Source: Gracilinanus agilis (taxonomy: Eukaryota). Taken from it: 64,000 nucleotides of DNA. Shown here one piece after another: positions 1-64,000 of the stretch (positions within the stretch are counted from its first letter, which is position 1; each line of letters opens with the position of its first letter). Under the pieces are notes generated by a model. It was not told the DNA's origin. It was given only the letters and a program-made list of their open reading frames with translations, and ran no database searches. A program made the translations under genes and the position numbers. Where the stretch lies: contig NC_058135.1 of assembly GCF_016433145.1 (NCBI RefSeq), positions 278,688,276 through 278,752,275 on the forward strand, read 5' to 3'.

Positions 1-70
1 AAGGAAGAAAGGAAGGAGGGAAGGAAGGAAGGAAGAAAGGAAGAAAGGAAGGAAGGGAAAAGAAAGAAGG
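1..70. repeat. (AAGG)n-like purine microsatellite
   Basis: Direct reading. Confidence 0.9.
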
Positions 71-1746
71 AACATATTTAGAAGTGGAAGAGATATTGGA
101 AATAATTTAGCTCAATCCTCTTATTTTAGAGAGGAATAAATAGATACTCAAAGAGAATAAGAGATTTGCCAGACAAAATTCATGTCTTCCAGTTAGGAAT
201 CCAATGTTTTACCCTCCTCCAATTTCAGCCCTTGGTGCTCCCACTAGGCAGTAATTTGATCCTGTGCTTTGTCCAAATTCTACCCAGCGAATTCTCCCAA
301 CCTGGCTCTGCCAAAGTTTCTTCTATCTTCTTTACTACCTTCATAGAATGGAATTTTATCATTGTATTTCACCAGAGGCCAGTATTGTTCTCTCCTAGAT
401 GAAGGAAACCCAGGCAAAATATGAGAAAAGGAGCCTGGACAGTCATCCAAGATCAAAGAAACATTGACAGGCTCCCTCCTCCAGACATTTGCCTCAATTG
501 GTTCCCTGAATTTTAAAGAGCACCAAGAAAAATTAGAAATCTAGAAAAAGCCCCATTAATATCATGAAAAAATTGAGTAATTAGATCTAAAAGGAACTAT
601 TGTATTTAGCCAGAAGATGAGAAAGCTGGTGTTAGGTTTAATAAGAAGATACAATAGGGTTTTTTAAGGGAAAATGGTGGCCAGTTACTTTCCATATCCA
701 ATGAATGCAGAGCAAGAGAGAATGGGATTAAATGACAGCAGGCAAGTGTAGGACATATGGAACAGCTTTCTGTCTGGGAGCACAGCAGAACCAAGACAAC
801 AAGACTTGTAGGCAGGAAACAGTTCAGATGCCAGTTCAGACACTTCTCAACTATAATAACCCCAGGCAAGTTACTTAATCTCCTGGAGCCCCAGTTTCCT
901 CAAAATGTCAAAATACCACAGACCTTTGGGAACCTATTCAGATCACAACTCAATGGCAATTTATCATTTTAGAGAGTTAACTTGAGGTTAGGAGAAAGGT
1001 TCAGTGGCACACCCCTAGTCATCTAGCTAATGAATAGCAGAAGCAGGAACTGAACCAAGACTTTCAAGCCATGACACCTCTCTTTTTGATCTAGAAACCA
1101 TAAATGATAATCCTTGGAGGACAGGGGCTTGGACAAATATTTAGCCTTCTAGAGGTGGTTTCTAGTCTTCTGTTCAATGGGGTTAGCCAGCATCAGAGCT
1201 GGCAAGGGGCATGGGCATCAACTTACAAGCCAATCACTTTCCTTCTCTTCCTCCCCTCTCGGTCAGAGTAGAAGTAGCACAATGGATTGCTTCACCAAAA
1301 ACACTTTAGTTTGTCTTGACTCCATCACTCCCTAGCTATGTAGCCCAGGGGAGGTCACATTTTAGAAAGGGCTTTTTTTCCACGTTGGATGATGTCTAAG
1401 ATGCAGAGGTGACTATAAATAATTCAATTGAAATTTCACCTACATTTTAAAGCACCTACTATGTGCAAGGCATTGTGCTCTGCACTGCAGATACAAAGGC
1501 CAAAAAAAAAAATCTGTCTAGCAGGAGCTAACTTTCTATTGGAGTCATAAAGCATGCCCAATAAAAGGATTGGGGATATTTAACTTGGAAAAAAAAATAC
1601 TTAGGAGAGACATGACAGCTTTCTTCAAGTATTTGAATGGCTATGTGAAAGAGAGATTAGGTTTGTTCTGATTAGCCCCCAGAGGGCAGAGCCAAGAGGA
1701 GGAGTTTGAAGGTGAAGGAAGGATTTCAGCTCAAAACATTGAAAAA

Positions 1747-1932
1747 GGGGGCAGCTGGGTAGCTCAGTGGATTGAGAGTCAGGCCTAGAGACTGGAGGTC
1801 CTAGGTTCAAATCCGGCCTCAGACACTTCCTCCCAGCTGTGTGGCTCTGGGCAAGTCACTTGACCCCCATTGCCCACCCTTACCACTCTTCTGCCTTGGA
1901 GCCAATACACAGAAGTTAAGGGGTTAAAAAAA
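1747..1932 (+). mobile_element. Young tRNA-derived CORE-SINE (SINE1_Mdo-like)
   Basis: gggcagctgggtagctcagtggattgagagtcaggcctagag...ggttcaaatcc, with flanking attgaaaaa duplication. Confidence 0.88.
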
Positions 1933-2697
1933 TTGAAAAAAACTTTCTAACAAAAAGATCTGTGCAGAAATGAACTAGAATGCTTCATTGGAGAGATTCA
2001 AGAAAAGATTGGATGATCAATTATTAGGGATGTTTTAGAGAGGACTTTCATTTAATCAATGAATCAGCAATTTCTTCCACACCTACTATGTGCCAGACAG
2101 GCACTGTGAGAGGCACTGAGAATACAAAGACAAAATGATGGTTGTCCCTGACCTAAAGTAGCATACAGTTTCACTGAGGAGTAAATAAAGGCTGTATATA
2201 CAATAAATGATGACAACAGTTGGAAAGGGGGAAATCTGGAATGGTCTCCTGAGAAAAGTAGCATTTGATCTGAGTCTTGAAGGGAATTAGAGTTCCAAAA
2301 GGTGAAAGCGAAAGGGAGGGGCATTCTAGGCAGGGGCAACAACCTGTACAAAGGAAGAGAGGTAGGTGATGAACACCGAAGCCTGCCAGTCTGGCTAGAG
2401 TAAAAAGAATATGAAAGAGAGTAATATGTAATAAGTCTGGATTGACTGGACCCATATCATAAATGTCCAAACAAATGAATTGCTAGGAACCTGACAATTA
2501 AGACTTCTTGTCCTACTGGCAAAAGGACCAATGGGAACATGGTTATTGGTTGGACTAGTGGGTCTTCAAAAGTCCCTTTCAATTCTGAGCTTCTGTGGTT
2601 CGAAGAAATTATTTATTCCTTACTGAGGCTCAATTTCCCTATTTGTAAAATGAGGAAACCAATCTCTACTCTATTTATCACAAAGGATGACTGTGAA

Positions 2698-2812
2698 GAT
2701 AGATAGATACATAGATAGATAGATAGATACATAGATCTATAGAAAGATAGACAGACAGATAGATAGAGAGATAGAGAGATAGATGGAGAGATGGGGACAG
2801 ACAGGCAGATAG

Positions 2813-2850
<38 letters not shown>

Positions 2851-2995
2851 GGACAGACAGACAGATAGATAGACACATACATAGATACATAGATAGAGAG
2901 AGATACAGACAGACAGATGGGGACAGATAGATACAGAGAAAGAGAGAGAGATAAATGGAGAGATGGGGACAGACAGACAGACAGACAGATAGATC
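2698..2995. repeat. Compound (TAGA)/(CAGA)/(GA)n microsatellite
   Basis: Direct reading. Confidence 0.92.
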
Positions 2996-3279
2996 AGTTA
3001 CTATTATTAATATTATTCATCATTTCCCAGAATGTGATCCCCAAAGCTGGCAAGACTCTTCCTCCTTCTAACTCCCTCCCCTAATCTATCTTCCTGCAGC
3101 TCCTTCTATGTGAGCAGGAGAAAGGGATAATAGTTTGGGGAAACCTGGGAAGTATCTGGGACGAAAGAGAAGCTAGGAGTCTCTTGAGATGGGAGACCAG
3201 TGGAAAATAAGGGGGACTTCCCTACAGAATCCAAAGCAGCTGCCCTTCTATCTCTGGTTACCTACTGGAGGGATTGGTC

Positions 3280-3640
3280 AGGGCTGGAAGGGGGCGGGGT
3301 AATAGGCTCTGGGCTAGAGGATCCCACAGAAAGGTGAGTAGAGGGCAGGGGCTTCCTGAGGGAGGGGGAAGAGAGATTGAGAGATGCCACCTGTCAGTCT
3401 CTTGTTAGAAATATGAGCCTCTACGCCTAGACGGGTGTTGTACCAACCGAGCCATAAACAATGAGCTCTGGCTGGCTGGAGTCCTTGGGGGAGGATGACG
3501 GAGGAGGCAGGAGGTGGACTCCTCAGGCGGAATTAAGGGCAAGAGACAGCATGGGCTTAAAGAGAAGAGAGTGAGGCTGCACAGCTGGTGGAAGGAAGGA
3601 AGGAAGAAGCAGACAGAGGCACATACTAGGGCAGCAGCAG
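3280..3640 (+). promoter_or_regulatory. SMTNL1: Candidate SMTNL1 promoter and non-coding first exon(s)
   Basis: The first coding exon begins at a splice acceptor, so an upstream exon is needed. Here there is a GC box (ggggcgggg ~3291), an E-box (cagctg ~3582) and two good + strand donors: aag|gtgagt at 3333 and cag|gtagga at 3640. Which donor is used cannot be determined. Confidence 0.4.
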
Positions 3641-5419
3641 GTAGGAGGCACACCAGCCCCATTCCACACAGCTCCCTACTCTATCCTTCTCTTCCTGTTT
3701 CCTCTACTCCAATTTCCTCTCACTTCCCACGGTCCAGGGATAGAGCAGACTTGGTTATAAGATTAAAAATATGTGGAGAGGACCTCAGAGGTCATCTAGT
3801 CCAAATCTTTCATTTTACAGTAGGGAAAACTGAGGTCAATGGAGAAGCGAATGTTGCAAAAACATGTACCTAGCCAGTGACAAGACTGGGACAATCAGGA
3901 ACCCATCCCTGACTCTAGATTCAATGGTCTAGAGACACTGGGTTACCTAAAGGCTGGCCATCTAGTATATAGAAGTTATGCAAGGAGCCCCTAAGTCCTA
4001 GTTGTGTTCTCACTGAAAATCCTTGAAGCAAACTCACCTGTGGACTCAGTCAAGAAGAGTATCTGTGGCCAAGGTAGCCTCCAACTGGAAGACACTGGAT
4101 GAGAGGGATTGCACCCCATCCATATGTTAAGACAACCTTGGGGATAGCCTGTACTACCTTGGGTTGAGACACCTTGGAATTCTTTCATTCCCCCAGGGTT
4201 CTTCCAAGGAAGCTGGATCATGGATGTGTTTAGCTGAAATCCAAAGGACCCAGGGATGAAAGAAAATATGAAGTCATCTCTAGCCCTTTTATTTCTAAAT
4301 CTAGTCCCAGCTACAAACTCTACTTCTTATCCTGGACTGGAGAAATGGCAGGGCCTCAGGGGACCTAGGTGCTTACAGGGACCCTCACCATTGTATGTCA
4401 CAGTTTTGCCAGTACATCCTCGATACTTCTTGCAGTCATGATCAGTCTTTGTCATGATCTTTGTCGGTCTGTGGGCAAAGCTAAGGAGGATGAGGAAGGA
4501 AGGTCACTAAATGTGGGCCTGCGAATGGGCATGGAGAAGGATGTAGGGCTATTGGCGTTCTATGTCTCTATGTGCGTCCCCAAGCATTTTCAGTTTTATC
4601 CCTGTGGATAAAACTCCTTTCACTGGAGTAACTTGTTACCTTCTATGACTGGGTAGATGATCTTTGAGAAATATGGTGGTCAAAAAGATCAACTAACCTG
4701 TAACCAATCTGAGGATGATACTCTTTATTCTTAACTGTGCTAGTAATCCCCAGAGAGCAGACATAAGGAGTCCCCCTCTCTCTAATTACCTTGTATTCAA
4801 GTACTTTGTAGATATTTGTATTTGTTAATGTTATAGTGGCATCATATATATTTATATATGTCCTTTTTGTCTCCCTCATCAGAATGTAAGTGTTTAAGTC
4901 AGGATTGCTTTGTTCTTTGTACTTATATCTCTAGTGCCTAGTACAATAATAAATATTTATGGATTGACTGATCACCAGATCCAAACTATTCTAGTGGATG
5001 ATGGAGTCAGGATTAAAGACCAAGAAGAGGGGACAACTAGGTGGCCCAGTGGATAGGAGGTCCTAGATTCAAAGCTGTCCTCAGACACTTCCTAGCTGTG
5101 TGACCCTGGGAAAGTCACTTAACCCCCATTGCCTAGCCCTTACTGCTCTTCTGCCTTGAAACCAATACAGAGGATTGATTCTAAGAAAAAAGAGAAGGGT
5201 TTAGAAAAAAAGAGACCAAGGAAGCAAAAACCTTGATGAACTAGAATCATGAGCTGAATCTAATATTCTATATTCTAATTTATTATATTATCTATAAATA
5301 TTCTATAGTTATATAATTTTATATTCTAATTCTAAGAATTCCATATTCTAATATTCTAAATCTAAAGTTCTATAATTAGATTTAAGAAATCAACTCCGTG
5401 GTTTGAAGACGGGGGAGAT

Positions 5420-6050
5420 GTGGTTGACCAGGGGTTAATACAAAATAGATCATATACCACAGGCTCAATATGAGTCAACACTGCAATATGGCGGCCAAGA
5501 ATAGCTGATGCAATCTTAGGCTACATTAAGAGAGACCTAATGTCCAGAACACAGACTCCTTTGTCATCTACCTTAGCTTGACCACATATAGAATGGTGTG
5601 TTCAATTGTGGGCATCACATTTTAAGATGTAATTGACCACTTGGAGTGCATCCAGAAGAGGGCAACCAGGATGGTGAGGGGACTGGGATTTAGCCATTTA
5701 AAGATTATGCCATATAAATAAGAATGGGAAGACTTAGCTTAGAAGGCTCAATAGGGACATAATAACCATTCCTTAAGGATTTGAGGGGCTGTCCCATGGA
5801 AGAAGAATTCAACTTGTTCTATATGGTCCTGGGAGAGCAGAAAGAATTAGTACATAGAAGTTATGGGAAAGCAGATTTTGATTTCAGTACTGAAAACATC
5901 CGCCAGTTAGAGCTGTCCCAAACTAGAAGGGAGTGTGGTGGGTTCCCTACCACCAGAGGCTTCAAGAAAAAACTTGGGGATACTGCAGAAGGGGCTTCCT
6001 GACCAACTAGAGGATGGGCTGCTCCTTTCTAACACTTAGATTCTGTCATT
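5420..6050 (+). mobile_element. CR1/L3 LINE 3' fragment
   Basis: aatatgagtcaacactgcaatatggcggccaag...tggagtgcatccagaagagggcaaccaggatggtgaggg is L3-like. Confidence 0.75.
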
Positions 6051-7292
6051 CGTGAACATTTGGGTTCCATGAGCTTTGGAGACTCTTGTCGGAGGCTTAG
6101 AGAATGCAGGGTCTCTTCCATCTGAGGTATCTGAGATCACTGGTGGAAATGGCTAAGTATATGTGAGTATGCAATCTTTATAGAGGAGTGCATAGTGTGA
6201 TTAGAGGGGTAAGAGTGATTGAGCTGAACAGATGGGATGGATTAGAAAAGAGCAAATGCACCACCCAGATGTATCCTGGGAAAATGCCTGGCATTGATTT
6301 ATTTTGCATGGATTTCTCAGCGATGGCATGTAATGATTCTTATCACTGAATACTATCATGATCATGTCATATACATGTCCTATCTTCCACCTGGACTATG
6401 AGCTCCTTGAGGGCAGAGACTAAGTCCTATGCTTTTTCATACATCCCTATGATGCCTAGAACATAGTAGGACCTCTCAAGGTAGAAGTTTAGAATTCCAC
6501 AGCTGGAAGGGAACTTGCTTAGAACGTAAACTATCAGAGCCAAGAGAACCTTAGAAGAGAAAATGGTAGAGCCTAGAGGGAACTCAACGACAGAGCTAGA
6601 AGAGACTTTGGGATATGGAATGTCACAACTGGGAGAGACATGAGAACATAAGATATCATATTATACCTGAACAGGGATTAGAGGAGAGATTCTCAACCAT
6701 TTTGGGCATCACAGACCCCTTTGTCAGTCTAGGAAAGTCCGAGAACCCCTTCCCAGAATAATGATTTATAACCTCCATTTATAGTTCAAGGAAATACTCA
6801 TTTCATTTAGAAGTTCACAAAGATAAAGGTGTATTTGCTTCCCATCCAGTTTCACAGATCTTGTGAAATCTATGCATGGACCCCCTTTGGGGAAAGGGGC
6901 ACCAGAACCCCATATTAAAAACTTCTGAATTAAAAGTAATCAAGTCCAGTTCTTCATTTTACAGATGAGAAAGCAGATGCTCAAAAAGGAGAAATAAGAT
7001 GGCCAACGTCACGCCATTAATTAGTGGCAAAGCTGGAACTAGTGATGACATCTCCTGACTCCCCATTCTCTGCTTTTTTTGGATCAGGCAACCTCCATTA
7101 TCGAATAGACAGGAGGCAGCGGGAAGTAGGCTATTGGCAAGCAACATTGAGTAAAAACCACCAAGGGCTGGTGAGGGGAGGGACAAGGTAGATCATCTGG
7201 AGAGAGACAGGAAGCAGCTGGAAAATGCCCTAGCCTCCTTCAAGGAGACGGGAAACATCTTTGGCTACTAATATCCCAGAAGTGATGGCTAA

Positions 7293-7470
7293 TCCAAGCT
7301 CAGTGGATTGAGAGTCAGGCCTAGAGATGGGAGGTCCTAAGTTCAAATCCGGGCTCAGACACTTCCCAGCTATGTGACCCTGGACAAGTCACTTGACCCC
7401 CATTGCCCACCCTTACTACTCTTCTACTTATGAGCCAATACACAGAAGTTAAGGGTTTTTTTTAAAAAAA
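7293..7470 (+). mobile_element. Young SINE, 5'-clipped, with 51-bp target duplication
   Basis: Identical 51-mers at 7242-7292 and 7471-7521. Confidence 0.9.
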
Positions 7471-10400
7471 AAGGAGACGGGAAACATCTTTGGCTACTAA
7501 TATCCCAGAAGTGATGGCTAAGACTAATGGGGTGCAAGGGTCTCATCCTTATATGGAAACAAGAAAAGCAGGAAAAGGTCTGGATTCTGAAGAGAAGACT
7601 TGGGTTCAAATCCCAATTATCCCACTGAGTGACCTTAGCAAATGACTTCAACTCCCTGAGCCTGTTTTCTCATCTCTAAACTTTGAGGGTTCACCTAGAA
7701 GGCCTCTGAGGTCCCTTGTGGTCCTCCATCTTCGGTCCCATGCAGCAAAGACCGGAGTGGTGATTCCTCGTTCCCCTGTCTGCCTCTTTTCTTGGTTCCC
7801 ACCCCCATGCCCATAGATACATCCAGGTGCCCCGAATGCTATCAGCTCAGGAGATAACTTTGCAAAGGTCAGGGAGTATTTTTAAACAGTGACAGGATTG
7901 CCTGTCCCTCCTCCTGCCTGAGTCACCATGAGGGACCCTGTTTGAGAGTTGTTTTCTTTGTAACCTGACCCTCAAGGGGGCAAGGGACTGGAGAGACTGT
8001 CCCTGGCATCCCTCCAGGTGTAGACACACCACAGTAAGTATATGCCTGGCGCACCCTGAGTCCAGAGGACTCAGCTTCATTGTAGAGATCCCCTACCTTG
8101 TCTTGTAGTGCTGCCCTAACCTCACGGCTAGGCTGACGCCTGGAGAACTTAAAGGAGGAAAACGTGTGTCCTTTACAAGGGAAATATGATCCTCCTGATC
8201 AACTGTGGCCAGCAAGTCTAACTAGGAGGTTCTCATTAGCCCTGTCCAGAGCACTGGAAGTTGGACAGAGCTAGAATAAAGTGTGTGTGTGTGTGTGTTG
8301 AATTCAAATCTGGCCTCTAACACTTACGAGCTGCGTGACCCTAGATGAGTCCCTGTTTGCCTCAGTTTTCTCATCTGTAAAATGAAAATAATAACAGCAC
8401 CTCCCTCCCAGGCTTGTTGCAAGGATCAAATGAGACAATAATTGTAAAGTGCTTAGCACAGAGCCTGGCACATAGTAAGTGCTCTATAAATGTCAGTTAT
8501 TATATCGTTATATCTCTCGACCAAACACTTTCCATATGTTATGCCCTTTAATCCTCACAAGGGAAAAGAAGGGAATAAGCAGTATATACAGCACCTACTA
8601 TGTGCCGGCACTTTAATTGATCTTCACAACAACCCTGGGAGGCAGGTACTGTTATTATCCCTATTTTTACAAGTGAGGAAACTGAGGCAGGGAGGTTAAG
8701 TGATCTGTCCAGGACCACACAGCTAGTAAGAATCTGAGTCAGGATTTAAATTCATCTGGGGTCTGTCTGATTCCAAGGCCCACACTCTATCTGCTATGCC
8801 ACCAGTCAGAATTTAGCTTAATGTAAGGAAAAACTCCCCACCAAGTGGAGCTGTCCCCAAATGGAGTGGTCTGCCTTGAGAGAGAATGGGTTTCTCCACA
8901 CTGGAAGTACAGAAGAAAAACCTAGATAACTGCTTGCCACATGTATTGCAGAAAGGATTCTCGTGGGGCCACATAGCCTCCAAGATCCCTTCCAACTCCA
9001 AGATTGCATTCTGCCGTTCCATAATCGAGAAGAGACTCGAGTTTAGATCTGGGCCCCCAGAGTTCTAGCTGCAAGTCTCTGAGCCTCAGTTTCCTTTTCT
9101 CTGAAATGGGAACGATGATGCTGTGCTGCTTACCTCGCCGTGTGATCTGGGGGAAAAATTTCAAGTTGTTATTATGGTCCACTGAGTAAAATTTAAACTC
9201 TTTGGCTTGACATTGAGGGCATCGAACAAGGTGGCACCCATGAGCCTGTGCAGCCCATTTCATTAGGGTGGCCCAGAGGGAATGATATTCCTTTTACAAA
9301 TGAAGGTCACTTGTCCAGGCTGGTGTGAGAATAAAAGGAGACAACATGTGGAAGCACTTTTCAAATCTCAAAGCCCTTTATAAAGGCTAGCTATTCTTCT
9401 GTGAGTCTCTAGCAGTCTTAAAATTCAAAGGATCCATTTCTGGGAGATCTCCTCTTGTTTTTTAAACCCTTGCCTTGTTTCCTAGAATCTATATTAAGTA
9501 TGGATTCCAAAGCAGAAAAGCAGTAAGGGCTGGACAATGGGGGTTAAATGACTTGCCCAGGGTCTCACAGCCAGGAAATGTCTGAGGACAGATTTGAACC
9601 CAGGACTTCCCTACCCCAGGCCTGGCTCTCTATCCACTGAGCCACTTAGCTGCCCAAAGATCTCCTCTTAAAGGACACTATTTTTATTCCTCAAAGAAAT
9701 TAAACTTAACTATAATATAGATGCCTGATCCAGCAAACCCTAGTTTCAGATGGAAAGAATAAATATGTCGTGTGTTGAAAAGCCTTTTTTCCAAGCCACA
9801 CCTGACACACGTACCCTGGACAAACACCTAAGCTGGCGACTTGCCTTTCTAGTTTTATCTCGTGTTCTGCCTCCTCCCGATAACACCAAGCTTCAGCTAG
9901 TGTTTCCTCATCTGCAGAATTTAGAGTCTTGGATTAGATGGTCTCTGAGGTCCCTTCCAGTTCCAAATCCTTTGATCCCCTGATGATCCCCTCTCTGCCC
10001 ACATACCCTGTGCCTTCCTGCCTGTCGGGACCTTCGGTCAAACTGTTCCCTATGCCTGGAATGTCTTCAGAGAATCACAGACTGAAAGCTGAAATGGACT
10101 TTAAAGGTCATCCCCTAGTCCAATCCGTTCCTTTTATAAAAAAGGAAACTGAGACCCGGAACTTATTTCAGACAGCCAGGATTCAAACTCAGGACCTGGG
10201 ACTCCAAATCTAGCATTCTTCTCCCTCTTCCTTTCTGCCTGGTGAAAACCTTCTCATCCATTGAAACTCAACTCAGATGTAGTCCCTGACCCCTTTGCCA
10301 CCTTCCCTCCCCTCCCAGCCCCCCAGACCTCCTCTTCTGAGCACCAACTGGGTTATTGTTAATTATAATTATTCATGTATATTATAGGGGTGGAGGGAAG

Positions 10401-10862
10401 AAATTGTGTCCTCACTCCCCCATCACATCTTCATAGGAAGTCCAAAAAGATTTGTTTCTTCATCCCTCAGAGGCAACTAGATGGTAAAGGTGCCAAAGCA
10501 CTTGACTTGGAATAAGGAAACTCTGAGTTCAAATTACTTAGTAACTGTATGACTCTGGGCAAATGCCTTCATCTTTCCAGCCTCAGTTTCCTCATCTGTC
10601 AAAAGGGGAAAATAATATCACATCCTTCTCAGGGTTGCTGTGAAGATCAAATGAGGCAATAAATAAATATAGGAAATGCATTTGGCAAGACCTTTAAGTG
10701 CTTCGTAAATGTGAGCTATTATTATTTAAACTTTGTATCTTTCCCAACATCTTCCCTGGACTTTACATACAGTAAGTGTCTAATAAATATATTCTTTCTC
10801 CTTGCTCTGTGGCAAGGCTTGGCGAAGAGTCAAATCCTAATGAATGTCATCTCCTTCTAGAG

Positions 10863-19386
<8,524 letters not shown>

Positions 19387-20404
19387 AGAACATGAGAGTC
19401 CGTGGCAGGAGCAGCCCATAAGGACATCTGGTTGATGCTAATGGGACTTCCTCTTGCTCTTTGGCATCCCTCAGTTATTTAGGAGGTGACTAAAGACACA
19501 GGGAGGACAGAGGCATATGGGGCAGCACAGTGACATCCTGGGGCTTCTAGGGTCCATGCCCCCAGTCCCCAGGCACCCTACCCCAAGATAAGGAATAGCC
19601 AAAGAAACTTTCCTGAGAACACTCCTTCCTGTCTGCTTCTTAATGTCTCAAATTGCCTCGATCTCCTCCTCTTCCATCCTCACACAAATCCTGGGAGGTC
19701 CCTGGAATAGATAGATATTATCATTCTCAATTTATAGATGAGGAACCAGGCATCACTAAGGGTCAAATGACTTCACCAAAGTCATGCAACTCATTTGAGG
19801 ACAGGACTGGAATGAGAACCCAGATCTTCTGTCTTTCAACTTCCTGCTCTTTCACAGAATCATAATCCATAGACATTAGAACCTGTAGGGACCATGCATG
19901 AAAGAAGCAGAAGAAGAAGCTTAGAAGATACCTAGTGTTATCCAGTATCTGTTTTCCAGGTGAGGAACCCCAGAGAAGCCAAGTAACTTAGCCAAGGCTG
20001 TAGAGTAGGAAGAAGCAAGGTCAAAATTTGAACCCATTTCCTGTGATTCCACTTTTAATTCTTTGTCTCTGGGACACCATTATGCCTGTTACAAACCAGG
20101 CTGGGCTTGAAATTCTGGCCATTGGTGACAACTCAAATATAATCACAAGAGGATCCAGGTTGGAAATGGGTTGGATGATGGCTGCAACTTAAGCTACATC
20201 TCTGACCATGGTAAACATCCTTCGGGGCAGTTTGTCCATTCATTCATTTGATCATCCATTCATTCACTCACCATCTGAAAAAGCTGGAGGGTTCTCATGA
20301 AATGCAAACTTAGAATGAAACGATATTTTGGGGGGCAGCCAAAAAACTAATATGATCTTAGCCTGATGGGAGCACATTGTCCTGAATGTGGGATTCTAGC
20401 CCAC

Positions 20405-21110
20405 TCAGGCTACATCTGGACTATTGTGCTCAGTTCTAACCCTCATGTTGTGGGAAAGACATTGGCACGCTGGATTGGACCCAGAAGAGGGAGACCAAGA
20501 TGGTGAGAAGATTGTTCTATGAAAGGATCTATTAAAGAAAATGGGGGTGGTTAATTTGGAGAAGAGAAGACTCATAAGGAACATGACAAACATCTCTCTT
20601 CAAGTATCTAAAGGGCTCTCCTATAGGCAAAGGTTTAGACATTTTCTGTTTGGTCCTAGAAGACTAGGAGGGATGGGTAGATGTGGCAAAAGGGGCAGAA
20701 GCGCACTGGGCAGAAGGGAAAACTTTTTTTTATGATTAGAACTATTCCAAATTTTGGATCTGGCTTTTTTTTAACCCTTACCTTCTGCCTTGGAATCAAT
20801 TCTATGTAGTAAGGGCTAGGCAATAGGGGTTAAGTGACTTACCCAGGGTCACACAGCTGGGAAGTGTCTGAGGCCAGATTTGAACCTAGGACCTCCTGTC
20901 TCTAGGTCTAGCTCTCAATCCACTGTGCCACCCAGCTGCCCCCCAGGATCTGGCTGTTTTGAGAAGCAAAAGGTTATCTCTCTCTGAAGGTTTTCAAGGA
21001 GATTCCAGATGACCACTTAGGAGGGAGAGAAGGAGATAGTATAGAGGAAATTCCTGTTTTGACACAGATGGGGCTTGACAGCCTATAAGGTTCCTTCAAA
21101 TTGTTGTGAG
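20405..21110 (+). mobile_element. CR1/L3 fragment interrupted by a - strand SINE (20768-20945)
   Basis: ccagaagagggagaccaagatggtgag...ttaatttggagaagagaagactcataaggaacatgac motifs. Confidence 0.65.
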
Positions 21111-21378
21111 GAAGTTTAACAACAAAATCTGAGTTTGTCATCCATTCTTCCGACTTTTTTGTTGGAGAAAAGGGTGTCTCCCGCACTGAAGACTAGTTAT
21201 CAAAAACGATATTTCCTAAGGTAGAAAGAATTCAGGAGACTGAAGAATATATTCCAGGTTTTAGATTTTCTCTCTCCACTTTACCTTGGCAGAAACTTCC
21301 ATATCTCACTTCTCCTAGTGAGAAGTTTCCTTCCTCGACTTATCAGACCATTCAAGTGCCACTCCTATCTCTCTAGAC

Positions 21379-21583
21379 CAGGGGTCGGCAACGTATGGCT
21401 CTCGAGCCATATCTGGCTCTTTTGAGGGCCAGATCTGGCTCTTTCTGCAGGAGCCATAAAGTCAATTTTTTTCAGGCACTGTTACAGGAGTGGCACTATG
21501 AGCACTGTATGGCTCTCATGAAATTACAGTTTAAAAAATGTGGCATTTATGGCTCTCATGGCCAAAAAGGTTGCCAACCCCTG
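21379..21583. mobile_element. hAT MITE (205 bp)
   Basis: TIRs caggggtcggcaac / gttgccaacccctg; 8-bp flanks ctctagac / ctctaggg. Confidence 0.88.
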
Positions 21584-23365
21584 CTCTAGGGACTATCCTT
21601 GACCTAGCAACAAGTCATAAGGATTTAGAATAGCAAAAGGTCTTAGATAATAAAAAATATATATGTAGCTACCATTTAGATAGGGCTTTAACCCTGAAAG
21701 ATTGCAAAGTGCTTTACAAATATTATCAAATGTTCATCCTCACAATTACTCTTATAGGTAGGTATTATTATTATCTCCATTTTCCAGGTGAGAAAACTGA
21801 GGCACTTAAGTGATTTGCTCAAGAGAATACAACTAGTAAATGTCTAAGGTCAAATTAGACTCAAGACTTCCTGGCTCCAGGTCCCATGACCCTAGAGGTG
21901 ATCTAGTGCAACTCCTTCATTTTCTAGATGAGACTTATGAAGCCCAGAAACATTAAGCCACTTGTCTGATGTAGCCACATCAAGAGTTCCACTGTTCTTC
22001 ATTCTGATATGACCTCATGGGGCCATCATCCTGCCCTACTCCCAGAGGACTGAGCCTTCTCAACTGATCCAAAAATCTCACCTTCTGCATCAGGGGCTTA
22101 GCGCTAGATTGGAGCCACCATTTCCTCATTAGCCGAATTATCCATTCCAGCTCTTTCTGAGTTCTAGCTGCTTTTGTCAAAGAATGTTTTCTTCCTGGTG
22201 GATTTGTTGACCCAGCCAAGTCGCTGGTTTATTGATGAATATGTGTGGAGTACAATGGCGTGCCATGCTAGAGGAAGTCTTAAGGCAGAGTCCTTGATAG
22301 CCCTTTCACCAGCCTCTGGTAGTATGAGTAGAACCCCAAAGAGTTCAAGCTGGGCCATAGAGGTCATCGAGTCCTACCTTCCCATTTTACATCTGAGGAA
22401 ACTGAGGCCTAGAGATGTAAAATGACTGACTGAGATCACAGGGGCGGTAAGTGACAGAGCTGGGATTCCATGCTAGATAGATCCTCTGTCTTCAAATTCA
22501 GGCCTCTTTCCATGACTAAACCATGCTGCCTCTAGAGGGCCCAAGGACAGAGGCAAGCCGATGTCAGCATGTAGCCTCCTCTTTAACCATAAGGGGCCAG
22601 GAGAGACCTGAAGAAACTGAATTCCCTGCCTTCCTTGGAGAGGATTAGAAGGTACTTTAAGCAGCCTCTACCCAAGGACAGACTCCCAGGCTTGGTTTGC
22701 CTCTCTAGCCCAGGGGGCAGCAGTGATTCTCCATCACACTGGAGTGGGGTGTGCCTACAGCCCCAGGGGATCTCTTCAGATAGCAATGACGGCAGCCTGG
22801 AGGGAGCTATGGGAAAATGCCACAGTCTGAGTGTTGACAGCAAATGTAGAACTCACCCTGCCCCCTACCTATGTGAAAGGGTAGCCTGAGTAGGAAGGGG
22901 TGGGGTAAGGCTTTTCTGGGAAAAGATCAGGACTTCAGCAGGACTGGGAGGAGGAATTGACTTAAGGACCCAGGAAGGCTGAGGACAAGAACAGCTGTTG
23001 TTCCTATCTTTGTGCGAGGCCTGGAAAGGGGGTGACCATAGAAGGGCAGAGCCAGAGAGAACATAGAATTGAGAAGCAGAAGGGTTCTTTAGTCTGACCC
23101 TCTCCTTTTACAGAGGGGGAAACCGAGGCACAGGGAGAAGCTGCAACTAGCCCAAGGTCTAGGAGCCAGAGTTCTTAACTCCAAGTATGGTACAAATTCC
23201 ACTATATCCTAGTGGAAGAGTCCTCAGAACTTAGAGCCTCCAATAACCTTTTGTAGGTGCATCTGTGCCCAATAGGATTTAGTGTCCCATTCAATCTGCT
23301 ACTCAGAGAATGTCAAGTCCTAATATCAGTTCCCACTTCAACATAGTGTTCAAAAGTTTGAACAA

Positions 23366-23399
<34 letters not shown>

Positions 23400-23635
23400 T
23401 TCCTCAAGACAACCTCATAAAGAAGGAGTGGGCTGGCATAGTTCATAGAGCACTAGGTTTGGATTTGGGAAGATCTGGGTTCAAATCTGGCCTCCTAAAT
23501 GTGAGGCTCCTAAAGTGATCTGAACAAGTCACTTACCTCCAATTGCCTAGCTCTTAATACCCTTCTTCCTTAGGACTGATAATCAGTATCACTTCTAAGA
23601 TATAAGGTAAAGGTTAAAAAAAATAAAGCAGGGGA

Positions 23636-23819
23636 GGGGCAGCTGGGTAGCTCAGTGGATTGAGAGTCAGGCCTAGAGATGGGAGGTCCTAGGTTCAAAT
23701 CCGACCTCAGACACTTCCCAGCTGTGTGACCCTGGGCAAGTCACTTGACCCCCATTGCCTACCCTTACCACTCTTCCACCTATAAGTCAATACACAGAAG
23801 TTAAGGGTTTAAAATAAAA
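23636..23819 (+). mobile_element. Young SINE
   Basis: Full length; TSD aaaaaaataaagcagggga. Confidence 0.9.
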
Positions 23820-25344
23820 AAAAAAATAAAGCAGGGGACCTGCCCAGAGCTCCTTTCTGCTCCCCTTCCCTTTTTTGGGGTCCGCACTTCCTCATGATGA
23901 AGACCCAGGTGAGGGAATTGAGGGCACACCAAGAATAAGCATCCTGGACTCAAAGGGACCAAGATCATGTCTTGACAGCTATTCTGTCTCTAAAAATCTG
24001 CAAGGAAGAAAATCTAAACTTCAGCCACAATTCCAGTTTGCTACAGCCATTTCTAGAAAGTCCTGCTTTATGCCTCATTTAAATCCCTCCAGCTGCAATT
24101 TATTTGCTCCCCTATATGTGCCTTGCTAACCTTAAAATACCAAATACTGGCAGCAAGTACCAATACTGGAGGTAACTAGGTGGTCATCAGCTTCATCCCT
24201 GTCCTCTGGGTGGTCAGCATCTCTCTTTGGGACTTAGTCTCCTTAATTCAGCTGGATAAAGTAGAGTGCAAATGAATCCTTGGCTTCTAGCCTGATCCCT
24301 CAGTCAGCTTTTCAGCTAAACATAAGGTGGTGCAGCAGAATGAGGCTGGGGAGAGGAGAATGAACATAGCATCTGGACCAGAAGATGCAGATTCAAAATC
24401 CCATCTCTAAAACTGATCTCTCCTTGGAGCACTATGAGGAATTCACCTTGACCTCAAGTCTGCCAAATGAGGGGACTGGGTCAGATTGTCTAAGGCTCCT
24501 TCAGGCACAGCAATGAAAAGAGCTGGGGAAGAAATCCCACCTATTTCTGTTGACTACCTGTGCAACTTCAGGCAAATCAGTTCATCTCTCTTGGCCTTAG
24601 TTTCCCGATTTTCAAAAATTTTCAAAATGAGCAGGTCTTCTGCTTCTTGGCTGAGCAGCAGCGTGCCATATGGAAAATGAAGGCATTCAACTTGTCAGTC
24701 ATGTCAGACTCTTCATAACCCCATGGATAGTGTCCATGAAGTTTTCTTGTCAAAGATACTGGAGTGATGTGTCATTTCCCGCTCCAATGTGTCCCCATCT
24801 TACAGTTAAGAAAACTGAGGCAAACAGGGTTAAGTTTCTTGCCCAGGGTCACACAGCTAGTAAGTGTCTGAGGCCAGCTTTGAACTTACATTCTCCCAAC
24901 TCTGGGTCCGATGCTCTAGCCACTGTACCATCTACTTAGACAATATGGCTTCAAAGACCCTGGACAGCTCCTAATCAGTGATTTTTCTGGCACTGGATTC
25001 AGAGACCAAGACTTGTTTCTTTTCCTATTTGATTCTGCCATTTACTGCAGTACAAAGTGAGTTAAGTGCCTTCTGTGTCCAAAATATAGAACTAGGTGCT
25101 AAAGGAAACAGAAAGCTGAGGGAGCTAAGCCACAGTCCTTCACAGTTGAAAAAAAAGGACAAGACAATAACCCAGGTAACCCTAATGTGAGCAGATAGGT
25201 GGTAAGTGGATAGGGAGCTGGGCTCAGAATCAGGGAGACTCAAGATATTTCAGGTACAGAGAATAACCACAGGCTGCATAGATGGGATTGTACAGCATGC
25301 ATCTAGGAAGCAAACTTGTCTACCTTGGATTTCTGAGTCTTTAA

Positions 25345-26815
25345 AAGAAAGTAACACCATATAAGAATGTTCATCTGGAAGAACAAAAGATCAAGAATAT
25401 CAAGGGGAGTGATGAAAAAAATGTGAAAGAAGGTGGCCTAGCAGTACCAGAACTTAAATTGTACTATAAAGCAGTGATCATCCAAACAATATGGTACTGG
25501 CTAAGAGACAGAAGGGTGGCTCAATGGAATAGACTTGAGGTAAATGACCTCAGCAAACTACTGTTTGATAAACCAGAAGACCCCAGCTTTTGGAACAAAA
25601 ACTCACTATTTGACAAAAACTTCTGGGAAAATTGGAAAACAGTATGGGAGAAATTAGTTTAGATCAGCATCCTACACTTGATACCAAGATAAATTCAATA
25701 TGGATAAGTGACTTAAATATAAAGACAAATCATAAATAAATTAGGAGAACATAGAATAATATACTTGTCATATCTATGGGAAAGGAAGGAATTTGAGACC
25801 AAACAAGAGATCGAGAACATTATAAGATGTAAAATGAAAAATTTTGATTATATTAAATGAAAAGGTTTTCATACAAACAAAACCAATGCAACCAAAATTA
25901 GAAGGGAAGCAGCAAACCAGGGTGAAAAAGTTTATAACAAAACTCTCTGACAAAGGTCTAATTTCCCAGATACATAAATAACTGAGTCATAGGTACAGAA
26001 AATCAAGCCATTCCCCAATTGACACATGGTCAAGGGACATGAAGAGGCAGTTTTCAGATAAAGAAATCAAAACTATCAATAATTCCATGAAAAAGTGTTC
26101 CAAATCCCTCCTGATTAGAGAAATACAAATCAAAACAACTCTGAGGTACCACCTTACACCTAGAAGATTGGCCAATATGACGGTAAAGGAAAATAATAAA
26201 TGTTGCAGGGGATGTGGCAAAATTAGGATGCTAATGCATTGCTGGTGGAGTTGTGAATTGATCCAACCATTCTAGAAGGCAATTTGGAATTATGCCCAAA
26301 GGGCTTTAAAAGACTGCCTGACCTTTGATCCAGCCATACCATTACTGGGTTTGTACCCTCGAAGAGATTAAAAAAATGTACAAAAATATTTATAGCTGCA
26401 CTTTTTGTGTGGCAAAAAATTGGAAAACGTGGGGGTGTCCATTAATTGGGAAATGGCCGAACAAATTGTGCTTTATGTTGGTGATGGAATACTATTGTGC
26501 TTTAAGGGATGATGAACTGGAGGAATTCTACATGAACTGGAAGGACCTCCATGAATTGATGCAGAATGAAATGAACAGAATCAGGAAAACATTGTACACA
26601 GAAACTGAAACATTATGGAACAATCAAATGTAATCGACTTTGCTACTAACAGCAATGCAATGATCCAGGACAATCCCAAGGGACTTGTGAGAAAGAACGC
26701 TATCCACACCCAGAGAAAGAACTGTGGGAATAGAAACACAGAGGAAAAACATATTATTCATCACATGGTTCAATGGGTATATAATTGGGAGTTTGGGTTT
26801 TAAAAGATCACTCCA
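25345..26815 (+). mobile_element. L1 LINE, 5'-truncated (ORF2 C-terminal part and 3' UTR), degraded
   Basis: KEGGLAVPELKLYYKAVIIQTIWYW, IQIKTTLRYHLTP and CWRGCG-like motifs with stops and frameshifts. Confidence 0.92.
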
Positions 26816-26829
26816 GTTGATATATGTTG

Positions 26830-27830
26830 GGATCTCCAGTTGGGGATACAAAAAGAAGAAAAAGATAGTTCTTGCCCTTGAGCTATTCCCAATTTAATGG
26901 GAAAAACAAGAAGTAAACATATATACGTATAAACATATATATATATATGTATATATATATACAAATCAAACATATATACACACACAAAGCAAATTCTATA
27001 CAAGATGAGTAAGAAATAATTAACAAAGGGAAGGCACTAGAATTAAGAGGGGTTGGGAAAGGCTTCTGGTATAAAGTGAGATTTTCGTTGGAACTTGGAA
27101 AAAATCTGGGAAGCCAGGAGACAGAGAGAAGGGAATGGGTTCATTTCAGGCATGGAGGAGAGCCAGAGTAAATGTTGAGAGCCAAAAGGTGGAACAGTTC
27201 TTCATGGAACAACGCAGAAGCCAATGTCACTGGATTGAAGATGTCAGAGAGTAAGGCAAAGGTGGAGGGAGATGTAGATTTTAAAATTAATATTCAATAA
27301 CTCCAAAGTATAATATTTATAAAGATTTATTAATATTTAACTAGAAAGCTAGGGGAAACAAGGAAAGCTCACCCAAGCCACTCACTTGGAAGAGAGCAAG
27401 AGCAGCATTCCCCAAAACTTAAATACAATAATGTAAAAGATGCAGGTAAACAGAAAGGAAAAGGGAATTTTGGGACAAGGGAAGAATTCTGGGAAATGAA
27501 GTCTAAAAGATACAAAATTTTCACCTATACAGAGAGCAGGAACTCTAAGTTATGAAAGACTTTGAATGCCAAATAGAGAAGTCTGTAATTTGGTTCTAGA
27601 GATGAGAGGGAACCACTGGAGTTTATTGTCTGTGATGGTGGCATGATCAGACCTGAGAGATTGTTACAGGAAATGGATTATTCTGATGGTAGGGTAAAGG
27701 CCAGATTCATGGGCAGAAGCCATAGAGGCAGAATGACCTATAAGAAGGCAATGGTAGTCCATGGGGATGGTGATAAAGTCTATTCCATACAGTTGGGGAA
27801 AAAGGAGAAAATAATGCATCCAAGGTAGGC
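26830..27830 (-). mobile_element. L2-like LINE fragment
   Basis: gatagttcttgcccttgagc...ggaaggcttc...aagactttgaatgcc...gggaaccactggag pattern typical of L2 read antisense. Confidence 0.55.
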
Positions 27831-28312
27831 CTTCTCTAACAGCAGAATAGCTGAATTCAACTGAATGTTTTGAACTTTCCCTATCTACCATCTATACATA
27901 TATACCCATTCCCATCATACCTATGGCTTGCCCCTTAAGAACTACTTTTTGGACCCCCTGGACTATTTTCCTAAGCAGATCCAGATCCTGAAACCAGAAC
28001 TAAGGGAGCCTTTCCAACCCAAGAAGACCTGTCCATTCATCAGACATGTGGTTGGTTCTCTGTGGAAAATTCATGTAGAAGAAAGAGGAGTGTTATGGGA
28101 AATCACATCAAAATTTGTAGCCAGAATCTGGCCTCAGACACTTCGCAGCTGTGTGACCCTGGGCAAGTCACTTGACCCCCATTGCCCACCCTTACCACTC
28201 TTCCACCTATGGGCTAACACACAGAAGTTAAGGATTTTAAAAAAATTGTAGCCAGATCTCACTCAAAGAATTGGAGGCTAAAAATTTCATTCTGTCCAGA
28301 GGTATGAAACTC

Positions 28313-28318
28313 TTTATT
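28313..28318 (-). terminator. UBE2L6: Candidate UBE2L6 polyadenylation signal
   Basis: AATAAA on the - strand about 690 nt past the stop codon. Confidence 0.45.
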
Positions 28319-29007
28319 GAAAGAAGAGGTTTAGGGTGGTGAAATGGCCTAGGCTGATGGAGTGGCCCAAGCTGTGGATCAGGGTTTGCATATTTGTTTA
28401 AGGTCTGGGGGGTTTGTCACCTCCCATTCCATGGAGACTTCCACCTTTTTTTTCCAAAATAGTCCACCCCTGGGTGTTCTGGGGCATTCCAGGCAGAAAA
28501 TCCCCAGGAAAATGAGTGGAAAGAAAGAAGGTGCAAGTCTAGGCAGAGGTGTGTTTTGGGGTCTGACACATCATAGGTGAACTTAACAACACCAAAAAGG
28601 GAAGGAGGGGCATGTGCAGGTTTGAGGTATTCCCCTGGATTGTGAGAGTCTTCAGTGTGTATGTCTTATGTTCCCTCCACTGTCCCACCTGCCATCATTT
28701 GTCTGCACAGGAGATGTCTCACTACTGTCCTGGAATGCCCTCATCTAGATGGGGAACAGAAGGAGGGTACGGAACAGGACAAGACCACACTAGGTGATTA
28801 AGGACACACAACGGCACTGAACTGACGTAAATGCACAACGGTACAAGACCAGTAGAGTTGATTAATAATACATAACAATTAAGCCATTAGGAATATAGAT
28901 TTTGCAATTTATGCTTAAATAGGGTTAATGTGAAAAACAAGATTCCAGAACAGACTCCCAGAAGGATCCCATTTCTATCACGGTCTATCAGGAGGAGATA
29001 ATCAGGT

Positions 29008-29165
29008 TCACTGGCAGCTAGATCGATTTTCCCCAAACTGGAGAGTGTATTCCTTAGCATTCTCCATGAACTGTCTGCGGTCCTGAAAGTACAGGTTAGC
29101 AAGCTCTGGCCGGAGTGGTAGACCTCTGTTAGGATTGTTCACCAGTGAGATGAGCTCCTCTAGGA
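29008..29165 (-). CDS. UBE2L6: UBE2L6 exon 4
   Basis: ttctctccccag|tc; encodes LEELISLVNNPNRGLPLRPELANL...EYTLQFGENRSSCQ then TGA. Confidence 0.94.
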
Positions 29166-32100
29166 CTGGGGAGAGAAATGAACCAATGAATGAATGAATG
29201 AATGAATGAATGAATGAATGAATGAATGAAAAAATGTTTAAATGCTTACCATGTGTCAAGCACTGTACTAAATCTTAGGGATACAAATACAAAAGTGTGT
29301 ATTTTTTATTTATTACAAAATTATTTATTTATTTATTACAATAAATAGAAATTTATTTATTACAAATAAAAATAGTGCCTGCCCTCAAGGAGCTTTCATT
29401 CTAATGGGGAGGGCAATGCATATAAGGAAGTGCTTTGCTCTGAGAAAGAGCCAGGAGTCATAATGGAAGAAAGAAATATTGGCAGAAGAGCAGCCAGGTG
29501 ACTCCATGGATAGAGAGCCAGGTCTGGAGTTGGAAGGACCTGGATTCCGAAACTTCCTAGCTGTGTGACCCTGAGTAAGTCACCTTAACCCAGTTGTCTA
29601 GCCCTTACCACTTTTCTGCCCTAGAGCTAATACTTAGTGATAATTCTAAGACAGAAAATAAGGGTTTGAAAAAAGAGAGATTGACAGTGGAATAGCCACT
29701 GGTCACCCAATCCTTGAGGCAAGAAACCCACCATATTAAAACTCAAATCCAGCTATAGCTTTAGTGATACCTCCCCCAGAAGTCCAATCCTAGATGTTGC
29801 CTCCAAACTCACCAAATCCCAGCACCAACTAGCCCCCTTGGCCATAATGCCAAAGCCCTAACTACCTTTCTTAACCCTCTTGCCCAAAACATTCCACTAA
29901 AAATTAGTTCTCTGTTGTTGCAAAGAACTAAAAACAAATGGGATAGCCTCCAAATAGGGGAAGGGATGGTCCAACAAATTGCAGTATGTGAATGTGGTGG
30001 AATATTGTCATGCCACAAGAAACAACGAGTACAAGGCATTCGGGACAACACCAGAAAACTTTTTTATCAGTTAATTCCAAGTGAAAAAAGAAGAACCATG
30101 ATGACGATCCACTCAGTGGCTGCCATAATGAAATAGAAAACAAAAAGGGAGCCAAATTGAAATCATAGATGACATCTCATTCTGTTCCAAAAGCTTGATA
30201 ATGAACCACATTGCCCCCATTTTGGTCAAGAGTTGGTGTACTACTATTATAGAATCTTGGGTATGCTGTCAGTCACAGTCACTATGTTGGCCTGGATTGG
30301 TTAACTGTTTTTCTTTCTTAAAGTAGAGGGTTCTGAAAGAGGTGGGACAATATTGGGAAAAGGTAGTAGTAGTTTTTTTATTTGTTTTTAAACACTTATC
30401 TTCTGCCTTAGAATCAATACTATGTATTGTTTCCAAGACAGAAACAGTAAGGGCTAGGCAATGGGGGTTAAGTGACTTGCCCAGGGTCACATAGCTAGGA
30501 AGTGCCTGGGGCCAGATTTGAACCCAAGACCTCCCATCTTTGGGCCTGGCTCTCAATCCACTGAGCCACCCAACTGCCCCCAGTAGTAGGTTTTTTTTAA
30601 AGCATCAATGAAACATTTTTAAAAATAAAAAGTAAGGGGGGCAGCTGGGTAGCTCAGTGGAGTGAGAAACAGGAGGTCCTGGGTTCAAACCCAGCCTCAG
30701 CCACTTCCCAGCTGTGTGACCCTGGGCAAGTCACTTGACCCCCATTGCCCACCCTTACCAATCTTCCACCTATGAGACAATACACCGAAGTACAAGGGTA
30801 AAAAAAAAAATAAAAAATAAAAAAATAAAAATAAAAAGTAAGGCACAGTGGATAGAGCGGCAGTTTGGAGTCAAGAGGTCCTAGGTTCAAATCTGCCCTC
30901 AGATACTTTCTAGCTGTGTGACCCAGGGCAAGTCACTTAACCCCAATTGTCTAGCTCTAGCTCCTCTTGTCTTAGAATTTATATTAACTTTAAAAAAAAA
31001 GGAAAACTAGTCCAGGATCAACCAGAAATCTTTGGGTACAGGTCAGTTCAGCCCAGTTTAAGACCTGTACCTCATGATTCATTCTTGACCTGACTACAGC
31101 TTCACCTAAGACCCTTAGTTTGATTCTTACCCTCTCACATTCTCCCAGTCCCAACTCAGTTCTATGCTCTATGAGTCATCCTGCCTTGTGAGTCACTCCC
31201 CAAAGAAAGCCCAGTCCCTGACAGTTGGCAGACACCCTGGAGCCTACCTTGATGGATTTTGGTGTGGGCTGTCCAGTTGGAATTGAGGATGGGTAGGCAC
31301 ACCTCTCCATCCTCAGTCACATGGGGGTGATATATGTTGGTTAGGAAATTCAGCTGGGGAGGCCTGAAGGGGTAATCCCGTGGAAAGGTGATTCTGAACC
31401 TGAAAGCCCTGAGGTTGTAGGGCTCTTGGTCCTGTGGGGTATAGAAAAGAGAAGAAAGGCTCAGCTAGGGAGTTAATGCCATGCAGTCGAGTCTGTTTAG
31501 GATTAGAGCAGGGGTTCCCAAACTTTTTGGCCTACTGCCCCCTTTCCAGAAAAAAGTATTACTTAGTCCCCTGGAAATTAATTTTTTAAATGCTAATAGC
31601 ACTCATTCAGCAACACACACCTGTGAAATACCACCCCAGGGACTCAAGCCCAGGTTGTCTGCTTCCAAGTTCAACCTTCTTTCCATCCCTCAGGTTGTCT
31701 CCAGGCAAGCCATCACATAGTCTGAAACAGGCTACTTAAGAACTCTTAGCAAGAGTAGAAAGTTGTTAGCCAGTATGGGGAGGGAGCTGGTCCAGCCTGG
31801 CATTTAACACCCGGCTTTCTTTCTATTCTTTCCAGAATCCCCTTCACCACTGCCAGTTATTATGATGTTTATAAAGTAGCTAGGTAGCTCAGTGGATAGA
31901 GTCCTGGACCTGGAGTCAGAAAGATCCAAGTTCAAATCCAGACTCAGATACTTATTACCCATGTGACCCTTGGCAAGTCACTTTACCTCTGTCTGCCTCA
32001 GTTTCCTCCACTATAAAATGGAGATAATAATAGAGCCTGCCTCCCAGGGTTGTTGTGGGATTCGAATGAGATCATATTTGTAAAGCACTTCACAGATTGC

Positions 32101-35100
32101 CTGGCCCATAACAGTTCTTAACAAATTTTTTCCTCTTTTCTACTTGTTCCTTTCCTTTTCTCTTTCCCTCATGAGGGGTCCAAGACCTTTCTAAAGCAGC
32201 AAACTTTTATTAAGTGCTTTCTAGGTGGCAGCCACAGGATAAGATATTGGAAGTACAGGGGGGAAATGTTTCCTGCCCTCAGAGAGATTCTGAGGGACAG
32301 GGGAGACATGACATGTCCACAGACAAAGAAATACAAACTATATCGAGTTAAAAGGAGGCAGTTTCAAGGAGAAGAATTAATAACTGGGGAGATCAGAGGC
32401 AACTGAGCCTGAAAGAGAGCTTGACATCCCAAGAGCCTAAGGTGAGGAGGAAGAGCCATTCCAGGCCTGGGGAGAATCGGGGAAGAGATGGAATTGTCCT
32501 ATCCAAAGATACTGAGGCAGGAGATGGGGAATACACAATAGACCAGTTTGCCTGGAGTATAGAATACATGAGGAGGAATGACCAGCCACTAATATTATCT
32601 GGGAACCAGACTGTGAAGTGCTTCCTGTTATTAGAAGAGAATATCCTGGAGGAAATAGGGAATCATTGAAGTTTAGTGAGGAGGGGAGTAACGATTAAAT
32701 CTGTGCTTTTTAATAAGATCACTTTGACAGCTTTATACCCAAGGTTACACAGGTGGTGACTAGTAGAGTCAGGCATTGAACTCAGGTTCTCTGATGGCAG
32801 ATCCAGGACATTCTACCCAGCCCACCCCCATTCTCCGGCCTGAAAGCACTCACCGGGAGGAGGGTGGCATTCCATATGAGCACATTGGAGCCTTCACTGC
32901 TCAGGTCCTGAAGGTAAGACGGAAGGTTGTCCTGCAGCATCTCCAGCTCCTGCAGAACAAACACTGAGAAGCCCAGACAAGTGCCACCCCTCTCCCTTCA
33001 AACCCTCCATCTTCAGCAGCCAGCCTTCTCATGCCAGGGGCAGGGACAGGGCCTTCTTGGGAAGACAGAGAGAGGCCAAGCAAAGATGATCTCTAAGATC
33101 CCTTCAAGCCAGACTGCCCAGGATCGTGTGTCCCAGTTCGGTGTTCCAATTATGATTAAAGGCAGTGTGGGGTAATGGATAGAGCATTGGACTTTGTAGT
33201 ACAGAAGACTTGGGTTCAAATCCAGTCTTATCACTTCCAGACTGTATGACCTGGGACAGATAAGTCATTGAGCTTCTCGAAGCCTCAGTTTCTTTATCTG
33301 AAAAATGGCAGATAGTGATTCTTGCAGTGTCTATCTCACAGAGTTATTATGCAGCTCAAATGAAATCATATACACAAAAAACCCTGCACATTTTGAAGGG
33401 TGATAGGGTGGTATAAATGTCTATTATTATTCATTTCTTAATTAGCAAGGATCTCAGTCTATCTTGTCCAAACCATAATTAAATAAGGATCTCCTATAAA
33501 AACAATAATTAGTATTCACATAGTGCTTTGTGGGTTGCAAAAAGCTTTAAAAAAACCCTTACTTTCCATCTTAGAATCAATACTGTGTATTAGTTCCAAG
33601 GCAGAAGAGAAGAGCGGTAAGTGCTAGGTAAATGGGGGTTATATGACTTGCCCAGGGTCACACAGCTGGGAAGTGTTTGAGGTCAAATTTGAACCCAGGG
33701 CCTCCTGTCTCTAGGCCTGGCTCTCAAACCACTGAGCCACCCAGCTGCCCCAAAACCAGGACTTTTGATCTCTCTGCATCTCTTTCTCTCCCTGCTTACT
33801 CTTCCTCCTTCATAGTCAAAGTCCACCAGATAACTTCCCTGAAGTTCTTTCACCCCAACAAATTCTATTCTACACCATCAGAATAAGTCAAGGAAAGAGA
33901 AGGGTGTCCACTTGATGATGGTCTGTGGAGGCTCCCCCACTTACTGGATGTTCCAGAAGTCCCTCTTCCTCACCCACCCTTTCTTCTACTCCCAGCACTG
34001 CACTTAGAGACAGGAACCCAGAAGCAATTCACCTGCTACAATTCAGAGAGCCAGCAAGCACTAGATTGGATTGAATCTCACTTCAGATTCCTCATTGTTC
34101 CCTCCTCCATTCTGATGCCTGATGTTCAGGGTACTGAAGACCTGGACCAAGACTGCCACAGATACATGGAACAATGGCAAGAATATTGGATGTGGAATGA
34201 GAAAAATGGAGGCCCGACTCCCAGCTCTACCACTTACTGGCTGAACAATAAAAAACAAAACCCTCTTCCTCCTGGGAACACAGCTTCGTCATCTATAAAA
34301 TCAATGAGTTAGGGGGCAGCTGGGTAGCTCAGCAGATTGTGATCCAAGCCCAGAGCTGGGAGGTCCTGGGTTCAAATCTGTCCCCAGATACTCCCTAGCT
34401 GTGTGACCCTGGGCAAGTCACTTAACCTCCATTGTCTAGCCCTTACCCCTCTTCTGTCTTGGAGCCAGTACATAGTATTGATTTGAAGGTAAAGGTTTAA
34501 AAATTTGATTGAGTTAGACGGATTGGCCTCAGGTCCTTTATAGCTCAAGATTTGGGTTTCTATGATTTCCTGATCTCCCTCTGGCCCTCATTTTGTTTAT
34601 GTGAAAACGAAGGGATTTGTTTCCCCAATAAAATATAAGCTCCTTGAGGGCAAGCATTTTTATCTCCAGTGCTTAGCATCTAACTGTCAATTATTTTATT
34701 TGAATGATGCACTAATTAGTTATTGATTAATATATCTGGCACTCAACTGTCAATTGATTGATTTGATTGATGTATTAATTAGTTATTAATTATCAATTGT
34801 TTGATTTTTTTGGAAAGAAAATGAAAGTTCTAAAGTCAACGAAATCTATAGTCCATGCTCTCCCATAGACTCACTGTGTGACCTCAAGAAAGTCATTTCA
34901 GAAAGCTATAAAACTATGTATCCCCTCAGACCCAACAATACCACATTGTTGGGTCTACTTTCCGAGGAGATCAGGGAAAGAGGAAAAGAACCCATCTGTT
35001 CTAAAATATTTATAGCAGCCCTCTTTGTGGTGGCAAAGAACTGGAAATTGAGAGGATGCCCATCAAGTGGGAAATGGCTAAACGAGTTGTGATATGGTCG

Positions 35101-36546
35101 TGATGGACTACTACTGTCCCATAAGAAATGATGAGAAGTTAATTTAAAAAAGAACCTGGGGGGCAGCTGGGTAGCTCAGTGGATTGAGAGTCAGGCCTAG
35201 AGATGGGAGGTCCTGGGTTCAAATCCAGCCTCAGACACTTCCTAGCTGTGTGACCCTGGGCAAGTCACTTGACTCCCATTGTCCATACTTACCACTCTTC
35301 CACCTAGGAGCCAATACACAGAAGTTGAGGGTTTAAAAAAATAAAAAATTAAAATTAAAAATTAAAAACCTGGCAAGAACTACAAGAGATAATGAAAACT
35401 GAAACCAGTAGAACCAAGAGAACATTATACAGAGCTACAGTTTAATATCTGAAGAATAACTGGTGAATGTTCACCTCCAGAGTGAACTGAAGAATGAAAA
35501 CATGAAAGACACAATCTATATATACATATCTGTTTCCCAGGTGATGCCTTCTATGGCGTAGGGAGGGGAGAAATGGACTGAGATACTTGGAAATAAATTC
35601 TATTAATTAAAAAAAAGTCATTTCATTCAGTCTAGGCCAGTAGTTGCCAAACTTTTTTGGCCTGCTGCCTCTTTTCCAGAAAAAAATATTACTTAGTACC
35701 CCTTGTCACATACTATCACCGCCCCCTTACAGTTATTCACCACCCCCAAATGCACCTGTGGCCATCAACACTTTCCTGCATCGCTGCATCACCCACCAGG
35801 GGGCGGTGGTGCCCACTTTGGGAATCACTGGTCTAGGCCTTAATTTATTCAAGTGAAAATAAGAGAACTTGACTAGAACATCTACAAGTTCCTTCTATCT
35901 TGGACATTTTCTGTGGCTCTACTTTGACTTAAAGCATGAACACTGAGCATGAATGATTTTTTTTTCTGAATTAAGATTTATTGATTTCCACCACTTTAAA
36001 TATGATTTGAAGCTGACTGGAGAGAAGGAATTTTGTATTTTTATGTTAAAAGTAAACTAATGAAGAAAGGCCATCACCTCTGGCTTTAGTCAATATTTCC
36101 TCAGATTTGGACTAATAAAAGTTCCAGGTCTATGAAATCCAGGCATGTTGCAGGCCTCTCTGTGGCTCTACTTTGGCTTAAAGCATGAATGCTGAGGGCC
36201 TCCTGGCAGTCTCTGACAGGAGGAAATTTCATCCCTATTTGGCTACAAGTTCCTTTGCAAGAAACAGATTTTTTAAAAACCTTGAAATCCTGTTGTTGTT
36301 GTTGTTTTCCCCTGAGGTTTATCATTGTCAGGGAAATCAGCTGATTTAGAAGAACTGAAAATGAAATTGGAAAACCCAGACTACTTTGGCCAGGAGTCCT
36401 GATCCCTTCATCCCCTACACCTGGTACTCCCCCTTCCAAGCTGGTCCTAGAGATAAACCTGCCCAGAGAACTAGAAGAGGTAATTATTCAACCCCTCTTT
36501 TCTGAAATGGTGAAAATGAAAATCAAAGAAGAGGTCCCATTGATAG

Positions 36547-36616
<70 letters not shown>

Positions 36617-39141
36617 AAGGATAGGGGCATTATTTCATTAGGGAAGGGAATGAAAAATGTCCCCTTACCAATCCAGGTTGGCACCTGCTTGGTAACTTTT
36701 AGCCTGAGAAAGTCATCCAGAGCAGTGTCAAACTTTTTGGTCTCAGGACTTCTTTACACTCTTTTTTATTTTAACCTTCACCTTTTTAAACCTTTCTTAG
36801 AATCAGTGTTGATTCTAAGGTAGAAGAGCAATAAAGGCTAGACCAGTGATTCCCAAAGTGGGCGCTATCGCCCCCTGGTGGGTGTTGCAGCGATCCAGGG
36901 CGGAGCTGTGATGGCCGCAGGTGCATTTATCTTTCCTATTAATTGCTATTAGCATTTTTAAAAAATTAATTTCCAGGAGGCTAAGTAATATTTTTTCTGG
37001 AAAGGGGGTGGTAGGCCAAAAAAGTTTGGGAACCACTGGGCTAGGCAATGGGGGTTTAGTGACTTGCTCAAGGTTACACAGCTAGGAAACTCCTTTACAC
37101 TCTTAAAAAATATAGAGGAAAAGGAGGCACCTGAGTAGCTCAGTGGATTGAGAGTCAGGCCTAGAGATGGGAGGTCCTAGGTTCAAATCTAGCCTCAGAC
37201 ACTTCCCAGCTGTGTGACCCTGGGCAAGTCACTTGACCCCCATTGCCCACCCTTACTTACCACTCTTCCACCTATGAGCCAATACATAGAAGTTAAGGGT
37301 TTAAAATATATATAGAGAGAGAGGATATCAGAGAGCTTTTGTTTATGTGGTCTATTGTTATGAATAATAATTACATTCAAATGAAAACTAATCACTTAAA
37401 ATATGCATTCAATTAAATATAATCCTATTACATGTTAACAAATAGCTTCTTTTTTATGAAAAAAAATTTTTCCAGACCAAAAATAATTTAAAGCACTAGC
37501 TTTGTTTCACAAATTTCTTTAATGTCTGACAATAGAAGAGAGCAGTATTCTCATATCTATTTCTGCATTCAATCGGTTTAGCTATATGAGGAAATACATC
37601 TTGAGATAGACAAATACAGAGCTAGAAAAAGGACTGTTTGGCCAGTCATAGAACAGCTTAGCATTCTTTTGAAAAAAGTTTTGACCTTTTTAGTTCCCCT
37701 AAAGGGATCTTAGGGTCCCTCAGAAGTCCTTGGACCACATTCTGAGAAGTGATAGCCTAGAACACGGAGAAGTAAAGTAACTTGCTCAGGATTCTACAAT
37801 ATGTGGCAGAGGAAGGACATGAAGAACCCAGGTACTTGACTCAGTCGTGGGCTCTCTACCACTCTGCTTAACAACAATAACAATAATAATTTTGGATCGT
37901 TTAAGGTTTGCAAAGAGCTGCACCCATATCACCTCTTCTGTGGCTGAGATCTAAACTTCATCATTTCAAGCTCTTTCCAGCTGCTGCCTGTCTGTAATCC
38001 CACAGGTCTGGGCCCAAGATGTACAGATCCTCAACCTACCCAGGCTCCAGGGGTCTGCCAAGGGAGAAGAAGTCCCTTGCCATCTCACTTTAATTCAGTC
38101 ATAGAACTTGGCCCAAGGAAGGACCTTGGAGAGCATCCAGTGATTCCCAAAGTGGGCCCTATCGCCCCCTGGTGGGTGCTACAACGATCTAGGGGAGGCA
38201 GTGATGGCCACAGAGGCATTTATCTTTCCTATTAATTGCTATTAAAATTTTAAAAATTAATTTCCAGGGTGCTAAGGAATATTTTTTCTGGAAAGGGGGC
38301 GGGAGGCCAAAAAAGTTTGGGAACCGCTGCTAGACCAGCTCCCTCTTAGGCAGGAAACTGAAGCCCGGGAGGGAAGTCCTTGACTCCCAGTCTCCTAAGT
38401 GGTAAATTCTGAATCCAATGCTCTTCCCTCCTCCCCCTCTATTTCTATGCTAGATAATTAGAAAGCGAGGTCCTTGAAGGCGGCAACTTTATTTTCTTTT
38501 TCCTGTCTGTCTCCACTGCACTTAACGCACTTAGCTTGGCTAAGTAAGGACTAAGTAAGTCCTTAATAAACGTTTGTTAACTGACTTTCTGTTCTAAGAC
38601 TGTGGCAATCCCTCTCCAGGAAACGAAACCGAAAGACACCAGCAACCCAAATCCAGTCTCTCCTCGCGCACCTCGGGTTGGAGGGGGACCAACAGACATC
38701 CAGGACGTCTGCCCCCCCCCCCGCCCCAGGCTAGCTCCTTCTCCTTTCCTCTGCCTTCTTCCCAGGCCACTTCTCCGATGAAAGGATGGACTCAGGAGAG
38801 AAGGGACAAGGGTTCCATCAGTTAGAAAGCTAGAACAAGCCCCGAGAGTGTAGCCTCGCTTTGAGTGGGCAGAGGGGAGCCCAGAGGGAAGATGGAAGGG
38901 AAGAATGGTGGGATGTTGGGGGGAATGGCCAGAGAGTGTGGTAAGAAGGGGAGCCGGAGCCTGGGAGGATGGGGGGGGGCGGCGAAAGTGTAGGAAGTGG
39001 AAGCCCTGGGACGGCGAGAGAGGGCTCTGTGAGTGGGAGTGATGAGACAACCCTTGGACCCTCAGAGTGGGTCACGTTCCCCCTCCGGGGCTCCCCCAAG
39101 ACAAGAGCGCTTACCTTTGCAGCACGAATGCTTGCTGTCAT
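29008..39141 (-). CDS. UBE2L6: Ubiquitin/ISG15-conjugating enzyme E2 L6, complement(join(29008-29165,31248-31431,32854-32949,39115-39141)), 154 aa
   Basis: Exon sizes 27/96/184/158 with GT-AG introns. UBC fold with YPFRPP and catalytic Cys in DGEVCLPIL. Position between SMTNL1 and SERPING1 matches UBE2L6 rather than UBE2L3. Confidence 0.95.
29184..29229. repeat. (AATG)n microsatellite
   Basis: Direct reading; lies next to the UBE2L6 exon 4 acceptor. Confidence 0.92.
29860..30350 (+). mobile_element. Old L1 3' fragment
   Basis: ...gttgcaaagaactaaaaacaaatgggatagcctccaaataggggaaggg... is L1 ORF2-end-like. Confidence 0.6.
30636..30830 (+). mobile_element. Young SINE, adjacent to a - strand copy at ~30375-30580
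   Basis: Full head and tail; taaaaagtaagg duplication. Confidence 0.85.
31248..31431 (-). CDS. UBE2L6: UBE2L6 exon 3 (active-site exon)
   Basis: ccccacag|gac ... caag|gtaggc; encodes DQEPYNLRAF...IYHPHVTEDGEVCLPILNSNWTAHTKIHQ. Confidence 0.95.
31509..31610 (+). mobile_element. Partial hAT MITE, family B (left end)
   Basis: caggggttcccaaactttttggcctactgcccc...gaaattaattttttaaa matches the other copies. Confidence 0.75.
32854..32949 (-). CDS. UBE2L6: UBE2L6 exon 2
   Basis: ttctgcag|gag ... ccg|gtgagt; encodes ELEMLQDNLPSYLQDLSSEGSNVLIWNATLLP. Confidence 0.95.
34890..35600 (+). mobile_element. L1 3' fragment interrupted by a SINE
   Basis: aaatatttatagcagccctctttgtggtggcaaagaactggaaattgagaggatgcccatc motif. 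Confidence 0.75.
35158..35366 (+). mobile_element. Young SINE inside an L1 fragment
   Basis: Full length; aacctgg flanks. Confidence 0.85.
35638..35830 (+). mobile_element. hAT (Charlie-type) MITE, family B
   Basis: Ends cagtagttgccaaa / tttgggaatcactg; perfect 8-bp TSD gtctaggc. Confidence 0.88.
36547..36616. repeat. (GAT)n trinucleotide repeat
   Basis: Direct reading. Confidence 0.92.
36764..37092 (-). mobile_element. SINE fragment interrupted by a hAT MITE
   Basis: 12-bp TSD ctttacactctt at 36752-63 and 37093-104. Confidence 0.82.
36844..37038 (-). mobile_element. hAT MITE, family B, nested in a SINE
   Basis: Ends cagtgattcccaaa / tttgggaaccactg; TSD ggctagac / ggctaggc. Confidence 0.88.
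37124..37310 (+). mobile_element. Young SINE inside the Charlie1-like remnant
   Basis: Matches the other young copies. Confidence 0.85.
38138..38329 (-). mobile_element. hAT MITE, family B
   Basis: Same internal sequence and TIRs as 36844-37038; TSD not recognisable. Confidence 0.85.
38619..38635. promoter_or_regulatory. ISRE / IRF element in UBE2L6 intron 1
   Basis: ggaaacgaaaccgaaag contains three GAAA cores, including GAAACCGAAA; UBE2L6 is an established interferon-stimulated gene. Confidence 0.75.
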
Positions 39142-39330
39142 CTCTGGGGATAAATCGGGGGAAACTCCAGGCAAGACAGCTGAGAGAGAAGTAGGGAAAG
39201 AGTATGGGGTGGGACTGGAGATCGGGGGCGGGGTTGCCTTCCTAGCCGCGGCGAGTTCGTGGACCTGCCCCGGATCAGGAGTCAAAAGAGCCGACTTCCC
39301 ATCCAGATTCCCGAGAATTAGCTGGGTGCT
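38640..39330 (-). promoter_or_regulatory. UBE2L6: UBE2L6 CpG-rich promoter / exon 1 region
   Basis: Local CpG enrichment and a GC box (ggggcgggg ~39224) around the start-codon exon. Confidence 0.7.
39115..39141 (-). CDS. UBE2L6: UBE2L6 exon 1 (MTASIRAAK)
   Basis: ATG at 39141-39139, donor aag|gtaagc, inside a CpG-rich island. Confidence 0.88.
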
Positions 39331-39748
39331 TTTGGCCTAGGCCCTTCCTCTCCCGTTGGCCTCAGTTTCCCTCTGTATAAAATGAGGAGATTGGCTGGGA
39401 TTATCTTTGAGATCCCTCCTCCCTCTGACGTGTTTCTGGGTACCCCATCCCGCCCTGTTCCTTCCTCCCTTGGCACCGCCTGTCAGAGTACTGGCTACTT
39501 GTCCACTCTCCAGACCCAGCAGGGCTGAGAAGGTGCAGAGCAGCTTAAGGGGGTTCTAGTTCACAGATCTGGAGCCAGTGGCTGAGCAGAGCCTAGCAAA
39601 AGGCTTTCTGGGTTTGGGGAGGGGGGCAAAGATGAGAACAGTTGAAAAATAATCAAGTATTCAGTATTTCCTCTCTTTATTCAAGAGGTAGGCGCCTACT
39701 GCCATGGAATATTGCCATACTGGCAAACTCTGTAGATAAGTTCATTGG

Positions 39749-40145
39749 TTTTTTGGTTTTTTTTAAACCCTTACTGGGTATTAGTTCTAAGGCTGAAGAG
39801 TGGTAAGGACTAGGCAATGAGGGTCACACAGCTAGGAAGTGTCTGAGGTCACATTTGAACCCAGGACCTCCCATCTCTGGACCTGGCTCTCAATCCACTG
39901 AGCCACCCAGCTGCCCCCAAGTTCATTGGGGGTTTTTTGTTTTGTTTTGTTTTGTTACCTTCTGTTGTCTTGAATTCAATACTGTGTATTGGCTCCAAGG
40001 CAGAAGAGTGATAAGAGCTAGGCAATGGGGGTCAAGTGACTTGCCCAGGGTCACACATCTAGGAAGTATCTGAGGCCAGATTTGAACCTAGGACCTCCTG
40101 TCTATAGGCCTGGCTCTCAATCCACTGAGCCACCCAGCTGCCCCC
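39749..40145 (-). mobile_element. Two tandem SINEs sharing one target sequence
   Basis: aagttcattgg at 39738, 39919 and 40146. Confidence 0.85.
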
Positions 40146-40279
40146 AAGTTCATTGGTTTTTGACAAACATTCCTTTTTATTTTTTAATCTTTATTACTGG
40201 CAATGTCTCCATTAGGAGGGAAGGGAAATATTCAGAAATGAATATGGGAGAGGAGGAAATGATGGAGAGAATTATGTCC

Positions 40280-40870
40280 AAAGGGCTATAAAAGAATGCA
40301 TACCTTTTGATTCAGTAATACTACTAACTAGGTCTGTATCCCAAAGAGATTTTTTAAAATGAGAAAGGACCTGTGTATACAAAAATATTTATAGTTGCTC
40401 TTTTTGCAGCAAAGAATTGGGAACTAAAGGGATTTCCCTTACTTGGGAAATGGATGAACAAACTATGGAATTTGATGTTGGTGGAATACTATTGTGCTAT
40501 AAGGAATGAACAGGATGATGTCAGAAAGAGCTGGAAAGACATTCATGAACTGATGCAGAGTGAAATAAGCAGAATCAGGAAACATTAGACACAGTAACTG
40601 AAATACTGTGCAATAATGAAATGTAATAGACTTTGCTACTTACAGCAATACAATGATCCAGGATAATTCTGAGGGACTTATGATAAAGAATTCTACCTCC
40701 AGAAGAACTGTTGGAGAAGAAAGGCAGATGAAAACATCTGATTTATCACTTTTTATTGCTGTATATGATTTGGGATTTTGGTTTTATAAGATTATTCATG
40801 TACGAAAATGAATAAGGAAATATATTTTGCATGATAATATATGTATAACCCAAAAAAATAAAAAATTTAA
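40280..40870 (+). mobile_element. L1 3' fragment with A-rich tail
   Basis: TKIFIVALFAAKNWELKGFPLLGKWMNKLW L1 ORF2-end motif. Confidence 0.8.
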
Positions 40871-41728
40871 ATTTAAAAGAAAAAAATGATGAAGGGAGTG
40901 AAGAACTGGCTTCTGAGTCAGAATGGCCTAGATTCAAATTTCTCCTCTTGACACCTACTGATGGAGTGACCCTATGCTGTCACTTCATCTCTTAGAGCCA
41001 AAGGGAATTTTGTTAGACAATAAATGGCAGAACAGTTGCTATTTTCATTGACAGAGGGGTTTCTAATACTAGTGGCATCACAGGAGCTGTGCCCACCAAA
41101 GTGATGTCAAAACAAAAGTCATCAAATATTTTTTTCTTTTAAGTGAAATTTTTTATATTTAATTTTTTTCCAGTGACATGTGATAACAATTTGTAGCATT
41201 CGTTTTTAAAATATTTAGTTCTGAGTTCTCCCCCTTCTTCTCTCTTCTTCCCCTCCTTAAAAAGGCAGTTTGTCATCAATGTTTTTAATAGTGTATGTCT
41301 GCCATTATCCCAAGTTCACATCTTGCCATTAGAATGGGGACAGGATGGAAACTTAGCTAGTGTGAGATTTCCTCCTACATGCTGCCTAGTCACTTGGGTT
41401 GTTGATTGAAGCCTCTAGGACTGATTGTTGGTCTTAAAGTGAAGAAAACCTGAGATCTAATCCTGTCTACCACATTTAGTGTGTGACAACTGGAAAAATC
41501 TCTTAACCTCTTTCAGTCTCCATTTTCTCACTGGTAAAAATGGGAATATTAGCACCTACATCCTGAGGTTGTTATGAAAAACAAATGACATAGTTTATCT
41601 GGGGCATTTTGAAAGCTTTCAAGTGCTGAAAAAATGCTGGTTTTCATATTCTTGTTCAATAAAATATAGGAACTAAGTCTGTATCCTATACATACAAAAC
41701 TATACTAGGTGGTTCAGTGGATAAAGCA

Positions 41729-42571
41729 TGTTACAAAAAAAAATAATAGTAGGGATTCTTCTTGATACTGCTACGCTCCTGTTCTATAACAGTGCCCAGG
41801 CAGGACCCTTAATGGTCAGGTAGATGGGTAACCCTTTCAGGTCCCATCTGGGGTTGGATTGATTATTAATATTGGGCTCATTAGTCTTGGATAACATATT
41901 CATCTGACTGCGTTGCTCCCTCCCCAAGGGCCATGATGTAATGACCACTCAGGAAGGTACTTAAATAAACTTTATCTATTGATGTTAAATAGGGAAAGGA
42001 ATAATCAGGAACGGTTTGGGGATAGGAGACCTTGTCACTATAGCTATGATCAATAATCCCTCAGGACTGTAGGCTGTTGTCTCAGTTAGCTGGAGCTTGT
42101 GGTTTCCCACTCCTCTGGTTCAGCATGGCCACTGCCAAAACAGGGAGGGCAAACTGCTCAGTTGGTACAGATATTGTGATTTCTCTCAGCCTCCCTGTTC
42201 TCAGTTTGTGTTGTCAGCTTGCACAGCCTTTAGGAAGAAATCCCTTTGGAAATCCACCCTCTTCTTCTTATACCTCCCTTCCTCCCTTCACCTCCCAGGC
42301 CCAGATACCTAATAGCTAATGATGATTCAAATGCCTATAGATCTAGGGAGATTTAGAGGATCAGTGGTCAAAGCTCAAAGACCAAAGATCTGAGCCTCCA
42401 GGACCAAAGACCAAAGACCTCTCCCAGATGGCTGTGAGGGCCCTTTCTCTCCTCAGGCCAACTGACTTTTTTTTTCCTCCTAACCGCCTCTGTGTACATT
42501 CCAAGGTCTCCAACTGTCTTCCCCTGTCAATCAAGGTGAGACAAACCAACTCTCAGAACTTGAATATAACA
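41729..42571 (-). mobile_element. Solo LTR (ERV1-like, 843 bp) inserted in a SINE
   Basis: Termini tgtta...taaca, 4-bp TSD agca at 41725-28 and 42572-75. It splits a SINE head (ggttcagtggataaagca | tcaggtctggagtcagg). Orientation is inferred. Confidence 0.75.
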
Positions 42572-43765
42572 AGCATCAGGTCTGGAGTCAGGAGGGCTTG
42601 GATTCAGATCTGACCTTAGATACTTCCTAGCTGTGTGACCCTGGACAAGTCACTTAAGCCCAATTACAGAGCCTTCATTACTCTTCTGTCCTAAAATCGA
42701 TATCTATTCTATCAATCCAGAAGGTAAAGGTCAAAAATAAAAATAACAAATAAAATAGAGATTAAAGCACACTTCCTTTGGTATATAACATTTTGTATCA
42801 TGAAGTTAAGTATTTAGCAATTTATCCAATCCACAAACTTTCTCCACTGACTACTTTTAGAATATTTCAATCATACATTATAGTTCTTGAGAGGAATGGT
42901 GATATAGTAGATAGAAAGCTGACCTCAGAACCAGGGAGAATTGGGTTCAAGACCTACCTTGGATACATGTCATCTATGTAACCCTAGTTGAGTGAGTTCT
43001 TTAACTTCTCAGTGCTCTAAATAAATGTCTAAGACTAATTTGCAGAGAAGGTGCTAATTTGCATTGGTAGAGGGAGTTTCCTCATCAGGGAGTTCCCCAG
43101 ACCAATGAAATCACAGATCCAGGCTATAGCTTTGTCTCACAATAGTTGTCAAATATTTCATGTACCCCAAGTTGGGAACCCTTTTTAATAATACAAAGTA
43201 GGAAACTATGCCATCTCCTTCAGGTGAGGAATCTGGGTCTTACCTCTAAGACTGAGAGTTGACTGACTTTTCTACAATTAACTAGCTGGAACCTATGAAG
43301 ATAGAATGTGAAGCTATGTCTCTACCTCAGGACCAGTGTTCTTTGCATAGCTCTACCCAAAGATCACATATGTAAAAATACTTTGGAAAGAATTCATCAC
43401 AATCTAAAGGGTTAAAATGAGACTTTGATAAAACCCACTTCTAACACTTAACTGTGTAACTGTTGGCAAGTCACTTAAATTCTCTGAGTCTCAGTTTTCT
43501 CATCTGTGAAATAGGAATAAGTACTAAATAGTGTACTCCTTACCTAAGAGATCTTGTAGATTTGTTGATGAAAGGGACCTTAGCAATAATTAGTCTGATG
43601 CCCTTGTTTTAACCTGGAAGAAATTGAGAATCCAGAAAAAAATGACAAGAACTGTCTTCTTATGGACTTGGAACCTGAGACCATTGTATTTTCAGTAATA
43701 AAAGCAGGACTCCAAACTCACTTTCTCTAAATCCAGAACTTTCTTTATTAAAAAAAAAAAATCCA

Positions 43766-43967
43766 GGGGCAGCTGGGTAGCTCAGTGGATTGAGAGCCAG
43801 GCCTAGAGATGGGAGGTCCTAGGTTCAAATCCGGCCTCAGACACTTCCCAGCTGAGTGACCCTGGGCAAGTCACTTGACCCCCATTGCCTACCCTTACCA
43901 CTCTTCTGCCTTGGAGCCAATACACAGTATTAACTCCAAGATGGAAGGTAAGGGTTTAAAAAAAAAT
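43766..43967 (+). mobile_element. Young SINE
   Basis: Full-length consensus-like copy. Confidence 0.88.
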
Positions 43968-44459
43968 CAATTCTGACCCAGACTGAATTGCCTGTCAGCT
44001 CCAAGAAGGCGGAGGGAGGAAGGGAGGAAGACAATATGGATCATATGACTTTGGAAAACTTATGAAGAAATTTGTTATTAAAATAAAATAAATAAATAAA
44101 ACTTCAAAAATCAATTCTTTTTTCCCCAAAATTCACAAGTATTTCTTTTCCCTCCCTTCCCCAACTAAAAAAGGAACGGAAAGAAATACTCTTGTAACAA
44201 ACAAAACAAATCTTCACATTGTCCATGCCTCTAATTGTGTCCCAGTCAGCATATTAGTCCTTTACCTTTCAGTCAGGGGGTGGCTAGTGTACTTCCCAGC
44301 TCTGGTGCTCTGGAACCATATGGCCTCAGTTCAGAAAGCTTTCAAAGTTGTTTGTTTTCGCACTTTTTAAAATTTTTTAATTGTCACACAGAGCACACTT
44401 CCATATTGGTCATTGTTGTTAGAGCACATACATATGTAACCATTTTCACACTTTAAAAA

Positions 44460-45000
44460 AAATTGTATTATGAATTGCAATAGTATAAATTGGCTCACCT
44501 AAGTCTTTTCAGGTTTCTTTGAAACTATCCCTTTCAGCATTTCTCAGGGCACAATTCTATTCCGTTACATGCATATAACAAAACTTGTTTGTCCATTACA
44601 CAATTGATGGACACCCTATTATTTCCTAGCTTTGCCACCATAATCAAATTGTTATAAATATTTTTGCCTATCTAAGACCCCTTGCTGTTTCTTCCATCTC
44701 TTTGAGGACTGGTCCTAGTAGTAGTAGTAGTAGTATTGCTGGGTCAAAGCGTATACACAGATTAGTAGCCTTTTGGACATCATTTCACATTGGAGTTAAA
44801 CAGCTCCACCAAATGCATGAATGTGTCCTTTCCCCCCACAGCCCTACCAGCATTTGTCTTTTTCTTCTCTTAGCAAATGTACCAAACTGGTGGATAAAAA
44901 GAGGAACCTCAGAAACGTTTTTAATCCGCACTTCTCTATCTATAAGTAATTCCGAGCATTTTTTTTTCCTGTGGCTCCTGATAACTGAGATTTCTTTCCC
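44460..45000 (-). mobile_element. Old L1 fragment
   Basis: Reverse-complement ORF2-end motifs (CSELLIDREVRIKNVSEVPLFIHQ resembles the IREMQIKTTLRYHL region). Confidence 0.55.
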
Positions 45001-45379
45001 TGAGCACTGCTCAGGCACTTTCTGTCACCCTCCACTCCCCTACGTCCGTCCCTCCCCCTCCTCAGTAGAACGTAAGCTCCTAGAGTACCCGAACAATTTT
45101 TTTGTCTCTATCTCTTCACTCAGAAGTCAGTCAGTCAACCATGGAGCACTCTCTGGCATATAGAAGGTAGTTAATAAATGCTCTTTCTGAAGAAGAGATG
45201 CGGAAATGCACCTGTTCCCTTCCTTAGAGAAATGGAGGACAATCACTGGAATATCGCATCTGCTTTGAGCCTCAGTTGACATATTGCTCAGTTTTGCAGG
45301 CAGGAATCCAGAGAAAGCAGGACGAGAGCTTCTTGCCCAACCCTCTCTTTTCACCAGAGAGGCTACTTACGACGAGGAA

Positions 45380-46330
45380 GAGGAAATGAGCTGCTCAGGG
45401 TTGCCCAGAGAGCGAGTATCGGACTAGAGAGTAAGAACCCGGGTCCCCAGACCCCCGATCCTGCCTCCAGTCTGCCTCTCCTTCCAAAGGGAGGGCAGGC
45501 AGCATCACTGCGGGAACAGCCCGGGTTTGCCAGGGGGAGTTGGCAGTCCCTGGCCTTAATGCTGGGAGTTGCAGAGTTAATCTCTCCTCCAATCCGCCCC
45601 CCTCCTGCTCCCCAGATCGCAGAGAGGCCACCCAGGCAACCGGATGCAGAAGAGCGTTTCCTGTTTCCCGCTCGTGATCCTGATAGCAGCATCAGCCAGC
45701 GGGTCTTGCTTGGGGGCTGAGTCTTTGCATCTACTCCATCCCCTGCCTGGCGCTCAGAATCAGGGGACTCTCTGCGCTCTGCCTCCTTACACGCCTCCCT
45801 CCTGCGGTAAGCAAAGCCTTCTGAGCTGGGGAGGGAGAGACTAGGGCAAAAAGGGAAGGCACGGAAGCAGCTGGGGACGGGGGGGGGGGGCGCGGAGGAG
45901 GAGGGCTGTGCTGAGAGCCGTCTTAGAGACGCGTCCTTGTGCAGAAGGACCACAGAAGGCTACGGTGGGCGTGCCGTTTGGCATCATATATCAGAGGGGC
46001 CCCGGCCAGTCAGCCGCGATAACACCCTCATTGTTTGGGGATTTGTCTGGGCTCACACAACTAATTCACGCCTAGAACCCAAGCCTCTGGACCCTCGAGG
46101 CAGCGTTTGGCTCTTTGTACCAAAGCATGCGAGAATACTACTGATAAATCGATAGGAAAAGGCGGCCTGGATCAATAGAATGTCCGAGCTGGGGAGGGAT
46201 CTTAGAACGTGGAACAGAACATCAGAGCTAGAGATCTCTGATAAAACAAAACAGAACGGTCCATTTAGAAGAGGCTTTAAGGGCATCGAACAATAGTTGG
46301 GAGAGACGTTAGAACTCGCGTTCTGTAGAC
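45380..46330 (+). promoter_or_regulatory. CpG-island promoter with candidate first exon ending at 45806
   Basis: CpG-dense region. It has gctgggagttgcag at 45561 (resembles the ZNF143/THAP11-type GCTGGGARTTGTAG motif common at ZNF promoters), CCAAT plus a GC box at ~45588-45600, and a donor cg|gtaagc at 45806/7. Confidence 0.7.
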
Positions 46331-47576
46331 TCCGTGAAATGGGTTTCTGGAGTCTATGGACATGTTGGGGAACAATTTACTTCTTGATTTTTCACCAACC
46401 TGTAACTGAAGTTTCCTTCAATTATTTTTCAAACATGATTCTTCGAAAGGCTCCAGGGGCTTTGACAGACTGCTGAGGAATCTATGGCACCCCTCCCACC
46501 CCCCAAAAAAAGTTTTAAAATTGTTGCCTAGACTATAGAAAATAGAATGTCCCAGGTTAAAAAAAAAAAAAAAAGGAAAAAAAGGGGAAAAAAAGACCCA
46601 ATGTAGATGGTCAGAACCTTGGAAATCACTGAAGGTCCAACCCTCATTTTACAGTTAGAAAATGTGATTAGAGAGAATTGATTTATTTGCCCAATAGCTC
46701 ATAAGCATCAGAGCTAGGCTTTGGACAAGAATAGTTTGATGCTAAGCGGAGAGCTCTTTCCGTGACACTCTGCAGTTTTTCTCTCAAAAGCAACTTACAT
46801 TTATTAAATTCTTACTAGTTCTGGATTAAGAAGCCTGGGAACTGTTCCCACTAATTGGTAAGTTTGAGAATTTTTCTGTGCCTCAGTTTTCCCATCTGTA
46901 AAATGGAAACCATGGTACCTTTACATAGTTGTTGGAAAGGCAAAATCAAAATGTAAATGTGACTGCCTCTTGAGTTGCAAACAGCCCTATGTAAATATAA
47001 AAGATTGATCCTTTCTATCTGGACATTAAAACCAACCCCCATCCTACACACACACAGAAAAAAGACCCTTAACATCAGCTCCTTAAACATCAACTAGTAG
47101 AGGCAGCTTGATGGCTGAGTAGCTTGAAAGTTAAGCCTAGAAACAGGAGTTCCTGGGTTCAAATTTGTTCTCAGAGACTTCCTAACTGTGTGACCCTGGG
47201 CAAGTCACTTAACCCCCCATTGCCTAGAGTTTACAGCTCTTCTGCCTTAGAACCTATTGGTTCTAAGAGGAAAGGGAAGGTTTTGTTTTTTGTTTTTATA
47301 ATCACTTAGTCATTGTCTTGTACATAGCAGGTTCTCAATAAATGTTTCTTAGGCAAATTGCATCAGGAGCTGAAGCCAGAGCCTCGGACTCCTGAACTGG
47401 TATGTTTTTCGATATACACATGTTGTGTCCAGATCTCTTTCTATTGTCTCCTTGTCTATCTTTCTTCTCCTTTCCCTCAAACACTTCTCTCTCTTCTCTC
47501 CTGGTTCTCTTATCCTCCCTTGCTCTCTTCTGACCCTGATCCACTTACTTTTCTCTTTTTCTCTGCCTTTCCCCAG

Positions 47577-47724
47577 GCGCATGGCCCCCTGTTTCTGATG
47601 ATGTTAGCATTTGAGGATGTAGCGGGGCACCTCTACCGGAAGGAATGGCAACAACAGATCGCTATTTAAAGAGACCTCTACAGGGATGTTATGCAGGAGC
47701 ATTAGTAAAACCTGCTGTGTTTGG
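47577..47724 (+). pseudogene. KRAB-A box exon relic
   Basis: Long polypyrimidine acceptor and g|gtgagg donor (phase 1, typical of KRAB-A). Reads LAFEDVAGHLYRKEWQQQIAI*RDLYRDVMQEH**NLLCLG against the consensus VTFEDVAVYFxxEEWxxLxxxQRxLYRDVMLENYxNLxSLG. Stops at 47667, 47703 and 47706. Confidence 0.85.
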
Positions 47725-48103
47725 GTGAGGTGGTGGCTTCCTCTGGTAATGGAACTCAATTTTTACCTTTCCTGTAGTATAGTTTGAAGGCTCAGAGCTC
47801 TCAGACCTGTACCTTCATTCCCATCCTTTGTAATATCTACCTCCTCTTCCCTGAGAGTAGATCAAACATCCACAGGAGTCTAGGGATGAGGCTGGTCTCT
47901 ACTGGGCCTGTCCTTTCTTAAATATCAAATAATTTCCTATAGAAGAGCCTTTCTTTTCTCCTAAGGGAGGAGTTTCCTTAAATGGTCTATGAGAAAACTG
48001 CCATAAATTATGTTTCAAAAACTATTCTGTTATGCTCCAAGTGTCTTAAAGCATTAAGGAAATAAAAACTGTTAGGGATCTTAGAGAGCCCCTTTAAGTA
48101 GAT

Positions 48104-48293
48104 CAGTGGTTCCCAAAGATTTTTGGCCTACCTCCCCATTTCCAGAAAAAATATTCCTTAGCCCCCTGGAAATTAATTTTTTAAATTTTAATAGCAATTA
48201 ATAGGAAAGATAAATGCACCTGTGGCCATCACTACTTTTCTGGATCCTGCAGCACCCACCAGGGGGCGGTAGTGCCCACTTTGGGAATCACTG
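48104..48293 (+). mobile_element. hAT MITE, family B
   Basis: Ends cagtggttcccaaa / tttgggaatcactg; flanks aagtagat / aaatagag. Confidence 0.85.
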
Positions 48294-49369
48294 AAATAGA
48301 GGGTTCCAAAAAACTTATAAAACAGTAGCAGGAAGCAGCTAGGTAGTTCAGTGGATTAAGAGTCAGGCCTAGAGGCAAGCAGTCCTGGGTTCAAATTTGA
48401 CCTCAGACACTTTCTAGCTGTGTGACCCTGGGCAAGTCACTTAACCCCCATCGCCTAACCTTCACTATTCTACCTTGAAACCAAAACACAGTATTGATTT
48501 GAAGAAGGAAGGTAAGGATTTAAATGAAAGAAATGAAAGGAAATTGCAGCAGCCGAAAAGATGCATTAATTTGTGCATGTGTGTGTGTTTTAACTTTGTT
48601 GGGAAGATTCAGCAGAGGCCATGACTGTCCTAACTATACAGAGCCATAGCAGATCAAAGAGTTCTAGCATAGATTTTTTTCCCCTCAATAGTTTCTGTTC
48701 TGGTTGGGGAAAAAAAGATCAAAACTAAAAAAATAGTTTAGAAGGGTAACTAGGTGGCTCAGTGAATAGAGAGCCATACTGGGAGATCCTCAGTTCAAAT
48801 GTGGCCTCAGAAACTTCCTATCTTGGGGACCCTGGGTAAGTCACATCACTTAGCTCTTCTGCCTTGCAACCAGTACTTAGCATCCATTCTAAGATGGAAG
48901 GTAAGGGTGAAGAAGAAAAAAAAAAAAGACACTCCATCTCTCAGCTCCCAGCATTTTCTCTATTGTCTTCCTAGGTCTGGAATGTTCTTCCTTCTCATGT
49001 CCACTTCCTGACTTCTTTAACTTTCAACAAATCCTGGCTATAACCTTGCCTTCTAAAAGAAGCTTTTCCCAAGACCTTTTCATTCTTGTGCCTTTCCCTA
49101 AACCCTTGATTATTTCCTATTGATCCTATACATAGCTTGTTTGTATGTATTTGTTTGCTTGTTGTCTCCTCCATTAAATTGAGCCCTTTTGAGGGCAGGG
49201 ATTGTCTTTTGCCTTTTTTTTTAGCACATAGTATAATAAATGCTTATTGAGTGACTGTCAGAAATAATATGGGCCCATAGTTTTCATGTGACTGCCAAGG
49301 GGGTCCGTCACACACAAAAAGGTAAAGAGCCCATAACCTAGGAGATATATATGATGAGTCCAGCCACCC

Positions 49370-50060
49370 TTTATAACATTTTTATTAAATAAGAATAAGA
49401 GAAAATTCAGCAAAATCACCAAATAGCAATACAAACTGATATCATAGGTGATATTCTATACCCATGGACTGTCTTCCCCTTTTACATAGAAGCTGGAAAA
49501 GGCCTCTTATTTCTCTTCTTTGGGACCAAGATTATTCCTTATAACTTTATAACAATACTTTTCAATCAAAATTTCATCTCCAATTTTAAAAATTCAAATG
49601 AATTTTTCAATATTTATTTCTAATTTGAAATTTCAAATAAACATTTCAATATGCATTTCCATTTAAAAATTCAAATTAATTTTTATATTAATTTCAGTTT
49701 TGTGATTATGGTTCTTTCCATTTCCAGTTTGCATCAGTTCATGCTAGTCTTTCTATATTTTCCTGTACTCATCATATGCGTCTTTTCTTATGGCATAGTC
49801 ATATTCCATTGTGTACCACGATTTGTTTAGCCATTCTACGATCAATGGGCATCTACTTTGTTCCCAGTACTTTGCTACCACAAAAAAAAAAAGAGTTGCT
49901 AAAAATATTTTAGTGTATATGGAACCTTTTTTTGTTATTGATCTCCTGGAAAATATGCCTAGCACCAGAATCTCTGGGCCAAAAATGTACAGACATTTTA
50001 GCCCCTTTATTTGTATAATTCCAAAGGGCTTTCCAGAATAGTCGTGTTTTTATTTTTAAT
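49370..50060 (-). mobile_element. L1 fragment
   Basis: YTKIFLATLFFFVVAKYWEQSRCPLIVEWLNKSWY on the - strand. Confidence 0.72.
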
Positions 50061-50082
50061 AGTTTATTCCTTCCATTTGTAG

Positions 50083-50212
50083 ATATCTCTCTTTCCAAAC
50101 CAGACTTCATCACTCAAATGGAGAAAGGGGAAGAAACATGGAATTGGGAAGTTGCCACAAAAACAAAAGATCCCAAGGGACTCCCCAGCTGGAACAGAAC
50201 TTGGGAAACCAG
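50083..50212 (+). pseudogene. KRAB-B box exon relic
   Basis: tttgtag|at ... ccag|gtgagt; reads DISLSKPDFITQMEKGEETW against the consensus SKPDLISxLEQGEEPW. The 130-nt length breaks phase 1-1 symmetry. Confidence 0.72.
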
Positions 50213-51048
50213 GTGAGTCCTAGTAAGTGCCTGAATATTCCCTTCCAGGTCTTATACCCTCTGTTGTCATACACTATCATCTTAGATTCTCTTAATCCCA
50301 CTGTTGAAAAGATCCTCACTTTGACAAACTTTCCCACTAAATTTAGACAAGGTCTTCTATATCTAAGAGGATGGCATAATTTGGACCAGCAGCAGGGTTA
50401 GGAGGGCTGGGGGACTATAAACATTTAATTCCTAGTATTGCATTTTAGGAAGGGTTCTGATAAGCTAAAACTTTCCTAGGTGAGCAGGTAGGAGGGTGCA
50501 GTGACTTCAGTTTGTTATGTAAGGATCATTTAACGTTTCTTTATTCAATTCACACCTACCAAGCACCTACCAAGCATAGGCATCACCCAAAGTGCCTTTT
50601 CTTTTCAGATTACCTTCATTGACTCTATATATGTCTTTTGTGGATATGTTGTCTCCTCAAGGAATTCACTATCTAATTGGGGCCAAACTTACACCTCTAT
50701 GCAATTAATAAGAAATTGGTTACTCTAGTTAGAGAATTATGAGAGGCTCTTTATCGTCAAAGCTCACATTTGTGTGACCCTAACAAATTCCTTCCCCTCT
50801 CCTGGCTTCAGAATCATCTGAAAAATAAAGAGGTTGAACTAGATGGCCTCTAAGATCCCCTTCATTTCTAGATCTATTATTATATGTCATCCATCTTTAA
50901 TAGCCTTCTCACACTAATAATTGGCAATTCTATAATCAATTGCCTCAATGCTCATGATGTTAAAAAAAAAGGTGAGAAAATAGATGATATATACATACAT
51001 ACACATAGATGATAGCTAGAGAAATGGATGGTCAAAAAGACAGACAGA

Positions 51049-51241
51049 GGGCAGCTGGGTGGCTCAGAGGATTGAGAGTCAGACCTAGAGATGGGAGGTC
51101 CTAGGTTCAAATCTGACCTCAGACACTTCCCAGCTGTGTGACCCTGGGCAAGTCACTTGACCTCCATTGCCCACCCTACCCACTCTTCCACCTATAAGCC
51201 AATACACAGAAGTTAAGGGTTTAAAAAATAATAAAAATTTT
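51049..51241 (+). mobile_element. Young SINE
   Basis: TSD aaaaagacagacaga. Confidence 0.88.
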
Positions 51242-51459
51242 AAAAAAGACAGACAGAAAAACAGTCTTTCCCCCCCTTTAATTTTATTAACTGATAGATA
51301 AGTCTGCTATTGACATAGCACAGAAACATGAAAGTAAAAAAAGTACTCAATGCTGAAGGACTGACCTCATTGACCACCCAAGTCTGAATGTCTATTTGAG
51401 ATCAACAAGGAGGGTGAATTCATCCTCGGAGAGAGACCAGGAAAAGGCCTCCCAACATA

Positions 51460-52130
51460 GAAGAATAAGAGCCACACCCCAAAAGATAACATGTTCAAAG
51501 GCTATGATCAGGCAATTCTCAAAGAGGAAAATCTAGCTGTCAACAACCAAATGAAGACACTTCTGTCACTAAGAATAAATGTACATCAACACAACTCTTG
51601 GAGGTTCTACCTCACCCCCATCAAATTGTCAAAGCTAAGAAAATAGCAATTATTACAGAGACTGTATGTCTAAGACACTAATGTGCTGTCAAGTTAAGTC
51701 AGTAGACATTTATTAAGCACCATGTGTCTAAGAACATTTATTACAGCACTTTTCATTGTAATAGAGAATCGGAGACAAAATAGGTGGCCAACAATTCAGG
51801 AATGACTGAATAAATTATGATATGTGTAAATGGAAAGGGATTTTAGTATGCCATAAGAAATGATGGATATGGTGGAGTTAGAGAAATGTGGGAAGATATG
51901 CATAAATTGATACTAAGTGCAGATCCAGGAAAACAATTCATATGATGATTATAAAAAAATAATGTGAGGGGGAAAAACTGAAAGCAAGCAGAATCCTGCC
52001 CCAAAAAGTGATAAGTAATAACTTCAAAAGACTGAAGATAAAATGTATCACACACCTTTGCAGGAAGAGTTAATGGACTAGTGGTACAAAAGAGATATGT
52101 ATTTGCTGATGAGGCCAACAATTTCATTTG
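51460..52130 (+). mobile_element. Old L1 3' fragment
   Basis: caggcaattctcaaagaggaaaatctagctgtcaacaacc...gaggttctacctcacccccatc motifs. Confidence 0.6.
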
Positions 52131-52134
52131 CTTT

Positions 52135-52333
52135 TTTTTTTTATTCTTTTTTTTTAAACCCTTAACTTCTGTGTATTGGCTCTTAGGTGGAAGAGTGGTA
52201 AGAGTGGGCAATGGGGGTCAAGTGACTTGCCCAGGGTCACACAGCTGGGAAGTAAGTGTCTGAGGCCGGATTTGAACCTGGGACCTCCCATCTCTAGGCC
52301 TGGCTCTCAATCCACTGAGCTACCCAGCTGCCC
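52135..52333 (-). mobile_element. Young SINE
   Basis: Reverse complement of the same family. Confidence 0.85.
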
Positions 52334-52697
52334 AATTTCATTTGCTTTTGCCTGACTAAACGTATTTGTTACAAAAGAGAACTTCCACTGGAGTAGGAAA
52401 ATAGGAGAGTGGAGAGAGCTAGGTCTGTTACTATATAGTGATAGACATGGAGGGGAAAAGGAGCATTGATTTAAAAAAAATTTTTTTAATTAAAAACATT
52501 TTAAGTGTCCTTAAGAATTCCAGGTCTACACTGAACAGGACTAAGGAAACTCCTTTCTTCTGATCACATGAAGGGACTTTAGAAACCATCTAATCTACCC
52601 CCTTTCTTTTGCAGATGAAGAAACTGAGGTTTAGGAAAGTAAAGGAATTTTCCCAAGGTTACATCACTAGTAAAAATTGAGTTAAGATTAAACTCAA

Positions 52698-52836
52698 CGG
52701 GAGGTCCTAGGTTCGAATCTGGCCTCAGACACTTCCCAGCTGTGTGACCCTGGGCAAGTCACTTGACCCCCATTGCCCACCCTTACCACTCTTCCACCAA
52801 GGAGCCAATATACAGAAGTTAAGGGTTTAAAAAAAA
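52698..52836 (+). mobile_element. 5'-truncated young SINE
   Basis: TSD aagattaaactcaa. Confidence 0.88.
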
Positions 52837-53073
52837 AAGATTAAACTCAAGTCTTGAGACTCCTATAAGAATAAAATTCCATCCTTATACTCCAAAGACA
52901 TCACTTTTCTAGGCATTCATTCTGACCAATCTAGGAAGGTTCTGTACTTTGTTCTGAAAAGGGGATGGGATTTGAGAATTCTTTTTGTTGTTGTTGTTGT
53001 TTCTGGCTTCAGCAATTATTAGATGGCCTTCCTGAATTTATAAGTCTCAAATGTATTCATCTCTTTATTCCAG

Positions 53074-53772
53074 CTGAAGACTGGCGAAAAATGAGAAGGG
53101 TTATCAGCTGAAATGTCACATGTATGAGTACTCTCAAGGGATGTGCACAGGAAGGTCCTAAGAGGTGAAGAAAGTTCCTGGATTATTGGAAGAGCCCGTG
53201 TGAGTTAGTGCACTTCAGAAAAGCAGCAGGGAAAAGTCTCAGGGAGCAGGTAGAAAAAAAAAATCTCCCCAAGGTAAGGGATCTGGGGAACCTTGTTGTC
53301 ATCAACCTTAAAACTAAGGCCAAGTTTTGAGAAAGTCCCTATCTTTAGTGAATGTGAGAGAAGCTTCAGTCAACATTCCAATCTTTAAAAGTATCCAAAG
53401 ATCCATTCAGGGGAGAATGCTTCAAGTGTGTGGATTGTGAGAAAGGGTTCACTTACAACTATTTGTACATTAGAATCCATACCAGGAGAGGGGGAAAAAA
53501 AAAAACCAACCCTGAAACCTACAAAAGTCCTGAGAGTGGGAAAACCTTTAGTGAGAACTCCAACATCAAAAAACCTAAAGCAGGAGAGAAATCCTACTTT
53601 CTGTCTTGTACTGAGAGTGGAGATTGGTTCAGTGTGAAATCATCCCTCCTTATCCACCAGAGAATCCACACGGGAGAGATACCCTATCAATGCCCCCAGT
53701 GTGGGAAAAGCTTTACTCACCGTACAACGCCTATTAATCATCCAAGGCCCCACACTGGAGAAAAACCATCGA
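53074..53772 (+). pseudogene. Spacer plus decayed C2H2 zinc-finger array (terminal exon of the dead KRAB-ZNF gene, 5' part)
   Basis: Acceptor ctctttattccag at 53073. Finger remnants include CERSFSQHSNL*, CVDCEKGF and SSLLIHQRIHTGEIPYQCPQCGKSFTH...HTGEKP, with lost Cys/His residues, stops and frameshifts. Confidence 0.85.
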
Positions 53773-54077
53773 CAATCAGTTCTGTTATAACTCTTGTTTT
53801 GAAAATGGGAATCTGCTCCGATATGATTGCTCTGTTAGGCAATAATTTGACCATAATGCTAATTCTGGTTTGCTTATGCACAATTTCATCTGCAAGAAAC
53901 AGCTAGAATGAAGAAAACTGTACCCAGCTGAACGGAGCCACAAAACATACATACTTTAGATATCTACCAGCTACTTCACTTCACCATCTGTTATCTTAGA
54001 AGGTTGTTTTATTATTTTTTTTGTGTGTGAACTTTTCTATATTAAAAAAAAAAAAACACTCATTCCACATCCCAAAC

Positions 54078-55844
54078 ATGTCTAAGCGTCCGGGTTCCAA
54101 AACACCAAACAGTGGTGGCAAAAGGAAAACTTTCAGCATCGAGGAGAAACTTGAAATAATAAAGCGTTTTGAAAGAAACGAGAGAACGTGTGATATCGCC
54201 AGAGCCACAGGCATAAAGGAGTCCACCTTGAGGGCCATCAGAGACAACGCTGTAAAAATAAAAGAAACGTCGATGACGGGAGTAACTACGATTTCTGCCA
54301 AGTCAGTAAGGATAAGGCCTAAAGAAATTGCAGAAATGGAAAGACTGTTGAGCATATGGATCGAAGGGAAAAAGTCGAGGACCACCTTTCTCACAATCAA
54401 AGGAAAAGCACTCTCTATTTACGCGGATCTAAAGCGGAAAGCACCAAATCCGGCGGAAGTGGCGCCTTTTAGGGCTAGTTGCGGCTGGTTCAGTGGTTTC
54501 AAACATCGCTACAATTTCCAAAATCTTCAACTGTCGGGCGAGGCCGCCAGCGCAGAGCATAAGGCCGCCAAGGAATTTCCAGCCGTGATACAGAAATTAA
54601 TTAAGGAAGAAGGCTATACGTTGGATCAAATTTTCAATTTCGACGAAACGATTATCTATTACAAACGCCTGCCTCGAAGGACCTACATCTCGAAGGCGGA
54701 GAAGCACGCCCCAGGATATAAGTCCTCTAAAGATCGCTTAACTGTGATGTTCGGCGCCAACGCCAGCGGAGACTTGAAGCTAAAGCCGGTGGTGGTTTAT
54801 CGCTCCGACAATCCACGAGCCTTGAAAGGCATCGTGAAGGCCAGCCTCGGGGTCCATTACAGGTATAGCAAGAAAGGAAAGATGACGGCCCAAATCTGCA
54901 TTGATATTTTTGCCGAATTCTTCCCTGTTATTGAGTATTATTGCAAGAAAAAGAACTTGGCTTTTAAGATTCTGATCATCATCGATAATGCACCGAGTCA
55001 CCCCCCAACCATTGCGGAACTCAACCCGAAAGTCAAATTCGTCTTTTTGCCTCAAGAAACCACCTCTCTGATTCAGCCCCTGAATCTAGGGGTGATGGCC
55101 CTGTTTAAGGCCTACTATCTAAGGAGGACATTGAAGATGTTAATTGCAGCTACCGGAGGTGAGAACGCGGAAACGGCTCTCGAATTCTGGAAGAGATTTA
55201 ACATCAAGATGGCCATCGATATCATCGTGGAAGCCTGGAACGACGTGACCGAAGAGTGCTTGCATCACGTGTGGAAGAAAATGCTCCCGAACTTGATTCA
55301 GGATTTTGAAGGAGTGGAACCCGCGGAGCAATTGAAAAAAATTAAAGCAAACTGTGTTGATCTGGCAAAACAAGTTGGATTCGAGGAGGTGGAAGATGAA
55401 GATATAGATGAGCTCTTAGAACCTCACTCTAGCGACCTGAGCACAGAAGATTTGCAACAGCTGGCTGATGGCCAAGCGGAGGCCGAAGATGAAGAAGACG
55501 ACGATGACGATAGTGAAAGCCAGAAGGCTACCCCGAGACAGCTTGACACTTCGCAGTTATCGGGTGTTTTAAGTGTCATCGAAAAACAGTTGCAATGGCT
55601 TGAGGATAATGATTACAACGCGGAGCGGAGCAGAATAGTCGTGCATGGCATCCGCACGAATTTGGAACCATACAGGCAGCTTCTTTATGAAAGGAGGAGG
55701 CTAGCAAAACAGCAGAAATTGGACATATATTTTAAGCTAGTACGGAAGAGACACCTAGAGGACAACGAGCCACACCCGTCCACGTCTGGTGTTACCACTT
55801 CCCGTCCAGTTTCAGATAAACCTTCTTCTACCACTTCACAATAA
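54078..55844 (+). CDS. Intact Tigger-derived (TIGD/CENP-B-like) protein, 588 aa, probably domesticated
   Basis: ATG in ccaaacATGt. Contains a CENP-B N-type HTH (RKTFSIEEKLEIIKR...), a second HTH (EMERLLSIWI...FRASCGWFSGFKHRY), a DDE_1-like core (FNFDET, SKDRLTV, IIDNAPSHP, TTSLIQPLN), an acidic tract and a KQQKLDIYFK C-terminal motif. No stops or frameshifts in 1767 nt. Confidence 0.92.
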   Translation: MSKRPGSKTPNSGGKRKTFSIEEKLEIIKRFERNERTCDIARATGIKESTLRAIRDNAVKIKETSMTGVTTISAKSVRIRPKEIAEMERLLSIWIEGKKSRTTFLTIKGKALSIYADLKRKAPNPAEVAPFRASCGWFSGFKHRYNFQNLQLSGEAASAEHKAAKEFPAVIQKLIKEEGYTLDQIFNFDETIIYYKRLPRRTYISKAEKHAPGYKSSKDRLTVMFGANASGDLKLKPVVVYRSDNPRALKGIVKASLGVHYRYSKKGKMTAQICIDIFAEFFPVIEYYCKKKNLAFKILIIIDNAPSHPPTIAELNPKVKFVFLPQETTSLIQPLNLGVMALFKAYYLRRTLKMLIAATGGENAETALEFWKRFNIKMAIDIIVEAWNDVTEECLHHVWKKMLPNLIQDFEGVEPAEQLKKIKANCVDLAKQVGFEEVEDEDIDELLEPHSSDLSTEDLQQLADGQAEAEDEEDDDDDSESQKATPRQLDTSQLSGVLSVIEKQLQWLEDNDYNAERSRIVVHGIRTNLEPYRQLLYERRRLAKQQKLDIYFKLVRKRHLEDNEPHPSTSGVTTSRPVSDKPSSTTSQ

Positions 55845-56117
55845 CTCAGCAACTACAACCCTTCCAAAACCCACTTCTGCATGAAAACTTCAGATCTTTG
55901 CCAAGGTAAAGTGCCATATTTCTCACATACCTTCCTCATGCATAACTGTGGGCAGAGGAGGACTAGTCCAAATCCATACACTGCAATGTCCTCTACTCTA
56001 GCTCCTATGGGAAATAAGGTGAGGGCTCAGCGGTAACCCAAGGCTGTGGACCGCACCATTATCTATTGTAGCATTTAAAATTTCTTAACCACTTAACGTG
56101 TATAAAAACCATGGTGC

Positions 56118-56326
56118 GGGGGCAGCTGGGTAGCTCAGTGGACTGAGAGCCAGGCCTAGAGACGGGAGGTCCTAGGTTCAAGTCTGGCCTCAGACACTTC
56201 CCAGTTGTGGGACCCTGGGCAAGTCACTTGACCCCCATTGCCTAGCCCTTACCACTCTTCTGCCTTAGAGGCAATACACAGTATTGACTCCAAGACGGAA
56301 GGTGAGGGTTTAAAAAGGAAAAAAAC
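56118..56326 (+). mobile_element. SINE inserted in the 3' non-coding arm of the Tigger element
   Basis: TSD aaaaccatggt at 56105-15 and 56327-37. Confidence 0.9.
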
Positions 56327-56499
56327 AAAACCATGGTACCATTTTTCATGTTTCTGCCCTTTTTATATGTCACTGATTAAAGCTTTTTAGGGTTTCCCTA
56401 ACCCCATTTCCCCCATAACCCTGTGGCTTTTATTACCCAATTTTGCATAGTGTGGTGATTTTTAGGAATGCATATATTGCATTATAGCAGAACTGACTG

Positions 56500-56590
56500 A
56501 GAGAAATTTCATACATTGATCAGATCTCATCAAACATCAGAGAATTCATACAGGGTTAAGAAATCCTATAAGCATCCTCCGGTGTGATAA
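56500..56590 (+). pseudogene. Continuation of the zinc-finger array beyond the transposon
   Basis: Right after the right TIR the sequence reads RNFIH*SDLIKHQRIHTG (56502-56555), then a degraded linker. Confidence 0.78.
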
Positions 56591-56824
56591 AACAGCCTCA
56601 ACTCCAACCCCCTGAGGCACCAGGGACTTCAAACAGCTGAGAAAACTGAGAAAATTCTGAACACGGGGATGGCTTTGGCCAGAGAGTTGAAGTTTGTTGA
56701 ACACATCGAGATACATAGACTGAAAAGAGTTGGCCATGGGGCTTTGCCCGCAGAGGTGTAGCTGACATCTTTAGTGGCAAACAGGCTCCTTTCTGCCTCT
56801 CAGACATGACTAAGAAGTTGGCTG

Positions 56825-56830
56825 AATAAA
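56825..56830 (+). terminator. Candidate poly(A) signal for the ZNF-relic/transposase unit
   Basis: AATAAA about 1 kb past the transposase stop and just beyond the finger relic. Confidence 0.35.
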
Positions 56831-58269
56831 CATGATTCTGGTGATCTTACCTGAACTGTGAAAAATGTCCCTCCAGCAAATCCCCATCTGAAAGAAACCA
56901 CCCTACAGAGGCTCAGCAAGACCACTGATCACAATCATCATTTAAATCATTGACTCACTTTCCAGAATCTCCCAACCTAGTGTTGTTGGGTTTCCCAATC
57001 TAAAAACTGGGATAGGCAAAAGGAATTCCTTTCTTTCGATTTCAAAGAGGTATTCCAATGATTTGAAATGACCAAAATGTCTTAAGAAGTCACAGAGACT
57101 GAAGTTCTTAAAAGGCAGCACTGAATAAAAAATTTAAAAAAAGTAATATTCTTGGATCATTATCCTTCCAGATCTTCTCTCCAAGGACTCAAGAATATGA
57201 AGTATCAGAGCCAGGAATTAATCCTTCCACTCTGCTTGTCATTGGTCAGAACTTTATCAGAGTAGGTGTGCAGTTTGTATCCAGAAATAGAGAGAGAGTC
57301 ACATTTTTTTTTAAAATAAAAAAACTGAAGAGAGTTAAGAGAGAAGAATCCAGTGATAAGAAATTTCTAAAAACAGACTCTACATGGACAAGAGAAAAGA
57401 TTCGAGGTTATTCAACTTGAGGAAGAGAAAGCTAAAGGAAAACGTTATCCATCTTTAGGGACATGAAGGCTTATGAGAGAACTGAAAGGGATCTTAGACT
57501 TCTACATGCCTGGAATGTATTCCTTCCCTACCTCCACTTCATAGAATTCCTTTTTTTTTTCCTTTAAGACTAAGCTCAAGGACTGTCAAGGCAGCTAGGT
57601 GGCACAGTGGATAGAAGGCTGGACCTGATTAGGAAGACCCAAGTCTGAATTTGAATCCAGCCTCAGATGCTTACCTTCCTTGGCAAGTCATTTAACCTCC
57701 ATCTGCCTCAGATTCTTCGTATGTAAAATCCCAGTCTCCACATTGGGAGATAATAGCAGCAGCTGCCTCATGGGGTTGTGAGGATAAAATGAAATATTTG
57801 TAAAGTGCTTTTCAAACATTAAAATACTCTACAAATTCTAGATATTACTATCTTATGCATGAAAATTTTCTTTATCCTCCATCTGATAGTGCCCTCCTCC
57901 CAAAAGACTTTATATTTGACTTCTTTTCATATGTTTGTGTTATAAATTTTACATTCATGCTGTATATAGCCTGTATCTGTTTTCTTCCCCATTAGAAAGG
58001 AAATTCCTTGATATCAAGGGTGGTTTCACTCTTTGAAGTTGTATTCCCAACATCTCATGCAGTGTTTGGTACATAGTAGGTGCTTAATAAATACTTGTTG
58101 ATCAATTACAGACTTTAACCTCATTTTACAGATTCTGTAACAGAGACCCAGTGTCACCTAATTAGGAAGTAGTGAAGGCCAGATTTAAACATAGGTTTTC
58201 CTGGTTTCTCTGTCTATCACAACACACTGCATCCATGATGGTTATAAATAACCCCAGGCATCTATCCTC

Positions 58270-59990
58270 GGTCTCCACAGAGCCCTGGATAAAAGCAAAT
58301 GGGCTTCATCAATTGGGGAATGGCTGAACAAGTTATTGTTTATGAATGTGACGGCATACTATTGTGCTATAAGGTGGTAAATGGGATGGTTTTAGAAAAA
58401 CCTAGGAAGCTTGTTTGAACAGATGAAGTGAGCAGACCTACAAGAACAATTTATATAGTAGCAACAATATTATAAAGGTAAAGTTGAAAGACCTAGAAAA
58501 CTCTGATCAATATAATCACCAACCACAAATTGAAAGGATTCATGATAAAAGAAAATATGCTATTCAATCAGTCAATCAAAAAACATTTAGTAAGCATCGA
58601 CTAAGTACCAGGCACTGTGCCTCTAGATAAAGAGCTGATGGAAACAGAGTGTAGATTTTCTTTCTTTCTGTTTTGGATATGGCTAATGCAGGAAACTGTT
58701 TTGCTTGACAATACATATTTGTAAAAGGTTTTGTATTTCTTGACTTCTCAATGGGTAAGGAAAGGGAGGTGGCAATGAGAGAACTTGGAAAAGAAAATAA
58801 AAATGAATTTTAAAAGCACTAAGAACATTTAAAAAGGAACAAATGGGTTTGTGTTACATTAAGGGAATCTTAAGTGGACATGAAGAAACATTTTTGACTA
58901 CTAGCATGACTAAACACTGGACCAGGAAAGAGAGTGATTGGACTTCTTGTGGTCGCTTCCTTCCATAGAAACATTTTTAAATAATCTAAATAATCACCTG
59001 TTAAGCATCTTTCCTTTTGGAGAGTGGTGGGCTATACTATAAGACCTTCTGAGATCCTTTTGAGCTCTTTAGTTTCATAATTCAAAAACAGTGGAGTGAT
59101 TCAGATTTATAAGAATAAAAGTCATATTCCACTTGATAAAGTCAATAGATATAAACAGGAAGTTCTTAAAGGAAGAGATCCAAGCTATTAATAGCCATAT
59201 AAAAAACTGCTCAAAATCATTAATAATTAGAGAAGTGAAAAATTAAAATTACTTTGAGGTATCACTTTACACCCATCAAATTAGTAAAGATGACAAAAAT
59301 GGAAAATGACAGAAGTTGGAGAGACTGCAGGAAAACAAGCACAGTAATGTTTTGTTGGTAGCACTATCAACTACAATGAAAATCAGAATGCAATGAAGCT
59401 CAAAAAAGTCATTTCACTGAATATGCCCTTTGACCCAGTGATACCACTACTAGACCAGTATCCCAAAGAGATCAAAGAAAGAGGAAGAAGATCCATTCGT
59501 ACAAAAATATTTATGATAACTATTTTTATGATGGCAAAAAAAAACTAGAACTAAGGCAATGCCCACCTATTGGGGAATGACTGAAAAAATTATGACATAT
59601 GAATGTAATAGAATATTTATACCATTAGAAATTATAAAAGAAATAGTTTCAGAGAAGCCTAAAAAGACTTGAATGTACTGATGCAGTGAGAAGAACCAGA
59701 AGAGTACATTATATAATAACAACAGTATTGTAAAGACAAATGTCTTTAAAAGATTTAAAAACCATTATCAGTCCAATGACTAATCAAAGTTATAGAGAAC
59801 TGATGACGAAGTATGCTATTTCCTAAGGGAGGAGGGAAGAACAACTATAGATATATTTTTGGACATAGAAAATGAGAGAACTTGTTTTTCTTGACTATGT
59901 AGATTTGTTACAATGGATTTTTTCCTTTCCCCCTTCCAATGGTGGGAAGGAATATGGGAGGAAGAGTCAATTTTATTTTTTTTTTAATTG
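58270..59990 (+). mobile_element. Cluster of old L1 3' fragments
   Basis: Repeated L1 ORF2-end motifs (gaggtatcactttacacccatc; acccagtgataccactactag...cccaaagagatcaaagaaagagg). Confidence 0.7.
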
Positions 59991-62589
59991 GAAAAAATGG
60001 AACAATTGCCAGACCTTCGAAAAGACAGTACAAATGGCTTTCTGAAAAGACCAAAACTCCAAGAGAAAGGCTTGTTTTTTCCCTTCATGTGAAAAAAGGG
60101 ATAGCATGTACTCCTTTAGTTAAGGAAAGGAAGATAGCAAAAATCCTAGAGCTGCTAAGGGCACTGCATCAAGGTTTGGTTGGGATACACATCTAGAAGG
60201 TAGGGAGACCACCATTTTGCTGAACTTAGTGTAGTATCTATCTTAAAATGAATGTGGATGTGAAGGATGATAGAGTGGGAATCTGGGTGATTATGAGCAG
60301 CTATCTGAGTCTTGATAATGAGAAAAATCACCATGAAATAGAGGAAATGGTGATGGAATTTGGGTCAGGACACCTGGATTCAAATCTCTGCTCAGATAAT
60401 TATTAATTGTATGCCCTTTGGCAAGTCACTTCCTCTTTATATACTTCATTTTACTTACCTAAAAAAATGGGAATAATACTTGCATTCTCTATGTCATAGG
60501 GTTGTTGCAAAAAAAGATGTTTTATTAACCTTAAAGCACTTAAAGAAATGTAAATTATTCTGCTGATGATCAGCAGAAAGAGTTGTCTCTGTTGTCTTGT
60601 CAATCTTCTTAAACTGTTGCCCAGTTTACCTTTCATTAATGGTATTTGTCAGGTTGCCCTCATAAATCTTGGGACTACTCAGTAGTTTAATAGATTCCCC
60701 AAGGGAGTAGAGGAGAAAAGAGGGAAACAATCAGGAAAGCTTCCTTCCCCTTTGGCTAACTTCTGAAGATTATTTAAACCCTATCTGTCCTTTCTCTGAG
60801 CCCTTTGAAATCTGTTCTACCAATGACAGAGTGGGCCTGGCTTTCTTCTCTTCTCTTATAATGGAATTGTCACTTTTTCCCAAAGTTCCCTTCATTTCCA
60901 CCTCAAGAACTACTTCCTCACTATTGGTCAAATTAGGTTTAGAATGACAGTTGTCTTGGCACGTCCTCTTTTTTTTTTTTAAAGGACAAACTAATCTTGG
61001 CAAGTTAAGAATTTCTGAGCTACCGTGTTTTCATCAGGAAGAGAGCTCCAAAGGATATCTAGATGATTGAAGTCTTCCATGCCACAGTATCACACCTCCA
61101 TCCCAGGTTTCTGGTCTATTCCACAAACCCTTCATCTCAGTTCTTCTTTTCAGACATTCTGCAGCATATTCCCTTGCCAATATTGTTTGGGGATTTTCCT
61201 CATATCTTCTTATTTAAGGCTTTTATTTCCCTGACCCTTTTATCTACTCTATTTATGATAAGGTATGTCTTTCAAGAGCCACCTTGCAGATAAGTTCTTT
61301 CCCAACAAGGCACAGTTATGTTTAGGAACAACTTGGGATCTATAATTCAGCCAGTTCATTGTGCATTTGTATATCAACACCTAAAATGAATCAGGCAAAC
61401 AATTTCCTGTTATCATAGGATCTTAGATCCTGGGAAAGTCCACAAGGGCCATCTTGTCCAACCCTCTCATTTTACAGATGAAGAAATTGAAACCCAAAGA
61501 AGACATGTGACTCATCCAAAGACATTCAGGTATTGCTGGGACTCTTCTTGGATACTGCCCCTCCTGGAATTACTGCCTGTCTTCTTCTAGAGTTCTTTCT
61601 ACTTCATATCTCTATGGTACCAGGCTAGGGAGATATACATGGGCAATTTTCTCCCTTCCTCTCTCCCCACTTTTCTATTAAAAATTCTCTTGATCAAATT
61701 AGAAAGACTCCTGAGAAATATATCTTGACAGACCACTTCCAGGTATACTCTATCCTAGATCAAATACTTGTTATTCCTGTATTTTAAACTAACTGATCCA
61801 GAAATCTTATCCTGACACCATCCTCTTAGCTTGCTTACTTCCTAAGTCTGCCTTCCTATTCTGAACCACTTTGTTCAAATACAACAGGGATGGGAAAAGA
61901 CACAATTTCCCTTGATGTCCTTGGTTTTAGCCTCAAATTTGATAATCCTCAGCAATGGTGTCTGTGTTTCTTCTGACAGATCATTTGTACCCACAGGAAT
62001 CACCAGGAATGGGGGAGTAGTGCTCATCCAATGGACAAGTCTTGAAGGTGCTTAATTAATACTGGTTGATTTAAGGCTATCCAGGAGGCACACTTCTTTG
62101 GGGATCTTGAGTAAGGAATCATTGTGTTTGCATCTCCTTCAGCAGTAGATAACAGGCACATCCAAGAGTCAGAACCTCCTATTTGATTTGCTGGGTTCCT
62201 ACAAACTAACCCTCCCCAGACTCTGTGCCTCAGTTTCCCTTCACAGTAGAATGAGGAGATCACAGAAGTAAAAAGGAAAGGGTCAAGAGATCATTTGGTC
62301 CAACCATCTTGTTTTCCAGATGAGGAAACAGGAATAGAAAGGTTAAAAACTCATCTAGGTAGTAGGAAGCAAGGCTAGGATTTGAACTCAGAATTCCCCA
62401 CTCCAAACTTTTTGACTAAAGCCTTGTGACTGAATTCTTAGTGAAGAAAAAGGGAGTTCCTGCAAAGGGTGGGGATGGGGCTTCTTCCGAGTTGTACCGC
62501 AGACTGCAATCCAAAGGGATCCTAGCTCCATCCTTAGCCTTCAGGCTGCAGGTTACAATGTGGGGCTCCCTGGAGAGTCCTCCTTCAGC

Positions 62590-62780
62590 CCCAGCCCGAT
62601 TTACAGGAACTCAGGGCGGCAATCAATCATCCTTAATTTTTAACAGGCCAGGCCAGTGTCCAGGGCCAGCCCATGGCTAGGGCCGGTCCTCTCCACCCCA
62701 TCTGGGTTGGACTCTGGGGTCACTCTTCTCTGAAGTGCCCACTGATCAGGAGCTGGGGAGCAGGCTTGGTCCTGGGCAAG
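62590..62780 (+). promoter_or_regulatory. SERPING1: SERPING1 promoter and non-coding exon 1
   Basis: gatttacaggaactca...caatcaatcatccttaattt...cagtgtccagggccagcc resembles the recalled human C1-inhibitor proximal promoter. GAS-like ttacaggaa at 62601-62609; donor caag|gtgagg at 62780/1. Confidence 0.65.
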
Positions 62781-62907
62781 GTGAGGAGGGTAACCTGTGC
62801 CGCTTTGGAGGAGACACTCGCCTGCCTTCTGTGTCTTAATTCTCACCGCCTCCCCTCTCCCCCCCCCCCCATCCCCTTCTGCCCCCATCCCTTCCCATCC
62901 CATCCCC

Positions 62908-63270
62908 NNNNNNNNNNNNNNNNNNNNNNNNNNNNNNNNNNNNNNNNNNNNNNNNNNNNNNNNNNNNNNNNNNNNNNNNNNNNNNNNNNNNNNNNNNNNN
63001 NNNNNNNNNNNNNNNNNNNNNNNNNNNNNNNNNNNNNNNNNNNNNNNNNNNNNNNNNNNNNNNNNNNNNNNNNNNNNNNNNNNNNNNNNNNNNNNNNNNN
63101 NNNNNNNNNNNNNNNNNNNNNNNNNNNNNNNNNNNNNNNNNNNNNNNNNNNNNNNNNNNNNNNNNNNNNNNNNNNNNNNNNNNNNNNNNNNNNNNNNNNN
63201 NNNNNNNNNNNNNNNNNNNNNNNNNNNNNNNNNNNNNNNNNNNNNNNNNNNNNNNNNNNNNNNNNNNNNN
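62908..63270. other. Assembly gap (363 N) in SERPING1 intron 1
   Basis: Run of N. Confidence 0.99.
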
Positions 63271-63541
63271 GTGGGGGAGAAGGAAGGCCAGCTGTGCTGG
63301 GAAAGGGAAGAGATTACAGGAAAACAAAACCAAGGGGAGGGGCCCAGGAGGGGAAGGCCCGGGGAGAGAGGATCTGGAACGAAAGAATGAGGAGAAAAGG
63401 AGGGCTGAGGCTGCCCCGGGCCCCACCCCCAAGCCCCAATCCCCCAGGACTGGAGCCCGCCCCTTCGGGCTCAGCCGGCTGGGGACTGACCCGGGACCCC
63501 CGGCACTGGTTCAGCAGGTCAAGGCGGACAGCGACGCCCAG

Positions 63542-63604
63542 ATGGCAGCCCGGCTGACCCCGCTGCTGACCCTTCTGCTGCTCTTTCTAGTGGTCCGGGC
63601 CGAA
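63542..63604 (+). CDS. SERPING1: Plasma protease C1 inhibitor, first coding exon (signal peptide); the gene continues beyond the window
   Basis: Acceptor cagcag| at 63517, then gacgcccagATG MAARLTPLLTLLLLFLVVRAE and donor gaa|gtaagt. Matches the recalled human MASRLTLLTLLLLLLAG and the synteny. Confidence 0.88.
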
Positions 63605-64000
63605 GTAAGTGCCCCCACCCCAACACACACACACACGCACACACACACACACACACACGACTTGGGAAGGGGGGCGGGGGGGGCGGGGCAGGGGAAGAAG
63701 GACCCGTGTTTAACTCTTTCTGTGCCGAGAGCTGCCGTGGCGTAGTCCAAAAGGCGCTCGATTTAGAGGGCATCCTAGACTGCACATCTGGACAGCACCT
63801 TAGGGATCCTCTCGTTTGACTTTTCCGTTTTACAGGGGAGGAAAATGAGATCCCGAGAAGGGAAGAGACTTGTCTAGGGTCACACAGCTCATTAGTGGTA
63901 AATCGAGGATTGGCACCTAGCACTTCTGCCACAAAACCCCGATATTCTTACAACTCCATCCCACCCCTCCATGCTGGCTCCCTTTGAAGTGGCTGGATTC

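Follow-up and report, generated by a model that had tools for sequence, protein, structure and literature searches.

The closest described relatives of the gene reported here are the domesticated genes TIGD1-7, JRK, JRKL and CENPB, which carry the same set of CENP-B_N, HTH_Tnp_Tc5 and DDE_1 domains, likewise have a single coding exon, evolve under strong purifying selection and have often lost catalytic residues. The marsupial proteins lie nearest to TIGD1 clusters in the protein atlas, but the gene is not orthologous to any of these, having its own locus between UBE2L6 and SERPING1. Nor does the list of domesticated pogo genes in Gao et al. 2020 (PMC7386202) include it.

The genomic setting recalls the POGK, KRABINER, KTIGD and KMARD fusions, in which a DNA transposon likewise lies in a KRAB-ZNF gene, with the host promoter and upstream exons available to it. 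Unlike in the POGK-type fusions, the KRAB-A exon of the marsupial host is dead, the annotated protein is an unfused transposase that begins at its own ATG, and the host appears to supply non-coding parts only, although the locus does have an in-frame KRAB-B/transposase junction on paper. The marsupial entries in the table of Cosby et al. (bioRxiv 10.1101/2020.05.07.082677) are KTIGD2, a KRAB fusion found in Monodelphis only, and the SCAN fusion TIGD-G8, which matches P0126 at 42% identity; both are distinct from the present gene.

SETMAR/Metnase, in which an Hsmar1 transposase sits downstream of a SET gene, is another Tc1/mariner-superfamily transposase that came under selection after insertion in or near a host gene. 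Both genes have an altered catalytic triad and retained DNA binding (predicted for the marsupial protein), and the fold of the Metnase transposase domain is matched. However, in SETMAR the transposase is truly fused to a living host domain at the coding level, and the gene is confined to primates, whereas the marsupial gene belongs to the pogo family, appeared only in marsupials in the protein searches and has a host with no coding capacity left. Fission-yeast Abp1, Cbh1 and Cbh2, linked to replication-fork stability at repeats (PMC5371812), resemble the marsupial case in being several pogo-derived paralogs in one genome. They represent an independent domestication in a distant lineage, and the fork link would serve as a functional analogy for a DNA-binding protein with a PIP-box.

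A Tigger-derived gene between UBE2L6 and SERPING1

The window, a stretch of 64,000 nucleotides from Gracilinanus agilis (CM028240.1), contains a Tigger/pogo-derived gene between UBE2L6 and SERPING1; the parts of this locus described below are given on the + strand. The open reading frame (54078-55844) encodes 588 amino acids from its ATG, or 607 from an upstream TTG, and has neither a stop nor a frameshift. We put the probability at roughly 80% that we are dealing with a domesticated transposase gene of the Tigger (pogo) family that occurs in every marsupial examined and uses the non-coding chassis of its host.

DNA fetched from wombat, Antechinus, Monodelphis, Dromiciops and Sarcophilus contains the orthologous frame, intact in all five and with an identical ATG position, followed 7-8 kb downstream by a serpin gene. 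In alignments of the window with the other marsupials the flanks are colinear at both element junctions. The syntenic intact gene is thus present in 6 genomes, spanning Didelphimorphia, Microbiotheria, Diprotodontia and Dasyuromorphia. RefSeq holds orthologs from nine species, the proteins of koala, Trichosurus and Petaurus falling in the same orthology group as that of the window. Gene trees recover this gene and a second paralog (see below) each as monophyletic with 100% support, and the branching within each follows the species tree. The insertion predates the divergence of living marsupials. RefSeq labels these proteins only as 'TIGD1-like', and we found no publication describing them.

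The frame lies within a full-length Tigger/pogo element (53773-56499; ~2.5 kb excluding a SINE) that interrupts the decayed KRAB-ZNF array, as a reading of this sequence alone (hereafter the sequence-only reading) had described. Its terminal inverted repeats are of the CAGTCAGTTCTGCTATAAC type (53773-53790 and ~56481/56482-56499; 18-19 nt); on recomputation they again differed at 2 of 18 positions. The repeats start with CAGT, except that the 5' one reads CAAT in the window and Monodelphis. A TA is found on both flanks of the element in Monodelphis, Dromiciops and wombat, and when the element and one TA were excised in silico from the wombat sequence, the finger array became continuous again. 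The element entered a TA within a C2H2 finger codon in the last exon of the host gene. In the window the TA is gone, on the 5' side by a substitution and at the 3' junction by a 15-bp deletion that only Gracilinanus has. A SINE in the 3' arm (~56117-56326) is specific to the Gracilinanus lineage: the alignments of all five other species skip from ~56113 to 56327, and many further copies of the same SINE occur within the window. Because Monodelphis, wombat, Antechinus, Dromiciops and Sarcophilus all lack it, it represents a recent lineage-specific insertion and is uninformative on the age of the element. The missing TA and the SINE had both been taken as signs of age; each is real, but being private to Gracilinanus neither can serve that purpose. 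Inverted repeats and target duplications are decaying, RefSeq shows two loci per genome, and a genomic scan for copies covered 268 kb of marsupial DNA.

Selection, catalytic residues and a second domesticated insertion

Purifying selection on the transposase frame has been strong from the time of insertion onwards. A codon model on the tree gave an omega of 0.098 (lnL -7532.5, vs -8234.1 at omega = 1; 2 x delta lnL ~1400), with pairwise dN/dS ranging from 0.04 to 0.16. Regional values were 0.034 and 0.041 for the two helix-turn-helix (HTH) domains, 0.074 for the DDE core, 0.037 for the C-terminal helices with the PIP-box, and 0.82 for the tail. The window protein has the triad D189-D303-N336, which is incomplete for an active transposase. 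At the third position this gene encodes D in Diprotodontia and Dromiciops, N in didelphids and G in dasyurids, while the second paralog encodes G in all species, so that the third catalytic Asp disappeared on two occasions in this gene and once in the paralog. Selection remained strong after the two losses in this gene (dN/dS 0.041 for Gracilinanus vs Monodelphis and 0.053 for Antechinus vs Sarcophilus, both lineages without the third Asp), indicating that transposition is not the selected function. The retention of the catalytic Asp in Diprotodontia and Dromiciops goes beyond what a single sequence could reveal.

The sequence-only reading had named a disrupted frame in other marsupials and a dN/dS near 1 as evidence against domestication; instead the frame is intact at the orthologous site in all five species fetched, and dN/dS is ~0.1 overall and 0.04-0.05 in young pairs. 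The gene tree also matches the species tree, and all the refutation tests named in that reading that were feasible favoured domestication.

The same family left a second full-length insertion, conserved in 8 species, within a CpG island flanked by a TMEM109-like gene and PRPF19. This insertion was independent and was domesticated in parallel. It had been overlooked in the earlier reading of the window.

No eutherian protein turned up in the protein searches, either among the matches of a word-indexed search or in the top 150 of an exhaustive one. The only monotreme relative is an echidna protein (49% identity) encoded between cyclin-family and MRPL20-family genes; it is not syntenic, and in the tree it falls outside the marsupial clade, branching beyond lamprey, shark and Trichuris. 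Outside marsupials, the closest relatives are transposon-like copies (48-59%) from Trichuris, shark and lamprey. These searches agree with the earlier suggestion that the gene is marsupial-specific. An ortholog of a named eutherian TIGD, JRK or CENPB gene was considered and rejected, as the protein searches gave no eutherian counterpart with shared synteny.

The dead KRAB-zinc-finger host and a probable route of expression

The host gene retains a recognisable architecture and splice sites around a ruined frame. Its putative promoter and non-coding exon 1 (45380-45806) end in a donor, CTGCG/GTAAGC at 45806/45807, that is kept in all three species with sequence extending that far. The exon 1 core (45560-45806) is 92% identical in Monodelphis and 87% in Dromiciops, vs 84% and 74% for intron 1. 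The surrounding GC-rich stretch (45000-46500; GC 0.51-0.62, CpG o/e 0.4-0.65) qualifies as a moderate island and is separate from the UBE2L6 promoter island (~38.75-39.5 kb), in keeping with the CpG-island promoter proposed earlier. The dead KRAB-A exon (47577-47724) has the three in-frame stops already described, at 47667, 47703 and 47706, which are common to all species whose fetched DNA spans them. Its polypyrimidine-CAG acceptor and G/GTGAGG donor are conserved, and its identity (87-95%) exceeds that of intron 1 (74-84%) and intron 2 (76-90%); it is probably retained as a 5'UTR exon.

The KRAB-B exon (50083-50212) had been called phase-broken. Its phase-2 donor (CAG/GTGAGT) is indeed out of frame with the old zinc-finger exon, but the exon is in phase with KRAB-A and its own frame is open. 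Its identity across five species is 91-99%, the final 51 nt and the donor do not vary at all, and its acceptor is AG in 5/6 species. Because its dS is only 0.13-0.18, as low as dN, the constraint appears to act on nucleotides and not on the coding frame.

The old last exon begins at an acceptor (TTATTCCAG/CTGAAG) invariant in 6 species, and up to the insertion comprises a spacer and decayed C2H2 fingers (53077-53772). Pfam zf-C2H2 and zf-H2C2_2 matches lie in an ORF at 53430-53903, and the finger YKSPESGKTFSENSNIKK, which lacks its Cys and His ligands, is shared among species. This segment is 78-91% identical with 100% of bases aligned, vs 75-89% and 25-77% for intron 3. Finger-like translation resumes 3' of the element, placing decayed fingers on both sides, as had been noted. 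The 3' remnant (56500-56830) ends in an AATAAA (56825-56830) conserved with its flanks in 5/6 species, the Monodelphis sequence being TATAAA. Its identity is 95% in Monodelphis, 84% in Dromiciops and 80% in wombat, vs 89%, 77% and 77% for downstream intergenic sequence; the two dasyurids, at 72-73%, fall slightly under the intergenic level. Stops, frameshifts and lost ligands in the fingers are shared among species, and open KRAB-A/B boxes joined to an open C2H2 array, as expected of a living KRAB-C2H2 gene, were not found at the locus. The shared stops and the shared ligand-less finger imply that the host frame was already dead in the common ancestor.

Since the KRAB-A stops are shared while the dead exons, splice sites, last-exon acceptor and polyA signal are more conserved than introns, we infer that the most likely route of expression is a takeover of the dead host's promoter, splice sites and polyA signal by the transposase gene. 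A transcript would start at the host promoter and exon 1, run through the dead KRAB-A and the KRAB-B exons to the last-exon acceptor at 53077, cross the finger remnants and the 5' arm of the element before reaching the start codon (54078), and terminate near 56825 with the old polyA signal. The comparative evidence thus lends support to the proposal that the host frame was sacrificed and the transposase kept under the host promoter. In 8/9 species, RefSeq lists 2-4 XP accessions for one identical full-length protein, which fits alternative 5'UTR exons. Among protein-to-DNA matches, none of the contigs carrying the protein was RNA-derived. Two features sit awkwardly with this route: a 5'UTR of ~1 kb with upstream ATGs, as the last-exon acceptor would produce, is unusual, and the wombat KRAB-B acceptor reads AA instead of AG.

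The gene could instead be domesticated but expressed from a promoter of its own, in the 5' arm of the element or the CpG-rich frame, with the KRAB-ZNF exons kept as a separate spliced non-coding RNA or as enhancers of UBE2L6 or SERPING1. Room for an internal promoter is left by a conserved TATA/Inr-like stretch, TCTATA...CACTCATTCCACATCCCAAACATG, immediately 5' of the ATG and by the frame itself, whose CpG o/e of 0.94 and sharp borders resemble a germline-unmethylated island; moreover, the second paralog does without a KRAB-ZNF host, within a CpG island. We nevertheless regard this arrangement as unlikely. The spacing of the TATA-like and Inr-like motifs is variable, microsatellites having expanded in wombat and dasyurids, and Gracilinanus owes some of its CpG richness to a recent AT>GC-biased gain. 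An enhancer role leaves the conserved GT/AG dinucleotides, polypyrimidine tracts and AATAAA unexplained, and the several transcript accessions for one identical protein also speak against an own promoter.

We consider it quite improbable that the main product is a fusion, in which the KRAB-B exon (ATG at 50118) would be spliced from its phase-2 donor to a cryptic acceptor (CTTTCAG/C, 54136/54137), rebuilding Ser20 and replacing residues 1-19. In favour of a fusion, the junction leads exactly into the transposase frame, the KRAB-B exon has an open frame and is highly conserved, CTTTCAG is invariant in 6/6 species (though also coding), and isoforms starting at Met66 imply some splicing into the frame. 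Against this, such an N-terminus occurs in no RefSeq protein of the 90% clusters, the KRAB-B exon shows dS as low as dN, and all 17 proteins keep the native ATG and residues 1-19. The KRAB-A box is the part required for KAP1 binding, and here it bears three stops shared among species. A KRAB domain translated in frame with the transposase was accordingly rejected: KRAB-A is untranslatable, the in-frame junction exists for KRAB-B only, and no such protein is recorded. Hardly any weight is left for an ordinary transposon copy, whether a neutral fossil surviving by chance or a still-mobile autonomous element. While the full-length architecture with inverted repeats and the complete Asp triad of the wombat, koala, Petaurus, Trichosurus and Dromiciops proteins would suit such a copy, it is refuted by the fixed orthologous position in 6 genomes, the rejection of omega = 1, the agreement of gene and species trees, the presence of only two loci per genome in RefSeq, the decay of repeats and target duplications, and the three losses of catalytic Asp.

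The predicted protein

The selected product would be a sequence-specific DNA-binding protein with two CENP-B-type HTH domains, an RNase-H-like core that is structurally intact even though didelphids and dasyurids lack its third catalytic Asp, a C-terminal helical hairpin and a PIP-box. Pfam matches are to DDE_1 (1e-38), CENP-B_N (3e-07) and HTH_Tnp_Tc5 (1e-03), and the layout comprises the two HTH DNA-binding domains, the RNase-H-like DDE core, an acidic stretch, two C-terminal helices and the PIP-box. Structural comparison of an AlphaFold model (pLDDT 75) gave matches to the transposase domains of Mos1 and SETMAR and to the DNA-binding domain of CENP-B. The PIP-box, QQKLDIYF, occupies residues 545-552, and its pattern Qxx[LIM]xx[FY][FY] is kept in all nine orthologs and related frog copies aligned. 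The pogo transposase is reported to bind PCNA, and Tigger to carry a conserved PIP box (PMC5371812). The motif is canonical, and the marsupial protein may bind PCNA through it. By analogy with other CENP-B/TIGD-type proteins, the predicted protein is probably a chromatin or replication-fork factor, not a transposase. For Gracilinanus and Sarcophilus, RefSeq additionally lists a form of 523/526 amino acids that begins at Met66, which fits splicing into the frame.

Domestication of a Tigger transposase gene in marsupials

DNA-binding proteins have repeatedly arisen by domestication of pogo/Tigger transposases (for example CENPB, JRK and the TIGDs), and to our knowledge most of them still have no known function. 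The Tigger element in the window carries an uninterrupted ORF at 54078-55844 (+), 588 aa counted from the ATG and extended upstream by a TTG at 54021. This bears out the claim of the sequence-only reading that an intact transposase ORF lies within the element, and its description of the parts of the region was correct in nearly every detail. Pfam assigned DDE_1 (1e-38), CENP-B_N and HTH_Tnp_Tc5 to the window ORF, the domain set typical of pogo/Tigger transposases. The AlphaFold model (mean pLDDT 75) contains two HTH bundles, an alpha/beta RNase-H-like core and two long C-terminal helices (491-543), and its Foldseek matches were Mos1, the transposase domain of Metnase/SETMAR, Sleeping Beauty and the CENP-B DNA-binding domain.

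The locus (gene A) maps to Gracilinanus agilis chromosome CM028240.1 near 278.7 Mb, where the RefSeq model is 100% identical; 7.7 kb further downstream is a serpin gene, taken from its position to be SERPING1. Annotated full-length marsupial relatives are 75-90% identical, and RefSeq names all of these proteins 'tigger transposable element-derived protein 1-like'. Domestication had been proposed from the sequence on the understanding that the ORF should be intact at the orthologous site in other marsupials and that dN/dS should fall below 1. In all five species fetched (wombat, Antechinus, Monodelphis, Dromiciops and Sarcophilus) an intact ORF begins at the same MSKRPGSK start codon and sits 7-8 kb upstream of the serpin gene. 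Colinearity of their flanks with the window begins at ∼44.5-47 kb, crosses both element junctions and continues to 64 kb, indicating a single ancestral insertion. Cluster look-ups added koala, Trichosurus and Petaurus, giving nine species with gene A.

The element is bounded by 18-nt inverted repeats with two mismatches (53773-53790 and 56482-56499), and its ends are of the CAGTCAGTTCTGCTATAAC type. TA followed by CAGTCAG at the 5' edge, and CTGACTG followed by TA at the 3' edge, are still seen in Monodelphis, Dromiciops and wombat; in Gracilinanus the 3' TA was removed by a private 15-bp deletion and the 5' TA was changed to GA. Taking the element and one TA out of the wombat sequence restores an unbroken finger array, which places the insertion in the Tyr codon following a TGEKP linker. 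The SINE that interrupts the 3' arm (∼56117-56326) is missing from all five other species and is thus recent.

Purifying selection on the ORF is strong. Pairwise dN/dS among orthologs and paralogs was 0.04-0.16 by both Nei-Gojobori and maximum likelihood, and a Goldman-Yang codon model fitted to nine sequences gave a tree-wide omega of 0.098 (lnL -7532.5, versus -8234.1 with omega fixed at 1). Young pairs agree (Gracilinanus and Monodelphis, 0.041; Antechinus and Sarcophilus, 0.053). Constraint was strongest in the HTH domains (0.034 and 0.041) and in the C-terminal helices together with the PIP box (0.037), strong in the DDE core (0.074), and lacking in the last 36 residues (0.82).

In the alignment of marsupial proteins the first and second catalytic Asp (motifs NFDET and IIIDNAPSH) are invariant. 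At the third position of gene A, wombat, koala, Petaurus, Trichosurus and Dromiciops retain D, whereas the two didelphids have N and the two dasyurids G; its paralog B (see below) encodes G in all eight species. The third catalytic Asp was therefore lost three times independently across A and B, with purifying selection persisting after each loss, and the selected function cannot be transposition. The conserved region closes with QQKLDIYF in 9/9 gene A orthologs, fitting the PIP-box consensus Qxx[ILM]xx[FY][FY], and the same motif is present in the related frog copies aligned. The pogo transposase is reported to bind PCNA, and Tigger to have a conserved PIP box (PMC5371812). Orthology at one site, purifying selection and the losses of the catalytic Asp exclude both a neutral fossil and an active element. 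Taken together, these results confirm the original observation and establish domestication of the transposase gene.

The base composition of the ORF is unusual. Its CpG observed/expected ratio is 0.94 at 46% GC, compared with 0.05-0.2 in the flanks, and dS between Gracilinanus and Monodelphis (0.46) is ∼3 times the flanking divergence (12-17%). Polarised changes in the ORF on the Gracilinanus branch favour AT>GC over GC>AT (36:9) and CpG gains over losses (14:4), a bias that rules out pure retention as the source of the high CpG. The pattern looks like GC-biased gene conversion confined to the ORF, and it does not weaken the dN/dS result.

Paralog B and the wider family

Paralog B is a full-length insertion with an intact ORF on the same Gracilinanus chromosome at 284.03 Mb, 5.3 Mb from A (fetched locus L002:9729-12022), and its proteins are 75-79% identical to gene A. 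Its neighbours are a BRI3BP-family (TMEM109-like) gene on one side and PRPF19, followed by TMEM132A, on the other; the insertion itself falls within a strong CpG island and is under purifying selection. DNA for it was also fetched from Dromiciops and Petaurus (L004, L005), and RefSeq holds it in eight marsupial species. Similarity between the A and B loci is limited to the ORF and the 3' arm and goes no further than the 3' inverted repeat; the flanks differ, and B carries inverted repeats of its own and a 3' TA. These boundaries identify A and B as separate insertions of one family and rule out a segmental duplication. In protein trees A and B are each monophyletic (100% support), are sisters, and both follow the marsupial species tree. 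The internal branch separating A from B is ∼2 times the crown depth; as a rough estimate, the two copies would have split well before living marsupials diverged. When 268 kb of fetched marsupial DNA was scanned for further copies or MITEs of the family, the only find was a local 130-bp duplicate of an ORF fragment (residues 259-308) in dasyurids, ∼1.3 kb upstream of the ATG (L009:8590-8715, L003:8634-8751).

Outside marsupials, the Tigger copies closest to the clade come from the whipworm Trichuris suis (57%), then shark (59%), then lamprey (proteins P0008, P0009, P0007 and P0010). Such scattered occurrence suggests that the family moved by horizontal transfer, perhaps with a parasite involved. 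An echidna relative (49% identity) branches outside lamprey, shark and Trichuris, and its tree position and synteny rule out orthology with the marsupial genes. The echidna locus (Tachyglossus aculeatus CM027602.1, L010:10001-11725) holds an intact 574-aa Tigger-type ORF in an interval between cyclin-family and MRPL20-family genes; it is without the DET and DNAPSH motifs and may represent a separate monotreme domestication. Neither a word-indexed protein search nor the best 150 matches of an exhaustive search contained a eutherian ortholog.

A literature search found no description of A or B, and this marsupial-wide gene pair is missing from the two published catalogues checked. The domesticated pogo genes catalogued by Gao et al. 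2020 (PMC7386202) include none specific to marsupials, and the only marsupial entries tabulated by Cosby et al. (supplementary table, bioRxiv 10.1101/2020.05.07.082677) are a KRAB fusion restricted to Monodelphis and a SCAN fusion from Australian marsupials. Those genes, KTIGD2 and TIGD-G8, carry KRAB or SCAN domains and so are not the genes described here; the SCAN fusion (P0126) shares 42% identity and falls in another part of the tree. The pair offers a clean natural experiment, one family having been domesticated from each of two independent insertions, with three separate losses of the catalytic Asp under continuing selection and with the PIP box retained.

Remains of the host gene and expression of gene A

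The KRAB-zinc-finger gene that received the element comprises a GC-rich region at 45.0-46.5 kb (GC 0.51-0.62, CpG observed/expected 0.4-0.65), followed by KRAB-A and KRAB-B exons at 47577-47724 and 50083-50212 (both +) and a last exon from 53077 (+). Three in-frame stops (47667, 47703 and 47706) interrupt KRAB-A, and in the last exon the element is flanked on either side by decayed C2H2 fingers. The KRAB-A stops are common to every species whose fetched DNA covers them (the TAG-TAA pair in six, the first TAA in five), as is a finger lacking its Cys and His ligands (YKSPESGKTFSENSNIKK), and the host frame was therefore dead in the common ancestor.

The non-coding parts of this gene are nevertheless conserved. 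Identity to other species was 87-92% in the exon 1 core against 74-84% in the flanking introns, 87-95% against 74-90% for KRAB-A, and 91-99% against 75-90% for KRAB-B. Wherever the fetched DNA extends to them, host exons align from end to end (100%), compared with 25-92% of intron length in Australidelphian species and 77-100% in Monodelphis. The exon 1 donor is kept in 3/3 species, the KRAB-A acceptor in 4/4 and its donor in 6/6, the KRAB-B donor in 6/6 and its acceptor in 5/6 (AA in wombat), the last-exon acceptor (TTATTCCAG/C) in 6/6, and the AATAAA at 56825 in 5/6. This conservation is the trace that a still-spliced transcript would be expected to leave. Ordinary coding sequence is an unsupported account of the KRAB-B exon: its dN/dS is 0.3-0.6, but dS is just 0.13-0.18 and all three frames are open.

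RefSeq gives indirect support. Two to four XP accessions share one identical full-length protein for gene A in 8/9 species, compared with one accession for paralog B in 7/8, and isoforms starting at Met66 are annotated in Gracilinanus and Sarcophilus. A search for RNA-derived contigs carrying the gene A protein found none. Of the proposal that the host ORF was sacrificed and the transposase kept under the host promoter, the death of the host frame stands and conservation of the splice and polyA signals favours the rest; that the promoter itself is used we infer. Takeover of the host's expression parts is thus well supported but not proven.

Transcription could instead start within the element. 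An internal promoter is possible given a TATA/Inr-like block directly 5' of the ATG and the CpG-island-like ORF: positions 54030-54077, conserved in six species, hold TCTATA, a variable AT-rich/microsatellite tract and CACTCATTCCACATCCCAAACATG, which may represent the TATA box and initiator of the element's original promoter. A TCTTAG at ∼54000, just upstream of the ATG, was rejected as a conserved acceptor because its AG occurs only in didelphids. A fusion isoform would join the KRAB-B exon to an acceptor-like CTTTCAG/C at 54136/54137; this junction is exactly in frame, but no such fusion protein is on record and KRAB-A is dead.

Our boldest reading, to which we give a probability of roughly 0.3, is that a dead KRAB-zinc-finger gene has been kept for more than ∼80 My solely for its non-coding parts (promoter, two 5'UTR exons, last-exon acceptor and polyA site), which act as an expression chassis for a transposase-derived protein. 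This protein and its independently domesticated paralog near PRPF19 would be a marsupial-specific DNA-binding factor tethered to PCNA; its sites of action may be replication forks or remnants of the transposon family it came from. Such a birth route, in which host coding sequence died while promoter, splice sites and polyA signal were kept, would be unusual; if true, it is the mirror image of 'transposase capture', a transposase capturing the regulatory shell of a host gene.

Sharing of the putative promoter with UBE2L6 is ruled out, since the GC-rich promoter island of that gene (38750-39500), with its exon 1 near 39.1 kb on the minus strand (MTASIRAAK), is ∼6 kb away from the 45-46.5 kb island. 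The two neighbouring genes are interferon-induced in other mammals. The most conserved piece of the putative promoter (45640-45700) includes TTTCCTGTTTCC (GGAAACAGGAAA on the opposite strand), which is ETS/IRF-like; with its 3-nt spacer, TTTCCTGTTTCC is not a canonical ISRE.

What the first reader, a model, noticed from the sequence alone, without database searches (positions are those of the whole stretch)
54078..55200. Transposase keeps its DNA-binding HTHs but has a D-D-N triad
Seen: D189 (gac, 54642) and D303 (gat, 54984) are intact. The third acidic residue, 32 aa later, is Asn (aat, 55083; LIQPLNLG instead of the usual QPxDxG). Other core motifs have drifted: DETIIYYK for DETGLFWK, KGKMT for xWMT, PQETT for PPNTT. 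Both N-terminal HTH regions read well. Established: Tc1/mariner/pogo catalysis needs the third Asp/Glu. Inference: a catalytically dead, sequence-specific DNA binder that could recognise dispersed TIR-derived sites like cagtcagttctgctataa and act as a CENP-B-like regulator or dominant-negative repressor of related elements.
Basis: partly seen in the sequence, partly recalled or inferred. Interest (0 to 1): 0.72.

Follow-up and report, generated by a model that had tools for sequence, protein, structure and literature searches.

The report
Domesticated marsupial Tigger transposase, D-D-N triad
This is an old jumping-gene enzyme that marsupials have kept as an ordinary gene for about 80 million years, and in American opossums one of its three cutting residues has been lost, as in several known domesticated transposases.

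Summary
Window 54078-55844 (+) is an intact 588-aa pogo/Tigger-type ORF with D189 (gac), D303 (gat) and N336 (aat). N336 sits in the column that is Asp in 93 of 101 non-marsupial homologues.

It is not a loose transposon copy. The same insertion, with the same flanks, TA duplication and inverted-repeat ends, is present in Antechinus, Sarcophilus and Dromiciops. Intact proteins exist in 9 marsupial species, and dN/dS is about 0.06.

A second linked paralogue ("B", beside BRI3BP) is present in 8 species.

N336 is shared with Monodelphis, so it is neither private nor a sequencing error. It is not fixed in marsupials. Orthologues carry Asp (Dromiciops and 4 diprotodonts) or Gly (dasyurids), and paralogue B is Gly throughout. 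That implies three independent losses.

The DDE domain is almost as constrained as the HTH domains (omega 0.04-0.09 against 0.04-0.05), so the HTHs show no clear excess conservation.

"Dispersed TIR sites" are not shown. Only the element's own two ends match.

Partial triads are already published for domesticated pogo genes (TIGD7 DD34N, CENPBD1 DD32G, JRKL D/N; PMC7386202). This is a new member of a known kind.

Other notes of this scan cover the same locus.

The parts
53061..53420 (.). Conserved non-coding block about 0.7-1 kb upstream of the ATG. It may be a promoter or 5' exon. It is context, not part of the ORF.
   Evidence: Four-species identity is 0.72-0.83, against 0.48-0.57 in more distant flanks. 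Stops occur in all six frames.
53430..53772 (+). Left flank: degenerate C2H2 zinc-finger exon ending in an HTGEKP linker (53751-53768), which the element interrupted.
   Evidence: Translation. The Dromiciops orthologue shows HTGEKP on the left of the insert and LIKHQRSHTG on the right.
53773..53790 (+). Left terminal inverted repeat of the Tigger-like element (starts CA(A/G)TCAG).
   Evidence: Present at the same place in Dromiciops, Antechinus and Sarcophilus, preceded there by TA.
53791..54077 (+). Element-internal 5' non-coding segment.
   Evidence: Lies between the left TIR and the ATG. CpG o/e is 0.25. Alignable in all A orthologues.
54078..55844 (+). Intact ORF of 588 aa plus stop: domesticated Tigger/pogo-type transposase, marsupial paralogue A.
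   Evidence: dN/dS is 0.055-0.083. CpG o/e is 0.96 against 0.12-0.15 in the flanks.
54120..54260 (+). HTH1, CENP-B_N-type DNA-binding motif (aa 15-61).
   Evidence: Pfam PF04218, 30.4 bits. 98-100% identical across A orthologues.
54333..54521 (+). HTH2, Tc5/CENP-B-type second DNA-binding motif (aa 86-148).
   Evidence: Pfam PF03221, 19.5 bits, below cut-off. 1HLV match over residues 13-144. 94-99% identical across A orthologues; omega 0.02-0.04.
54630..55274 (+). RNase H-like DDE domain (aa 185-399).
   Evidence: Pfam DDE_1, 133 bits, aa 218-399. The AF2 model has the strand/helix order expected of the fold. Foldseek top hits are Mos1, SETMAR and Sleeping Beauty.
54642..54644 (+). D189 (gac), first catalytic Asp, retained.
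   Evidence: D in all 19 marsupial sequences.
54879..54881 (+). K268 (aag), replacing the family-conserved Trp of the (G)WMT motif.
   Evidence: W in 93 non-marsupial homologues. K here, R in Monodelphis and Trichosurus, W in the other orthologues.
54984..54986 (+). D303 (gat), second catalytic Asp, retained.
   Evidence: D in 101/101 non-marsupial homologues and in all marsupial sequences.
55083..55085 (+). N336 (aat), at the position of the third catalytic Asp.
   Evidence: D in 93/101 non-marsupial homologues. AAT here, GAT in Dromiciops A, GGT in dasyurid A, GGT/GGG in paralogue B.
55395..55541 (+). Acidic, low-confidence (probably disordered) region, aa 440-488.
   Evidence: Sequence. pLDDT below 50 for aa 451-488.
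55548..55760 (+). Conserved C-terminal long helices (aa 491-561). A possible oligomerisation module (inference).
   Evidence: The AF2 model shows helices 491-511 and 515-561 with pLDDT 81-91. 96-97% identical among A orthologues.
56117..56327 (.). Lineage-specific SINE insertion inside the element's 3' non-coding part.
   Evidence: Alignments to all three orthologous loci break at about 56113-56116 and resume at 56327. The same repeat occurs elsewhere in the window.
56482..56499 (-). Right terminal inverted repeat.
   Evidence: A perfect counterpart followed by TA is present in Dromiciops.

Best explanation
A roughly 2.5-kb Tigger/pogo-type DNA transposon inserted at a TA inside a zinc-finger linker before the marsupial crown radiation. 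Its transposase gene has since been kept as a stationary, single-exon host gene, here called paralogue A.

A second copy of the same element family, 3-5 Mb away on the same chromosome next to BRI3BP (paralogue B), was retained as well.

The protein keeps several parts under strong purifying selection: two CENP-B-type helix-turn-helix motifs, the whole RNase H-like fold, an acidic stretch and a conserved C-terminal helical module.

The third metal-binding Asp has been replaced three separate times. It became Asn in didelphid A (this window and Monodelphis), Gly in dasyurid A, and Gly in the ancestor of B. Other residues near the active site have drifted too (DETG to DETI, W268 to K/R, PPNTT to PQETT).

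Shown here: orthology, selection and the residue states.

Inferred: the opossum protein cannot catalyse excision or integration, and it works as a DNA-binding protein in which the DDE fold serves as a non-catalytic scaffold, as in TIGD7, CENPBD1, JRKL and CENP-B. Its targets and biological role are unknown.
For: - ORF and domains.
- Fold: Mos1, SETMAR, Sleeping Beauty and the CENP-B DNA-binding domain are the top structural matches.
- N336 is in the catalytic column: D in 93/101 non-marsupial homologues.
- Orthology: the Antechinus, Sarcophilus and Dromiciops loci are collinear with window positions about 49.9-62.6 kb, flanks included. The TIRs and TA duplication are at the same site in a zinc-finger linker.
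- Nine A and eight B proteins come from four marsupial orders.
- A and B are sister clades (100/99), and each contains didelphids and australidelphians.
- dN/dS is 0.055-0.083 overall and below 0.1 in every domain of A.
- Positions 336 and 268 are among only 47 of 588 columns with three or more states in A.
- The ORF is a CpG island (o/e 0.7-0.96 against 0.1-0.2 in the flanks) in all A orthologues.
- Partial triads are documented in domesticated pogo genes (PMC7386202, Table 1).
Against: - No expression data were obtained.
- Five orthologues still carry a complete D-D-D triad, so catalysis may have mattered, or may still matter, in some lineages.
- dS is near saturation between orders (0.8-1.1), so the omega values are approximate.
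- The genome-wide copy number of the source family could not be measured.
- No biochemical evidence exists that Asn at this position abolishes activity in this particular protein.
- DNA binding is inferred from homology only.
Confidence: 0.75

Rival explanations
1. It is an autonomous or recently active Tigger transposon copy that happens to have an open frame, and the similar proteins in other marsupials are independent copies of a still-mobile family.
For: TIRs and a TA duplication are still recognisable. RefSeq names all of them only 'TIGD1-like'. Gao et al. set TIGD1-like sequences aside as multi-copy and pseudogene-like.
Against: The insertion site and more than 12 kb of flanks are shared by species of three orders. 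The gene tree follows the species groups within each paralogue. dN/dS is about 0.06 with dS about 0.8-1.1. The third catalytic residue is missing in this copy.
Confidence: 0.03
2. The protein is still a nuclease or recombinase. Either the active site has been remodelled (for example the marsupial-specific N327E supplying a carboxylate), or Asn still supports metal binding, and the strong constraint on the DDE domain reflects retained catalysis.
For: The DDE domain is as constrained as the HTHs (omega 0.036-0.09). D189 and D303 are invariant in all 19 marsupial sequences. Five orthologues keep the full D-D-D triad. E327 is shared by both paralogues and absent from the nearest transposon relatives.
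Against: Three independent replacements at position 336, two of them to Gly, which cannot bind metal. There is further drift at W268, G192 and Q337. It is established knowledge that replacing any triad residue abolishes catalysis in Tc1/mariner-type transposases. No coordinates were available to test whether E327 lies near the site.
Confidence: 0.12
3. The ORF is expressed mainly as part of a fusion with upstream exons of the interrupted KRAB zinc-finger gene, acting as a KRAB-transposase repressor like POGK or KRABINER.
For: The element sits in a dead zinc-finger exon. A conserved non-coding block lies upstream. Other notes of this scan propose a takeover of that gene. KRAB-Tigger fusions exist elsewhere in marsupials (P0144, P0161, P0185).
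Against: The RefSeq proteins of paralogue A start at the same Met, with no KRAB domain recorded, in the species aligned. The frame is closed just upstream of 54021. No transcript data were obtained.
Confidence: 0.08
4. N336 is an assembly or sequencing error, or a private variant of the sequenced animal.
For: Only one run holds most of the stretch, and it may be the assembly's own source.
Against: Monodelphis domestica, an independent genome, has the same LNLG motif.
Confidence: 0.01

Closest known systems
TIGD7 (Tigger-derived, DD34N) and TIGD6 (DD30N)
   Same: A stationary mammalian gene derived from a pogo-superfamily transposase. It has CENP-B_N, HTH_Tnp_Tc5 and DDE_1 domains, Asn at the third triad position and low Ka/Ks (PMC7386202 Table 1).
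   Different: It comes from a different insertion and a different source element. The spacing is 32, not 34 or 30. It is restricted to marsupials. The third residue varies among orthologues (D, N or G) instead of being fixed.
CENPBD1 (Tigger-derived, DD32G)
   Same: It has the same DD32 spacing, and Gly at the third position as in paralogue B and dasyurid A. It is also a recent mammalian domestication with patchy retention.
   Different: No eutherian protein scored above primate TIGD1 (47-48% in the DDE region), while shark and Trichuris transposon copies reach 60-63%. Orthology is therefore unlikely. No CENPBD1 sequence was compared directly.
JRKL (DD34D/N)
   Same: It is a domesticated Tigger-type gene in which the third residue is Asp in some species and Asn in others, under strong purifying selection (Ka/Ks 0.055).
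   Different: It is a different gene, present in all mammals. This locus shows three states and has a second paralogue.
Primate TIGD1 / Tigger1 transposase
   Same: It has the same architecture and DD32 spacing, and it is the source of the RefSeq name 'TIGD1-like'.
   Different: It is only 47-48% identical in the DDE region and is not orthologous. TIGD1 is reported as multi-copy, whereas this locus is syntenic across marsupial orders.
CENP-B
   Same: It has a related N-terminal double HTH (1HLV match), an acidic stretch, and a transposase fold kept without catalysis.
   Different: CENP-B derives from pogoR and its triad is unrecognisable. It has a CENP-B dimerisation domain, which was not detected here. 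No evidence links this protein to centromeres.

Membership tests
pogo/Tigger superfamily transposase (architecture) | DDE_1 (PF03184) RNase H-like domain | tested here: met
   133.2 bits against a cut-off of 22. Foldseek top hits are Mos1, SETMAR and Sleeping Beauty.
pogo/Tigger superfamily transposase (architecture) | CENP-B_N (PF04218) first HTH | tested here: met
   30.4 bits against a cut-off of 21.2.
pogo/Tigger superfamily transposase (architecture) | HTH_Tnp_Tc5 (PF03221) second HTH | tested here: inconclusive
   19.5 bits, below the cut-off of 22.2. It is covered by the 1HLV alignment over residues 13-144.
pogo/Tigger superfamily transposase (active enzyme) | Complete D-D-D catalytic triad | tested here: not met
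   D189 and D303 are present, but position 336 is Asn.
pogo/Tigger superfamily transposon (element) | Terminal inverted repeats starting CAG, and a TA target-site duplication | tested here: met
   The 18-nt TIR pair is at 53773-53790 and 56482-56499. TA flanks both ends in Dromiciops and the left end in dasyurids; in the window the left TA has mutated to GA.
Domesticated (stationary) transposase gene | Orthologous position with shared flanks across distant species | tested here: met
   Loci L001, L003, L004 and L005 are collinear with the window over more than 12 kb.
Domesticated (stationary) transposase gene | Purifying selection (dN/dS well below 1) and an intact ORF in all lineages | tested here: met
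   Omega is 0.055-0.083, with bootstrap upper bounds of 0.1 or less for the whole gene. Nine intact A proteins were found.
Domesticated (stationary) transposase gene | Expression as a host gene | not testable with these tools
The only indirect signs are the ORF-wide CpG island and the RefSeq models.
Domesticated (stationary) transposase gene | Source family no longer mobile; low copy number | not testable with these tools
   No marsupial genome could be searched. Two paralogous loci are known, and other Tigger fossils are noted in this genome.
TIGD1 orthologue | Closest relative is eutherian TIGD1 | tested here: not met
   Primate TIGD1 is 47-48% identical in the DDE region, against 60-63% for shark and Trichuris copies. 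In the tree the marsupial clade is nested among the lamprey, shark and Trichuris transposon copies, Trichuris being closest.
CENP-B-like centromere or satellite binder | Binding to a dispersed or satellite DNA motif; CENP-B dimerisation domain | tested here: not met
   No CENP-B_dimeris hit. The TIR motif occurs only at the element's own ends in the window and in seven related loci. DNA binding itself was not testable.

The most novel reading that the evidence does not exclude
Paralogue A could be a natural before-and-after series for transposase domestication. On this reading, one orthologous gene stayed catalytically competent (D-D-D, with near-perfect TIRs and TA duplication still in place in Dromiciops) for tens of millions of years after fixation. 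It then lost the third carboxylate independently in opossums (Asn) and dasyurids (Gly), and its paralogue lost it earlier (Gly). Catalysis would then be a late, repeatedly discarded function, or one selected against, and the D-D-D orthologues of diprotodonts and Dromiciops might still cut DNA.
Probability: 0.12. Interest if true: 0.65.

Novelty: new member of a known kind. Interest (0 to 1): 0.4.

Why it matters
It adds a marsupial-specific pair of domesticated Tigger genes to the vertebrate list of about a dozen pogo-derived genes. The main survey of that list (PMC7386202) explicitly set aside 'TIGD1-like' sequences as pseudogene-like.

Within one orthologous gene, the third catalytic residue can be lost repeatedly while both the DNA-binding region and the transposase fold stay under strong constraint. 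This makes the order of events in transposase domestication testable by comparing natural D-D-D, D-D-N and D-D-G orthologues.

A D-D-N triad in such a gene is expected rather than surprising.

Tried and rejected
Later alignments stopped at 56110 or began at 56600.
- DNA could not be fetched for the wombat, Monodelphis, Trichosurus, Petaurus and Gracilinanus-B loci because the files were too large. Codon analyses therefore rest on four A and three B sequences.
- A MAFFT --auto run on 124 proteins timed out and was rerun with a faster mode.
- No model coordinates are exposed, so the distance of E327 or N336 from D189 and D303 could not be measured.
- Rejected readings: sequencing error (Monodelphis shares Asn); active transposon (synteny, omega); TIGD1 orthologue (identity, tree); dispersed TIR sites (only two matches).
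- The large representative-protein search was not run. The region-restricted word search already recovered eutherian TIGD1 at lower similarity than the fish and nematode copies.
- CENPBD1 could not be compared directly because no sequence of it was returned by any tool.

Full report
**What is there**

Window 54078-55844 (+) is one uninterrupted ORF of 588 codons. The finding covers only its first two thirds.

- Pfam finds DDE_1 (133 bits) and CENP-B_N (30.4 bits). HTH_Tnp_Tc5 is weak at 19.5 bits, below its cut-off.
- The N-terminal 13-144 residues align to the CENP-B DNA-binding domain 1HLV.
- An AlphaFold2 model (mean pLDDT 69) has the strand and helix order of an RNase H-like core. Residue 189 lies in the first strand, 303 at the end of the fourth strand, and 336 at the start of the following long helix.
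- Its best structural matches are Mos1, the SETMAR transposase domain, the CENP-B DNA-binding domain and Sleeping Beauty.

**The observation**

In an alignment with 105 non-marsupial homologues, the three columns are Asp in 85/100, 101/101 and 93/101 sequences. N336 therefore occupies the third catalytic position, with 32 residues between the second and third positions (DD32N).

The other drifted motifs are also real:
- G192I in DETG
- W268K in GWMT
- P326Q and N327E in PPNTT
- Q337L in DQG

**It is a transposon insertion**

An 18-nt inverted repeat starting CA(A/G)TCAG bounds the ORF at 53773-53790 and 56482-56499. These are its only two occurrences in the 64-kb window, against 0.07 expected by chance.

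In Dromiciops both ends are flanked by TA, and the dasyurids keep the left TA. In the window the left TA has become GA.

The flanks read as a C2H2 zinc-finger linker: HTGEKP on the left and LIKHQR.HTG on the right. A Tigger-type element of about 2.5 kb therefore landed on the TA of a linker codon. A SINE of about 210 bp (56117-56327) later inserted in its 3' part in this lineage only.

**It is a retained gene, not a loose copy**

The word search returned 'TIGD1-like' RefSeq proteins from marsupials at 75-91% identity. The next best hits were a shark (59-60%), Trichuris (57%) and a lamprey (48-50%). Cluster look-up expanded the marsupial hits to two sets.

- Paralogue A: the window, Monodelphis, Dromiciops, wombat, koala, Trichosurus, Petaurus, Antechinus and Sarcophilus.
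- Paralogue B: Gracilinanus, Monodelphis, Dromiciops, koala, Trichosurus, Petaurus, Antechinus and Sarcophilus.

The window's own protein shares its 299,087,844-bp contig length with the Gracilinanus agilis B protein, and it clusters with Monodelphis. The window is therefore most likely Gracilinanus agilis (inference).

The A loci of Antechinus, Sarcophilus (two assemblies) and Dromiciops are collinear with the window from about 49.9 to 62.6 kb, flanks included. This is one insertion, older than the split of American and Australasian marsupials.

B loci share only the element with the window, not its flanks. They lie beside BRI3BP and sit 3-5 Mb from A on the same chromosome.

A maximum-likelihood tree puts A and B as sister clades (100/99). 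Each contains didelphids and australidelphians, and the pair is nested among the Trichuris, shark and lamprey transposon copies.

**Selection**

| Comparison (paralogue A, Nei-Gojobori) | dN/dS |
|---|---|
| Whole gene | 0.055-0.083 |
| HTH1+2 | 0.037-0.05 |
| DDE domain | 0.036-0.09 |
| C-terminus | 0.03-0.10 |

The bootstrap intervals overlap. dS between orders is 0.8-1.1, so a neutral 1.77-kb frame would not have stayed open. dS is close to saturation, which makes the omega values approximate. The closely related Antechinus-Sarcophilus pair gives 0.055.

The HTHs are 94-100% identical across A orthologues, the DDE domain 87-95% and the C-terminal helices 96-97%. The DNA-binding region is extremely conserved, but so is the transposase fold.

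**The triad across species**

| Group | Position 336 |
|---|---|
| A, window and Monodelphis | Asn (AAT in the window) |
| A, Dromiciops | Asp (GAT) |
| A, wombat, koala, Trichosurus, Petaurus | Asp |
| A, Antechinus and Sarcophilus | Gly (GGT) |
| B, all eight species | Gly |

D189 and D303 are invariant in all 19 marsupial sequences.

With Asp in the nearest transposon relatives, the most parsimonious history is three independent losses. W268 is K here, R in Monodelphis and Trichosurus, and W elsewhere. Positions 268 and 336 are among the most conserved in the wider family, yet they fall among only 47 of 588 columns with three or more states in paralogue A.

N336 is therefore neither an error nor private to this animal, and it is also not a marsupial-wide state. 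The constraint on this residue has gone while the rest of the domain is held.

**How it probably works**

Shown: a syntenic, selected, single-exon gene with a degenerate triad.

Established knowledge: DDE/DDD transposases need all three carboxylates for metal-dependent cleavage and strand transfer.

Inferred: the opossum protein no longer transposes anything. It probably acts through its double HTH as a DNA-binding protein, with the DDE fold and C-terminal helices serving as scaffold or oligomerisation surfaces, as proposed for other TIGD/JRK/CENP-B-type proteins.

The ORF is a CpG island. Its o/e is 0.96 here and 0.70-0.89 in the other A orthologues, against 0.1-0.2 in the flanks. Most CpGs lie at synonymous or codon-boundary positions. 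This fits a germline-unmethylated, transcribed gene but is indirect evidence.

The target sites are unknown. The TIR motif was found only at the element's own ends in the window and in the seven related loci. 'Dispersed TIR-derived sites' remains an untested idea.

**Comparison with the literature**

Gao et al. 2020 (PMC7386202) list 12 domesticated pogo-derived vertebrate genes with their triads:
- TIGD2: DD34S
- JRKL: DD34D/N
- JRK: DD32D/E
- TIGD7: DD34N
- CENPBD1: DD32G
- TIGD6: DD30N
- CENPB, TIGD3, TIGD4 and TIGD5: triad unrecognisable

A D-D-N triad in a domesticated Tigger gene is thus a known pattern.

The same paper excluded 'TIGD1-like' sequences as multi-copy, narrowly distributed and pseudogene-like. 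Two literature searches found no description of the marsupial pair.

A search restricted to residues 130-400 recovered primate TIGD1 at only 47-48% identity and no closer eutherian protein. The pair therefore appears marsupial-specific and is not orthologous to TIGD1. CENPBD1 could not be compared directly.

**Limits**

- No expression evidence was obtained. I worked beside those places afterwards.
- DNA was available for only four A and three B genes.
- Genome-wide copy number of the source family could not be measured.
- No model coordinates were available to examine whether the marsupial-specific E327 lies near the active site.

**Verdict**

This is a new member of a known kind: a domesticated Tigger transposase with a partial triad. 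Its useful twist is that the third residue is D, N or G in different orders within one orthologous gene.

Other notes of this scan describe the same locus from other angles and other Tigger-derived loci in this genome.

Noticed in passing
window 53061-53420: A non-coding block upstream of the element, inside the dead zinc-finger exon, is as conserved among four marsupials as the ORF. Four-way identity is 0.72-0.83 against 0.48-0.57 in other flanks, and stops occur in all frames. It may be a promoter or 5' exon of the transposase-derived gene.
   Followed up: partly
window 54000-56000: CpG o/e is about 1 across the ORF only (0.96 against 0.18 for the whole window). The same holds in the Antechinus, Sarcophilus and Dromiciops orthologues. 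78 of 91 CpGs involve third codon positions, so amino-acid selection alone does not explain them.
   Followed up: partly
P0144 (wombat), P0161 (Trichosurus), P0185 (Petaurus); not in the window: A third kind of marsupial 'TIGD1-like' protein of about 700 aa carries a KRAB domain (PF01352) fused to the Tigger HTH and DDE domains. It is about 50% identical to this ORF in the DDE region. It may be a KRAB-transposase fusion gene.
   Followed up: no
P0008, P0009, P0013, P0199 (Trichuris suis and T. muris): The nearest non-marsupial relatives are transposase copies in whipworms (57-67%), a bamboo shark (60%) and a lamprey (50%). They are closer than any eutherian Tigger. This patchy distribution suggests horizontal spread of the source family.
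   Followed up: no
L001 4634-4751 and L004 4590-4715 (dasyurid loci): About 1.3 kb upstream of the dasyurid A genes lies a fragment of about 125 bp that is 75-84% identical to ORF positions 54857-54982 of the window. It is a small internal fragment duplicated upstream, seen in dasyurids only.
   Followed up: no
window 56117-56327: A SINE, of which other copies lie at about 48.3, 51.1 and 52.2 kb in the window, is inserted in the element's 3' non-coding part. It is absent from all three orthologous loci.
   Followed up: partly
window 54273 (Met66): The protein on record for this genome (P0002, 523 aa) and Sarcophilus isoform X2 (526 aa) start at Met66 and lack the first HTH. Residues 15-65 are nevertheless 98-100% conserved among orthologues, so the longer form is very probably made.
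   Followed up: partly
L002, L003 (Dromiciops); L001, L007 (Antechinus); L004, L006 (Sarcophilus): Paralogues A and B lie 3.3-5.1 Mb apart on the same chromosome in three species. This is compatible with local hopping of the ancestral element.
   Followed up: no
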